A stretch of DNA of 64,000 nt, from contig NW_005434636.1 in assembly GCF_000315625.1 (NCBI RefSeq), forward strand, positions 1 to 64,000, given 5' to 3'. The position numbers were made by a program, and so were the translations under genes. Under the pieces are notes generated by a model, which ran no database searches, had not been told where the DNA came from, and worked only from the letters and a program-made list of their open reading frames with translations. Source of the stretch: Guillardia theta CCMP2712. Its lineage: Eukaryota > Protista > Cryptophyta. Each line of letters opens with the position of its first letter. Positions within the stretch are counted from its first letter, which is position 1. Shown piece by piece: positions 1 to 64,000 of the stretch.

Positions 1-106
1 CCCTAAACCCTAAACCCTAAACCCTAACCCTAAACCCTAAACCCTAAACCCTAAACCCTAAACCCTAAACCCTAAACCCTAAACCCTAAACCCTAAACCC
101 TAAACC
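1..106. repeat. Telomeric repeat (CCCTAAA)n, i.e. TTTAGGG on the minus strand; left chromosome end
   Basis: About 15 tandem CCCTAAA units from base 1, with one CCCTAA variant at 22-27; C-rich strand at the 5' end as expected for a true terminus. Confidence 0.97.
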
Positions 107-682
107 GCCTCAGTCGGGAGAGTTGCCTCCGAGGCTCAGGGCCTCCCGAGTCGACGGTCCCCTTGAAACCCTACTAAGTTAACTTAAACCCATCGATAGG
201 AAACCCGGTCCACAGCCGGTGGAAACTTTTTAAAAGGTGAAGCGGTTAGTAAAACGTGTCCTTTCACATGGCATCGGTATGTTACATGCAATACATTACA
301 GTGAAGATATGACGAGAAGAAGATGCGGAGGGAGAAGAAGATGACGTGATGAGAATCAGAGGGAGAACAAGAAGAAGAGGTGACATGCGACAGGTTGTTA
401 ATGTGCAAGAATGTCACGCACATCTATTGTTCTCTCGCTGCGAGTTTTAGACCCGGTTGGGGCTAGGAAGAGGAGACGAGAAGTGTGACAGCTTACAACA
501 ACTGAATTTATCTTAGGACTGGTGGATCGATCGATATGTTAGGATGCTGCCAATGCAGCAACGGAATACGTTGTTATTTGGCCTTTTTTCTTTCCAGATT
601 TTCTCCATCTTAGCACTCATGGTAAGAAAGTTGCGCTTATTGCGAATTCCGATAAGAGGACACGCAGGTTCATCTTCATCAA

Positions 683-1135
683 GTGTCTGAAACGAAACCT
701 CGTGTACATGCTGATGGAGGGAGCCTCATGCGCTCTGGCAATCACAGACAGATGCTCGCCCAGCTTGAGTACCAGCAGAGTATGAGGGCTCGAGTCGTAG
801 AGCCTCATGTCGTAGAGCCTCAAGTCGTAGAGCCTCATGTCCTAGAGCCTCATGTCCTAGAGCCTCAAGTCGTAGAGCCTCATGTCCTAGAGCCTCAAGT
901 CGTAGAGCCTCATGTCCTAGAGCCTCAAGTCCTAGAGCCTCATGTCCTAGAGCCTCAAGTAAGGATGCCGCATGTAGTTTGGCCACATGTTTTTGGAGAT
1001 GAAATTCTTTCGACAAGTGGAGGTCCACCAGGATACTTGGACCAGGATGGGAAAAGTTTACTTCGGGGTTTGGACCAAGACTCCAGGGATGGCACAGAGA
1101 GTGTTGGCAGATTGCAAGGACAGTTCAAGACCTGA
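683..1135 (+). CDS. Subtelomeric hypothetical ORF/exon with V(V/L)EP(H/Q) pentapeptide repeats
   Basis: 150-aa ORF spanning a 15-bp minisatellite; no recognisable domain; may be only a final exon or non-coding. Confidence 0.3.
   Translation: MSETKPRVHADGGSLMRSGNHRQMLAQLEYQQSMRARVVEPHVVEPQVVEPHVLEPHVLEPQVVEPHVLEPQVVEPHVLEPQVLEPHVLEPQVRMPHVVWPHVFGDEILSTSGGPPGYLDQDGKSLLRGLDQDSRDGTESVGRLQGQFKT
794..958. repeat. 15-bp minisatellite GTC(G/C)TAGAGCCTCA(T/A) x11
   Basis: 11 consecutive units read directly; variation only at unit positions 4 and 15. Confidence 0.95.
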
Positions 1136-1526
1136 AGGAGATTGATGCTATCTTCTCTTTTTATGCATGTAAATTGTTGTATACTGGAACTGTTTGTTCA
1201 GAGTGAACAAGAGTGAACAATTATAACCTAAACTGAAGCATTCAGACGCTCAACGGGGTATAGAATTGGCATAGACACGCGACAACAGCCGAGAATCTGC
1301 TCAGCATAACATCTAATGATTGGAAGTGTACCAACATCAAAAGCAAACCATGTGGGTTTTCACGTACTGAATCAAGATTCGATGCCAGCGGGAGTTCTGG
1401 AAGACTGAAGTAACATGGGGGACAAGAGAAATCTCGAAACAGTAATATAGGAATATTTAACAACAAACAAGTTCAAATGCTTTCATTGAAAATACAAAGA
1501 AAAAACAAAAGGATATGATTCCACAT

Positions 1527-4245
1527 TCACAGAGAGTTATTGTACAATTCACTGGTTCCAGAGTATGAAGGTCCTTGAGTGCTCCCGCGATTTGGCACCA
1601 GAAGCATGCTCCGGTTGGTGACCTCCAACTGTAATTGAGTCAGAACATATTCAACATGATCACGACATTTGATGCAGAGAATTGCATGAAAAATTAAGAA
1701 TAACGTGTAACGGAGACAGATGAGCTAGGAGACACATCACCTGCTGTTGAAGTCTTGCCTTTGCTGTCTCAAGCTGCTGTTGAATGCCCTGCAGCTGATT
1801 GGCAAGTTTCGAAGCGACGTTAACGCCCTCGATGTGAGCCTGCAGGTTCGCTTGAATGCCAGCAGCTCGAGCCTGCAGCTGCTGAAATGGATTGATTTGC
1901 ATTGGAGCGAATTGTGCTTGTGCAACAGAGTCTGGGCGAGCTGCTGCAGAGTTGGCGCTAATATTGTGAAGCATATTCGAGCCCGCAGGTAGGTTTGACG
2001 CAACGTTAGATGCGGCCATTGCAGGAAATTGATTCATGACAGGCTGGCTGGCCTGCACGTTGTTTGAACCCAAGAAGGAAGCAAGACCCGATAGATCGTT
2101 CAAACTAACATTGACACCATTAGGAACATCTGCGTGCTGAGTTTTTGGTGCCCCCGCTCTCCCAGCTGATGCTTGACCATTGGCCTTCGCCTGGTCCATT
2201 CCTAACTTGTTCGACCCCCCCGGCAAGAGGTGCTGAACGCCTGAGCCCTTGCTCTCTACAGTAACATTGAGGCATGACGTTAATCCTCCAAGCCCATCTT
2301 CTACTCCTGCATCGCACAAAGATGAAGGACGGCAGGCATCCAAGCCACTGGTTCCGAAAGTTGCTAGGCAGCCTTCTCCCCCGGCAACAACTCCGATGAC
2401 AGATTTAGGCTGCTTCTCGTTCTTTGAAAATGTCTTGGAGGGGCTTGAAGCAGAAGAAGACAAGCCCATGTAGCCCGCAACGGCCTCAGAAGTGATAAAA
2501 GGCTGAAAAACAGTCTCAGCCGAAGCCTGCAGAGTCCTGACGAGCTCAGCGCCCTGCAAGCTTCTGGTCTCAAGCTGAACCAAAGGCAGGTCTGTCTCCC
2601 TTGCAGCATCAAAAAGAAACTCCCTTGAGACCTTCAGCCTATCAGACGGACATACGCCAAAGCTCAGGTCTGTGGGACAGTCCTCGGGCTCCATGAGCGA
2701 CCAAAAGTGAGTGACGCAGATCAAATTTCCAAACTGTCCGAAAGTTCGCTTCTGGTGAGCTCTCACAAACACAGGCTGATCACTGTTTTGAGGCACGATG
2801 CGCAAGACAGAGCTGTACTGTACTGGCATGAAGGAGCTCATCAATCCAAGGATGAAGCTCACATACTCAGATGCAGACAGGGCCAAGGGAACTTGGCAGC
2901 AGGAGATCTGATGAAGAAGCTTGTCTCTGGTAGTCCCTAAGATGGATGCAAATGCTTGATTCATGTACAGGCTTGACGCCTGGCCTGTGGAAGGACAGTA
3001 CTCGACTCTGAATACACCTAGTGACGGGTGCGAATTGCACATGTCACATTCCATGGCGTCAATCCGAAGCTCTCTATCCTCTGCCATCAGATGTTTCGAC
3101 AAACTTCCCGCTCTTGGTCTTGAAACTTCCTTGTGAATGTCGTACAACCTGAATTCATCAAGAAATGATATCAGTTCACGAAAAAAGGATCCAACAGTTA
3201 CAAACCTTTGTACTGCAGTGAGTCCCTTGCTAAGCGTTTCAAAAAGGGAAGCAGGCAAACCCATGAGCATTTGAACAATCTTTGCCAGCATGTCAAAAAA
3301 ATCCGAGATATGAAAACCAAGTTGACCTGATCTTTTTTCCAACCTAACTCGATCAATGGCATTTTCTCAGCCAAATGGCGACAGCGATTAGCCAACGAGG
3401 TTGTCTCATCGCCACATTCACTAAAACATCCATGAGTCTCTGCCGATCTAATGTGTACTAATGTACTCACAGTTCAATAGATCTTTGCTGGAGAGCTCCT
3501 TGCCTTTTATGTTCGGGTCGTATTTCAATTACTTCTTTGGAAACCACTGGCAGTTTCAGAACGCCACGGATGGTCTCGAACGAAACCTTCCAATAGAGTT
3601 GAGGGACGAGAATAAAAGATCAAGATAGTACCTCATCGATGCATCTATGGCTGATATCCCTAGATTTGCACGTTGAACAAGGTCTTTGCTCATCACATTT
3701 CATTTTGGCTCTCCGACATGGCTGGAAATAACATGGGTGAGAAACACGAGCGGAAAAGTTGACAGGATCACACCTCGCATGCGCGACCAACTTGCTCTCG
3801 TCTTTTTCTATTCTGCACAGTATCTGCATCAAGTCTCCGACGCTTCAAAGCATTCGTCGCGCTCCCTGGCAGAATTTCTTCAACCGAATCCTGATTGGTC
3901 ATTGCAAGGTGATCTGAATCCTTGCTTGCAGCTTTACTCATATCCTTCTTGGCACGGCTTTGCGTGTTGTTGTCCTGGTTTCAAATGCCAGGACGAAAAT
4001 GATTTCGTTTCAGCCGTTCTTGTTTTGAAGTGTATCGTGATTGTTGTTTTCCGAATAAAAAGATCTGATTACCCGCGAGTCCAACCTGTTCCGACAAGTG
4101 TCAATGAAGCTAGTAAGAACAATTTTTGCAAGATTTTTTTTGTAAAAAATAATAAGTGCAACGAATTTCTTCTGATACCTTCCATAGCTATCTTAAAAAT
4201 GATATTCGCACCATGGACAATGTACCGGCAAATGAGGAAAGCCAT
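1527..4245 (-). CDS. Zn(II)2Cys6 binuclear-cluster transcription factor with PAS-like segment and Q-rich tail (multi-exon; start uncertain)
   Basis: Removing GT-AG intron 3773-3722 gives ACEPCRRAKMKCDEQRPCSTCKSRDISHRC (C-x2-C-x6-C-x5-C-x2-C-x8-C). The large exon 1660-3342 has YMNQAFASILGTTRDKLL (PAS-like) and a Q-rich C-terminus. Confidence 0.8.
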
Positions 4246-5189
4246 CACAAAGCGAATTCGTAGATCATTTCGACAATTTCGACTATCTATCAACGGTCGA
4301 GAATAAACAATATTGGGAGATCAGAGGGGTTTCAAGTCTACAATGAGTTTTCATCCGATCTGTTGACTCTCTGCAATTGCAGCATGCGCACGACATTGGG
4401 ACATTGGCTGCATGTGGCAGGAGCCGCACTCAAAGCCATTGACGAGCATGGGAGGATTCTGTAAGGGAGTCGGACCAAAAAGAAGGGGTCGGGTAGTTGC
4501 GACAAGGGGTGTTCAAAAAATTAGATCTGGTTTGCTTTCCTGGGGTGGGTTCATGGGAGGTTGTAAAATGGAGGGTAGGGGTACACATTGATAGGTGCAT
4601 ATCCGGTAGGGTGTTTTGCCTCCTTGAGGGGCATATACAAAAATCTAGACCGTCAAGAAATCATAGGTTTTCTCTATGTAATGAAATGGCACTACCATTG
4701 CTCCTCATGTGTGGCTTTTAACAAACCGGGCTTTCGACCTAGGTACCCGTGTAGAAGTTTGGGCTAAACTTCAAAACAACGGGGGTGCTACAAAAAGGGG
4801 GGTAGCGAATGAGGGATCAGAATATCCCGGGTAGGTAGGGTATCTCAATTGAGTACAATGAAGGGGGTACCTCCAGATGCCTTTAAGACACGATAGTAAA
4901 GCTAAACAAAAAAAATCAACAGGACAGAATGTCCCATTCCTTCTGAATTTGTGAGGCGCAGACTACGTGAATGCCCCAAGGTTCTTTTTTTCTGGCCCAT
5001 TTCACCACCTTAGCAGGCCAACACCTATAGTCAATCTCTTCACTAGCCCCCGGGATGGTCTAGTCATGCGCCTCGCACGGATGCCACACGGACCCTCCAC
5101 GGTGACACCACCCCCACCCTCCAAAAGTATAGAAAACCGAGGGACTATTTTGAAGTTTGGCTCTTTTAAAACTTGATGTTTATAAAACA

Positions 5190-5741
5190 ATGATGAAAGA
5201 TGGGAAAAGAAGATCTTTCGACTCATATGCCCGGTCAAGAAAGGAGTCTACCTCCGAGATAAGATTTGAGGTTTTTGAGTTTGCTATGAAGAAACCCCTT
5301 TTTTCTAAACTTTTCAAGAATATTTCAAAAATAATTTCAAACAATCTCCAGAAAGCAATCAATTCTACAAACTGATCACAGTCGATTCATATGACTCTCA
5401 CGGCGAAAAGATACCACCCCTCCTTGAAGCTGGGATTACGAATGGGTGAACTTCTAGAAAAGATGCAACGGTTCAACAAGTCAAACAAGCCAGACCTGTA
5501 CAATTGTTTTAGCCGAATCCGTGTCAGGAGCTCCGCAGACATGACGAAACAGATCGTTGTGTTTAAAGAGCCAATGATGACCTTGCATTCGAAACTAGAA
5601 CTTATCAAATCTTGATATGTAATCGCCAGTCATCCAAGAGGTCAAACGACCTGGAACAAAACGTACGCCGTGCCGCACATAAAGCTCCCTGAGACTTTTA
5701 CCACCGACCACGCTCATGATTGTCCTCGTACTGATTTTTAA
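5190..5741 (+). pseudogene. Decayed intronless AT-rich reading frame of unknown origin
   Basis: ORFs 5157-5375 and 5391-5615 are in the same frame and continue to TAA 5739-5741; interrupted only by two TGA codons. Confidence 0.4.
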
Positions 5742-5769
5742 CTTAACTTTGAGTATGAAGTTACAGCCT

Positions 5770-6610
5770 TCAACTGACTGAAACCGTCACTCGCCGCCCG
5801 GTCCGATCGGACGCCGGCGGGATGCCGTGGCCGCGCCGGGCACTGACCGGCGCGGCTTCCGAGCGGCCGGACCGTACCGTACCGCCGGTCACGGTACTAC
5901 CGTACGGTAGAGGGCGGCGCGGGACTGATGAGCCTGAGGAGTCACTGTGGCGGCCGCCCGGCGTACCGCAGTCACGCACGGCGGCCGGCCGCGTCCGAGC
6001 CACATGCGGCCGGCGGCGCCGCGGCGCCCGGACTCGAGTGTGTACTCACACGATGCCAATGCCATGATGCCATGACTCGGAAGTTACGGTTCAGTGATCG
6101 GATGCTAAGCGGCCGCTTTTGAAGTCACTGGGTCACCGTTAAGTAAGTTCACTGAACTTCGGAACGCCGGATTTCAAGTTTGCGGCCGCGTGCCGCTCAG
6201 TGTCGTGCGGGTGCCACCCGGTGCCCGGGCCGTCGAACTCAGTCAACTTGTGACTTGAGCCTGAGTGCAAAGCTACAGGCTAGGCCCGGCCCGGCCAGGG
6301 GCACATAGCCCGGGCCGGGCCTCCAGTAGCCGCCGCCTCAGTTGTTTCAGGGAAGTTCCTGCGGCCCTCCTCACGGTCTGTCACTGCCACTGGCACGATC
6401 CGAGGCTCAAGGCCGCCGTGCCGTGGGCGGACTCCCAGTGGCCCACGTGACTGCTACTGGGCCGTGCTGTCCACGACACGCCAGGCTGATCCAGCTGGGA
6501 GACTTTGCTGAGTTTGCAGTCGTAACTATGGCACTGCAGGCCAGACGGTCATGATGCTTCTGCTGCGGCGTCACGCGGTTGGCGGCAGTCACCGTGCGGC
6601 CGCGGCATCA
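5770..6610. other. GC-rich scrambled palindromic-motif island (CCGG, GGCC, GACTC/GAGTC, CACTG/CAGTG, AAGTT/AACTT)
   Basis: Sharp compositional shift; the same motif vocabulary recurs at ~11480-11880, 28040-28110, 34320-34440, 35400-35660 and 54230-54500. Confidence 0.6.
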
Positions 6611-8305
6611 CTGGGGCTGCGAATCACGTGATAACACGTTGTCAACCGCTTGCTTTATGCGTTCGCCCCACAGTCTGTGCCCCTGCAAAAGATTATAATT
6701 TAACCGCACATCGCTGCAGATTGATGCCAAAACTTCAACCTCTGCTGATGGATGCAAAAAATCTGGCATGAGGGATCGTGGAATCGCAGAAACTTTGCTG
6801 CTAAAAAGACAAAGTTCACATACCATCTGCAAGTTTTTCAGTAAAGCAGAAATGTCTACCTGGAAGCTGATCCATTGAAGATATCCCATGCATCAATATA
6901 CAAGATATTGTTAGAATCCTTTCTCAGCAAAATCAGCACCAGGACGACCTCAAAACACCTCGTATACCTCTTTGGCAAGGATTTTCATTCCTTGATTCAC
7001 TTCTATCAATCTCCTGCTGAAAATGTTTGTCGCTAGTTCTAGGCTACCAGTGGACGATCTCAACGCTCTTGGCAGCAACCCCAGCAACACGATCTGCTGC
7101 AGTTTTCAGCGCTGTGCAAGCAACAATGAGGAAACCTTAGCTTTCGGACGCAGCCGTTTGACGGTTTTGACTACCTTTTGCACTCCTAGTCAAAGTGTAA
7201 AAATATTCAAGAGTGGTGAATCTGGAATAGCCACCAAGGTTGGTTTCATGTGACGTGCATCCGGCACCGAGATTGTTTGTTCCTTGATCGGGATTAATCC
7301 CTGGCATTCTCAAGGAGGAAGATGAGCACCGATAGCCAGGATGATGATCTTAGGCTGTAGTTCCGGGGCATGCTGAAGCTCACAGCTCTGCTCATCTCTT
7401 CAGAATGATCTCAATCTTTCCTTGATTCCTACTTCAAGCCTCCCGAGAAGATGTTGCGTTTGATCTCCTGAAATTCCAAGCGCCAAGTAGGAAGTCTTTG
7501 TGGTGTTCCCCTAAAGCAAATCCATTCGTCAGGAGATGGAGGTATCCAAATGTGAGAGAGGACTGGACCTTTGCGACGAACAAGGAGTTCCATACACGAG
7601 GAACTCCCTATTAGGTGCACACATAGACAAGAGGGAGGTGTGACCGGAAAGAATACATGGAGAATGAAAGGGTAATACAAACAAGTCAGTGTTGCAATTA
7701 GACTCAAATCAGCAAGTTAACAAAGGAACCTCTGCCCTATCCGAAACCATTCCGATACTGGTGCCCCTCCAAGCCTGGCCTCAGGTCAGTTGGAGCGGGT
7801 CAGTTGGAGCTCTCTACTCCACACACCTCTGTGATAGAGTCTCCATACCACACAACATCGATGCCTGCAGCTTTTCTTGCGTCCCGACATAGGGTTTGGT
7901 GGAATTGTTCCCATCCTGTTCATGACGGAGAAGTAGTGGGTAGAAAAAAGATAGTAACATGTCAATATCCATATCACGATGAGGTGTAAACAAACCTCGG
8001 TTTGATCGTCGCTTGTGTGGCTCATCTGCTGGAAATGTGCAAAAACAGCGATCATACGCTAATTCTTTTTTCGGGACACATCCCCTTTTCTTCTCTTGTA
8101 CAGCAGAGCTTGCGTTGTATCCTCCCTGCGTTCCTATGCTTGCCCGCAAGAGACTCGCACTGGCGCCTCTAGGGGGGAGAGAGCGTCTGGGAGGAGCCAG
8201 CTGAGACGAGGACGACGCCTGTTTGGATGCAGGGACATGCATCAGCGACGGCAGCAGCGCCGCTCCCAGCAGGGCCCCGAGCACAACAGGCAGGCCTCGA
8301 TCCAT
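6608..8305 (-). CDS. Hypothetical multi-exon protein with N-terminal signal/anchor
   Basis: MDRGLPVVLGALLGAALLPSL hydrophobic N-terminus (ORF 7814-8305) plus downstream coding-like minus-strand ORFs 7429-7707 and 6608-6889. Confidence 0.4.
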
Positions 8306-9108
8306 GCGGCATCCACAGGAACAACCTTGAACTCATCGCCGTTACATGTGTACAAGATTGACGTAACCGTTTTGCGGAGGCTTAGGCCGCAGAAGATGGT
8401 GCAAGTGAGACAGGGGGTGGGGTGATCTGAATGGTAAATTAGGGGTACTGTTGTGATCATTTGACTGGGTAGGGGTAGTTCTTGGCGACGGTGGGTGCGC
8501 AGAAAAGAAAGCATCCTTTCAGGGAACAAAGATGAAGCCAACAAAGACAAGAAACAGCAGGGAAGCTGCAGTGGTGCACGTAGGAGAGCGAGATGATGAG
8601 ATAGGAATGCAGAAAAGGGTGACATGGACGAGAATAAGGCGATGAAGCGAAATCAAGGTGCGGGGAGCGGGGAGCAAAGGCGCTTGGAGCGGGGAGCAAA
8701 GGCAGGAACAAAGGGGATTACAAGGGTGTGAAATACAGTCAGCGATGAACAGCTTGAAGTTGAGCACGGAGGATGGGGGGACAAGAAATGAAGGGGGAAA
8801 GGAAAGGGGGAGGGGGCGGGGAATGAAGTTGTGTAGGAGACGATCAAAACAAAATGACCTATGAAGAGTATGTAGTTGAATCTGATCGATGGTGATAAAA
8901 TGATGTGGTGGTCATTTCCTTCGTGCCGTGGGTCAAGAGAAGTGGGTAGAGATTGATATTGATGTGAGCACGATGTTGCAAAGGTACAAGGAGATGCTCA
9001 GGTATGTGTAAGAGATAGCACGCGGCGAATTGAAGGAAGCGGATGGATCAATCTCCTGCATATTCTCGTTTCAATGTGATAAGTTAAGTTGATTGGAGCA
9101 GGACAGCA

Positions 9109-11446
9109 ATGAGTTCTACAACGGTGTCCAACATGCTACATGACATGGACGACATGATGATAGCATCGTTGCTGTCGTATCTCCCTGGTTCCAAGTTCTT
9201 GTTGGCCTCTAAGGTTTGCAAGCGGTGTGATCGATGGTTTGGCTGTTCCACAGCAGAGAGCTGATGCGATGACGAAGGTGGCACGAAATCATATGGAAGC
9301 ATGAAGATAATGAGGGTCTTTGGCGGTAAAGCGGAGGTTGGTGGTTCCATCACACGATAAAGCATGGACATTAGGTCATTATACGAACGCGATATACAAA
9401 GTTTTGAACCCTTAGTATCAACTCCAATAGAGGGCAAGCCAAGGTGATGCTGTTGCTCTACGGAGAGTTCTCAACTATTGTCAGGATCCGCGATTTGTAT
9501 CTCCGCAAACTTGTGTCGAGGAGTCTGATTCATCCAGAATGGAAGCGAGTATGACAATGCGATCTGAAATACTTGTCTCTCATACCTAGCTGGTTTACAG
9601 ATAGCTCCCCAAAACAGCCGATCTAGAACCTCAATGTGCTCTAAGTTTTCTCATTCTCTGCTCTATTGACACTTGATAGCGTGAGGCTGCAGAGGCAAGG
9701 AGCGGCAGGGGCGTCGTTCACCTTCAAGGGTGCAAGTGCAGTCGTTGTCTTCGGGTTCAGAAATCGTTCTCCCACATTGTGTTAACGCTTCTCTAGAGGT
9801 TGGACGAAATATAACAGCATTGAGAATGACGTAACAATGCTAGTGTGCTCTGAGGTTGTGTAAACCGCCTTGCCATATTCTGGTGATCCTTTTGTAATTC
9901 AGGACTGCAAGAAGAGACTGATGTGGATTCCCGTGAAGACCTCGAACAACCCTCTGCCAACTTATGGTTCGACCATCACAGCTTTTGAACATCCCAATCA
10001 TGGTATTCACACCTGGTTTTCGCTCTTTTCATCAATGATTCTTGTCAGAATTTGCATTCGCGTTATATGGAGGCGTTTATGCTGGAGGATACCAAGGAGC
10101 AGTTAGCAATCTACACCTGCTTTTGCCGTGTGAAGAGATCGATGACTCGTGTGTGTCTGGTACGATACAGGTAAAGCAATCTTCGTTTTCTTTGGGTGGG
10201 TGAAAGTTTGCAGGTACCCAGCTCGTCTTCTGCATGTTTGACTGAAGTCCCAAGAATGAGGTTAGCATAGTGTGAAGAACAACAATAAGTGACTGGATGC
10301 TTAGATGGGTTAAACCCAAGCAAGCCTCCTCTTTCGCATCCTTGGGAACTCCTCGCGCTTATCATACCGCCACGTACTTTCACAACAGGAAAACAAACAA
10401 GAGACAGATCCTCGTCTTCGGCGGCTTTGCTGAAGGGATTCCTCTAGACAACCTGGAAAGTGCTGAGCTGGAGCTCTCGGAGGATGAGATGACTGCTTCG
10501 TATCCTCACAGCTGGAATTGGAATGAAGTTGCAGCGCTTGGGGCGCCTCCTTGCGCTCGCTTTGGTCACTCTGCTACTCTCTGCGGTCCAGACAACTCGA
10601 GGCTCATCATAATCGGAGGCTGTACCGGAGGGCACAATCACAAAGGCTACGGCACAGACGGAGAAGAGCTTCGTGATGTGTTTGTGCTCGACCTGGCTGG
10701 CGATGTTCCAACCTGGTCGCAGCCTCAGATAGCAGGAACAATTCCAGACAATTGCGTGTCGCGGTGTCATAGCGCAGTGAGCTTGGGGCATCAGATCCTG
10801 TGTTTTGGAGGAGGACGGTCATCTCGTCTCAACGACAAGGTGGTTGCTCTTGACACCCTCAAGTTCACTTGGAAGCAACTCCAAGTCATGGGCGAAGCAC
10901 CTTGCCCGCGTCAGAATGCTATCATGCTGCCTGTAGAAGGAGGCTCTGAGGTCTTCTTGTTGGGAGGGTGGAGGAAGGAGGAGCTTGGCGACTGTCACGT
11001 TCTCCGATTTGGGGGACTTAATGATGAAGACTATGTCTTCAGCGACGCCAAACGGTCAAGCGAGGAAGATCAGGATTGGCAAGACGACCCCATCGAAAGT
11101 GAGAGAGATCTTTTCCTCAAGGTAATCCTTCTCCACAAAGGGCATTCTTTCTGACTGATGATATCAGCTTCATCCTTTAGCGCGTCACTGGTTTATTCAT
11201 CGTGAAGAATTTCAGCATGAATTCGTTGGAGATGACTACGACGACGAGTATATGGAAGAGGACGAGGAGGACGACGACGAAGATGACGATGGAGATGAGG
11301 ACGAGGAGGACGATGACGAGAATGACGACGAAGACGAGGACAACGGGGACGAGGACGTCAATGATGCTGAAGCTGAAGATGATATGAAGGCGCAGAACTC
11401 GAAGGAAGAGATTGACATAACTGAGCCAATGGACTCCCAGGATTGA
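9109..11446 (+). CDS. F-box/kelch-repeat protein with acidic C-terminal tail (multi-exon)
   Basis: Spliced N-terminus LHDMDDMMIASLLSYLPGSKFLLASKVCKR-WHEII (F-box); kelch motifs PRAYHTA..ILVFGG, ARFGHSA..IIIGG, RCHSAV..ILCFGG in 10297-11154; D/E tract 11252-11446. Confidence 0.85.
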
Positions 11447-11479
11447 CAAGCACCGGTGGGGGGCATCACGGTCCATCAC

Positions 11480-11880
11480 TTAGCGACGTCAAGACCGGAC
11501 CACTTTCGGGACCGCAGTAGGCCACATGACTGGCTGTCCTTCGGCAGTGCCCGGGCCCACTGTGGCCAGTGTGCGGACTCCTGACTCGGGAGCAGTGATC
11601 GGACTGCGGCAGTCAACGTTCGGTCGCCTGTGGAGCCTACTTGAACTGACCGTACTGTTGACCAACACTGAATTGCCATAAGTTGCATTGAATAATCCGA
11701 AAGCCTAGGGCACACAACTGCTGGGGCTCGACCGTGACTGGTCGGAGTCGGAGTGACTCACGGTCCCGGACTCACTGCGGCCGCCTGTTTTCACTGAGTG
11801 CCACGGGCCCGAGACTCGGCGCGGCCGCTGAGCAGTGGCCGGCTTGAGTGCCGGTGGCACGGTGGCACTGAGGGCCAGTC
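11480..11880. other. Second GC-rich scrambled palindromic-motif island
   Basis: Dense CCGG/GGCC/GACTC/CAGTG motifs with no coding signal. Confidence 0.55.
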
Positions 11881-12079
11881 GCTACAGCAAGCTTTGAAAA
11901 ACAAATGATGTTCTATTAAATATATATGTATGTATAAAAGTAATTTTATATCATCGAGGGCCTCTGAACGCAGTAGAAGGATCTAACGGCGATAAGAACG
12001 AGATATGATGACTTCGGACTCTTCACACCAGAGGTTGCCAATAAATTAATAATATACCATTAAGGTTTTCAAGACCTGA

Positions 12080-13260
12080 CCTTATCCCAACGTAGATGTT
12101 CTCGAGACCCCTTCCTCCCCGCCCCCACAAGCTTGACCCCCTCCCATTCTCTTCATTGCATTTACGAAAATATTTTTAGAGTGATTGACTAACGAAGGGT
12201 GGTAGTTGAAAGGGTGGTGGTGGGTACGAACACCACAAGGAAATCCCGAAGAAGTCAGAGGGCAAGCAGTACCAAGGGGGAGGGGTGAAGCTTCTTTACT
12301 TTCCTCCAGGAGGGGGTAGGGTACACATCCACTGGGAACCCCTTGCTCTCCACCCCCACCCCCTCTCCTATGAAAACTACAAAGTTTTAACACAGCCTGT
12401 GGGTGGGTAGGTGGGGGTGAGGAGGATGACAGGAAGAAGTACCCCGACAATGACAGTTTTCTACACGGGTCATCAATAGAGATTTAGGTCAAAGCCTGAC
12501 TACCTACCCCTCACTGCAATGTGATCCCTACCCATCTTTTTACCTGAAATCTATTCTGAGAATTGTATAAACTTGTTGGCGATGATGACCCTACCTTAAG
12601 GCACAGACAGGCGCAAGGACATGTCAAGCTTGAGTGTTGGGGATACATGTATCCTCTTTTCCTATTTCTTCTCTATTACGAGAAGCCTATGTCTCCAGCC
12701 CCTCTCTATCAAGAACCGTATTGGGAACCCTACCCCTTCTTAATCGCAAGTTCTTTATTGATTGTCCTACGGAACTACCCCTACGGGGGTCATCTCGACG
12801 TACCTATTGCCTTTGAGGCTGACCACCCGTCCTCCAGTCTCATCCCCAATTTTTGACCGGCATTGTGAATAACCCCACCCCCCTGAATGCTAGATCTTGC
12901 ATGATGGAGGACCCGGATGATTGCAGCCAATTCAAGCGATCACCCACCCATGAAACTATTGGACCCACCTATGTGACAGGGACCTTCCCACCCTGTCTTA
13001 TTCTTGCTTTCAATTGGTCTACCCCAGTGAAATTCCAACCTTCACAAACCACCCGTACGATTCAATCTCGGTGTGAACTTACCTATGAATACCCGACAGA
13101 AGCTGGTAAATGAAGGGGTATCTAAAGCAAGTTACTGGACCCTACCCACATTTTATCACCGGTCTCCCAGAGAGTTCACCCCTACCCTATCTCTTCGATG
13201 ACCCCACCAACTAATTCCTCTAGTGCATGACCGTCAGTCCCCTCCACCCCTCCCTCAAAC
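12080..13260. promoter_or_regulatory. GGGGTA/TACCCC-rich intergenic island upstream of the MYB gene
   Basis: High density of GGGTA(G)/CTACCC motifs whose bias flips from G-rich to C-rich near 12490; regulatory role is inferred from position only. Confidence 0.35.
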
Positions 13261-13651
13261 CGGCCCCCCTTTTTTTATTTCCTCCTTCGCTTCCCGCCTC
13301 CTCCGATTCCCCTTGCCCTCCATCCTGCTCTTATCTCCCCTCCTCCCCCCTTCCCCCTTCCCCCTTCCCTCTCCCTCCTTCCCCCTCCCCCTCCCCTCTC
13401 CTCGCCACTTCTTTCTATCTCGTCATCACACTCATCTTGGGATTGGACAATCCCTGGACAAACGATACTACCTTCTCGGAGACAGGCTACTTTGTCTTGC
13501 AGCTTCGCGCAGCTCGTAGTCCGTCAGAGAAGTAAATGAACTTTGATTCACACCAGAATACCATAGAAATCGTTCAATCCTCCAGTCACTTCTGCTGATC
13601 TCTCTGCATTCAAGTTGATTTCAAAATCAACACCTTTTGCTTTGCTGGGCC

Positions 13652-15147
13652 ATGATAACGAGTAATTTCAACCTGGTATGATTTGTCTTTCAGTGTGAGA
13701 CAAGGTATCTAACTTCTTTCTTAGGCACCCAAATATGCAACCGAATCGCCCTCCAGCTCCTCATCAATCAAATTGGAAGATGGGGGCAACGCTGACGACT
13801 CGTGTGACCAATCGCGACGGCCATGGTCACAAGAGGTAACAACAACATTCTGTAATGTCTCATTTCTCACTTTCTTTCTTTCAGGAGGATGAGCTCATTA
13901 TGAGTTTGGTTGCACAACATGGAACCAAGAACTGGTCGCTCATTGGTTCTCATCTGCAATTTCGCAGTGGAAAGCAGTGCAGAGAGAGATACAAGAATCA
14001 GCTTGATCCAACCATCCGTCGTGGACCGTGGACTCCCGAGGAGGACAGGGCAATTGTTGCTGCGCAAGAACGGCTTGGCAACCGTTGGACTGAAATCGCA
14101 AAGTTGCTTCCTGGACGCACGGACAATGCCATCAAGAACCACTGGAACTCAACCTTGTACCGCAAAAGGGAGCAGCTGCTGCAAGAAAACTACGAGCTCA
14201 AAAGGTTGAATCCTGGCAGCGGAATCGATGGACTGTTTGATATCGAGAACAATCGTGTTCTCGCTGGCTCGCGACCTTCTTCTCCCACCTCCTCTTTTAT
14301 GGAACAAGGGGGATGCTTGATCACTCCAAGCGAATTGGTGCAGCATGTCGTACACTTGCAAAAGCTGTCTGCTCTGTTTGCATCCACACCATGTATGCAA
14401 GATATTCGAGCTTGCATCCCCGTGATTGCAAAGGACATCAAGGCATCGTCATCTGACGAGAGCCTGTGGGGTACAAGCTCGGATGAAGCTGAGAATTCCA
14501 TTGAGATGGAGAGCGAACAGTGTTGGGAATCAGAAGTCGAGGCTTGCATCACCGACTGTGCGTCACTTGAACAAATGTCAAAGTACGAAGATGGTTGTGC
14601 TCTCGGAGATATCAGCATGGACACGGAACAGTTTGACGAAGACAGTCTAAACGCCGTGTTTGGCTCCAACGATGGTGAAACGACCTGTTCTCCGAAGTGG
14701 AAGGATATGACTGAGTTTGCTGCGGGATGTGTGAGCCCAAGCTTGTTTCTCGGCCAGTACGAAACCTTGGATGAATCCATTGAGAGCTGCTTCAACGTTC
14801 AAGAAGGTTCAGACGCTGTCATGTCTGACGATGAATCAGTCCCACAAATGGAGAACTGCTTGCCGGAAGCCACATCACCGAACTCCATGACTGCCAAACC
14901 AGCGCAGAAGCCCGTCAAACTTGCTATCGCACTTGCCAAGAACAGAATCAAAGAGAAGGCGGTGGCTCTCGCTAAAATTTCCGGCAAGAATCGCCCAACA
15001 AGGGCTGCAGCTGTCGCGGCTGTTACTCGCTTTAAAGAGACGATTTCGCACGTCCTGAAGAAAACGAACAAGTCAGGGTCGAGCTGCGTTCGGACGCCTT
15101 CAAAGCGTCCTCCTGCCCTTAACATTCGTGCTTTACAGACGGCGTGA
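13652..15147 (+). CDS. R2R3-type MYB transcription factor (3 exons predicted)
   Basis: [80 protein letters not shown]; in-frame upstream exons via introns starting at 13676 and 13836. Confidence 0.92.
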
Positions 15148-15561
15148 GAGCATAAGCTGCATTTTGCGCTGGCCTCACGCCATGCATGGGATGTCTACCC
15201 GCAGGTCTTCCAGCTCGTCGAGACTCTTTTCTACCGATCTCTCAATTTCTACGTTTGCTCCTTTTATCTATCTATCATATCTACTCTTTTCTTGTTTGAT
15301 GGACGATGAGTGAGTTGAGCAGTCGTCAGTGCATGCTGGCAGCCACAGGCGCCGCTGCTGATTTTGCTCCTCTTCTCGTTTGTCTCTACGTTTGTCTCTT
15401 GGTTTGCTCCTAATTCTCTTAGCGCTCCTTGTTGTTGATGCGCTCTAATAAAGTTAGTTTTGCTAATTAGCTTCGATTATTATTCCGATCTGGAACGGTA
15501 GAATCATTGGTTGGCCGTGTTATCATGTGACTTCAGTATGACGAGCTTACAATGAGTTTAT

Positions 15562-17580
15562 TCACCGCCTCCCCTTCTGCATCATCGCTTGCTCGGGTGT
15601 CAGCCCGCACATGTCGGGCCCGCAGAACTGCCAAACAATCACTGTTCATCCCACCTCGCTCCTTTTCTCTGCTCTTCTCCTTGCAGTCAGCTTCCTCGCG
15701 CCTCCTGGTTCTCACCGGCAGTTGTACGCCTTGGCTAAAGGCTACCATCTGCTTCTCCATGACGCCAGGAGGAAGAAATCCTGCGAATAGGCAGACAAGA
15801 AGTGAGAGGAGGCTCAAGAGCAGGAAGGAGGCAACAGACAAAGCAGAAGAGCTGGGGTGAATTAAACCTGTCAAGGTCGTGAGAAGAGTGCGATCAGCTG
15901 AGATGAACGCAAAATGCGGGATGGCGTCCACGCGGAAGAGATTGACCAGCCTGTCAGAGAGCTGACGTAAGGCAAGAAAGAGGGAGAAGGATAGCAACGA
16001 GGGACGAATAGGAGCTGTTGCAGAGCAGGAGAAAAAAGATCCTCTACTTACTGTGAGTTCGCGTCCTTCTCCGCATCAAGAACAACAAAGTTAATCTGCT
16101 CAGAGCATCAAAATCAGACGCAATGAAATTGGCCAAGATCTCGTTGTCTGCCTGTGACTCTGACAATGCCAATTTCGTTGTTGTCAACTCCATCCTCTTC
16201 TCGTTTCCTCACCTTGTCGCTCCCATACTGCTGCTCCAATGTCTTCATCGTCTTCGCCATTGCCTGCTCACTTTCGTCACTGATCTCTTCACGTCCTCTT
16301 GTCCTTCCTCCCCTATTACCTTGCAGTCCCCGCACCATTTGGCGTAGAACTCGATGACGGTTGGTCTGCCTGACTGCAGGGAAGCCTTGCAAGGTCTCAG
16401 CAACTAGCAGGAGGATACAAGTTGGTCACCGCAAGAGTCGGGGAGGTAGCTTCCATGCTTCGCAGGATAGCCAAGGGATCCTGAGAGGAGCGCTTAAGAT
16501 ACAGATGAGATAACAATGAAAGAGACGGTTGGTGAGATACGAGACAAGAAATTGAAATGATGGTTTCATCGAGAAAGAGAAAAAGCGAGCGTAGGAAGTT
16601 AGCAAATGTAGGCGAGAGAAAGCGACGTGGAGAGAAAGAGGGAGATATGGGGCAGAAAGAGAGCGAAGAAGAGAGATAGAGCGCGAGAAAGAGCGAGGGA
16701 AGAGACAAATCAACGCAGAAGACGAAGCGATCTGCACAAGACTCACTGCTGGAATTTGCCGCTTCAGCCAGGCAGCTCCAGCACCTGTGGGACTATGAGG
16801 GCGACTGATCCAGAGAAACGGAAAACAAGGAAAACATCATGAGAGAAGGAAGGCAAAAGGCATGAGAAGAGCCGTTGGCACTGGTGAGATTACAGAGGAG
16901 GTGAGAAAAGGGGATCTCACGACTTGCAGTTTTTGTTAGGGAGGGAGGGAGCCGAAGATGGAAGAGGAGATGAAATATTTACCAAGAACAGGAGACGCGA
17001 TGGCTAAAAGGATGTTGCGCCTTCGCTCGAAGATAGCCTCCTCATTGTCGTTCAAAGAGGCCTGGCAGAAATGTAAAAAGACAAGAGGAGAGGAGGAAAG
17101 GAGAACAGAGTACAATGTGTGTACCAGTCAAGGACAGGAGAGAAGAGAAAAAGGAAGAAAAGAGGATAGAAGAGGGGGCGGGACAAGGGTATTGGACCTG
17201 CTCTGAAAGTCTGGCAAGCTCTAAGGGGGACAGATTGAAACGAACAGCTTCCTTTGGTTGAGTACTCGCAAGTTTCTGCAGCTTGCAATCAGCGCAAGCA
17301 AACGAAACAATGGACCTGCCTGTAGCATAGACAGCGATTTCGTATCCTCGCCTATTCCTGCTGTTGATTTTTGTCCCTCCATTGCTTCACTGTCTGCACT
17401 CATTCTCCTCGAGCACATTCTGCAGTTCACTGCTCTTCTCTTGTCATAGCCAGCGAGATTCGGCGATAGGAAGGAGGAAACATGCTGAGCTGAGAGGAGG
17501 CAGAGGAGGAGGAGGGAAGAGGGCGAAGCTGTTCGCCCAGCCAGAGATCTTGACGAGAACATACAAGACCTTGCGCTCAT
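15562..17580 (-). CDS. Plastid-targeted HCF164/TxlA-like thioredoxin (multi-exon)
   Basis: Spliced SGRPTVIEFYAKWCGDCKAMAKTMKTLEQQYG..INFVVLD..FRVDAIPHFAFI; bipartite presequence LLLLCLLSAQHVSS-FL. Confidence 0.75.
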
Positions 17581-18383
17581 CGAAGATTTGACTCGCGTTG
17601 CTTCTGCTGGCATAGGGAGAGATGTCAAGAATTCAACGTTTGAGGTACGAGAAAGAATCAAAAAACATGCAACACTGCCAAGGGCAACGAGTAGAAAGAG
17701 AGCTAACTGCAGAGATATCAGTCCTGCCCTTGCTTGCTTATCTGCATCTTCCCTCCCATCACTTGTCTCCCTCCTATCTACTCCCTGAGGACATGGAAGC
17801 GGCCTTGCCTTTATTTATCGACCACCCCTGCCCCCTAGATTCCTGTCGTATACCCACCCGTCCTTTCTCACTCCACCCCCACCCCTTCGTACCTCGGATG
17901 ATTTGGGGGTAAACATTCCTACCCAACCTCCTTTTGTGAGATTTTTCTAATGGGGTGGGGTAGAGAAATTCGATCAGGTGTGGACAAATGCAAAACAAGG
18001 ATGATGCAGATGGAACAACACAAGAGATGAAGCGAGAAGAGATCAGAAAGTGGCTGTACGTCATTTGAGAAGCGTTCTACTTCCTTTCATGAGAAGGGAG
18101 ACTAGGGAACACACAGGTCGGTAGATGTCAAGAGAAATAGGATCGATGACGGGCAAAGCAGGGGAAGAGAGCGTGTGTGTAGCTGAGGGAAAGCAAATCA
18201 AGGGATAAGAGTGATGATGCAGACCGCGGAGATGGAGTAGCATAAATGGACGGTGAAAGAGGCGCGACGGCATGGTTGAGTTTAGCTTCTTCATTGTAGA
18301 TCATATGAATGCGAGCGACGGTGACTGGTTGTTTCATTCTAATTGATCCTTGTCAGCAGGTCATTGTCTGGTTGGCGTGGCTC

Positions 18384-20554
18384 ATGTCGGAAGGAGAGGA
18401 GCAGCAGAAAAGCATCGCAGAAGGTATCGACCCTTCCATCTCTCTCTCTCTCTTGCTGAGTCAGCGAGCAGGGGAGAAAGACGGGAATGGATCGTTTGTG
18501 ATGGTGGACGCGAAAGAGAACATGCCCACGTCTGAGAACAACGAGAGTACGAAGAAAGGATTCTTCGGGAGGATGGGTAGCTCCATCAGCAAGAAAATTA
18601 AGTTTCCCTCCTTCTCCTCCTCCAAGGAATCCGCAAAGCAAGAGACCTCAGCGCATGACGAGACTTGTGCGAGGAGCAGCCTTCCTCCGCAGGCAGAGCG
18701 GCAGGCAGGAGCAGGTAGCAGGGTGATGATACAAGGGCTCTCAAAGGCACCTCAGTACAACGGCAAGTTTGGGATCGTGAGGGAGGAGGTGGAGGACGAA
18801 CGGCTGGTCGTCGTGCTGGAAGGAAGCGGGAAGGAGCTGAGCGTGAAGCGAGGAAACGTCAAGGTGGTGAGGGGGAGAGAGCAGCGGCAGGGTGTGAACC
18901 CTCTCTCCCTTGCAGTCAACTCCATCCTCAAGCCAAGAATCCCCTCGTCCTCCGACGGCAAGAGCCTCTACGATATCCTTGGGGTGTCAAGGACAGCTAC
19001 AGACAAGGAGCTCAAGGTGGCGTACTACAAGCTGGCAAGAGACTCGCACCCCGACAAGCACCCGGAGGACGCGGAGGCAGACGCCAAGTTCAAGCGCATC
19101 AGTGAAGCTTATCAGATCCTGAGCGACCCGAGGAAGCGACAGATCTACGACCAGCTCGGAGCAGAGGGGCTAGAGGAGAAGATGGGGATGGACGTGGAGA
19201 TGATCAAGTTTCAGATTCAGATGCTCTTCGGGGGAGGAGAGTTCGACGAAATCTTCGGCGAGTTCTGCTCCCTTCCCGAGATGCGTCAGCTCCTCTCCAA
19301 GCTCGAAGAAGAGCTTCTCAAGAATCCCGTGCAGGAGACGCCGCCTGCGGTCCTCAAGCAGGACGAGCAGGAGTACTGCCGCATGCTCTCCCAGAAGCTC
19401 CTCTCCCGCCTCGAGGCGCGAGTGAAGGGCAGGAGGTCCAAGGCCGAGTTCGCAGAGGACAGCAGGACCTGGTGCAAGTCGCTGCTGGAAGCACCTGGAG
19501 GGCCTGACCTGGTGCTGATCACTGGGAACGCGTGGAGGAGAAAGGCAAGGAAGCTGGGGGGAGGGATCACCGGGTTCATGCAGGGGATCAAAGACATGAA
19601 GAACGACCTCTCAGAGCAGACGAGCATCCTTTACGGCCTCATCAAATGCAGCAGGATCGCAGGGAAAATCTCCAGCGAGAGTGAGAAAAAATCAGGGAAG
19701 TCACTGGGGGTTGGAGGGGGAGGCGCGTGCGCAGCGATTGACGAGAAGAGCAACGAAGAGAAAACACGGAAGTGCTCAAACATGACTGCGGGACGAGACG
19801 AGCAAGTGAACAATGCAAAGGAAGAGGCAGCGGCAGCGGCAGCGGCAGCGGCAGGAGGAGGAAGAACGGATAACAAAGTGCCACTTCACGAAACGAGCAA
19901 CTCAGAGCGGGCGGATTCCGGGGAGGAGGAAGTCAGAGGAGAGGAGTGGAAAGAGATTGAGGAAGGAGATGAAGTGGATGACATCGGTCTTGATGTGGAT
20001 CCAGAGCTGGTGAGACGTTATCCCACTCCCTCTCCCTCCTCGCTTTTCTCCTCCTCTCTGGCATTCTTCCTCTCCCTCCCTCCCCCTAGTCCTCTACCTC
20101 TGTTCGTTTCTCCTGTTTTCTGTCCTCATCATTTTCCAGCTCTCCTCTGTTATGTGTTCCCTCTCTTCTCTCTGCTACCCTCTCTCTTTCTTGCTCCTTC
20201 CTATCCTCCTGCTTATCTGATTTGCTTCAGATCCACAAGTTCGCCAAAAAGAGCATCGACCTGATGTGGCGTATCGGCCTCGTCCTGCTCAACATCCGAA
20301 TCCGCAAGGTGGTCGACGTTGCGTTCGCTGGCACCAGTGACAAGAAGGTGAGGAGGAGGACGAGACGAGGAGGTGGGGGAGGAGGTGGGAGGGGAATGAA
20401 GGGTGGGGCGAGTAAGGATGAGACTGACACGCAGCAGGTGAAGCAAGCGATGGCTGGTGCTTTGCTAGAGATGGGCGAGACGTTCCGGTCGGTATGGGAG
20501 GAGAAGGCAAAAGAGACAGGTGAGGGAAGGGGGATACAAGGAGAGAAAGACTAG
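18384..20554 (+). CDS. DnaJ-domain protein with DnaJ-X-like region
   Basis: YDILGVSRTATDKELKVAYYKLARDSHPDK..KFKRISEAYQILSDPRKRQIYD..G; FGGGEF after the J domain; pyrimidine-rich intron ~20010-20230. Confidence 0.88.
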
Positions 20555-20904
20555 GAGAAGAGGGAATGAGAGGAGCGGGGGGGGGGGGCGGGGGGGGGGA
20601 TGGGAGGAAAACAGGGAGAAGTCTCAAAGTCAGCGTGCGAAGGCAGGAAGGAGGAGGAGAAGGAAACTGATGGCTAGCTGCAGGCAAGAAATCTTCTGCG
20701 CCTCTTCACATTGCCGATGAGATTGCGAATCATGCAAGAGAACGACAAGGAGAAGAAGGAAGAGAGAGATAACAGTGTGAATGCATTGATACCATGAACC
20801 GCTCTCTGTCTCTTGCCATTTCATCTCTGGCGTATCTTTACATAACTTGTTTTGTTGTCGGCTACTTGTACAGTTCACTGCTAATCACAGCTCGTTGAGT
20901 TTTG

Positions 20905-22830
20905 TCAGACGTAGCCAAAGGCGCGATCCAAGTAGGTGAAAAACTGCTGGAAATGTTGTCTACCACTACCATGATGCCTGAAACGAATCAAATCAGAGAA
21001 CTTCCTTCTACTTGAAACTTTCTCTCAATACTCCGTGTCAGACTTTCATCTATTTTTGATAACGAAAATCTCCACACCTTTCCTCTCCCGTGATTCTCTG
21101 CACTCTCCTGCCAATTGATCTCTCTCCTGTCCGCTCTTGCTCCCTCCCCTCCCCTTCTCTCCCCTCCCCACCTCATCCTCCGCTCTCATTCCTTCCCCTT
21201 CTCCTTTCTGATCGTGTTCTCCCACTCACTTCTCATGAGCTGGTGGCCCTCCAAGAATCCCCAAGGGAACAAGCCGATGAAGCATCCAGGGAATGTCAAA
21301 ACCGCTGACGGTAAAATGAAACATCAACCCAGAGGAGAAGAAACAACTGTAAAGACAACACACGACAGGACAGAGACTGAAGAGGTGGAGAGAAAGTGTA
21401 TGTGATGACAACCTGTGCAACTCTGTCAACATGTAGGTGATGACGACGTTATGGATGGCACGAGACTGTCTGCTGTCAAAATTGCGAAGAGACATCACAA
21501 GAGGTCACCATGGGGTGCGATCGAACCAGGTGCAAGGTGATAATGTTGGTCATCACCTGAGGACAACAATGTCATTGCAACCATCACATGAATCTTGATC
21601 AAAGTTTCGTGAATTCTTACTTGCAAGAAACCATCAGCAAAAGAGTGGTTGACAACTTGAGTCGCTTCTAAAGGATGTTTCCCTGATGAGTTCGTTTCTC
21701 CAGTTAAAATATAAAAGGCAGAACGGCAAAAACACATAGAAAAGCACAGAACAGGAAAACATAACATCGGTTGACTCCAGACACGATATGTTCGGAGACA
21801 AGAACATATCATTGTGGTCTTACTGTGTGGTCAAACACAAGAAGGAGACTCACTGTGATGTACAGCATGTCCAAGAAATCCAAGATATTTCAACTACCCA
21901 CGTCAGAATATCAGGTGAGCAACCTATGAGCATAATCTGAGCCTTCTTCCACCTTATGCATGGAAAGATGAATCCAAAAGAAGAGAAAGTCATAGACAAA
22001 AATTCCAAGGAAAACTTGCGAAAGGAGTCTGACAACATTGTCAAGGACTAACAAACAAGTTGAGATTTCATAAGTAATCCTTACAGAATCGTGCTCGGAG
22101 CCTCATGTGGCAACTTTCTGGCATTGCGGGTTATTCTCTTTTACAGATGAGATTATTTTTCTACCGCCGAGGAAACAACATGTCGAAGAGGAAGAGAGGA
22201 ACGAGATAGGCCAACAGAGATTTGACTGCATGAGGAGGAGGAAGGTAGTTGCTGCGAAACACATGAGCGGCAGCGTTCGCTCACAACGTCTTGTACCTCT
22301 CGCGCATCTCCTCGTCGATGATCTTAAACTTTCGAGCAAAATCTCACATTTCTCTCATAACCGTACATCCTTTCACCTTCCTCCACTGTTGACTTCTGTC
22401 GATCAACCTGAACATTGCCACCCACACTGCAAACGCGATGGAAGCGACCAAGGGCTCAAAAGTCTCGTTCTTGACTATGCTCATCTGTACTACATTCATT
22501 GAGATTCCAAGTAAGATATCTTACCTCCTTCAAATAATTCCAAATGTCTTGGATTAACTCTGTCAATTTCACACAGTCAACTTAAATATCTAAATGAAAG
22601 ATCACAGGTTTACGGTCGGCAGCACCAATTCTTGTCACGAGGAGCAAGAAAGCAGTCATGATCGCTACTGTTTTAGCAAAAGGATTCAGCTCGCATTTGA
22701 TTCGAGGGCTCTTCACCTCGAAGAGAGAGAGTGGCGTTTGAGATTACCATGTCGGGAAGAAAAGAGGAGACGAAGAGTTGTCTGTATGAGCTTCCAGGTT
22801 CACAAACGAGTCAGCTCTTCCATCACTTAC
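20905..22830 (-). CDS. Fatty acid hydroxylase / sterol desaturase superfamily protein (multi-exon; start uncertain)
   Basis: His boxes recovered across exons: YDFLFFWIHLSMH, HAVHH, ELHSGFDIPW, GGPPAHE.HH..FQQFFTYLDRAFG. Confidence 0.8.
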
Positions 22831-23726
22831 CTTGCTCCTCGTTCACAGCCTGTGGTCTCTAACCTAGTACCCTCCGCCCCTTGCGCTCCCTCCCTTACCC
22901 CCTGGTCTGGTCCCCCTCCAAGGTCCTCCCTTGTACGTCCAGCATCGCTGTCTTTATATCCTTGTAATATTGTTCGAAAAGAGATGCTCTGAATCATTTA
23001 AAACATTATTTTAACACGCTTACAAACGAAATCGAGTCGAGTCCGTCGACTGACTTTCTCTATCCATCTGCCTCTCATTCTTCTCCCCTCCTCAAGCTCT
23101 CCCCTCCCCTCCTCGTCACGAGTCTTTCCTCAGCTCCGAGGAATCAGTCCATCTCCTTCAAGCCTGGAACTTCAAGCCTGGAAGGCCGCTTCGCAACCAT
23201 CCAATTCTCATCCACTCAGTTCCTCGACTTGCTCCTCCACCGCTGCAGTTTGTCTCCCGTTCTAATGATCTTTTTCTCCGGTCCTTTCCCTCCGAGTAAA
23301 CCCTTTTCCTGCGATATCCTTCATCCTTCAGATTATTGTCAGTCTCGCAGCATTCTTCTCCTCTGCCACTTTTTCCCTTCGATCAAGTTTCCTCCTCCAC
23401 ACTTGTCAAGTGAGCTGATGTTACTGGATGCAGTTTGACCGGAAAACAAGTTCACGAGTGATTCTGTCCTGTCAGCCTCAGAATTTCAACGTTTTACATC
23501 TTGTATTTCATTGTTTTCCATCGAACAGCCGCTCATCATGCAGAGCAGATGCAAAATAAACATAAGCGACTGTGTAAATCCCATCAAGCTCAACCATTGC
23601 AAACTTTCCCTTTACGTCAACGTCCTCTGTCTTTAAATTTCCTCTTCTTTTGCCTACTTCAGCACCTAGCCATGATCTGGCCATTGTTCACGAGGTAGCT
23701 TGACTCCTTCCTCCTCCCATCGGGTC

Positions 23727-24361
23727 TCAGAAGGCGTCGAGGGTTCTAGTCGCGAGCGCAAGAGCTTCAAAGAAAGAGTTGACTGAGACGCGCAGCATGC
23801 GGGCATCACAAGCTGCAAACTGAGCGCTGAGAAGCACAATCAGGGCACAAGGCAGAGACAAGACACGAGGTCGCACATGAGGGTCTTGCCGTCTGACGAC
23901 ACTTGCCTGGCAACCTTGTCCTGATGGAGCTCCTCGTCTACCGCAAGAGCTGCGAGCAGTCAACGCACTGAAGACTTTGTTATCGCCATCACCTTGGCTG
24001 ACCATCTCAGCGAACTCCTTGTCGGGATAATCAACAGACAACGAGCTGATGCACGACTCAGCAGCAGCAGCAAAAGAAGAAAAGAAAAAGAAGCACAAGC
24101 ACAAGCACAAGCACAAGCACAAGCACAAGCACAAGCACAAGCACAAGCACAAGCACAAGCACAAGCACAAGCACAAGCACAAGCACAAGCACAAGCACAA
24201 GCACAAGCACAAGCACAAGCACAAGCACAAGCACAAGCACAAGCACAAGCACAAGCACAAGCACAAGCACAAGCACAAGCACAAGCACAAGCACACGACA
24301 AAAGTTCTGACCATCGGTGCTGCATGTTCTCCGGCAGCATGTCAACTCCCACGTTGGACAT
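23727..24361 (-). CDS. PCC1: EKC/KEOPS complex subunit Pcc1/LAGE3 (4 exons, ~91 aa)
   Basis: Spliced [91 protein letters not shown] matches the Pcc1 pattern (L.VD.EL, D.R.LR.SVNSF). Confidence 0.85.
24090..24295. repeat. (AAGCAC)n hexanucleotide microsatellite, ~34 perfect copies, in Pcc1 intron 1
   Basis: Read directly; explains the spurious (AQ)n/(HK)n/(CL)n ORFs. Confidence 0.97.
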
Positions 24362-24831
24362 CCTGCTCGTGAAAGTTCAGCACGAAGGACACGGCGAAGT
24401 TTTATCTCAGCTTCATCATCCTCCACGGCCTCGCTCCCTCCTTTCTTGCCTTGCTCTCTACCTCGTTTGCTCCTCCTCTTGCCTGCTTCTCAGCCCTCCG
24501 CATCTCTGCCTCCCTCTCCTCTCCCCCCTCCCCTCCCCGTCAAACGGTCCTGTACGGGCCTGCCCCAGATCTAGATTTCCAGTGGTAGGAATTCCTTTAG
24601 ATGACCCTCCTTCCCGCCCGCCCTCCTACCTCCCTCCCTCCCGCCCGCCCGCCCTCCGCTCCGCTCCCTCCCTCCCTCCTTCCCGCCCGCCCTCCCCTCC
24701 TTCCCGCCCTTTCTCCTCCCTCCTCCCTCCTCCCTCTTCCATCCTCCCTCCTCCATAATCCCATTAACAGTCTTGCTCTATTACCTCCCTTTTCGGCTTG
24801 AAGTGATCATCCAGTAACAAACGGCGGCAGT

Positions 24832-27800
24832 TTTATTTTCTCATCGACAACGTTTCTTCGATGTTCTTACTTTTCAGGCAGAGCTGCATCAAAGCATCAG
24901 AACAGGTATCATGCAAGAAGCAATGTCACATGTCCCAGACGAACAGATGGCTTGATCTTCATCGACTCTTCGACGCTGTCTTCTCGCTTCTTGTCGTCGC
25001 CGGCTGCTTCCTCCATGTTGTCGTCGTGCCCTTGCCGTTTCAATTCCTCGTCCATGCCTATAGGAGGGCAAAGGATCAGCAGACCCAACAAAGTCCATGA
25101 ATGGCATGTGGTTACCTTGTTCTTCCCCCTCCTCTTCCACTTCCTCTTCTTCTTCCTCTCCCTCCAAAGGAATCTCTTTACATGTAAACATGGCCTGGAA
25201 GAGAAGCTTGAAGCGACCTGACGCCATGCCTTGAAGGATCTGCGAGCAGTCAGCAGCTCTCAGGATGAGTGGTAAAGTAACCCCGAGAATCAAGGCGATG
25301 AAGATCCCAGCGACAGTGAAGATGAAGACGCCGGCGACCATGTCCTTGGTGATCTCAAGCTGACAGAGCGAGTCAGCTCACCATCGTGACCTCACTGACC
25401 AGCATGTGACCTGAGGGTTCGAGAAGGCAACACAAGGGTTATCTTGTGCTCGAATCCTGTACTTCCTGCTAAGCCTGCGACAGCTCTTGTCACTTCAACG
25501 TCTCCTGAAACTTCACGAGTGCCTAGTGATGTCTCCGTTGTCGATGGCGACTTGAATGGCCATCGAAAATGCTCGCGCGTATGTCGTGTCTTTGAGAAAC
25601 CCGATGCCGAAGTTGGAGGAGAAGAATTCGTTGCCGATGGTCTTGAGCGAACAAGTGCCGGTATCTGACAAGGTCAAGCACCTCAGCAGCGCAACTCGGG
25701 ACTGCAAACTCTCACTGTTGTATCTCCTCGCGAGCTCATAGTAGACCTGCATATGACAAGAAAGATACCACACGTAAGAACGAGGTCCCTTGCATACTTA
25801 AGGAACACCAAGGGGGCATCGAAGATAAGGGAATCAGGCTTGTACACAGCATCCGAACTTCCCGAGCAGTCAAGCATGTCGTAAGCTCCAAGTTGTAAAT
25901 TCGTGGCGGTGCCTGATAGTCAATTCAGATTTCTCATTTATGAGAGAATAAAGTCACAAGGATCGAATGTTCTGTTCTTCTCCTGCATCTGCCCGTTGTT
26001 GTTGTACCTTCACGCCAAGTCACAACACAAGTCAACAATATTGCTATCATACGAGTGCATCAGCTCTGTCGTCCATATTTGGAATTTCTTGGAGTTGTCG
26101 TTCTGCATTTCAGCTTCCATGTACTTGAACTGAGGTATCTCGATCATAACTTCGAAGAGGCATGCAAGAATAATTCACCTGCACACTCTCGGGTGTGGTT
26201 GGAGTGCTATCACCCCCCAGGTAAGCCCCCAAGTATTTGGTATTCTAAACACAAGTGTGAATACAAACTCTGAAAATCCTTGGAAGAAGGACAACCGTTG
26301 AGTTCCAACTTGGCCCCCTCACGACGACACTGAATTGACCCGAACTCAAGCTGCTGATGTCAGAGACCTGAAGATCACGAGACTTTTCTCAGCCTCTTTG
26401 AACCATCGGCACTACACTCCTGCTACCGTGACAGGAAGCGACGAAACCAGAAAAGGTCCCAAAGTTCCTGTATAGGTTGCAGCCATGATGACGAGGAAGG
26501 TAAGATGGGCTTGTATAAAGATCTGAACGAGCAGTGAGCATCATTGCAAGATCTCAGCAAAGTCGACAATCACCTTTCCCCCTGCTGTGCAAGCTGCTTT
26601 GCCTTGACCTCCTGGACAAAGAGCACTCCCGAATGCCCAGAAACTAGGAGGAAGTTCAGAAAAATAACATGAGCATAAAAGAGGAGTGATACAATGAGTC
26701 ATAGATCGGAGTAAGAATGTTGAAGGACTTCTCGATTGCAGGGTTCTTCCAAGTCTGAAAGCATAAAATAATATCAATGGAGCAAACATTAGCTACAGGT
26801 GATTGCATCACAATCACCTCGACCAGCAGAATGAGGACCATCACTAGAAAGATCTCAGCTAGAATAGCCATCCACAGGTCCAAAGAAAAGGCTTTAAATG
26901 TCTGCAAGCACTCTCAGACCCTTGTCTCAACGAGGACTGGAATGGGCCTTACATTCATGATATCCGGCCAGCGAAAATATGATCGACGAACCACGATTTG
27001 ACGCACAGTAAGGTAGCTGTAGAGAGTTCAGACCATGACTGAGCAGCATGCACGCCTACGGGATTGTAAAGGCCATCAGATCCAACCGAGCTCGGGTAAT
27101 GTGAACAGCTCCAACAATCTGCAGGAAGCAATGACCGAATTTGAAGTGGTAGAATACCAGGCCATTACCGCATCAGGCCCAGCGCTTGTACAGGTGCTAT
27201 CACCCACTCCGTTACAAACATTTGCTGTGTTTGGACTGGTTCCGTTGTATGTGGCGAGAGCTGGGCATGCCTGAGAACAAAACGAAGCTTTGCGTGAGTG
27301 AGAGAGGGAAATATAGGCGTGTACCGATGTTGTCGAACTCAGCTTTGTGTTGGTAAAATCGCCATTGCAAAGGATGTTGAAGGAGTTGGTGGCAGATTCC
27401 AGATTAGAATTACTAGGAGGCAAGTACCACTCAAACGTGACAGTTTTTTCTTTTGCGTCCTGCAAGCAGTCTATCTCACAAAGACCCTGGCCCCCTCGCG
27501 CAAACCTTGCACATTGCCTCCAGGTGCTGTTTCAAATAGGTAGTGACTAGCTCATACGTGAAGCCTTCCTCCCCTGCCTTGAAGGCTGCAGCCGGGCACT
27601 TTCTGCAGTCAAAACAACATGCTCAGGAGATGCAGCAGAGGATGCTAATAAAGCTCTGCTCACTGATTTTGACATTTCGACGGGTCAACATTAACAAACG
27701 GTGAAATCTGGTTCGTGATCAGCCGAAACCTGAAAATAGAACACTTAGATGTGGATGCTAAAGGTTGATTGATGATCGAGATGCAGGATCTAAGCACACA

Positions 27801-28010
27801 CATCATCATCATTCAATCTTGGTATGTCCCTTTGAGGTACATTGTCTGGCAATCTTGTTGTTGCTTCCAAACTTCACTACATCATGGACTGGCATCCTCT
27901 CATACTTACTTTTGACCGCAGTGAGAGGTGTTCCAGCCAGCAGGAAGCGTCGCTGTCGCGGCATAGACATGCGCGAGCAGCAAGACCCCCCGCGATATCG
28001 CAGCTGCCAT
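24832..28010 (-). CDS. Ionotropic glutamate receptor-like channel (multi-exon)
   Basis: Signal peptide MAAAISRGVLLLAHVYAA; pre-M1/M1 KAFSLDLWMAILAEIFLVMVLILLVE; pore FWAFGSAL; M3 IMAATYTGTLGPFL (cf. SYTANLAAFL); S2 LIFDAPL..CSLKTIGNEFFSSNFGIGF; M4 VAGVFIFTVAGIFIALILG. Confidence 0.75.
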
Positions 28011-28274
28011 GGCAGGATGTATTTTGAGCCTCACATTAGGTCCGACGGTCACTCCGAGGCTCCCGGCCCGGGGCCCGGTGTCCTGGCCCGGCCGGCGGCG
28101 ATCATCGGATCCAAGACTTCCCACGACACTGAAATCTTCTTTCCTCAAAGTTAGGTTGAACTTGAGTCAATACGAGGACAATCAGGAGAGCCTGCCGAAG
28201 TTGGATCGAGGAGGCAAGAGAAAGCCTGACTGCGACTATTCCTGCCGGGCCAAGCCTTCGCTGGTGCTGGATCC

Positions 28275-28602
28275 TCCTCCTCTTGACTTCCTCAGCAACA
28301 TCATCCTCCTCTTGACTTCCTCAGCAACGTCATCCAGCCTCCTCTTGACTTCCTTCGCAACATCATCCTCCTCTTGACTTCTCTTTCCATCGCCTTCTCC
28401 TACACCAACAGCTTGCATCTGATATTTGCTCAACCTCCATGATGTCCGCCTCCGGCATATTCCAGCCTCGCGTCGCTCACGTCTTCCCCCGCAAGACCTC
28501 CCAAGGTCCTCATCGACGATGCTCCCACCTCGTCGTCTCTGCCCGTCAAGTCTTCACTCTCCTCCACCTCCGCCAGGTCGACGCTGCCCGACACCTGGTA
28601 AG
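28275..28602 (+). pseudogene. 5' fragment of an RWP-RK gene (upstream 29-bp repeats + exon 1 + donor GTAAG)
   Basis: Close direct match to ~37190-37458; homology stops 5 nt into the intron. Confidence 0.85.
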
Positions 28603-30085
28603 CCGCAGAGATGTGTACAGCCACCACAACAACACGATGCTCCAGCTCATCCGCCAGTACGTGGACACGTACGGAATCATGCAGGACTTTGAGACACGGA
28701 CCTGACCTCCCCTCCTCCCACGGCCTGAGCATCATCCACAGCAAGTAGTTCAGCATGCAGAACGTTGAGCCGCCAAGGGACATCCTGAGGAGGACATCCA
28801 GGGTCGCGGAGCACACCGCATCAATGGCTTCATCAGGGACATCTGAAACAACAAGTAAAGTTCTACGACCAGTCAAGGACAGCTTCTTCACGCTCACCTT
28901 CTCCGAGCTCTTCAAGATGTCTATGCTGGAGGTCTTGCAACAAAACGATGTCCCGGACTTTTGGGACATAAACGCATCAACCTGGCCGTGCCGACGTATG
29001 GATACCGACTCCCTCCGTGTCAGGAATGAGGGTCAGAGAATCCGCCCATTGCCCGACTTCGTCTACCCACCAAACGGGGACTTCCGCTCGAACGTGACGG
29101 TGGTCTATGACTCGATGCAGGCCTAGGCAGTGCTACGAGTCCATGCAGGCCTCCCAGAACATGGGGCTGATCAACATGTCCAAGAACACGATGGCAAGGC
29201 ACATTCTCGGTTCCGTCCTCATGAATTCGGTAACACCCTCAACCTCCCCCGCCACATGACGTTTAGTTGAACGCACACAGCTTCATCCAGACCGTCATGT
29301 CGAGGTCCCTGTACAGCCCAAGGCTCTGCAACGCCATCCTTCAGTCGCTGGACGTCCCCTCAGACATGCAGATCGAGTTCCTGAAGGCACTGGACGGGCT
29401 GGAGAACCCGCTCTGCAGCACCGTGAGGGTGAGCTAAATGTCCTACTCCCACCCAGACGCCTCCATCAAGCAGGGGGGCAACGCGATTCTGGGCAACAAC
29501 AACGCCAAGGCCATCAATGAGACGGTCCTCCAGTACATGAACGAGGTCCTCAACTACGTGGAGAGCTCCTCCAGGGAGATGAAGACCCTGTACCTCCAAG
29601 TCCCGCTGCTGCCGGCCTTCAAGCAGGCCCTCTACACCACCTGGACGAGGCGATGGGGACTGTCCTGCAGAATTCTCGGAACGGCGTGAAGCTGGATGAA
29701 AACACAATCCTGGGCACGGAGTTCAGGTGCGACCCCTTCCCCGTCAACTCCATGGTCAACATGGACGACATCAACAGCGTCATCAACGGCTCGGACATCA
29801 ACAAGTACAGCCTCAAGGCCCCGTTGAACTCGGCCTACGTGAACTCCGTGCTCTCCTCCTTCACCACAGTGGGAACAACGCAAACAACATGAACCATCTC
29901 ACTGAGAACGATGTTGCAAGGATGATCGTTTTGGATGACAGGGTAGACCCCCGAATGGTCCGACTCTACAACCGCATCACGAGACGCAACGAGGACTTGG
30001 TGAACAACATGCGGGTGTGGGACGTCTGCTTCAACGGCTACAACGGGGGCATGGACTCCTCTTACAGGACAATCATGGGTGCTTG
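28603..30085 (+). pseudogene. Decayed intronless foreign-looking (candidate viral) gene fragment
   Basis: ~1.5 kb of coherent protein-like sequence spread over ORFs 28755-29126, 29438-29689, 29653-29892 and the start of 29727, broken by stops and frameshifts; strong C-ending codon bias; Asn/Met-rich; no introns. Confidence 0.55.
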
Positions 30086-30374
30086 TAGGACAATCATAAG
30101 TGCTACACCCCCCAGCCTCCATCTTCGTCTTTATCATCATCCCCCCTTCTCACCTTTGCACGCGTCGCCTCTGCCACCTCCACTGCTTTCTTTTTTGTGT
30201 TGTTTTTATCAAGATCTTGTTTTTTCGAGCTTTACAGCCTCTGGTAGGATTTGCTTTTCTTTTTATCCACCACCCCCTGTACCTCCCCTCCCCTCCTCGT
30301 ATCACCCCCTACCACTGTCTAGACTCAACCCAAACCCCTCTCCTCTCGCTCCCTTCCCCTCCCTCGTCCCCGCC

Positions 30375-33300
30375 ATGGCAGCGGAGCTGCAACCACTCGC
30401 GTCCTTCTTCTGCCCCATCAGCCTGGCGCTCATGACGGACCCTGTCTCCTCTTGCGATGGCTTCACCTATGAGAGATCCTCCATCGAGTCTTGGCTCCAG
30501 CTCCGTCTCTCCAGCCCCCTCACTGGCGCCTGCCTCCCCTCCAACCACCTTGTCCCCAACTTCGCTCTCCGCAGCGCCATCCAGGAGTGGCAGGAGCGAC
30601 ACGCGCTGCTCGTCCCCAGACACGACGTCGAAATCGACCAGCAGCCAATCACAGCAGGTTCCTTCAAGAACCTCTACATAGGTCACCTCAGCTTGCGAGG
30701 GCCAGGAGCGGAGCCGGAGAGGATCAAGGTCGCGGTGCTCAAGCTCAGGCAAGGTGATGGCGAGAGAGAAGCCGGGGTGATGCTGAGGCTAAGGCGGCAT
30801 CCTCGGCTTGTACGGTACATGGGGCAGAGCAAGGACGCCGACGGCTGCCGCCTGCTGCTGACCGAGTACGCCGAGCTGGGGTCGCTGAGGGAAGTTCTGG
30901 TGGGGAGGATGGGGAGCCAGGTGACGCGAGGGCACCAGATGGCGATGATGCAGCAGATCGTGCAGGGTATGGAACACCTCGCCGAGCTCCGCGTCGTCCA
31001 TCGGGACCTCGCAGCAAGGCACGTGCTGGTCTTGGGCTTCGACAACGAGGACGTGCGGAGGACGTCGGTGAAGGTGGCGGGCTTCGGGCTGGCAGTAGAG
31101 CTCGTGGACAGCACTGACGCTACGGTAGCGGGGCGAGGGCTGCCGGTGCGCTACATGCCCCCGGAGTCCTTGCAGAGAGGCCGGTGCTCAGAGAAGAGCG
31201 ACGTGTGGGCCTTCGGGGTGACGTGCTGGGAGATCCTGACCTTTGGGAAGACGCCCTACTACAACATGACGGACGATAGTGTGATCCGGTACGTGTGCGG
31301 GGGTGGGAGGCTGGCCCGAGAGGACATAGTCGGAGGATGTCCAGACGAGGTATGGGCCCTGGTAGAGAGCTGCTGGGCGACGAGGGAGGAGGATCGCCCG
31401 ACGTTCGCAGAGCTTGCGGTAGCTCTAGGACGAGCCGGAGCGGAGGGGCGTGAGAGGGCAGCATGGAGATCGTCAGGCAGGAAGCCTGGGCTGCAGGATG
31501 CACGGAGCGGCAGCCAGTCGCTATGCCGGGGCTTATGCCGTATGGCAGAAGCTGCGTGGAGAAGGATCGGAGAGGCAGCGGGCGGAGGGATCGAAGCGGT
31601 GGCGACGAGAGTCAGCAAGCGCAAGTACCGAGAGCTTGCGGGGCTACAAGAGTCAGCATGCGATGCCTTGGAAGGCATGGCGAGTGACGTCCGTAGCTCG
31701 CTGAGCACGGGAGCAAAGAGGCTACGGGTCGGGGCGTCAGCAGCGGTAGAGGCACAAGACGGACGTGGGATGCAGGACCGGGAGCCGGCAAGGGAGGCAT
31801 GGGGGCAGCTGAGAACGACGGGAGCTGAAGATAGCATAGAGACGGTAGTGCAGGACATGACGACGTACGAGGCACTCGCGGAGGTACAGCAGGCTGCGTG
31901 CGAAGCCTTGGTCAGGATGGCTCAGAGCTTTGAAGACTACAAGCTCAAGGCGAGAGAGGCGGGAGCAATCGAGGCCGTCGTCCGCGCGATGACCAGGCAC
32001 CCGGACGACGCAGGGGTACAGCAGGCTGCGCTCTTGGCCCTCAAGCATGCGGTCATCGGAAACGAGGAGAGCCAGCAGCAAGCGCGAGAGGCGGGAGCGA
32101 TCGAGGCCGTCGTCCGTGCGATGACCAGGCACCCGGACGACGCAGGGGTACAGCAGGCTGCGTGCAGGGCTCTGGATCTCATGGTGTGCTTCACGGGTGA
32201 CAGCCAGGGTCCAGCACGAGTCCGGGCGCGAGAGGCGGGAGCGATCGAGGCCGTCATCCGCGCGATGACCAGGCACCCGGACGACGCAGGGGTACAGCAG
32301 GCTGCGTGCGCGACGCTGGAGTACTTGGTAAACTTCATGGCTGACAGCCAGGCGCGGGCGCGAGAGGCGGGAGCGATCGAGGCCGTCGTCCGTGCGATGA
32401 CCAGGCACCCGGACGACGCAGGGGTACAGCAGGCTGCGTGCGGGGCTTTGAGACCTACAGTCAGTCTCATCCATGAGAGCCAGGCGCGAGCGCGAGAGGC
32501 GGGAGCAATCGAGGCCATCGTCCGTGCGATGACCAGGCACCCGGACGACGCAGGGGTACAGCAGGCTGCGTGCTGGGCTTTGAGACATACAGTCAGTCTC
32601 ATCCATGAGAGCCAGGCGCGGGCGCGAGAGGCGGGAGCGATCGAGGCCGTCGTCCGCGCGATGACCAGGCACCCGGACGACGCAGGGGTACAGCAGGCTG
32701 CGTGCGCGACGCTGGAGTACTTGGTAAACTTCATGGCTGACAGCCAGGCGCGGGCGCGAGAGGCGGGAGCGATCCAGGCCGTCTTTAAAGTCATCGATAC
32801 CCACGCGAACAGCACGTTTTCAGTGTTTCGGGCGTACTGGGCCCTCGACTCCATCATGCAGAACTTCCGATATCAGGGCACGGCGAGTGATGCAGCAGCG
32901 CTCGAAGGCATCGTCAGCGCGATGACCAGGCACCAGAGCAACGCGCACATACAGGAGTGTTTATGCAAGTTGCTGTCTAAGATAGCCGAGAACGACGAGC
33001 AGAGCAGGCTCTGGGCTACACAAGCGGGAGCGATCCAGGCCGTCTTTAAAGTCATCGATACCCACGCGAACAGCACGTTTTCAGTGTTTCGGGCGTACTG
33101 GGCCCTCGACTCCATCATGCAGAACTTCCGATATCAGGGCACGGCGAGTGATGCAGCAGCGCTCGAAGGCATCGTCAGCGCGATGACCAGGCACCAGAGC
33201 AACGCGCACATACAGGAGTGTTTATGCAAGTTGCTGTCTAAGATAGCCGAGAACGACGAGCAGAGCAGGCTCTGGGCTACACAAGCGGGAGCGATCCAGG

Positions 33301-33581
33301 CCGTCTTTAAAGTCATCGATACCCACGCGAACAGCACGTTTTCAGTGTTTCGGGCGTACTGGGCCCTCGACTCCATCATGCAGAACTTCCGATATCAGGG
33401 CACGGCGAGTGATGCAGCAGCGCTCGAAGGCATCGTCAGCGCGATGACCAGGCACCAGAGCAACGCGCACATACAGGAGTGTTTATGCAAGTTGCTGTCT
33501 AAGATAGCCGAGAACGACGAGCAGAGCAGGCTCTGGGCTACACAAGCGGGAGCGATCCAGGCCGTCGTCAGCGCAATGTAG
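30375..33581 (+). CDS. Intronless U-box + tyrosine-kinase-like (pseudo)kinase + armadillo-repeat protein; C-terminus probably truncated by a premature stop
   Basis: U-box FFCPISLALMTDPV..DGFTYERSSIESWL..SPLTG..LVPNFALRSAIQEW; kinase HRDLAARHVLV, PVRYMPPES, SDVWAFGVTCWEI; 44-aa ARM repeats AGAIEAVVRAMTRHPDDAGVQQAAC; likely ATG at 30375. Confidence 0.88.
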   Translation: MAAELQPLASFFCPISLALMTDPVSSCDGFTYERSSIESWLQLRLSSPLTGACLPSNHLVPNFALRSAIQEWQERHALLVPRHDVEIDQQPITAGSFKNLYIGHLSLRGPGAEPERIKVAVLKLRQGDGEREAGVMLRLRRHPRLVRYMGQSKDADGCRLLLTEYAELGSLREVLVGRMGSQVTRGHQMAMMQQIVQGMEHLAELRVVHRDLAARHVLVLGFDNEDVRRTSVKVAGFGLAVELVDSTDATVAGRGLPVRYMPPESLQRGRCSEKSDVWAFGVTCWEILTFGKTPYYNMTDDSVIRYVCGGGRLAREDIVGGCPDEVWALVESCWATREEDRPTFAELAVALGRAGAEGRERAAWRSSGRKPGLQDARSGSQSLCRGLCRMAEAAWRRIGEAAGGGIEAVATRVSKRKYRELAGLQESACDALEGMASDVRSSLSTGAKRLRVGASAAVEAQDGRGMQDREPAREAWGQLRTTGAEDSIETVVQDMTTYEALAEVQQAACEALVRMAQSFEDYKLKAREAGAIEAVVRAMTRHPDDAGVQQAALLALKHAVIGNEESQQQAREAGAIEAVVRAMTRHPDDAGVQQAACRALDLMVCFTGDSQGPARVRAREAGAIEAVIRAMTRHPDDAGVQQAACATLEYLVNFMADSQARAREAGAIEAVVRAMTRHPDDAGVQQAACGALRPTVSLIHESQARAREAGAIEAIVRAMTRHPDDAGVQQAACWALRHTVSLIHESQARAREAGAIEAVVRAMTRHPDDAGVQQAACATLEYLVNFMADSQARAREAGAIQAVFKVIDTHANSTFSVFRAYWALDSIMQNFRYQGTASDAAALEGIVSAMTRHQSNAHIQECLCKLLSKIAENDEQSRLWATQAGAIQAVFKVIDTHANSTFSVFRAYWALDSIMQNFRYQGTASDAAALEGIVSAMTRHQSNAHIQECLCKLLSKIAENDEQSRLWATQAGAIQAVFKVIDTHANSTFSVFRAYWALDSIMQNFRYQGTASDAAALEGIVSAMTRHQSNAHIQECLCKLLSKIAENDEQSRLWATQAGAIQAVVSAM
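31950..32753 (+). repeat. Six ARM-coding units (132 bp, one 144 bp): ~81-bp near-invariant scaffold plus variable cassette
   Basis: Unit starts at 31950, 32082, 32226, 32358, 32490 and 32622. Confidence 0.92.
32763..33568 (+). repeat. Three essentially identical 261-bp units (87 aa, two ARM repeats each)
   Basis: Antisense ORF starts 32857, 33118 and 33379 are 261 bp apart; translations are identical. Confidence 0.93.
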
Positions 33582-33821
33582 CATGCGACGAGCTGCACAG
33601 CATCGTCAGCGGCATAGCTGACAGCCAGGTGCGGGTGCGAGAGGCGGGAGCGCTCGATGCCATCGTCAGCGCGATTCAAAGGCATCAGCACAGCACCTGG
33701 TTGCTGGACAGCCTCATGGAGGCACTGAGCAGCCTTGCAAGCAACAACTCGTACAGCATCTAACGCATCCGATCGCTCGGAGGCGATGCCTTGGCTCACA
33801 AGGTCTTTGACGTGCGAAGCT

Positions 33822-33950
33822 CCGACCGACGGAGGGAGGAGAGACGCTGAGGACCGACGGAGGGAGGAGGGAGAAGAGACGCTGAGGACCGACGGAGGGA
33901 GGAGGGAGAAGAGACGCTGAGGACCGACGGAGGGAGGAGGGAGGAGGGAG
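33822..33950. repeat. ~35-bp purine-rich tandem repeat (GACCGACGGAGGGAGGAGGGAGAAGAGACGCTGAG) x3-4
   Basis: Read directly downstream of the ARM gene. Confidence 0.8.
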
Positions 33951-34599
33951 GAGAGGCTGCATGGGCGTTGGTCGCATGGGCTGGGGCTGAGCAGAGACTG
34001 TCGGGGTCGACAAGAGGATGGGTCATGGGGCGGGGTGTACGAACCCAGATAGCAGAGAAGGTGAGGGTGAAAATGTCTCTTCAGGAGGCGAAGCTCAGGG
34101 AGATGAGGGAGGAGGTAGGTGCCTTGAGCCTAAGTCAAGACATAGGAAATCGACGATCTTGGATGGGCGGGGACTCGGTATGCAAGACTCAGAAGAGCCT
34201 ACTCGAGTTCAGTATTGCCGGTTTAGTGCCTTTAGCTCTTTCTTCTTGATACAGGTTGAGGCTACTAATCCCTGTGTGCTGTCCACGCCTGGAGGGTAAT
34301 CAGCCTCTGAGTTGAGCTCGCTGTCCTATGAGCTCTGATAGCCTAGTAGAGCCATGGCCCGGCCCGGGGAGAAGCAAAAAGGTGAGAAACGGAAGTTTGA
34401 CTGAGGTCTGCCGGCTTCCGGGACACGTGCCCGCTCGGAGGAGGGGAGGAGGGGTGGGTAGGTAGAGGAAGGTAGGGGTAGAGCTGAGATGACAAGTAAT
34501 GTTCTTACTGCTCTTTGTCCTGATCCTTGTTCCGAAGTTCCCCTGCTTATGACAGTGTCGTGCATGCCGTCGCTTCCGTGGTTGGAGTAGCGATTTTCG

Positions 34600-35400
34600 C
34601 TGCCTACTCCGTGTCCTAGTATGTTACTAAGTTATCGAACCCATCTCCTCCAGCACCGCAAGGCAACTGACGTTTGAAGTAGGCAAACTGACCGTCGGAA
34701 GGTCGGACGGAGGGGTGTCAGGGGCAGGTTGCAGGTCGGATGAACTCAGGCTCCTGTGCCTGTTGCTGTGGCCACTGAAACACCTTCTCAAGGAGACGGA
34801 GATTCGCGACGTCAAAGCACTTGCACTGGGCAGCTGTCAAGGCCGGGGAGATTCCACGTAAGAAGTATTGGAGGGTGGGAACGTGGGTCGTCTTCAAGAG
34901 CTGCTTGAGACCCAACGCAATGGGAAATTGTTCCAACTGGGTCAACTCAGCATTGAAGGCATTCACCTTGGCAGTGATAAACTCTTGCTGAAAGGACTGA
35001 GACCCTATCGGGATACCTCCAAGGATGATCCCCTGGCCTGGGAAGGCAAACTGTTGCAAGCCCTGGTACCGTACCTACTGCAAACTTGAAACATGCTCGT
35101 GGATGGCCAGTTGCTGCCTAGATTGAAGGCACCAGGACGAGGAGAATATCTGCGAATCTCTGGGTCGAATCTCCAATCCGAGCTCTTGTTTCAACGTATC
35201 AACCAGCGATGCAGTGGCTTGTGCGGCAACTGAGAGCTTTCCAACTACGGCCATGTTATCCGCATAGGCCGGGAAGACACAGTCGGGAAAGGTCTCTGCG
35301 ACTTTGACCAGGGAGAGGAAGGTGGTGTGCGCAAAGAGAGCCATCGAAAAGGGGTCCCCCTGAGAAACCCCCGTAGTGGCCGAAAACGCCAGAGTCTCTT
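34600..35400 (-). mobile_element. Truncated, frameshifted non-LTR retrotransposon reverse transcriptase (CRE/SLACS-like)
   Basis: TGVSQGDPFSMALF, AYADN, LGLEIRPRDS, GIILGGIPIGSQSF, LQYFLRGISP..FD, QLPCGAGGDG; frame break near 35070; no endonuclease or element ends visible. Confidence 0.85.
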
Positions 35401-35864
35401 ACCGGCCTGGCCGTAACATTGATGAACCTACGGAAGGACTCCTTGTGAAATAGACTCAGAGATCTCAGAGACGGTTTACCCGGTACGCCCGGCTCGCCAC
35501 CGCCGGCCCGGCCACTGAGTACGCGACCCGGCCCCGGGGCCTGGAGTCAGGTCACAGTTAGCCTCGGCCCACGGTCACTGGAAAGTTCGGAGCGAGCGCG
35601 TCCCGGCATGGTCGATGAGGTTCTGGCGGGCTGAGCCTGAGCCTAGGCCGGTGTCAGGCATGGACGCCAGTCTGACAGGGGCCGGGGGGCTCGACGTCAA
35701 CATGTAGCATGATGATGGATTAGCTTGATTGTGATCGGTTTATTACTCGCTATCTCATCCAGCATCTCCTCGCCCCCTCTTCCTCTATGTCTCGTCATCG
35801 TCATGGTCCAGCCCAGCCCAGCCCTCGTCCTCTCTTCCCTTTCCCCGCCAGCAGCCTTCTCTTC

Positions 35865-36400
35865 CTATCCCCGATGAGATAACCCCTGGTACAGGCCTGC
35901 CTCGACGTGCGCCATGGCCTCCTCCAACAGCGACGGAGCCTCGTACCTGCTCTCCTGTACGAGCGGCCGGGTCTTATCCCCGCAGGCTCCCTCCTCCTGG
36001 CTCGCGTCCTCCAGGACTTCTGGCAGCTTGCTCGACGAGGCGCGTGCGACAGAGCGCAGCGAGCACAGCTCGGGGTCATCCAGCAGCCCCTCCTCCTCCA
36101 GAAGCGACAGCCTCTCCCTCTCCGAGTGCGGCCACCTGCACACGCCCACCTTCCTGCACACGGTCTTGAAGGCCGTCAGCGACAGTCCCTGCGCCCCCTC
36201 CCATCAGTGCTGGCTGAGTGAGAGGCGCAGCGCACGCGTCTTACCAGGTGTTGGGCAGCGTCGACCTGGCGGAGGTGGAGGAGAGTGAAGACTTGACGGG
36301 CAGAGACGACGAGGTGGGAGCATCGTCGATGAGGACCTTGGGAGGTCTTGCGGGGGAAGACGTGAGCGACGCGAGGCTGGAAGATGCCGGAGGCGGACAT
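35865..36400 (-). CDS. RWP-RK domain transcription factor, intact copy (2 exons, ~159 aa)
   Basis: Exon 36400-36245 (VFPRKT..VFTLLHLRQVDAAQHL), 56-nt GT-AG intron, exon 36188-35865 (GLSLTAFKTVCRKVGVCRWPHSER). Confidence 0.85.
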
Positions 36401-37297
36401 GGAGGTTGAGCAAATATCAGATGCAATCTGTTGGTGTAGAAGAAGGCGATGTAAAGAGAAGTCAAGAGGAGGATGATGTTGCTGAGGAAGTCAAGAGAAG
36501 GATGATGTTGCTGAGGAAGTTGATAAGAGGAGGATGATGTTGCTGATGAAGTGTTGGCTTGATCAAGTTCGTGCCGCTGTGCTACCGAACATGGCGGGGC
36601 GGGAGGGGACAAGTGAAGCACGTTATCTGTACCCCGTCCGATCGCATCTCGTCTCCCCGGATACCTAAGCAGGTCTCACTGCGCATCGTTTCGCATCTCT
36701 TCAAGTAGGGTCAAATGAGAAGGAGTCTTTTGGGAGGGGATGGCGGTCAGGCGGGGACAAATTGTTCGAAGCGACGTGAATGTGAGGTTCTAACGAACTT
36801 GCCCCTGTGATTCAATCTAACGAACTTGCCCCTGTGATTCAACCTCACATTCACGTCGCTTCGAACTTGCCCCTGTGATTCAATCTAACGAACTTGCCCC
36901 TGTGATTCAACCTCACATTCACGTCGCTTCGAACAATTTGTCCCCGCCTGACCGCCATCCCCTCCCAAAAGACTCCTTCTCATTTGACCCTACTTGAAGA
37001 GATGCGAAACGATGCGCAGTGAGACCTGCTTAGGTATCCGGGGAGACGAGATGCGATCGGACGGGGTACAGATAACGTGCTTCACTTGTCCCCTCCCGCC
37101 CCGCCATGTTCGGTAGCACAGCGGCACGAACTTGATCAAGCCAACACTTCATCAGCAACATCATCCTCCTCTTATCAACTTCCTCAGCAACATCATCCTT
37201 CTCTTGACTTCCTCAGCAACATCATCCTCCTCTTGACTTCTCTTTACATCGCCTTCTTCTACACCAACAGATTGCATCTGATATTTGCTCAACCTCC

Positions 37298-37896
37298 ATG
37301 TCCGCCTCCGGCATCTTCCAGCCTCGCGTCGCTCACGTCTTCCCCCGCAAGACCTCCCAAGGTCCTCATCGACGATGCTCCCACCTCGTCGTCTCTGCCC
37401 GTCAAGTCTTCACTCTCCTCCACCTCCGCCAGGTCGACGCTGCCCAACACCTGGTAAGACGCGTGCGCTGCGCCTCTCACTCAGCCAGCACTGATGGGAG
37501 GGGGCGCAGGGACTGTCGCTGACGGCCTTCAAGACCGTGTGCAGGAAGGTGGGCGTGTGCAGGTGGCCGCACTCGGAGAGGGAGAGGCTGTCGCTTCTGG
37601 AGGAGGAGGGGCTGCTGGATGACCCCGAGCTGTGCTCGCTGCGCTCTGTCGCACGCGCCTCGTCGAGCAAGCTGCCAGAAGTCCTGGAGGACGCGAGCCA
37701 GGAGGAGGAGCCTGCGGGGATAAGACCCGGCCGCTCGTACAGGAGAGCAGGTACGAGGCTCCGTCGCTGTTGGAGGAGGCCATGGCGCACGTCGAGGCAG
37801 GCCTGTACCAGGGGTTATCTCATCGGGGATAGGAAGAGAAGGCTGCTGGCGGGGAAAGGGAAGAGAGGACGAGGGCTGGGCTGGGCTGGACCATGA
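37298..37896 (+). CDS. RWP-RK transcription factor, mirror copy with a 1-bp deletion that changes the C-terminus
   Basis: Exon 37298-37453, intron 37454-37509, exon from 37510; GAGGAGGAGCC versus GAGGAGGGAGCC near 37708 shifts the frame after the RWP-RK domain. Confidence 0.8.
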
Positions 37897-38299
37897 CGAT
37901 GACGAGACATAGAGGAAGAGGGGGCGAGGAGATGCTGGATGAGATAGCGAGTAATAAACCGATCACAATCAAGCTAATCCATCATCATGCTACATCTTGA
38001 CGTCGAGCCCCCCGGCCCCTGTCAGCCTGGCGTCTACCGTACCCTCCAGTCTCCTGCTATGCCCTGATCTCTCCTCCCGTCCCTTCCTTTCTCTATCGTC
38101 GCCATCAGGAGAAGCCTTCTGTCTCCGTGCCCAGCACCTTGACGCCCGTCCATTTCTCTCGTCTGCTCGGATGTCAGCTGCGCGAGGGCAGGCATGGCAG
38201 GCGACCTGAAGGAGGGAGCAGAAGCCTCATGCTGCTGCACCACTCGACTAGGAACGCGATGCCGCGCCTCATGCTCAGGAGGAACTTGCTCGCGCTGAC

Positions 38300-39667
38300 G
38301 AACAGGAGACGTGCATCTGCTACTCGTCAAAGAAGAGAGGAGCAGAGGATCAGAGTAAGAGCGCAGGAGAGGAAGAGAAGGAAGTTGTGGAATTTGTGGC
38401 GCTTGCCTGTTGCGAGGAGAGGTATGGGCATCAGATGAGGTGAAGCCGAAGTTGAAGAAGTTGAATTCGCCGAAGATGTTCAGGTCTGCTCTTGAGGATG
38501 CAAACATGTCGCTGGCAGTTGTCTCAACAACTCGCTGAGCCTGCGGCTGCTCCTCGTGCTCTCCCTTCGAATACCGCTGCTGCTGCTCCTGAAACCTCTC
38601 CTGTCTCCTGACCTGCCCTCTCCCTTCAGCTTCCTCCTCCTCTCTCCTCCTCCTCCTCCAGCCCCTCCACTGCTGGCATACCGCGAGGAACTCAGCCATC
38701 AGCTGATTGCCTTCCTCCTTTCGCTTTCGAGCTTCCAACTCCAACCTGCTTGACAGTGACGAACGTAATGCTGAAGGGATAGCAATACTCTTTTCTTGTC
38801 ACTGTATCAGTCACGATCGCCCTGAGTGTCTCGTCATGACATGTCAAAAGCCAAACCTTTCTCGCTCTCTTCCTACTTCTGAATAACGACAAAGATACCG
38901 CATTCGTCGTCATCATCAACAACCATCATCAAGAAAACCAGCGATAAACCAGCTTGCCGGCTTGATCTTCTTGACATCATCACCAACACCAACACTAATC
39001 CGGGAAAGAGTATCAACAAAGAGGACTTCCACGACGACATGACAATCGATCCCTCGTTCCTTCCCCTCATTGCATGTTCCTACACCTCTCCTCCTCCCTT
39101 GCACTCCCGCTCCTCACCTCCCCCGATCAAGGTCTGCCTGCATCTGCGACTTCCTCTGCTGAATCACTCCCAAGTCTTCCAACAGCCTGCAGACTGTGAG
39201 CGGAGCAGCAAAGCGACATGTCAAACCTCCTCGTCCTCCTGTGCGTACGCCCAAAGACTCTCGTCTGCTCCTCCAACGCCTTCTTGTACCACTGCAGTTG
39301 CAGTATGAGGAGGAGGTCAGGGAGGCGAAAGCGAAAGAGGTCAAAGAAGAAAGTGGAGTACAGGAGGCAGAGGGGATGACGGGGAGGGGAGATGGGAGGG
39401 GAGAGGGTGAGCGGAAGCTAGGGAGGGAGGACGAAAGATGCGAGGAAGAGGAAGGAAAAATCAGAGATAGGATCTACCTGCTCTGCTGACTCAATATATT
39501 GACAAGGATCTGCCCGACTTAATTGTCCGTAGACCTTCACGAAAATGTCACAAGCTCGTCCTCCTTCCTCCCTCCCTCCTTCCCTCCCTTCCACCTTCCC
39601 TCCCTCCTTCCCTCCCTCCCGTTCCTTCTCCTCCCCTTTCTCCCTAACCACCACCACCACCACCACC

Positions 39668-39699
<32 letters not shown>

Positions 39700-41990
39700 C
39701 TCTTCTCGGCCCACCCTCTGCCCTCATCTTGGTGACCTTACCAGCGCTATGTTACAGTGCATTCTGATGGTTGTCTCCGCGTCCTCGCCGTCTCTTTGCA
39801 CGTACATCGCCAGCGCTTCGAAGTAGGGCTGAAGCAGCATCGGCATCTCAGGTACGACGCAACTGACACTGCCATGATCCCACCAAGACAAAGAGCGACA
39901 AGAGAAGGAAGAGAACAAATAAGTGAAGGGGCTGGGCAGGAGGAGGAGGAGAAGGAGGGGCAGGGGCAGGGGCAGGGGTAGGGGCAGGACCTCGAGGGCC
40001 TTGAGGTAGAGAGAAGATGGAGTGTCGTTGGGGTTGTTGGTATATTTCTCTTTCGGAGGATCTTCAAGGATGCAGGTACCCCGCGTGTAGTGAAGGTAAC
40101 TGTACAGCAGTGAGAAGGGAGGGAGGGAAACAGGAGAAAGTAGGAGGACGAAGGAAAGAGAGGGAGGAAAACGAGGAAGGAGGAGAGAGGAGGGAGGAGG
40201 AGGGATGGGAGAAGGGAAGAGGAGAGAGGAGGGAAGAAGAAACAGAGACAAAGAGGAAGAAAGGTAAAGAAAAGGAGATAGGAGATAATCGAAAAGGGAT
40301 GAAGAGAAGTAGGTAGAGATACCCCATGGCTTGCGATGCCTGAACAAACCGTTTAGCCAAAGGAAGGAAGAAGAAATGAGAACAAGACGAGGAGGAGAAA
40401 CGGGGAGGGAGAAGGATACAACCAGAGGACTTGGGAGGAACAGAGCAAGTGCATGGTAAAGATCAAGTAGTTCAAGGTGAGGGACGACGGGAGGAATAAG
40501 AAAAGGATGGGGGAGGGGAGTGATGCGACAAGGAACAGGAGGAGGGGGATGGGGGGTGGGGGTTGGGGGGGTTCGGAGGAGAGAGTAAAGCCACACCTCA
40601 GCCAACGTTGCATCTTTGAGCTTTGCTCGTATGTCAATCGCCATGCTCAGATTCTCCTCAGCATCATCAAAGGCCTGACGCCCCGACATGCTGCATGTTG
40701 TATGAGCATTGCCATCCAGCCCCTCTTGCTCCTCCTGCTCCTCCTGCTCCTCCTGCTCCTCCTGCTCCTCCTGCCCCTCCTGCCCCTCCTGCTCCTCCTG
40801 CTCCTCCTGCTCCTCCTGCTCCTCCTGCTCCTCCTACTCGCCTCACTCCCCTTTCTCCTGCCCCTTCGTCACTCTCCCTCCTTCTTGCCTCTTCACCCCA
40901 CTACTCTTTTCTCCTGTAAAATGAATCCCCTCCACACCGAACTCATTCCCAAATCACTCGCATACACCGCTCCCTCCGCCCCTCGTCATCGGCACCTTGG
41001 ATGGGTGGCTCCATCAAGCGCGTAATTGCACAGCGACTGCGCGCGCAAGACCAGGGAGGCAGCAAGACGTTCCTCGTCCTCTGCTGTCAGGCCTGAGGAG
41101 ATGTGAGATCCCACCAAGAGCAGGAGGAGCGAGAGAAGCTGATAAAAACGAACACAAACAAGACAACGGAGGGGGAGGGGGGGAAGGAGGGGAGCAAGAA
41201 AGTTCAGGGGGTGAGAGGACGGAAAGGAGGAGGGAAAAGGAGGAGGAAGGGGAGGAAAGAGGAGGAAAAGGAGGGAAAGGAAGGGAGGGGGAAAGAAGGG
41301 AGGGGGAAAGAGGAAGAAGAGGGAGGAAAGAAGGGAGGGGAAAATATCAAGAGGACGTAGTCTATACCATATTCTTGCCCCCCCTGCTGTCTCGCTTCAA
41401 TCGACATCCTCCTGCTGGAGCGTCAGCAGCAGCCGCAACCTCTACCGCCGGTCCCACAAGAACTCAGCAGACTGAAGAGACTGCAAATGCCGCTGCCCCG
41501 TCTCGTCCAGGTAGCTTCTGCGATCATACAGTGCCCCTGCACATGAAAACTTTCGTCACCTCCCTCCCCACTCTGCGTCTCTTTCCTTCTCTCCTCGAAT
41601 CTCCTCGTACTCTTCCTTGTACTCTTCCTTGTACTCTTCTTCGTACTTTTTCTCGTACTCTTCCTCGTCCTACCGAGTGCGTGCAGCAGTTCTGCATATC
41701 GGCGGGTTGTTCCTCTCTCACTCTTCTCCATCTTTGCCGCCGCCAGCATATCATCCTGCAAATTCCAATTATATCGACGAGCGAGGAGAGCAGAGCAGAG
41801 GAGAGGAGAGAGGAAATGAAGGAGATGACAAAATAAGGAGAGTGAACACAGGAGGTACATGCGGACAACAGACAAAATGCACAGGGAGAAGCAGTGAGAG
41901 AAGAGGCAACAAGTACCTCAGCCTTCTGAAAGAAACCTTCATCCGCCATCTTCTCCCATGCTCCTTCAAGGAAGTCAGACAGACAATGCA
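38300..41990 (-). CDS. TPR (kinesin-light-chain-like) repeat protein, many exons with low-complexity introns; limits uncertain
   Basis: Exon fragments AFDDAEENLSMAIDIRAKL, YLKALE, YFEALAMYVQRDGEDAETTIRMHCNIALV, YKKALEEQTRVFG, LHALG. Confidence 0.55.
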
Positions 41991-42673
41991 AGCTTGACTT
42001 TCACTCACCCGGATTCAAGTTGAGGAGAAACGATCTCCTGGTCTCTTCTAATTGTTTTTCTGCCCTCAACCTGTGATAGAAGAAATGAGAACAAACACTG
42101 CAGGGCCCAGTGCATGCAACAACCTAATCTGTTCAGCAGTCTCTTTCACTCTCGTCTGAAACAAATTGTCACTAACACCTCTCGATACGGTTCACCATCG
42201 TCAAAGAAAACATTTAGACGGAATCACTGACCGTTTCAACCTCACTCGCATCTTTCCATCAAACTTGCGTTAGCCTCTTTGCACTCTCAACAATCAGATT
42301 CACCTTCACATTCCCTGTTGCTGCCCTCGCCCTCAGACGATGCAGCAGCTTGTTCAATCCGATGCTCATCATTTGCATTTGAACTTGATCTCGCAGCATC
42401 ATGAGATGAATTTGTTTCATTGTGACAACTTCTTGTCTCTTCGGGCACAACAATGTTTCCTTCTGACCGGAAGGTCAGGAAACAAGAAGGGAAAAAACCA
42501 GCACAACCTTGTTCGCCACTTGTCTTTCTGTGTACCATGACAGGCTTGAGATAATTGTTGCACCATGCAGTTGCCTTCTCTGGGATCGATTTCAAACTTT
42601 TGCCGATCTGACCCTCACCGCCGAAATTCATGAGAGAAAGCTGCTGCTTGACAATCTTTCCAACCTTGAGAGC

Positions 42674-42768
42674 ACAATTAGTGTCATGGCAAGCAACACA
42701 ATCAGTGTCATAGCAAGCAACACAATCAGTGTCATAGCAAGCAACACAATCAGTGTCATAGCAAGCAA
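42674..42768. repeat. 24-bp tandem repeat ACAATCAGTGTCATAGCAAGCAAC x4
   Basis: Read directly; probably intronic. Confidence 0.85.
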
Positions 42769-44656
42769 GAAGTTTCACGCACATCTGACACTTCCATCGC
42801 GCTGTCGCTCTTTCCCGTCCTCACTCTTGGCGCTCCTCCCTTCCAAACCTGCGAGCGTATCAAGAGTATCGCCTAAGATACTTCAGGACAGAACCTTGTC
42901 GTGCTGATTGATCTCTTCCTCGTCAACACAGTTGGCGTCATCTTGTTGTCATGATGTCACTCGCACGAGCAGGTCAAGATGGCAGCGCTACCGGTGGACA
43001 TCAGCTTGGACCCAACATTCTTCGCTCCTCGGAGAAGAAGAATCTCCATGACGGAGAACACGTAACGAAGATCCAACTTGCTCTGAGAACAGTGATCAAA
43101 GCACACCAGACGGAAAGATGGAAGGAAAGTAACGAGTTATCGTCTGAGACGATGAAGAATGATGCATTTTTTTCTATTCCCTAGCTATCACCCGTGAATT
43201 TCATCGCACCTTCTGATATGATTCCTTCAAATCTTATGCTTCTCCTCTCGTTCTCGTAACGTCTCATCCTCCTCAGCCCTCACTGTTCTGCTGTGGCTAC
43301 ATCATGCCACTCGGATTTGGTCGCTTCTTCATCTGCCCTAAACACTTCCTTCCAATGGCATAAATATACAAACTAAGATTCCATGGCGATTGATGAGGGG
43401 TTGGAGATCATGGCGTATGGCAGCCGGGGAATAAATGAGTTACTCATCAGACCACGACAGGAGCAATAATGGAGGAGGAGAAGGCAGAATATGTAGCAGA
43501 GACGATGCTATCTACATGAAGTTGATGCTATCTACGTGAAGTTTGAACTCAAGAAAGAGAGGGATAGCGTCCTTCTTCCATCATAGACTGTCAACACTCA
43601 TTGACAAGGTATTCGCCTTGACTCTGGCATAGCAAATCATCTGAATTTCAACAGCATCAGCTATATTTCTTGCTCTCCTTTCACATCCCCTCCATGAATC
43701 ATCGCGAGGGACGCAGCTCCTGCTGCATCCTCTCTCCTGCCCCTCCCCAACCTGCCGCTACGAGCTTTCACTAAGGAGCATTTCCCATGTCATTGCCTGC
43801 TTGCCATGGACCCTACCCCATGTCTTCAAATCACCCACCAGGGAACACTCGCTCACAACATTTGATGTACCCCCTCTAGAAGAGATTACTTCTCTAAACA
43901 TACCAGTGCTTTGGTACCCACCCGTTAATTCCGAGCACTACCCCACCCTGAACATTCTTACCGAAATATCATTTGGGGGAACGTTACACCGGTTATAGAT
44001 AACGGCTGGAAATCGAATAACGTATCGTTACATTTATCGTTACACCTGCAGATGGCATGCTGCCGTTGAAGCGACGGGGGGATGGGGGAGGCAGGGGAGA
44101 AGGAGAAGAAGGGAAGCAGAGAGGAGCAGGGGAGAGCAGAGAGCAGAAAGCATCGTTGGACAGAGGGCAGCAGAGGGCAGCAGAGGGCAGAACACAGAGC
44201 AGTTGAGAGCAGTTTAGAGGATGGAAAGGAAGGGAAGGCGAAGAGCGGGCAGGAAGAGGTGGTGGTCAGAAGGGAGGATAGATGAAGGGTGGGGTGTAAC
44301 CACTAGAACAGCAGCATGGGTGCAGAGGCCCCCGCGGGTGCGATAGTGACATAATGGCGAAGGCTGGATGAAAGATCGCCATGGGAAACGAAAAGTGCTG
44401 TTTGTGTAATTGGACTTCATTCCCCTCTCTAGACCTTCATTTCTCAGTTTCAAGGAACCTGAGAGGTTGTACGTAGAGATTCAAATGTATCCTGCCTCAC
44501 ATCCTTGTCAATGGCCCTTCATGTGCTCTAAAAACCACATCTGCATTTCCAACCGAGTTGTACAGTACTGAACTCTGACATAGGGAGGACAAGAAAACCT
44601 CAGTCAAGATCATGTCGTGTGGCGGATAAAGTGCAGTCGACCTCTAGGACAGGAGG

Positions 44657-45760
44657 ATGCCTGAGATGTCGGGCAAGGAGAGCGGGAAAGAGGTGGTATG
44701 GAAGGATAGTGGTGTCCCGTCAATGAAGGTGCTTGTTTATTCTGTGGTGTCATGGTTTGATAGTATCGAAACAGATCTCGGGAGCGCAGATATGCAAGAC
44801 AAGAGACTCTCCTGACTTCGCCGTTGGACTGGGCGACAAGGTGAGGGCGCGGCGTTGCATGTCAGTGCGTGATGAGGGAAGCAGGTCTACAGCCAAGGGC
44901 AGCATGAGTTGGAGTTCGCGATCAATCGTTACAACGACGGTTATGTCTACGTTGGGGTCGCTGTTCCGGTGAGCTCGGCTCCAGCTGGGGCCCTTCTCGG
45001 CCTCCTGACGAGGATCGTAGACGATCCACTTGCAGCAGACATGGTGTAGAAGATGCGCAGTCGACCAGGTGAGGAGGAGGGACGAGGAGAGGAAGGAGGA
45101 GAAGGCTGAAGCTTGAGGCAGGTCTGGTATTACTTCGGGTGCGGGTTCACAAACGCGCTGAGGAACGGATGGGATGACGTAGTGAGCAAGGAGGTGAAGG
45201 AGCGCAGCTGATGCCAAGGTGGAACTGAGCATGACACGAGCAGGTTGGTGGGCCCGAGATGAAAGTTCCAAAGTTGCAAGTTGGTGATCGCGTGAAGGCG
45301 CTACTGGACATGGACACGGGACAGGTGCGCGATTCCCTGTTAGTTATGCAGATGTTGTTCAACCCCCTTCCAGCTGCGATTCTCGATCTTCAAGGTAGAT
45401 GAAGGATTGTGGAAGGATATCCCTGGAATGGTGAGATGGAGTTGTTGTGGAAGGAGGAAGTGAAAATGTTTGCAGCTGGAAGGGATCAAGACCCCAGTAG
45501 TTGCAGCATGCTGCATACAAGTAAGATTGCGCTTGATGCGAGGAGTTTCTGAGCTTGAGGACCAGGAACGAGGGGACTCAGTTACGCTAGTCGCTCCGTC
45601 TCGGGCAAAAGGTTGCGATGCTTCATCCACTCGATGATTTAGCTGACGTTGCAGCAGATGAGCAACAAACTAGAAAGAAGTCCGATCGGTTGTTCGCTCT
45701 GCACTGTCATCTCCGTCCCTTAACTCCATTTCAGATATGCTCACGTACAATCAAAAATAG
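44657..45760 (+). CDS. SPRY/B30.2-like domain protein (multi-exon)
   Basis: Spliced VYSQGQHELEFAINRYNDGYVYVGVA..VWYYFG..LQVGDRVKALLDMDTG..LRFS fits the SPRY pattern (G.h.wE...vGV; GD.vgvllDmd.g.l.F). Confidence 0.6.
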
Positions 45761-45974
45761 TTTCCGCGATCCGACAGATCACACAGAACAATTCAGACAA
45801 TGCAAGATAGGATGTAACGATGCTCCATGAACTGACGATTGCATAGCAGAATGCTGAAGACAACTTAGCACAGCGAACTCGCCCAAGACGAGCTGCGGGC
45901 TGGACCCAGAGGGCGAGTGAGAAACAGAGGCGGTACGAGAGTGAGTGTTGGAGTACAGGCATTGCGGTCGGTGG

Positions 45975-47767
45975 AGGATGTTAGCCGCACGAAGCCGGAG
46001 GAGGAGGAACTTGCAAGCTCACTCAAGTGCGCGACTACCTCTGCTGTCGCCCTGCATGATCATGATGTTTAGGGTCGAGGAAGGAGCAGAGAAAGGAGGA
46101 GGCAAGGACGGGCTCTCTGTGCACGAGGAGAAGCGAGCGAGGCGCCTTAACCTGCCTTTCGGTTCGAGCCCAAGGTGAAGATGCAGAGTCGGAGGATGAG
46201 AAACGCGGGGATGGAGAAGGATAGGAGGAGGAGGAGTCCAGAGAAAGGGAGTACAGCGGAGCGAAGAGACAGGGAGGGGCAAGCGTGGAGGGCGGGGGGT
46301 TAGTAGAGGTCAGAAGTGAGGAGGCAGAGAGTAGCAGGAGTAAGGAAGGGAAACGTCTTCAACCAGCTCATTGTCTGCCAGGAACTTTCAGAGGAGGCAA
46401 AATCTCGGAGCAGACAAGACAACCTTGCGCTTGCCGACTATGTGAGAGTTTTTCTGCTCCTTCATTCGCATCATCTCCTCCTCTCGTTGCCCCTTTTCAT
46501 CCTCCTTCTTACCCGCTGTATGCAGCAATGTGACGGTCCCCAAGAACAATGAAGGACGTCGGGACAGCAACGGCGTCCTCCTCGATGAGGGCAGCAAGGA
46601 TCAGTTGTTCAGCAGAGATTTCAGAAGGTCGCAAACTTTCACACGCTCCTCTCTATCCCCCCTGCTGCCATTTCCTTGTACACGTTACTTACTCCACGTG
46701 GTGAAAGCAGGGGCAAGAGCAAGATCGCAACAGCCCCTGACGGCATGAAGAACGCGCTGAGCCACGGCCCTCCTCCCGTCCTCGTCAAGCTGATGCAAGA
46801 AACGTCCAGACTCCCGATGCAGCAGCTCCCTCCCCTCCAGAGGTCGATGCGAGGTCACAGTGCAGGCGACGAAGGATCGCTGGCTTCCTCTGTGTTCGGC
46901 AATGAGCCCGTTCATGAGTCGCACAAGCCTCTGACCAAGTACTTGTCCTCCTCCTACAAACCTTCCCTCTCCCTCCTTCCCTCTCCCTCCTTTCCTCTCC
47001 CTCCTTCCCTCTCCCTCCTTCCCTCTCCCTCCTTCCCATTTGACTGTCAGTCACACTCCACGACAGATCTGCATACATCAAGAGGACGTCTAAGATCAAC
47101 GATGTGCCTTCTCATCGGATCGCACGAGGTTGTTTGCAAGTAGAAGAGCAGCAAGATAGGAATGGATCAGGAGAGGAGAAGAGGGAGGACGAGAGGACGA
47201 GCAGGAGAGGGAGAAGGAGGAGGAGGAGGAGAGGTATCTTGACAGCATTGTTCCAGGGCTTGTTCCAATTTCAACTAATCGACTCGATATCTCGATGCAC
47301 GAAGAGATCATAGGGTGGAGCACTAGCTATAGGAAGGATTCCATAGCCGACAGCTCTGTTCTCATGGGCAGAGGGTTTCAAGAAGAGGAGGGGAGAAGGG
47401 GAGAAGACAACAAGGTAACGTCTGTTGATACTCCATCCTTCCGCTCAGTCGGCTCGACAGGACGGGGGCTGGAAGAGCCTGGATGGCAGCCATGGAATCT
47501 CAACGGACAAGATTCGCTTCATCGAGCCCATCTCGGACATCGTCGTGCCCAGTAAGAGCAACTTGCTCCATCTGCCCTCAGGGCCTGGTCAGCCTCCTCC
47601 TTTTGCCACCATGGTATTCTGACTCGCATGTTGCCGCTTTCAGAGCATGTTCCAGCTCCCCGGTCGGTTCCCACCATGAGCTAGCGAAGTGGGAAAGGAA
47701 GCTTGTGTACTTTATCTTCTTGCCTGCCAGACATGACTTACCATCTAACGCCGAACGCATCATGTAA
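45975..47767 (+). CDS. Hypothetical multi-exon protein
   Basis: Coding-like exons (46530-46630, 46710-46940, 47450-47610) flanked by GT-AG sites; no domain recognised. Confidence 0.3.
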
Positions 47768-47947
47768 ACATTGAGAACAGAGATGTATGAGGTAGAGGTC
47801 AATGAAATCAATTTTCATCACGTCTTGGTGCACCAGTTTGTTTCTTCTTCTCTTGTCCTTATCCGTCCTTTACCATCGCTCTTGCCACAGACTCGATGCC
47901 ATGTTGAACAATTCTTCCCTCCTTCCGATCGTGCAGTTGAAGTAGAT

Positions 47948-48644
47948 TAGTCTCATCTCTTCCCGCTAGTCTCCTCTCTTCCCGCTAGTCTCGTCTCTTC
48001 CCGCTAGTCTCGTCTCTTCCCGCTAGTCTCGTCTCTTCCCGCTAGTCTCGTCTCTTCCCGCTAGTCTCGTCTCTTCCCGCTAGTCTCGTCTCTTCCTTCC
48101 CGCTAGTCTCGTCTCTTCCTTCCCGCTAGTCTCGTCTCTTCCTTCCCGCTAGTCTCGTCTCTTCCCGCTAGTCTCATCTCTTCCCGCTAGTCTCATCTCT
48201 TCCCGCTAGTCTCGTCTCTTCCCACTAGTCTCGTCTCTTCCTTAACGCTAGTCTCGTCTCTTCCTTCCCGCTAGTCTCATCTCTTCCCGCTAGTCTCGTC
48301 TCTTCCCGCTAGTCTCGTCTCTTCCCGCTAGTCTCGTCTCTTCCCGCTAGTCTCGTCTCTTCCCGCTAGTCTCGTCTCTTCCTTCCCGCTAGTCTCGTCT
48401 CTTCCCGCTAGTCTCGTCTCTTCCCGCTAGTCTCATCTCTTCCCGCTAGTCTCGTCTCTTCCCGCTAGTCTCATCTCTTCCCGCTAGTCTCATCTCTTCC
48501 CGCTAGTCTCGTCTCTTCCTTCCCGCTAGTCTCGTCTCTTCCCGCTAGTCTCGTCTCTTCCCGCTAGTCTCATCTCTTCCCGCTAGTCTCATCTCTTCCC
48601 GCTAGTCTCGTCTCTTCCCGCTAGTCTCATCTCTTCCTTCCCGC
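47948..48644. repeat. 19-bp minisatellite TAGTCTC(G/A)TCTCTTCCCGC, ~35 copies, some 23-bp (+TTCC) variants
   Basis: Read directly; no spacers. Confidence 0.96.
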
Positions 48645-49588
48645 CCTTGTCTCTATCCAGGGCATGTCCTGCCTAGCATTTCACCCCCTTTGCCCCTGAC
48701 TACCCCAGCCATTTTGGTTTTCCCTTGACGATGCTGGTCCTTTCATAGTAAGCATGAGGGGTATGTTGACCACCCTACCCTTTTGTTATACTTCATTCAT
48801 CGTCCCCCTGTGCACGTATCTACCCTGTGGTCGGTGAGAGTACCCCGCCGCTCCCATCAAGAACATAGTTGATTGGGGGTAGGGTGGTTGATATTGAAGT
48901 CTGTTGTTACTCAAATGGGGGTCCTGATATCAGGAGGGGTGGTCCTCTGAAACTCATTTGGCTGCAGCGACAGCGGCACGCGTCTATGGAAGAAGGGGAG
49001 GAAGGGAGGGAGGGAGGGGGGAGAGGAGGAGCACGAGCAAGGAGAGGAGGAGATGATTTCAGAGTATGTGAAAAGAAGATAAGGAAAGGAGGATAGGCTG
49101 ATGCCACAGACTAAGAATTGTCGATGTAGAAGGAGGGGCAGCGGCAGGGCAGAGGCAGAGGCAGAAATAATTGCATACGCAAAAGTAGAAGCAGAGGCTT
49201 GAGGGACAAGTTTTCTGACAGCATTGGTTTGAAGTTGTTTATGCAACTGTCACAAGGACATGTACAGCAGTGAATAGACAAAAAGAAGATGCTGTAGTCG
49301 AAGAGGAGGTTCTTCAACTGTAACAAGCAACCAAACAAGCCATGTGCACAAAGCAAAGTGGAATGCAAGCAAACCTCTGCATGATAATAATCGATGCAAA
49401 TCCGAGTAGATAAATCAGTACATGGAGAACAAGGAATCTCGGACTTACATTGTTGATGGCGTCCTGTGAACGCGAGTTGGAGAAGGATGAGGAATTGATT
49501 GAACACACCTTGCTTGCTGCTACTTGATTGATGTTCTCAGCTTGAAACAGCTTCTGAACGCGACTAATTGCAGGTGGAAACTATCACC

Positions 49589-52099
49589 ATGGACCCCGCA
49601 GCAATCGAGTTTCTTCAGAGCTATGAAAGCGAGCTGGTGGGCATGCAGCGACCGGACAAGGGAGTAATAAATGTCCTGACCATGCTCGCGTCCGACAACA
49701 TCGACGCGCCTCCAGTTGCAAACGGCATCGTAGCCTGTATAGAAAAATGCATCCGAATGGTACAGTCTGCTTTCTTTGTGCTGCCCCTGACCTGGTTGCC
49801 GTTCAGTTTCCCCCCAACAAGAAGCTCATCCCTCTCTACCTCATGGACTCGATCGTCAAGAACGTCGGAGCCATCTACACACATCTCTTCGTGCAGGTGA
49901 CGTCGCGCTTCGCCTACCGCGCGTCTTGACGTCTTGGCTGCTGTCAGAATCTGACAGACATCTTCTGTACCTCGTTCGCTGCTGTGGACAATCAAACGCG
50001 TGCATCCTACATCAAGCTGCTTGACACATGGAAGGTGATACTGTCGCCTCGATATGCCTCCTGTTCGCTCAAATGATGTCATCTCACTCGATCTTCCAGG
50101 CTCAATCTGTCTTTCCTCCCGCTAAGAACGAAGAGATTCGCACTCGTCTCGCCGCCATGCTCCAGGTCAAATCTCTTTCCCCCCGCATCAGGAAGTGATT
50201 CCTCCCCTCAGTCCGGCATCCCCTCCAATCGTCCTGGACTAGACCGGCGACCAGAGCCTGAGAGGAGGGGGATGATGCCAGGGGTTCCAGGTACCAGGAG
50301 CTGCGCACTGAAGTGCCTCCTAACGCGGTTGGCTGCAGGGAACGGGTCTGGGATGATGCCTGGGTACCACGGGGGAGGAATGCATCCTGCTGTTGGGATG
50401 AATCCAATGCACGGAAACATCCCGAACAACCCGGTCACAGTCTCATCCATACAAGAGCAGCAGACTCTGCTGCAGAACAGAGTGAGTGAAACAGACGACG
50501 AAAAGGAACTGGCTTACATTCTCAACAGGTGTATGGTCTTGTCAACTCTTTGATGCCGCAGCAACCTGCTCAGGTGATTGTCAGCAACTTGACATGACGA
50601 TGATGTTGAAATTTGACTTGCTGCATTAGCCGAACATGTTCAATGCTCCCCCTCCGATGAGTCAAGCTCCTCAGCACTCAATCATGCAACCTCTTGGTGG
50701 CAACTATGGTGGTTATCATAGTTCTGGGATGGGAGGGAATGGGATGATGTCAGCATCGCAGGTGTGCATTGTCTTGCGTGCTCCTGCTGTGTCCTAGCCG
50801 CCTCTCTCCTTCTCTGCTTCTTAATTCCTGTCTTACATGATGTCCCACTTCAATGCTTGCACGCCAAACTTCTTCTCGCTTCTTCTACCCCCGGCAGTGT
50901 TTGACCAGATTTCTTAGCCCATGGGGTTGTCGGGCTTGCCTCCAAACATGCAGGTTGGTGTTGTTGCCTTGAGCTGGCGTATGAGGATGGAGGAGGAGCA
51001 CGAGCGTGACCCTTACGTGCAGATGATAGAATCTCACCTCCTTCCGCAGCCCAACCCCCTCCAACAGTTGTTGGAGGATTTTCAGCTTCAACAGGGGCTC
51101 AAGGACGCGGTAGGAGTGAAAGATTCCGTCGTGAGTAATAAAGTAGGAATATCTGATATTTCAAGCATGCCTCCTGCTCCTGCAGCCTCTCAGGAAGAGT
51201 ATGCTCCAAGGCAGCTCAACAGTAAGGATCTCAACAGGTTCGATCTTGTTATTTGCTTATTGCTTGTGATCTATTTAACTTGCTGCTTGCGGTCGTCTTT
51301 GTTTGCTTGTTGCTTGCGATCTTTTTTGTTTGCTTGTTGCTGTGTATGAGTTTGGGTTTTGAACCAGGTTGTCCCCTTCTCTCATATGTTTAATTGCTCT
51401 GCTCTCATTGCTGATCTGTCTGGTTTACATCTCCTTGATGTTCATCTGCTCGTCTTCATAACTGATCGTGCTTGTTCCCGTGATCTGCATGCTCTGAATC
51501 TATCTCTCTCTCTCTCTCTCTCTCTCTGGCTGTCGCTAACTTCCTCTTACAGTCGGGAGGTGTTGGACGTGGTTTACCGGCTCTACGAGGGTCAGCCCTT
51601 CATCTGCAAGACAGACGGGAGAAGATTCAGATCACAGGAGGATCTCAGCAACCACCTTGACCGGTTGTTTGAGATCAACCGGGCAAAGAAGGAGAACTTG
51701 GGGGCACGAGAGCGGCACTGGTTCAAGGTCATCTCCGAGTGGACCGCGTGCAAGGACCTTGTCCTCCGCAAGCCTGTCGATCTGAAGGTGCAGGTGGACG
51801 GGCAGCCCCCACAAGAGAGCGCAGCCTTTCAGGAGAGCGTCGTGCCTGCTGACGACGGGGCGTTCACCGGGGACCCTCGATGCTCAGCGTGCAGCGAGAA
51901 GATGAAGAAGGAGTATGACAAGGAGGAGGATCGGTGGGTGTTTCGAGGAGCCGTCAGGGTCAACGGCAACGGGCAAGTCGACAGCGCAGGTCTCTTCCTG
52001 GTGCATCAGAAGTGCTACCAGGAGGGCGCCACCTACTCCGACGTCCATGTTGCCTCGACTCCTCGTACCCAGGAGGCGCTCAGCAGCTGGGGCTCGTGA
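49589..52099 (+). CDS. PCF11: Pre-mRNA cleavage/polyadenylation factor Pcf11-like protein
   Basis: CID domain INVLTMLA..KKLIPLYLMDSIVKNVG; C-terminal LYEG..CKTDGRRF..HLDRLFEIN..RHWF; CSAC.E..YDKEEDRWVFRGAV..VHQKC. Confidence 0.88.
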
Positions 52100-52463
52100 G
52101 CTGCCTCTACCTCGGCTATGCTCCGAGGCTCCTCTCGGGCGGGATCAACAGCTGACAGCGCTGGAGCAGATGAAGGCAGGACTAACGAGGGTACGACGCT
52201 GTCAGTTGACTGGTCTGCTGCTAGTGGAGGACTTGGAGAGTGGAGGGGACGCGCTATCGTTGAAACCAGTGGAATGTTGGGGGCCAGGTGGTGGAGGAAG
52301 AGCTGGAGGAGACAAGAGATATTTTTTTTACAGGAAATGACACTTGTGGGGATCATGTTAATAAACTTTCTTATTCTTCTTCTTGCCCCCTCTCCTCCAC
52401 CACCACCATCACCATCGCTGTGATGTTCTCCTCTCTCAACGCCCCCATCGCTGTTCCTCATAA

Positions 52464-53918
52464 TCATCCGATCCGCTCGTTCAACTCTTCCTTGCTCGCA
52501 GACAGCATGTACCGCCGGTGCAGGAGGGAGTCATGGCGCTGCAAGTCGAATTCGGAGGAAGGATGCAGCTCATGCCGGTAAGTCCCGTAGGCGTCAAGGT
52601 CGTACTCTGACATCGGAAGCACCTCCTCTACAGGGACCCACCTGCTCCTGCTGCTCCCCGTCCTACTGTACGCCTCCACATCCGACTTCACCTTCACCAG
52701 CCACCCTCGCCGAGCTGGTGAGAAGAGAGTCTCCGGCGTCTCCTCGCCTCTGCTGGAGAGGAAATCGGTCCAGAGCGAGCGGTAGGCAGAGAAGCCGAGG
52801 ATGGAGTGCCGCAGGTTCTGGTAGAGGACGTGACGGCCGATGCTCTGAGCGAGGGCGCGGAGGATGACGAGATGATGGTCGTCGAGGATCGTCTTGGGGA
52901 TGTCAACTCCCTGCCTTGACAGCTTGGAGATGAAGTCCAACACCAGGAAATCCTCTGAGCCTGCAAGACTGCAGACGGCGATCTCGTCGACCTCGGCAAT
53001 TGTGAACGTGATGAGATTTCCCTTATGATCTAAGAATGTGAGATACGACGAAGAGGAAGAGGAAGAGGAAGAGGAAGAGGAAGAGGAAGAGGAAGAGGAA
53101 GAGGAAGAGGAAGAGGAAGAGGAAGAGGACAATGAGTGTTTGCCCCGCCTTGAACCCACGGTCTTGTCCGTCATCGCTATAGAGTTATGCACCTCCAGTA
53201 GCAGCCCCTCTCGTGGGGCGAGGGGAGACTTGGTAATCACCCGAACAACCTTGAATATGTTGCTCACCAGCACCTTGCAAACATCTTGAATGGCGTCAGA
53301 AGAGACGATCTCACGAGCTCTGAATGAGCCATGGGTCTTAGAAAAACCTCTTCCTCCTTCTCCTCCCTTGTCGTCCCCCACCACTACGTTGGACTCCACT
53401 GCCGGCCTGTCGTTCCGAACAAGTTCTCGCCCCGCCAGCAGCTCTTCCTCCTCCTCGATGCCTGAATCCTGCGCAGTCGCGAGGTTGAGAGGCATGCTCA
53501 TCAAAGGCTGCAGTGAGCTGAGAGCGTCTCGGAGGGAGGCAGCAAGTACAGCTTCAGCTGCCCACGTCCTCTCGGGGCTGGGGCCGAAGCAAGAGCCGTA
53601 AGTCCAGCCGATGCTCTCCAGGGCGATGCTCACGTTCCCTCCTATCCGCTCATCGCTGTGAGCTTCCTTGCGGTAGCGAGAGCGGAGCAGCTGCTCCATG
53701 GTGGTGTGGGAGCCTTTGAAGTCTCGCTGACGTTGCGTGAAAGCTGTCTTCTTGTGTGAGGACGAGCTTCGTCGGTGACTGCTAGTCTTGGATCTCGCGG
53801 AAACGTCTCTGCCTCCAGGAGGAGGAACGATCAAGAAAGAGCTGGCTCTGGAGTCGAGAAGCAGGAGGAGGAAGAGGAGCCGGCAAAGTTTGGTCGGCAT
53901 CCACATCATCAGCTTCAC
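52464..53918 (-). CDS. Intronless hypothetical protein with plastid-type bipartite presequence and poly-Ser tract
   Basis: 484-aa ORF; LLFLLLLLDSRASS-FL; (GAAGAG)n at ~53050-53128 encodes poly-Ser. Confidence 0.65.
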   Translation of the reverse strand: MKLMMWMPTKLCRLLFLLLLLDSRASSFLIVPPPGGRDVSARSKTSSHRRSSSSHKKTAFTQRQRDFKGSHTTMEQLLRSRYRKEAHSDERIGGNVSIALESIGWTYGSCFGPSPERTWAAEAVLAASLRDALSSLQPLMSMPLNLATAQDSGIEEEEELLAGRELVRNDRPAVESNVVVGDDKGGEGGRGFSKTHGSFRAREIVSSDAIQDVCKVLVSNIFKVVRVITKSPLAPREGLLLEVHNSIAMTDKTVGSRRGKHSLSSSSSSSSSSSSSSSSSSSSSSSSSSSSYLTFLDHKGNLITFTIAEVDEIAVCSLAGSEDFLVLDFISKLSRQGVDIPKTILDDHHLVILRALAQSIGRHVLYQNLRHSILGFSAYRSLWTDFLSSRGEETPETLFSPARRGWLVKVKSDVEAYSRTGSSRSRWVPVEEVLPMSEYDLDAYGTYRHELHPSSEFDLQRHDSLLHRRYMLSASKEELNERIG

Positions 53919-54832
53919 AGATCAGCTCGCAATAGTCTCGCGCATCCTCACTCCCGTCCTCGCAAAACCGTCACATGCATGGAAAGCATGTTTGAGACGG
54001 ATCAAGAGAGGAGAGCAGGGAGAGGTCTGAGGTAACGTGATCAGGTGTGATGAAAGTAGGACAAGAGGAGGGCGAGGCAAGCAGAGCAAGCAGAGCAAAC
54101 AGGGGGCCAACTGTTGGAGGTGCTTGAAGAGCGTTTACTGAAGGGTTTATTGATAAAACTGATAAACGTACAGGAAGCCTGGCAATCATGCAATAAAATA
54201 TTGATACTTGGTCATAAACTATATTTCAGTCTTGCTCCGGGGCGGGGCCGCAACTTAATAAGACCGTGACTATCCGATGGCCGGGCGGCGAATCAGTGAA
54301 CCGGGCCGGGGTGAACCCGGCGTGAGTGTGCTGATCGGATCGGACTCCGCAGGCCCGGGCCTCGTCGGACTGCCAGGCTGTCTGATAGTCACTGAGTCAG
54401 CACCGCCGCAAGTGTTTTCAAGCCTGAGTCACTTTGAAACGGTCACTGAGTCACCTCCTGACAACTTCGGAAGCGACCGAGCGGTCAAATCCAACTTGCA
54501 AGTTTTCGAAGCCTGTCGATGTGCTATGAACTATCAACAGGTTGTACGATCCGGGCTGGCATGTGTTTGTGGTCGATCAGCCGCTGGTGATTATCAGGGC
54601 ATCCGAGTCCGACGTTCCCTGCTTGTGAGTCGTGCATGCACGGTCGCTTGCGTGAGGCGGACAGACAAGGTGAGACCACTCTCCATCTCCATTGTGCTGC
54701 CGTCACCAAGTGCGAGATTGAAGCTCTTGGGGGGAGTCTGACCTGCGCGCTGCCCCCCCAGGGCCTGACAGGAAGAGACGAGATGCAAAGCAAGGTTCAA
54801 ACCCCCGAGGAGATCCTGCGAAGAAGGAGAGA

Positions 54833-56567
54833 TTGCAATCAGAAGTGGAGGGAGAACAGCAGGAGATGAAGAGTGACGAGATCGAAGGTGTCGAAGGAAC
54901 TATCAAAGGTGTACAACAAGAGATGAAAGATATACGCCACGAGATCGCAGGTGTGCGAGGAGAGACTGAGGGTGTACAGCAAGAGATCATGGATGCATTC
55001 AGGCAGATGCAAAATCAAGACGACCCAATGAAGAAGGAGGTGCTTGTGATGACTGTAACTGCGCTTCGAGATCAGATACGGCGACTTGAAGGGGACATAA
55101 CGCGGCTTGAAGGGGACAAGAAGCGGCTTGAAGGGGACAAGAAGCGGCTTGAAGGGGACAAGAAGCGGCTTGAAGGGGACAAGAAGCGGCTTGAAGGGGA
55201 CAAGAAGCGGCTTGAAGGGGACATAACGCGGCTTGAAGGGGACAAGAAGCGGCTTGAAGGGGACAAGAAGCGGCTTGAAGGGGACAAGAAGCGGCTTGAG
55301 GGGGACAAGAAGCGGCTTGAAGGGGACAAGAAGCGGCTTGAAGGGGACAAGAAGCGGCTTGAAGGGAACAAGAAGCGGCTTGAAGATAGCAAGGAGCAGC
55401 TGAATAACATTCTTATCCGGCAATGTGCACAACTTACACAGAATCCCAAAACTTCCAGACCTGAAGGTGGAGGAGACTTGAAATGTGACAAGCAAGTAGT
55501 GTATCAGATAGGGAGTGATTATTGGTACTTCGATGGAGAAGATGGAGCCCGATCGTAGATAAATCTGCAGCGCAACACTTTGTTCGAACGTTCAGGGGCT
55601 GGTATGTCTGTGACCTGTACAGAGACGAGGGGAAGTATGTGAGATCATAATCCGCGAAGAGCATCATAATTTCTTCACCGAAGCTTGGAAAGTTTAAGGA
55701 CATTTTGAATTATGGATCGCAGCGATATTTCTTGCCGTTGTGGTCAGACGAGGAGATGTCACTCTTCATCAATATGCACAGGGATCGTATTGACCAGAGT
55801 GAAGCAGAGAAGATCATAGAGGATTGGGGCAATGCGCCTAGAAAATATGCTCGGCCGAGGCAGAAAAGATGATCGTTGAGAGACTTGTGGAAAGTGAATT
55901 TGATCATGTTGTTGAGTTTGCTTTTTCGGATCCTGATTCTGGCTATCAGTCAGCCGCAGGTAAAGCTTTTGAACAAGTTGCGCACGAGATGCTGAAGGGA
56001 GGAGGAAAATACAGAATGCATAGGCTGGGTGATGGAAATGCGTGGGAAGAGCTGAACTTGAAGCGATGCTTGTACGTTGAGTTCCAGTCATCAATTAGAG
56101 ACTTGCAAGAGCTGAAGATCACGCCGAATGGATATTATAAGCCTAAGGCATCAAACTTCCCTTGCATGGATGCGGTGCGCTTGTCAGCGAGCGGGGTACT
56201 GTACACGTTTCAGATGACACGGGCGCAGACACACCCGATCGAACTCGAGCTATTACTTGTCATGTTGAAAGCTCTGCGAGCCAAGAACAAGTTTCAGAGG
56301 GTATCCGTTGTGTTTGTTGTGCCTTCGGGGCATGATGAATGGTCCTCCTGGAGACAAGACCAAGACTACACATCTGAGGGAGTGAAGGCAAGCAAGGAGC
56401 CGGAGATTGAAATGAGGACAGTCACTCAGTCAACCTCAAGAACAGCGATAGTCCTCAGATTTCGATCAGCTGCTTCTGCACTCTCTCCTTCATCTTCATG
56501 TGTCGCAAGTCAGGAATGCAAACTGACAGGGTGTCCAGCAACGTATAGAGCTTTGCAGGAGCTTTGA
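54833..56567 (+). pseudogene. Crinkler/RHS-like (coiled-coil, NTPase remnant, PD-(D/E)xK nuclease) pseudogene
   Basis: Motifs WYVCD, SIIISSP, FLPLWSDEE, WGNAPR, GKAFEQVAH, YYKPKASNFPCMDAV, FQMTRAQTHPI; frameshift ~55550, TAA ~55648, second break ~55865; no Walker A seen. Confidence 0.75.
55082..55385 (+). repeat. 21-bp tandem repeat x14 encoding heptad RLEGD(KK/IT)
   Basis: CGGCTTGAAGGGGACAAGAAG units read directly. Confidence 0.96.
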
Positions 56568-57249
56568 GATCTTTCTATTTGATTTATACAAACATGCATA
56601 CTCATACACGGCATCGAGCTACTGTCCTGGTCGAGGTGGGCGAGGTTTATCTACCTGACACATGATTGTTTTCTTGATCGCTTCATTGCATTATGCTTCT
56701 CCATCCTGTCTCCCTCCTCCACCTCTGCAAGTTGCCGCTGTGCTATCTGCCCTCCTCCTATCGCATACGATGAGGAGGAGGAGGTGAAGGTACAGACCAT
56801 CCTCTACCCCTCGCCTACATTGTTGCAGCAGCTTTCTTTCCTCTCCCGCCTCCTCTCTTCTCGATCCATCCCTTCCATAAAGGAGGGCAGGGGCCAAGGC
56901 GGGGACACAGCGGGGTGAAGTGAGGGATGGTGGAAGGACCTGGGGAGGAGGGGATGGAAGGGGCAGGGGAGGGCAGGGGAGGGCGAGCAATGCAGGGAAG
57001 GAGGGAGAGGGAGGGAGGCGAGGAGTAGGAGGGGGAGGGAATCAGACGAGGTATGGAAAAGGAAAACTCTCCGCCTCCTTATCTGAGTTTGGGAGAGGGA
57101 AGATTAAGGAGGAGATCGAGCAGCAAACGGCACGATCGAGACCAGTGAATTGGTGAGGAGGCAGATCCAGGTCCAACACAATCTGCGGTGATCCCTTCTT
57201 CTTCCCTCCCTCCCTCCCTCCCTCCCTCCCTCCCTCCCTCCCTCTGGCC

Positions 57250-57735
57250 CTGTGAGATCCCCTGTCCGTAATTGTATCCTTCAGTGTTCCAACGGGTTCA
57301 CCTCGCCCTGGTGTTGTTTCTTGTGGAATTTGTCGATTTTATATGTGCGGCGATGCATGCGACCACCTCTCCTCAGAGGTAGAGAAAGGAGGGGTGATTG
57401 GATGGAAAGTCACGGGAGGGGGCCCCGGAGCNNNNNNNNNNNNNNNNNNNNNNNNNNNNNNNNNNNNNNNNNNNNNNNNNNNNNNNNNNNNNNNNNNNNN
57501 NNNNNNNNNNNNNNNNNNNNNNNNNNNNNNNCCCTCCCTCCCTCCCTCCCCCCCTCCCTCTCTCGCTCGCTTTGGTCTTGTGAAATCCTCTGCAGGTAGT
57601 CGCATCCTTCAATGTTTCAACGGGTTCACCTCGCCCTCGTGTCGCATCTTGTGGAACTTGTCGCTTTTTTATATGAGCCGAAATATTCGACCACCCCTCC
57701 TCACACATAGCAAAGAAGGGGTGATAGGAGCAGAC
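57250..57735. repeat. Diverged direct duplication of a ~160-bp unit, each copy preceded by (CCCT)n, spanning the N gap 57432-57531
   Basis: 57252-57410 versus 57580-57735 share CAACGGGTTCACCTCGCCCT, TCTTGTGGAA and CGACCACC. Confidence 0.75.
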
Positions 57736-57744
57736 AGTAGCTGG

Positions 57745-57863
57745 AGGGAGCAGGGAGCAGGGAGCAGGGAGCAGGGAGCAGGGAGCAGGGAGCAGGGAGC
57801 AGGGAGCAGGGAGCAGGGAGCAGGGAGCAGGGAGCAGGGAGCAGGGAGCAGGGAGCAGGGAGC
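57745..57863. repeat. (GGAGCAG)n heptanucleotide repeat, ~16 copies
   Basis: Read directly. Confidence 0.95.
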
Positions 57864-60417
57864 TAGGTGAAGTCTTGATCAAGGAAACTGAAGCTCTGCA
57901 GCGAGGATTGCAATCTCCTGCAGCGAGGATCGAAATCTTGACCGCATTCTGAGCAATTATGGACATTCTTTCCTTCATTTAAAATGGGCACACTCCATCC
58001 TTCAGTTATCTCCTCTTCATTTCATTCTAGCCAACAAGCAGCCGGTTTGCTACCTCTCACCCTCCTTCTCTAGCCATTGTGTTGATCTTGATCTGACTTG
58101 TTTGTCCTGCTGTTCCCTTCAGGTTCATTGGTGAAGGAGGCAGCTGCTTCAACTCTGAGAGCACTATATGCTCGACATGATATGAAAGTTTTGCTGCTCT
58201 GACAACTTGGCGCGATGGAGCTCCTAAGGTCGACCTTCGCAGGTTCGTGGCCATGGCGCAGGATCGGTCAGCATGTCTGCCATGACAGGCTCGCAGATCT
58301 GTCCTGCGCTGTTTCAATGATGCCCCGGGTTGTGCGAGATCGCAAGGAGGCAGAGCTTATCATGCACGTGCAGCAGGTGCCTTGACTTGCGAGCAGTCGC
58401 TCAGTATGAACTCGCTCCTTGCAGGGGATTCAGACGCTGGCGATGATCGAGGAGAAGTTGGAGGCGATCTTTGCGCAGAGAAACGTGATGAGCAGGACGT
58501 TGGAGGTTGTGGAGGCATATGACAAGGACCAAGCTCTCACCAGCGTCTCTCCCCTACTCAACAAGACGGCAAGATGATGATTTGTTTCATCAAGACTTTC
58601 TATTCATGACACGTGAAGCAGATTCTTGTCCTTGAGCGCCAATGCCTTTTGCTACTTGAGAAGCATTCTGCCGTGAGGAAAGGAATCAAACTGAGCTCGC
58701 AGGAGATGGAAAAGGTGCTTGATCTTCATCTTTGTCATTTTGAAAGGCAGGGCAGTATGCGTTCTTGAATGAAAGGTTGGCGTTGGAACTGAACTTCTTT
58801 GTTCGATCTGCTGCCGAGGACAAGATGTAAGTTGCATTACCGTGATCTGTGAGATGAGAGTTTGTGAGGTGAGAGAGTGATCTTTTGACATTCACAGCTC
58901 GATAGTTGTCATGTCTTGCTAATGCTACTTGGTTATCTCTCCTCACCTCAATGGGCGCAGGTGCATGTCAATCATTGAGAAGCGGATCTCGCAGACAGTC
59001 CAGCAGTTTGTGCAGTCGGTGGACAACTCTTATGAGAGCGAGGAGGCAACAGGAGGAAGCAAACGGTGAGGAATGAGTCAAGAGCGAGCGAATTGTTCAG
59101 AAAAAGGAGAGCTGAGCGAGGGGGAGGAAGAGGAGGAAGAAGAAGATGAAAAGAGGGATGAGGTGGTAGTGGTGGTGGGAGGATGGGAAGAGGAGAAGGA
59201 GAAGCAGGAAGCGATGGATGCTGGGGAAGGGAGAATGTTGCTAACGAGGATGGTGGCGAAACAGGAAAGAATGCGGACGCCAAGAGGACGTTTCTCTTCT
59301 CGATGTTTCATCAGCAGGGATGGCAGGAAGTCAAAAGATTGCGCAGGCAACAAGCGTAACTGCCGATGTGAGGAACTTTTATTGCTCGCTAGAAGATGAA
59401 GATTACAGCAGGAGGACGGCAGGGCTGGAGGAGAGAAAGATGCGGCAGCGGAGGAGGAGGGCAACTTTCAAGAGGCCAGCAAACGAACACACCAGCACCG
59501 AGGAGCATCGACTGTACAGCAAGACGCCGTCAGATCAGTTGCTACTGAGGAACATGCTGGTATCACCCTCTACCCCAGATGCGACCCATCCTCCTCCTCT
59601 CCTTCCCTTCCTCCTCTCCTTTCCTTCCTCCTCTCCTGTCCTCCATCCTTCTCATCTGCACTGTTCTGCTCCTGTCCTCCCTTCCTCTCATGCTCATCAT
59701 GAAATGGTGGCAGATGCTCCAGCCAAGAGGCCAGTGGACGAGGAGCTGGATTTCTCATCCCCATCCCCGCAGAAGAAGACGAGGAGCAGCTACGACCTCC
59801 GCACTCCCTCGCACGCTCTCCTCCCCTTCGCTACCCCCCAGTCAAACGTCGGATCCAGTGACTGCTCCTCCGCAAAGAGCAGCTCAATCCACTGCGCCCA
59901 GAAGGTAAACTTAATCGCATTCCTGCCCCTTCCTCCCCCTCCTCCTCGTCCTTGTCGTTCCCTTCGTCTTTGTCTTCCTCTTCGTCTTCTCCTTCCCTTC
60001 TCCCTCCTTCTCGCTGTCATTGTGATCGCAACCTCCTCTTGCGTCCCTGACGCCCTGCAGAGCACAAGCACTCCGATGAACTTCGAGGCCTCCAGCGGCG
60101 AGCATGACGTTTCCGGCAGTGCCTCCAGCAGCTTCCCGAGCCAGGAGATGAGCTGCCCCCAGGTACGCAAGGGAGGATGGAGAGGGAGAGGGAGAGGAGG
60201 AAGTGAAGAAGGTTCACGCACGCGACAGCCCTCATTCTCTCCATGTGCCGAGGAGAAGGTTGAAGAAAACTGCAAGGGGGAGGAGGCAATGGAGCAGTCA
60301 CTGGCAAGGGAGACGAGCGAGCAAGCGGACCATGTGCTGCAAGAGGAACAGGGAAGGGAAGGGAAGGAGGAGGAGCAGGAGCAGGAGGAGGAGGAGGGTT
60401 CCTCTCCGAAGCCTTTC

Positions 60418-62220
60418 TCACAGCTGTAGAGCCCGCAGCTCGAGGAAGACTCTTTCCCATTCTTGCAGGTAGGTGCGGCGATGAAGCTCCGCCAACTTCC
60501 TCACCTGCTCCTTGTGGCGGGAAAAGTCAACAGTTCTCAGCTTGTCAACGAGGTCCTCCCAGCTGGAGAAGAAGATGAGCGAGGCCGCGTGATAGCTGTC
60601 GTACTCGTATGCGAACATGATGGTCTCCTGACTCAACGTGCTCTTGAGCTTCGGGCACCTCCACCTCCCGCTCTGCTCTATCCTAGCTCTGTGCTCCTGT
60701 ACATCCCACTTGGTGTCCCACCAGAAGGCAGGATCGACGCTGAGCTGCAGGAGGAAGTCAGGGGTAGGCACCAGCATCGCCACACCGGCGCCGAGGAGCT
60801 GGTGAAAGGAGGTGGACATGTAGTTCTGAGGGATCCTGACCATGGCCTTGAACCTCGCGGCCTCCTCTGCCCCGTTGTACCTCCCATTGTACACGCGGAA
60901 CCCGTTGGAGCGGAGGAAGGAAGAGACGCCGAAGTTCATCTCGTTGTTCATGAACGCAACGTTTCCTCCCTCCTCCTTGCATGTTCCTCCGACGACTCCC
61001 CGGTCAGGCACCAGCACTGTGTCTTCCACGTTCACCTCGCGCTCCTCCTCGTTGTGCAAGGCGTACACTCCCGGAGGGAGCAGGAAGGCAGTCCCGCCAG
61101 CCCTGAGCTCGCTCTCCTCTCCCTCCTCCTTCCAGGGTCGCTGATTGCCGACGCCAGGAGGATAGATCACTTCAGCATGCGACCAGTCGATGCCGCGCCA
61201 GTGCTGAGCGTACCAGCTCTCGAAGAGGTTGCTTGCTACCAGCCTGACGTTGGGTCGACGTGTCAGCTCCCGCATGAGCTGGTAGAAATCCTCGTCCGGG
61301 AAGTAGGAGGTTGCCATCTCCTCCTGCGCGAGCTGGAAATCGATGTCCTGGTTGGAGAAGTCAAAACGATTACAGACGTAGAGGAGGATGGGCTTTCTCC
61401 AGCGGTCGCCCTCGAGGAAGGGACGGGCCATGGGGGTCGTGTCGGAGACCAGGACCATGTCAAAGGTCTGGAAGAAGATCCGGTATGTCTCCCACACCAG
61501 CTCTGCCCTCCTCCTGTTCACGTTGTAGTTGAGCCCCGAGCTCTCCGAGTCCAAGTTGACGCCGTCGTTGAAGTCAAACGTCTCTAGGTACACGCAGGGG
61601 AAGCGGTGGAAGATGCCGGCGATCTCAGAGGACAAGCCGCTATGGCGGGTGACATGGAGGATGCGGGTGGACATGTTGCTGCCCGCACACCTGATGCTCT
61701 TCTCCTTTTCTCCTCCACAAGATGATACTGTTGGTACTTCCCGCCATGCGCATCGGCTGTCAGAAGTAGAGGAGCGCGGAGATCTTGGAGCAATGCACAC
61801 GCCAACGAGAGTGACGAGCGGGGAGGTGGAGGGGAAAGATGCCTGGCAGAGAGCACGGTCGCCGACAGGCCGGCATGTGCAGAGGGAAGCGAAGGATACC
61901 GACCTGCCATTCTCGAGCTCGTCCTTGGTCAACAGAAAGTAGTCGAGCTGCTGGCAAGTCTTGTAAAACCTTGCCTCCTCCTCCTCCCTCCTCACAGTGA
62001 AGTTGACAAAGACGTAGTCGAGACCCTCTAGCTCACATCGTTGTAGGTGGAGCTCAAGGCCCGAGCTTTTTGCGCCGCAGGTTGGAGGGGACGAGGAGGG
62101 ATTTGTTCCAGGGAGGAGGAAGAGAAAGAGGAGGAGGGCTGGAAGCATGCATGAGACAGCAGAGGTCAGAGAAACCTCTGAGGGGGAGGAGGAGGACAAG
62201 CAAGCGCGGGCAGGGGTCAC
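60418..62220 (-). CDS. Intronless 600-aa secretory-pathway protein, possibly glycosyltransferase (GT-B)-like
   Basis: Long open frame; hydrophobic signal MLPALLLFLFLLP; alpha/beta pattern RILHVTRH..FDMVLVSDT.P..RYNG..FKAMVRIP..IFFSSWEDL; GT assignment is inference. Confidence 0.6.
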   Translation of the reverse strand: MTPARACLSSSSPSEVSLTSAVSCMLPALLLFLFLLPGTNPSSSPPTCGAKSSGLELHLQRCELEGLDYVFVNFTVRREEEEARFYKTCQQLDYFLLTKDELENGRSVSFASLCTCRPVGDRALCQASFPSTSPLVTLVGVCIAPRSPRSSTSDSRCAWREVPTVSSCGGEKEKSIRCAGSNMSTRILHVTRHSGLSSEIAGIFHRFPCVYLETFDFNDGVNLDSESSGLNYNVNRRRAELVWETYRIFFQTFDMVLVSDTTPMARPFLEGDRWRKPILLYVCNRFDFSNQDIDFQLAQEEMATSYFPDEDFYQLMRELTRRPNVRLVASNLFESWYAQHWRGIDWSHAEVIYPPGVGNQRPWKEEGEESELRAGGTAFLLPPGVYALHNEEEREVNVEDTVLVPDRGVVGGTCKEEGGNVAFMNNEMNFGVSSFLRSNGFRVYNGRYNGAEEAARFKAMVRIPQNYMSTSFHQLLGAGVAMLVPTPDFLLQLSVDPAFWWDTKWDVQEHRARIEQSGRWRCPKLKSTLSQETIMFAYEYDSYHAASLIFFSSWEDLVDKLRTVDFSRHKEQVRKLAELHRRTYLQEWERVFLELRALQL

Positions 62221-62590
62221 ACAGCAAAGAAAGGGGACGCAATGGGAGTAGGGAAAAGGGGGATCAGGAATAAAATGGAAAAATCAAGGAGGATGGGGAG
62301 GGAGGAGAAAGATACAGGGGCAGCATCTGCCGCGAGGTAGCACAAGAGATTGGGGAGGAAGTCCCGGCCTGTGCGATCCTTGATCTTGTACAGGACATGG
62401 CGATACAAGCTTGCATGTTGCGTTAACAGAACCCTGAGCACTCGGCAAACGTTGCGAATGATGGAATAGCAGACATACATTGCATAACAACTTAAACATA
62501 ACAAGGTGAAAAATTAAACATTCAACACATCCTGCGGCGTCTTCACACTGATCGACCGTTCTCCACATACGACCAGGACACGAGCCGGTG

Positions 62591-63643
62591 TCATTCAAGG
62601 AACGACTGGAGCAGATCGGTGCTGTCCCCTCCACCCTTCATCTCGGGCAGGACGATATCATCCTCCTTCAGCGCCTTCGCTTGCAAGCAGACAGGATAGT
62701 TGATAGCACCATCGTCAAGATCCAACGAGTCGTCTTCAAGTCCATCAAGCTCGCTGCACGCATCTGTAGATGAAAACAACTTGCCAAACTGTTCCCTTTC
62801 GCCCTCCCCTTCCGGAAAGCAGAATCTGCCCTGACTCCCGGCTGCTGCTCCTCCTTCGACTTCCTTGTAAGACCCTCCTCCTACCTCCTGCTCCTCCATA
62901 TCTGAGCAGCACGTGGAGGCGACGGTACTTCTGTCCGACATGTCCTGATCCTTCGCAACCACAAGCCCCTCGCTGTCCTCGTCCTCTGAAACTTGCTCCT
63001 CCGTTCCGCTCTCGTCCAAGACGTTCAGTCGATACAGGAAGGGGTTTCCTGCCCCTCCCTTGCCGATCCGATGTATCCTCCTGGAGCTAACCAACCGGCG
63101 AAGCGCCTTGCCTGTCCCAGTGTTATCGCCAATGAAGGAGCGGATGACTTTCTCTGTGACGAGCTCCTGGTGGAGCTTGAAGAAGCTGATGATCCTGTCC
63201 TCTACTCTCTTCAGCCGCATCTCCACCACTGGATCCTTCAACCCCTCTCGCAGTGCTTCAGAGGGAGATCTGACGACCTTGTACAAGAAAGGTTCGCTGG
63301 ACCCTCCCTTTCCCATCCTCTCCACCACAGATAGTGCCATCAAGCGCCTTAGAATCTCTCGCGTGTATCGATTGTCGCCAACAGCTGACAAGATTTGTCG
63401 CTCAGTGACAGGCTGATCCCCGATCGCCCGGAGTATGTCTTCTTGCTTGTTGGATGACTTGTTCTTGGACGAATCTTCCACTGGTAGGAATGGTTTTGGA
63501 TTCTTTGCAACATTCAAATTCTTTGCAACATTCGGATTCTCAGCCACTTGCGACTTGGGCAGTAGCAATCTCTTCTTGTTCAATCTTTGTGGGCGACTAG
63601 GCATGGCAACTAAGACAATCGGGATCAAACTTGTTGAAACCAA
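62591..63643 (-). CDS. Putative DNA-binding protein with two tandem winged-helix-like repeats
   Basis: VTERQILSAVGDNRYTREILRRL..VERMGKGGSSEPFLY and VTEKVIRSFIGDNTGTGKALRRL..IHRIGKGGAGNPFLY; acidic tail. Confidence 0.7.
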   Translation of the reverse strand: MVSTSLIPIVLVAMPSRPQRLNKKRLLLPKSQVAENPNVAKNLNVAKNPKPFLPVEDSSKNKSSNKQEDILRAIGDQPVTERQILSAVGDNRYTREILRRLMALSVVERMGKGGSSEPFLYKVVRSPSEALREGLKDPVVEMRLKRVEDRIISFFKLHQELVTEKVIRSFIGDNTGTGKALRRLVSSRRIHRIGKGGAGNPFLYRLNVLDESGTEEQVSEDEDSEGLVVAKDQDMSDRSTVASTCCSDMEEQEVGGGSYKEVEGGAAAGSQGRFCFPEGEGEREQFGKLFSSTDACSELDGLEDDSLDLDDGAINYPVCLQAKALKEDDIVLPEMKGGGDSTDLLQSFLE

Positions 63644-64000
63644 TGTCTGCCCATGGACCGATGAAAGACTTGTGGGGAATTACCACTCAAAACCGAAGAT
63701 TGTCTCCAAATCGACCAATGTTCCGTAGGAAACTAAATGGGAAATGTTCCTAGCAAGAAAGTTACTCTCACCAAGAGAACAAAATGGAGATGAAGGTGTG
63801 CAAGGCTACAGAACAAACTGTAGAGGCAGAAGGCCGGAAAGGAGGGTACAGGAAAAGAAGCGACGGTCAAGATAAAGATAGAGAAGTAGAAGGAGCGTAC
63901 ACTCAGATATTCATAACGGGTCAAAGACAATCAAGGAATGACAAGAGACGTAGCAGATGAAAAATCACAATCAGTTGTGCGATTGATTGGTCGTGACGGT

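Follow-up and report, generated by a model that had tools for sequence, protein, structure and literature searches.

The intron-less open reading frame at positions 30375 to 33581 (forward strand; 1068 codons and a TAG stop) combines a U-box, a kinase-like domain and an ARM solenoid (ORF list, Pfam), and we consider it likely, at a probability of about 0.6, that the solenoid is the substrate-binding part of a cryptophyte U-box E3 ligase and that its six central repeats have evolved partly in concert. Gene conversion and unequal crossover, acting repeatedly among old units, would have overwritten the end of helix 1 (H1), helix 2 (H2) and the first half of helix 3 (H3), the outcome being a block of 84 to 96 nt that is almost identical in DNA, and conversion tracts would end at a diverged core through heteroduplex rejection or selection against homogenised cores. 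Two recent whole-unit events would have copied unit 6 from unit 3 and unit 5 from unit 4. Because the cores carry the canonical ARM ligand-contact positions, different cores most likely offer different binding pockets to a substrate that would be ubiquitinated by the U-box. The array is an evolutionary pattern of interest, but nothing about this copy suggests an active immune receptor that diversifies itself.

Gene architecture

The methionine at 30375 is also the start in two relatives (P0101 and P0104) by sequence comparison. Residues 11 to 76 (30405..30602, forward strand) form a U-box (Pfam PF04564, E=1.6e-16; 60.7 bits against a cut-off of 21.4) in which profile positions 5 to 71 of 73 are matched, making the product a U-box E3 ubiquitin ligase by domain content, with predicted ligase activity. 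A Tyr-kinase-like protein kinase fold follows on the same strand (30642..31421; PF07714, E=1.8e-55), and then the ARM solenoid, which is recognised by both PF00514 (91.3 bits, cut-off 20.6) and PF23744 ARM_LRRK2 (96.8 bits, cut-off 26.2), while PF25598 ARM_PUB scores 32.4 bits, just under its cut-off of 33. No NACHT or NB-ARC NTPase or other switch domain was identified by Pfam in the 1068-residue protein. The solenoid opens with degenerate, unique-sequence ARM repeats (31581..31949, forward strand; sequence, Pfam ARM_LRRK2 and model helices), the last of which has only the 18 nt GTACAGCAGGCTGCGTGC in common with the scaffold of the six-unit array that it precedes (31950..32753, forward strand). 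Directly downstream of that array lies a second one, at 32763-33566 on the forward strand, with 3.1 copies of a 261-bp unit comprising two ARM repeats (Tandem Repeats Finder score 1608, 100% matches; family D10), and the complete identity of its copies indicates that slippage or crossover is ongoing at the locus.

Two minus-strand ORFs of 355 and 306 amino acids over the six-unit array were set aside as by-products of the GC-rich in-frame repeat. None of the neighbouring ORFs has a Pfam match, including one that is a possible reverse-transcriptase remnant. The locus is flanked by duplicated segments that are 93-99.7% identical, and by a palindrome.

Homogenised scaffold and divergent cores

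The six units measure 132, 144, 132, 132, 132 and 132 nt and start at 31950, 32082, 32226, 32358, 32490 and 32622 (Tandem Repeats Finder: period 132 bp, 6.2 copies, 31949-32783). In each, a cassette follows a homogenised scaffold that runs from the end of H1 through H2 to the middle of H3. The initial annotation of this DNA had described an almost invariant block of about 81 bp followed by very different cassettes, and the pattern is clear: nucleotide identity between units is 94-100% in the scaffold and 42-64% in the core between cassette types, and 28 of 36 core sites vary against 7 of 84 in the scaffold (Fisher p=6e-14). The length of the block needs correction, as the scaffold measures 84 nt (28 codons) and the conserved stretch wraps into the preceding unit, taking in its last 12-15 nt ([D/E]SQAR), so that the variable core is only 36 nt (12 codons). 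Scaffold nucleotides 37-81 do not vary among the six units, nor do nucleotides 37-84 among units 2-6, and nucleotides 1-36 hold five polymorphic sites (codons 2, 6, 10, 11 and 12).

The cores, all on the forward strand, are LALKHAVIGNEE in unit 1 (32034..32069), RALDLMVCFTGD in unit 2 (32166..32219, including a following SQ and a 12-nt insertion at 32208-32219 that is confined to this 144-nt unit), ATLEYLVNFMAD in units 3 (32310..32345) and 6 (32706..32741), GALRPTVSLIHE in unit 4 (32442..32477) and WALRHTVSLIHE in unit 5 (32574..32609). The translations quoted in the initial annotation are all correct, and the identity that it noted between the non-adjacent cassettes 3 and 6 extends to nearly the whole units, which have a single mismatch in 132 nt (codon 11, ATC/GTC). 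The two core differences that it listed between cassettes 4 and 5, GGG/TGG and CCT/CAT, are both present, together with a synonymous CGA/CGG at the final codon of the cassette and changes at two sites of the scaffold (GCG/GCA and GTC/ATC). Amino acid identity is 68-80% for units with different cassettes, 98% for the pair 3/6 and 93% for the pair 4/5. No second copy of the scaffold, and no further copy of any variable core, was found elsewhere in the window (the whole 64-kb stretch of DNA analysed).

Synonymous divergence (pS) is 0.56-0.71 in the cassettes, where the synonymous sites are saturated and the cassettes therefore old, and 0-0.14 in the scaffold, a near-zero value that points to homogenisation by gene conversion or unequal crossover. 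Even the conserved Leu and Val codons of the cassettes vary in synonymous codon choice by cassette type. One 132-bp unit thus holds two clearly different coalescence times, which makes this coding repeat a clean example of mosaic, conversion-limited concerted evolution, and its small size and legibility give the locus its value. All units share one boundary of homogenisation, which lies where the ligand-contact positions begin; this counts against the favoured reading, since selection preserving core diversity would also be expected to produce it.

The proposal that recombination at the scaffold reshuffles specificity modules stands in part. Exchange between units is evident from the pairs 3/6 and 4/5 and from two scaffold SNPs for which all four gametes are present among the units; swapping of cassettes is not, since a codon-12 scaffold SNP (CGC/CGT) co-segregates with cassette type and therefore fits whole-unit duplication, and no evidence of programmed cassette swapping was found at the locus. 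The gene could alternatively be functional and belong to a recognition repertoire that diversifies, comparable to the high-internal-conservation (HIC) repeats of fungal NLRs, with the scaffold as recombination substrate within and between paralogues, helix-3 cores that are selected and reshuffled, and the U-box as output. The non-adjacent position of the identical units would suit this possibility, but the codon-12 SNP, in fitting whole-unit duplication, speaks against it, as does selection: cassette pN (0.34-0.50) lies below a saturated pS, the pN/pS of approximately 0.55-0.7 gives no signal of positive selection at the array, and the two non-synonymous changes and one synonymous change between cassettes 4 and 5 are compatible with neutrality. 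The diversifying selection implied by the initial annotation is therefore not supported.

Assembly and public-run contigs

Blocks of 84-96 identical nucleotides and a perfect 800-bp array are difficult to assemble, and assembly or polishing errors might exaggerate the homogeneity of the scaffold or misorder the units. One public contig on unit 4 (X1) does bear unit-5 letters at 32442 and 32455, which means that graphs built from short reads confuse the two units; the contig was not accepted as evidence of strain variation, and bubble-popping in a graph of low coverage accounts for it best. We nevertheless regard such errors as a highly improbable source of the pattern, as contigs of three independent runs agree letter for letter with the cores of units 4 and 6 and with the junction of units 4 and 5, the SNPs of the scaffold are retained, and the scaffold/cassette pattern recurs in unrelated metagenome contigs. 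Read depth was discarded as a measure of copy number, since depths summed over unitigs do not equate to copy numbers.

Public-run contigs also join identical flanks to other cores (a joint at 31926/32621 with 22 other letters, and a loose end at 32583). This may reflect exchange between loci or alleles, the contigs being so short that alleles and paralogues are indistinguishable for the alternative cores, and it adds to the case for a recognition repertoire.

Location of the variable core on the ARM fold

An AlphaFold model based on a 49-sequence alignment (pLDDT 94.4, pTM 0.92) has three helices per unit, arranged as a right-handed superhelix of H1-H2-H3 repeats, and was used in place of a single-sequence model (pLDDT 57.7). 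Foldseek aligns it to the designed ARM protein 4rv1 (TM 0.78) and to importin-alpha (TM 0.72-0.75). The variable core corresponds to the C-terminal half of helix 3 and the following loop, in agreement with the earlier statement that the cassettes start in this helix. HMMER aligns cassette positions 2 and 6 with the Trp and Asn, respectively, of the WxxxN motif of designed ARM proteins, an alignment from which the burial or exposure of the variable positions is also derived; a literature search on which residues of designed ARM proteins make contacts gave nothing usable. The WxxxN motif has an established role in the NLS groove of importin-alpha. In units 1 to 6 the Trp position is occupied by L, R, A, G, W and A and the Asn position by H, L, Y, P, H and Y, and because the Trp/Asn ladder is not kept in the array, importin-like binding of a peptide backbone is unlikely.

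The Trp and Asn positions (Gly and Pro in unit 4) are the only helix-3 differences in the youngest pair, units 4 and 5. The chance of this pattern is 1/946 for those two codons and 6/946 for any two of the four groove codons, both calculated post hoc, and it hints at a change of specificity. The placement of the variable cores on the ligand-contact face, and of the unit 4/5 differences at these two positions, would also be expected of a reshuffled recognition module.

Relatives

The named relatives retrieved by protein searches are the cryptophytes Rhodomonas salina and Hanusia phi. Five ORFs of the window were looked up by exact sequence in the protein collection, and none was present. Close paralogues bearing the scaffold were not found, the best match to the ARM region in a word-index protein search being 42% identical and the best match to a three-unit query in a protein search 59% identical over approximately half of the query, and a degenerate-DNA scan of JGI metagenomes for AMTRHPDDAGVQQAA returned 0 matches. 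The relatives show the same partition into scaffold and variable segments. In two independent relatives pS is likewise lower in the scaffold than in the cassette, with 0.25 versus 0.60 in L023 (U-box-kinase-ARM) and 0.24 versus 0.38 in L003, whose cassette pN/pS is 0.89. Entropy in the relatives peaks on one face of H3, producing helically periodic hypervariability, and two of them (L005 and L009) may differ in length by one unit. Caspase, lipase, BTB, F-box and MYND domains occur as fusion partners of related ARM arrays, and ankyrin and ubiquitin domains as those of the related U-box-kinase module. Literature searches returned no paper dealing with ARM arrays of cryptophytes or with ARM repeats that evolve in concert.

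The hypervariability, the cassette pN/pS of L003, the varied domain fusions and the possible length polymorphism all favour a working, diversifying repertoire. Counting against it are the failure to recover the scaffold again in the window, the JGI metagenome scan or the protein searches, an identity between units with different cassettes that is lower than in fungal HIC repeats, the lack of a NOD or other switch domain, and the dead kinase, frameshifted 3' end and near absence of transcripts described below; we therefore consider that the gene is possibly, but not probably, such a member. Still more tentatively, and in our view rather doubtfully, cryptophytes may possess an NLR-independent recognition repertoire of ARM arrays, with a homogenised scaffold as recombination handle, exchangeable helix-3 cores and U-box, kinase, caspase, lipase or ADP-ribosyltransferase outputs, of which this locus would be a small, recently inactivated member displaying unit shuffling (A-B-B'-A) and a two-residue Trp/Asn switch. 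If this were true of the family, ARM would join WD40, ANK, TPR and LRR among the folds of rapidly diversifying recognition, and would do so in the cryptophyte lineage. Taken singly, the gene is of modest importance, being probably impaired and without direct evidence of selection or immune function.

One relative (P0100/L001) is 85% identical as protein (P0100) and 90% identical in nucleotides (L001). Its contig is similar as far as 31963, 13 nt into unit 1, and continues with unrelated sequence, probably because the metagenome assembly broke at the repeat; as the contig diverges at the first scaffold it is useless for comparison of the array.

Comparison with known repeat systems

HIC repeats of fungal NLRs are defined as repeats that share more than 85% of their amino acids over a length of 100 residues or more (PMC4986451). 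Like the WD40, ANK and TPR repeats of this kind (Podospora nwd/het-e/het-d; Dyrka et al., 2014, PMC4986451), the array is near-identical in DNA except at binding-surface positions, is subject to concerted evolution via recombination between repeats, and has its counterpart in fusions to varied enzymatic or effector domains. It differs in having an ARM fold, in lacking NACHT or NB-ARC, and in that its variation forms a contiguous block of 12 codons, including buried and loop positions, rather than 3-4 isolated codons. Its 68-80% identity between different-cassette units is under the 85% threshold, which only the pairs 3/6 and 4/5 exceed. Lamprey VLR-type donor cassettes and diversity-generating retroelements would lead one to expect a silent donor or template repeat, and none is present within the 64-kb window.

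Plant U-box/ARM E3 ligases (PUB-ARM, e.g., PUB12/13 and ARC1) resemble the gene in having an N-terminal U-box and C-terminal ARM repeats that bind substrates or partners. In these plant proteins the ARM domain binds kinase domains. The present gene, in contrast, carries a kinase-like domain in cis between U-box and ARM, and its ARM repeats are LRRK2-like (PF23744); plant PUB ARM repeats, unlike the array, are not homogenised in DNA. Importin-alpha and designed ARM proteins (PDB 4rv1, 5mfl and 5mfd) share with the array the three-helix repeat, the superhelix (TM 0.72-0.78) and a residue-by-residue alignment of helix 3, but have a Trp/Asn ladder in every repeat for an extended peptide, which the array does not have.

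Condition of the gene copy

The initial annotation had coupled the array to a kinase output, which is not supported by the motifs of the kinase-like domain. The VAIK Lys is present (VAVLK) and the fold is well matched, but the catalytic loop reads HRDLAARH (30999-31022, forward strand) instead of HRDLAARN, and GFG stands in place of DFG (31077-31088, forward strand), so that two Mg-binding residues are gone and the domain is probably catalytically dead. Of 11 relatives, 10 have the loop Asn and 5 have DFG, and apart from the 85%-identical P0100 both are kept wherever the respective motif could be matched; by motif comparison both the loop Asn and the DFG Asp are lost only in this gene and P0100. 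As P0100 has the same substitutions, they are older than this copy and tolerated.

At the 3' end, three-frame translation identifies a premature TAG (33579-33581), beyond which the last 1.5 ARM repeats persist as an out-of-frame (+2) remnant that extends to a TAA at 33760-33762 (33579..33762, forward strand). Approximately 10 codons are missing between AVVSAM and NVACDEL, the missing length is not divisible by 3, and this frameshifting deletion cuts the last 1.5 repeats off the ORF. In the one raw-read RNA-seq run that was analysed, 1 read among 19.8 million records matched. The dead kinase, the 3' frameshift and the near absence of transcripts in that run indicate that this copy is probably impaired or decaying, as does a dN/dS of 0.40 against L001 over the N-terminal half, and the frameshift and the transcript level leave the active sensor of the initial annotation unsupported. 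Counting against impairment, the 1068-codon ORF remains open.

Taken further, these defects could mean that the gene has recently become a pseudogene, in a region rich in rearrangements, and that its array no longer has a function and arose as a neutral by-product when GC-rich repeats underwent slippage and conversion. The deletion and premature stop, the two lost catalytic residues and the single RNA read would fit, as would the Gly and Pro within helix 3 of unit 4, the perfect 261-bp triplication, the near-identical flanking duplications with their palindrome, and a dN/dS of 0.63 for the linker in comparison with L001. We think this improbable, because 3.2 kb have remained open without an internal stop, P0100 has the same kinase substitutions, and the AlphaFold model is confident across the array. 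Furthermore, the dN/dS against L001 is 0.32-0.41 in the kinase and U-box domains, a range indicating past purifying selection.

Organization and divergence of the ARM array

Tandem Repeats Finder resolves a 132-bp period of 6.2 copies at 31949-32783, with ARM units starting at 31950, 32082, 32226, 32358, 32490 and 32622. The first 84 nt of each unit (the scaffold) are 95 to 100% identical among units 2 to 6 and 94 to 95% identical between unit 1 and the others; nt 37 to 81 are invariant in all six units, leaving only five variable sites in nt 1 to 36. Within the remainder of the unit (the cassette), a 36-nt core of 12 codons is only 42 to 64% identical between different cassette types. Variable sites make up 28/36 of the core as opposed to 7/84 of the scaffold (Fisher p=6e-14), and the near-invariant block with divergent cassettes described in the initial annotation is therefore borne out far beyond chance, its unit translations also agreeing exactly with the cut units. 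The final 12 to 15 nt of the unit ([D/E]SQAR) are again conserved, indicating that the homogenised block is really ~96 nt long and extends from one unit into the next. Only 1 nt in 132 separates units 3 and 6 (cassette type A). In units 4 and 5 (type B) the cores differ by the GGG/TGG and CCT/CAT changes already noticed, and these units are further separated by one synonymous CGA/CGG change and two scaffold changes. The scaffold/cassette pattern is real and worth recording. Its best explanation is that an old ARM array, in a U-box/pseudokinase gene whose copy here is probably impaired, has undergone conversion-limited concerted evolution.

Pairwise synonymous divergence between units (Nei-Gojobori method) is 0 to 0.14 in the scaffold versus 0.56 to 0.71, a saturated value, between cassette types, and the conserved Leu and Val of the cassette use synonymous codons that differ by cassette type, which together indicate that the scaffolds are far younger than the cores. 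The most economical cause is gene conversion or unequal crossover that repeatedly overwrote the scaffold and spared the cores; positive selection at the amino acid level cannot explain saturated synonymous sites. Cassette pN is 0.34 to 0.50 (pN/pS ~0.55 to 0.7), and the three non-synonymous and two synonymous changes between units 4 and 5 across 132 nt are compatible with neutrality. Comparison of pN/pS between units revealed no signal of positive selection in the array.

Unit duplication versus cassette shuffling

Recombination at the scaffold had been proposed to reshuffle the modules. Units have been rearranged in a weak sense, as the order A-B-B'-A goes beyond one tandem duplication and calls for two or three rounds of unequal exchange or a single conversion between non-adjacent units. 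Directly downstream, an adjoining array (32763-33566) comprises 3.1 copies of a 261-bp unit of two ARM repeats at 100% identity, showing that the locus has seen events of this kind very recently. The repeat was either triplicated a very short time ago or is an artefact of assembly. This array has zero variation, in contrast to the six-unit array. Exchange of cassettes between scaffolds is a different matter. A single nucleotide polymorphism at scaffold codon 12 (CGC in units 1, 3 and 6; CGT in units 2, 4 and 5) tracks cassette types A and B, a linkage predicted by whole-unit duplication or conversion and not by cassette swapping, and neither donor cassettes nor a template repeat were found within the window. 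All four gametes are present at codons 6 and 12 considered jointly, a weak sign of intra-scaffold recombination or conversion. Nothing indicates a dedicated swapping mechanism at the locus. Short ORFs on the reverse strand nearby (34718-35344) carry an AYADN motif similar to the YADD box of reverse transcriptases; this possible retrotransposon remnant gave no match in Pfam.

The region is rearrangement-prone. Copies of a 320-bp segment, 93% identical, bracket the gene (28286-28606, 36236-36552 and 37146-37462), and the segment also lies within a palindromic 1.1-kb inverted repeat of 99.7% identity (35663-36789 / 36909-38034).

Predicted structure and the ligand face

The array lies within one open frame running from a Met at 30375, aligned with the start of relatives, to a stop at 33579-33581. 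Pfam identifies a U-box (residues 11-76), a Tyr-kinase-like kinase fold (residues 90-349) and LRRK2-like ARM repeats, which begin near residue 485 and fill the remainder of the protein. An AlphaFold model based on a 49-sequence alignment (pLDDT 94.4, pTM 0.92) has three helices per unit and superposes on designed ARM proteins (TM 0.78) and importin-alpha (TM 0.72-0.75). H1 is formed by the tail of the preceding cassette together with ARE, H2 by AIEAVVRAMTR, and H3 by AGVQQAAC and the seven residues that open the core, followed by a three-residue loop. The scaffold accordingly runs from the end of H1 through H2 to the midpoint of H3, and the cassette takes in the rest of H3, the loop and the beginning of H1 in the following unit.

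The WxxxN motif lines the ligand groove in importin-alpha-type ARM proteins. HMMER alignment of QAACWALRHTVSLIHES to the segment QEALWALSNIASGGNEQ in designed ARM proteins places core positions 2 and 6 at the Trp and Asn of this motif, so that the initial annotation was right in having the cassettes begin in H3, the ligand-groove helix. The core varies also at a buried position (A/M/L/T/T/L) and across the whole loop, which is the appearance of anciently diverged ARM repeats. The motif Asn is retained in none of the six units, making an importin-like peptide-backbone binding mode unlikely. Units 4 and 5 differ in helix 3 at the Trp and Asn positions and nowhere else; a post hoc test puts the probability of this at 1/946 for that pair of codons and at 6/946 for any pair drawn from four groove codons. 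At these canonical contact positions (32442 and 32455) unit 4 has Gly and Pro and unit 5 Trp and His, both differences being G:C to T:A transversions 13 nt apart.

State of this gene copy

The kinase motifs read HRDLAARH (30999-31022) and GFG (31077-31088). These changes of the catalytic-loop Asn and DFG Asp are shared only with P0100, an 85%-identical metagenomic protein; all other scorable relatives have HRDLAARN and DFG. With two Mg-binding residues lost, the kinase output to which the array was suggested to be coupled is unlikely. At the 3' end AGAIQAVVSAM is followed by a premature TAG (33579-33581), beyond which the +2 frame encodes a recognisable 1.5 ARM repeats (NVACDELHSIVSGIADSQVRVREAGALDAIVSAIQRHQH...) up to a TAA at 33760 (TAG and remnant, 33579-33762). 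The C-terminal repeats thus appear to have been cut off by a frameshifting deletion of ~10 codons, of a length not divisible by 3, unless this is an assembly error. A single RNA read fell on 2.5 kb among 19.8 million records of one raw-read run. Purifying selection on the N-terminal parts is moderate, not absent, dN/dS against the 90%-identical (nt) metagenome contig L001 being 0.32 for the kinase, 0.41 for the U-box and 0.63 for the linker (dS 0.18).

Similar systems in fungi and plants

Among known systems, the array comes nearest to the repeat domains of high internal conservation in fungal NLRs (PMC4986451), with which it has in common concerted evolution, hypervariable binding-surface positions and repeat shuffling. 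It falls outside that class, however, having no NOD domain (Pfam) and 68 to 80% identity between units versus >85% in the fungal repeats (PMC4986451); a selection signal was likewise not found. In part it operates as the fungal repeats do, by recombination on a homogenised scaffold and variation on the binding face. Plant PUB-ARM ligases have the U-box plus ARM logic in common with this gene, but are without a cis kinase-like domain and DNA homogenisation. We found no paper on such ARM arrays in cryptophytes. An immune-receptor reading may be possible at the family level; the proposal of a candidate diversifying immune-like receptor receives no direct support from this locus.

Relatives, alleles and paralogues

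Sequences that are cryptophyte or resemble those of cryptophytes (Rhodomonas salina P0104 and metagenomic proteins P0101-P0110) also carry the U-box-kinase module, there linked with ARM, ankyrin or ubiquitin-like domains. In other fusions, ARM arrays of similar type accompany caspase, lipase, BTB, F-box/ankyrin or MYND domains. Contigs of one JGI metagenome (L002-L006) have a matching scaffold/variable partition, with a nearly invariant scaffold (GGIEAVVRAMxAHxSSxGVQ), sub-cassettes recurring in non-adjacent units, and variable positions that lie in the loop and, spaced with the period of a helix, along one face of H3 (entropy peaks 21/22, 25, 28 and 32). Synonymous divergence is 0.24 in the scaffold versus 0.38 in the cassette of L003; for L023, which encodes the U-box-kinase-ARM protein P0101, the values are 0.25 and 0.60. 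The same partition and lower scaffold divergence in relatives show the mosaic to be a trait of the family and not a peculiarity of the locus. Protein searches and a scan of JGI metagenomes recovered no sequence >60% identical to the array.

Contigs from public sequencing runs of the same organisms (X4 and X3; window 31926-31950 and 32583) have identical flanks with other cores, namely NGEADKVK instead of SFEDYKLK upstream of unit 1, and CWAL followed by KYTMQYFRY. The organism thus has at least one more copy, either an allele or a paralogue. The contig of P0100 (L001:2859-3922) is 90% identical over the U-box/kinase part, but its similarity ends at the equivalent of window 31963, in the first scaffold of the array and 13 nt from the start of its similarity to unit 1. 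The DNA beyond is unrelated and has an ORF resembling a helicase on the opposite strand; the metagenome assembly was probably broken at the repeat. Two contigs of separate marine metagenomes (L005:1410-3305 and L009:1-1758) encode one ARM protein at 99.5% identity and differ by exactly one 138-nt unit, either a repeat-number polymorphism or an assembly collapse, with the junction inside the conserved scaffold.
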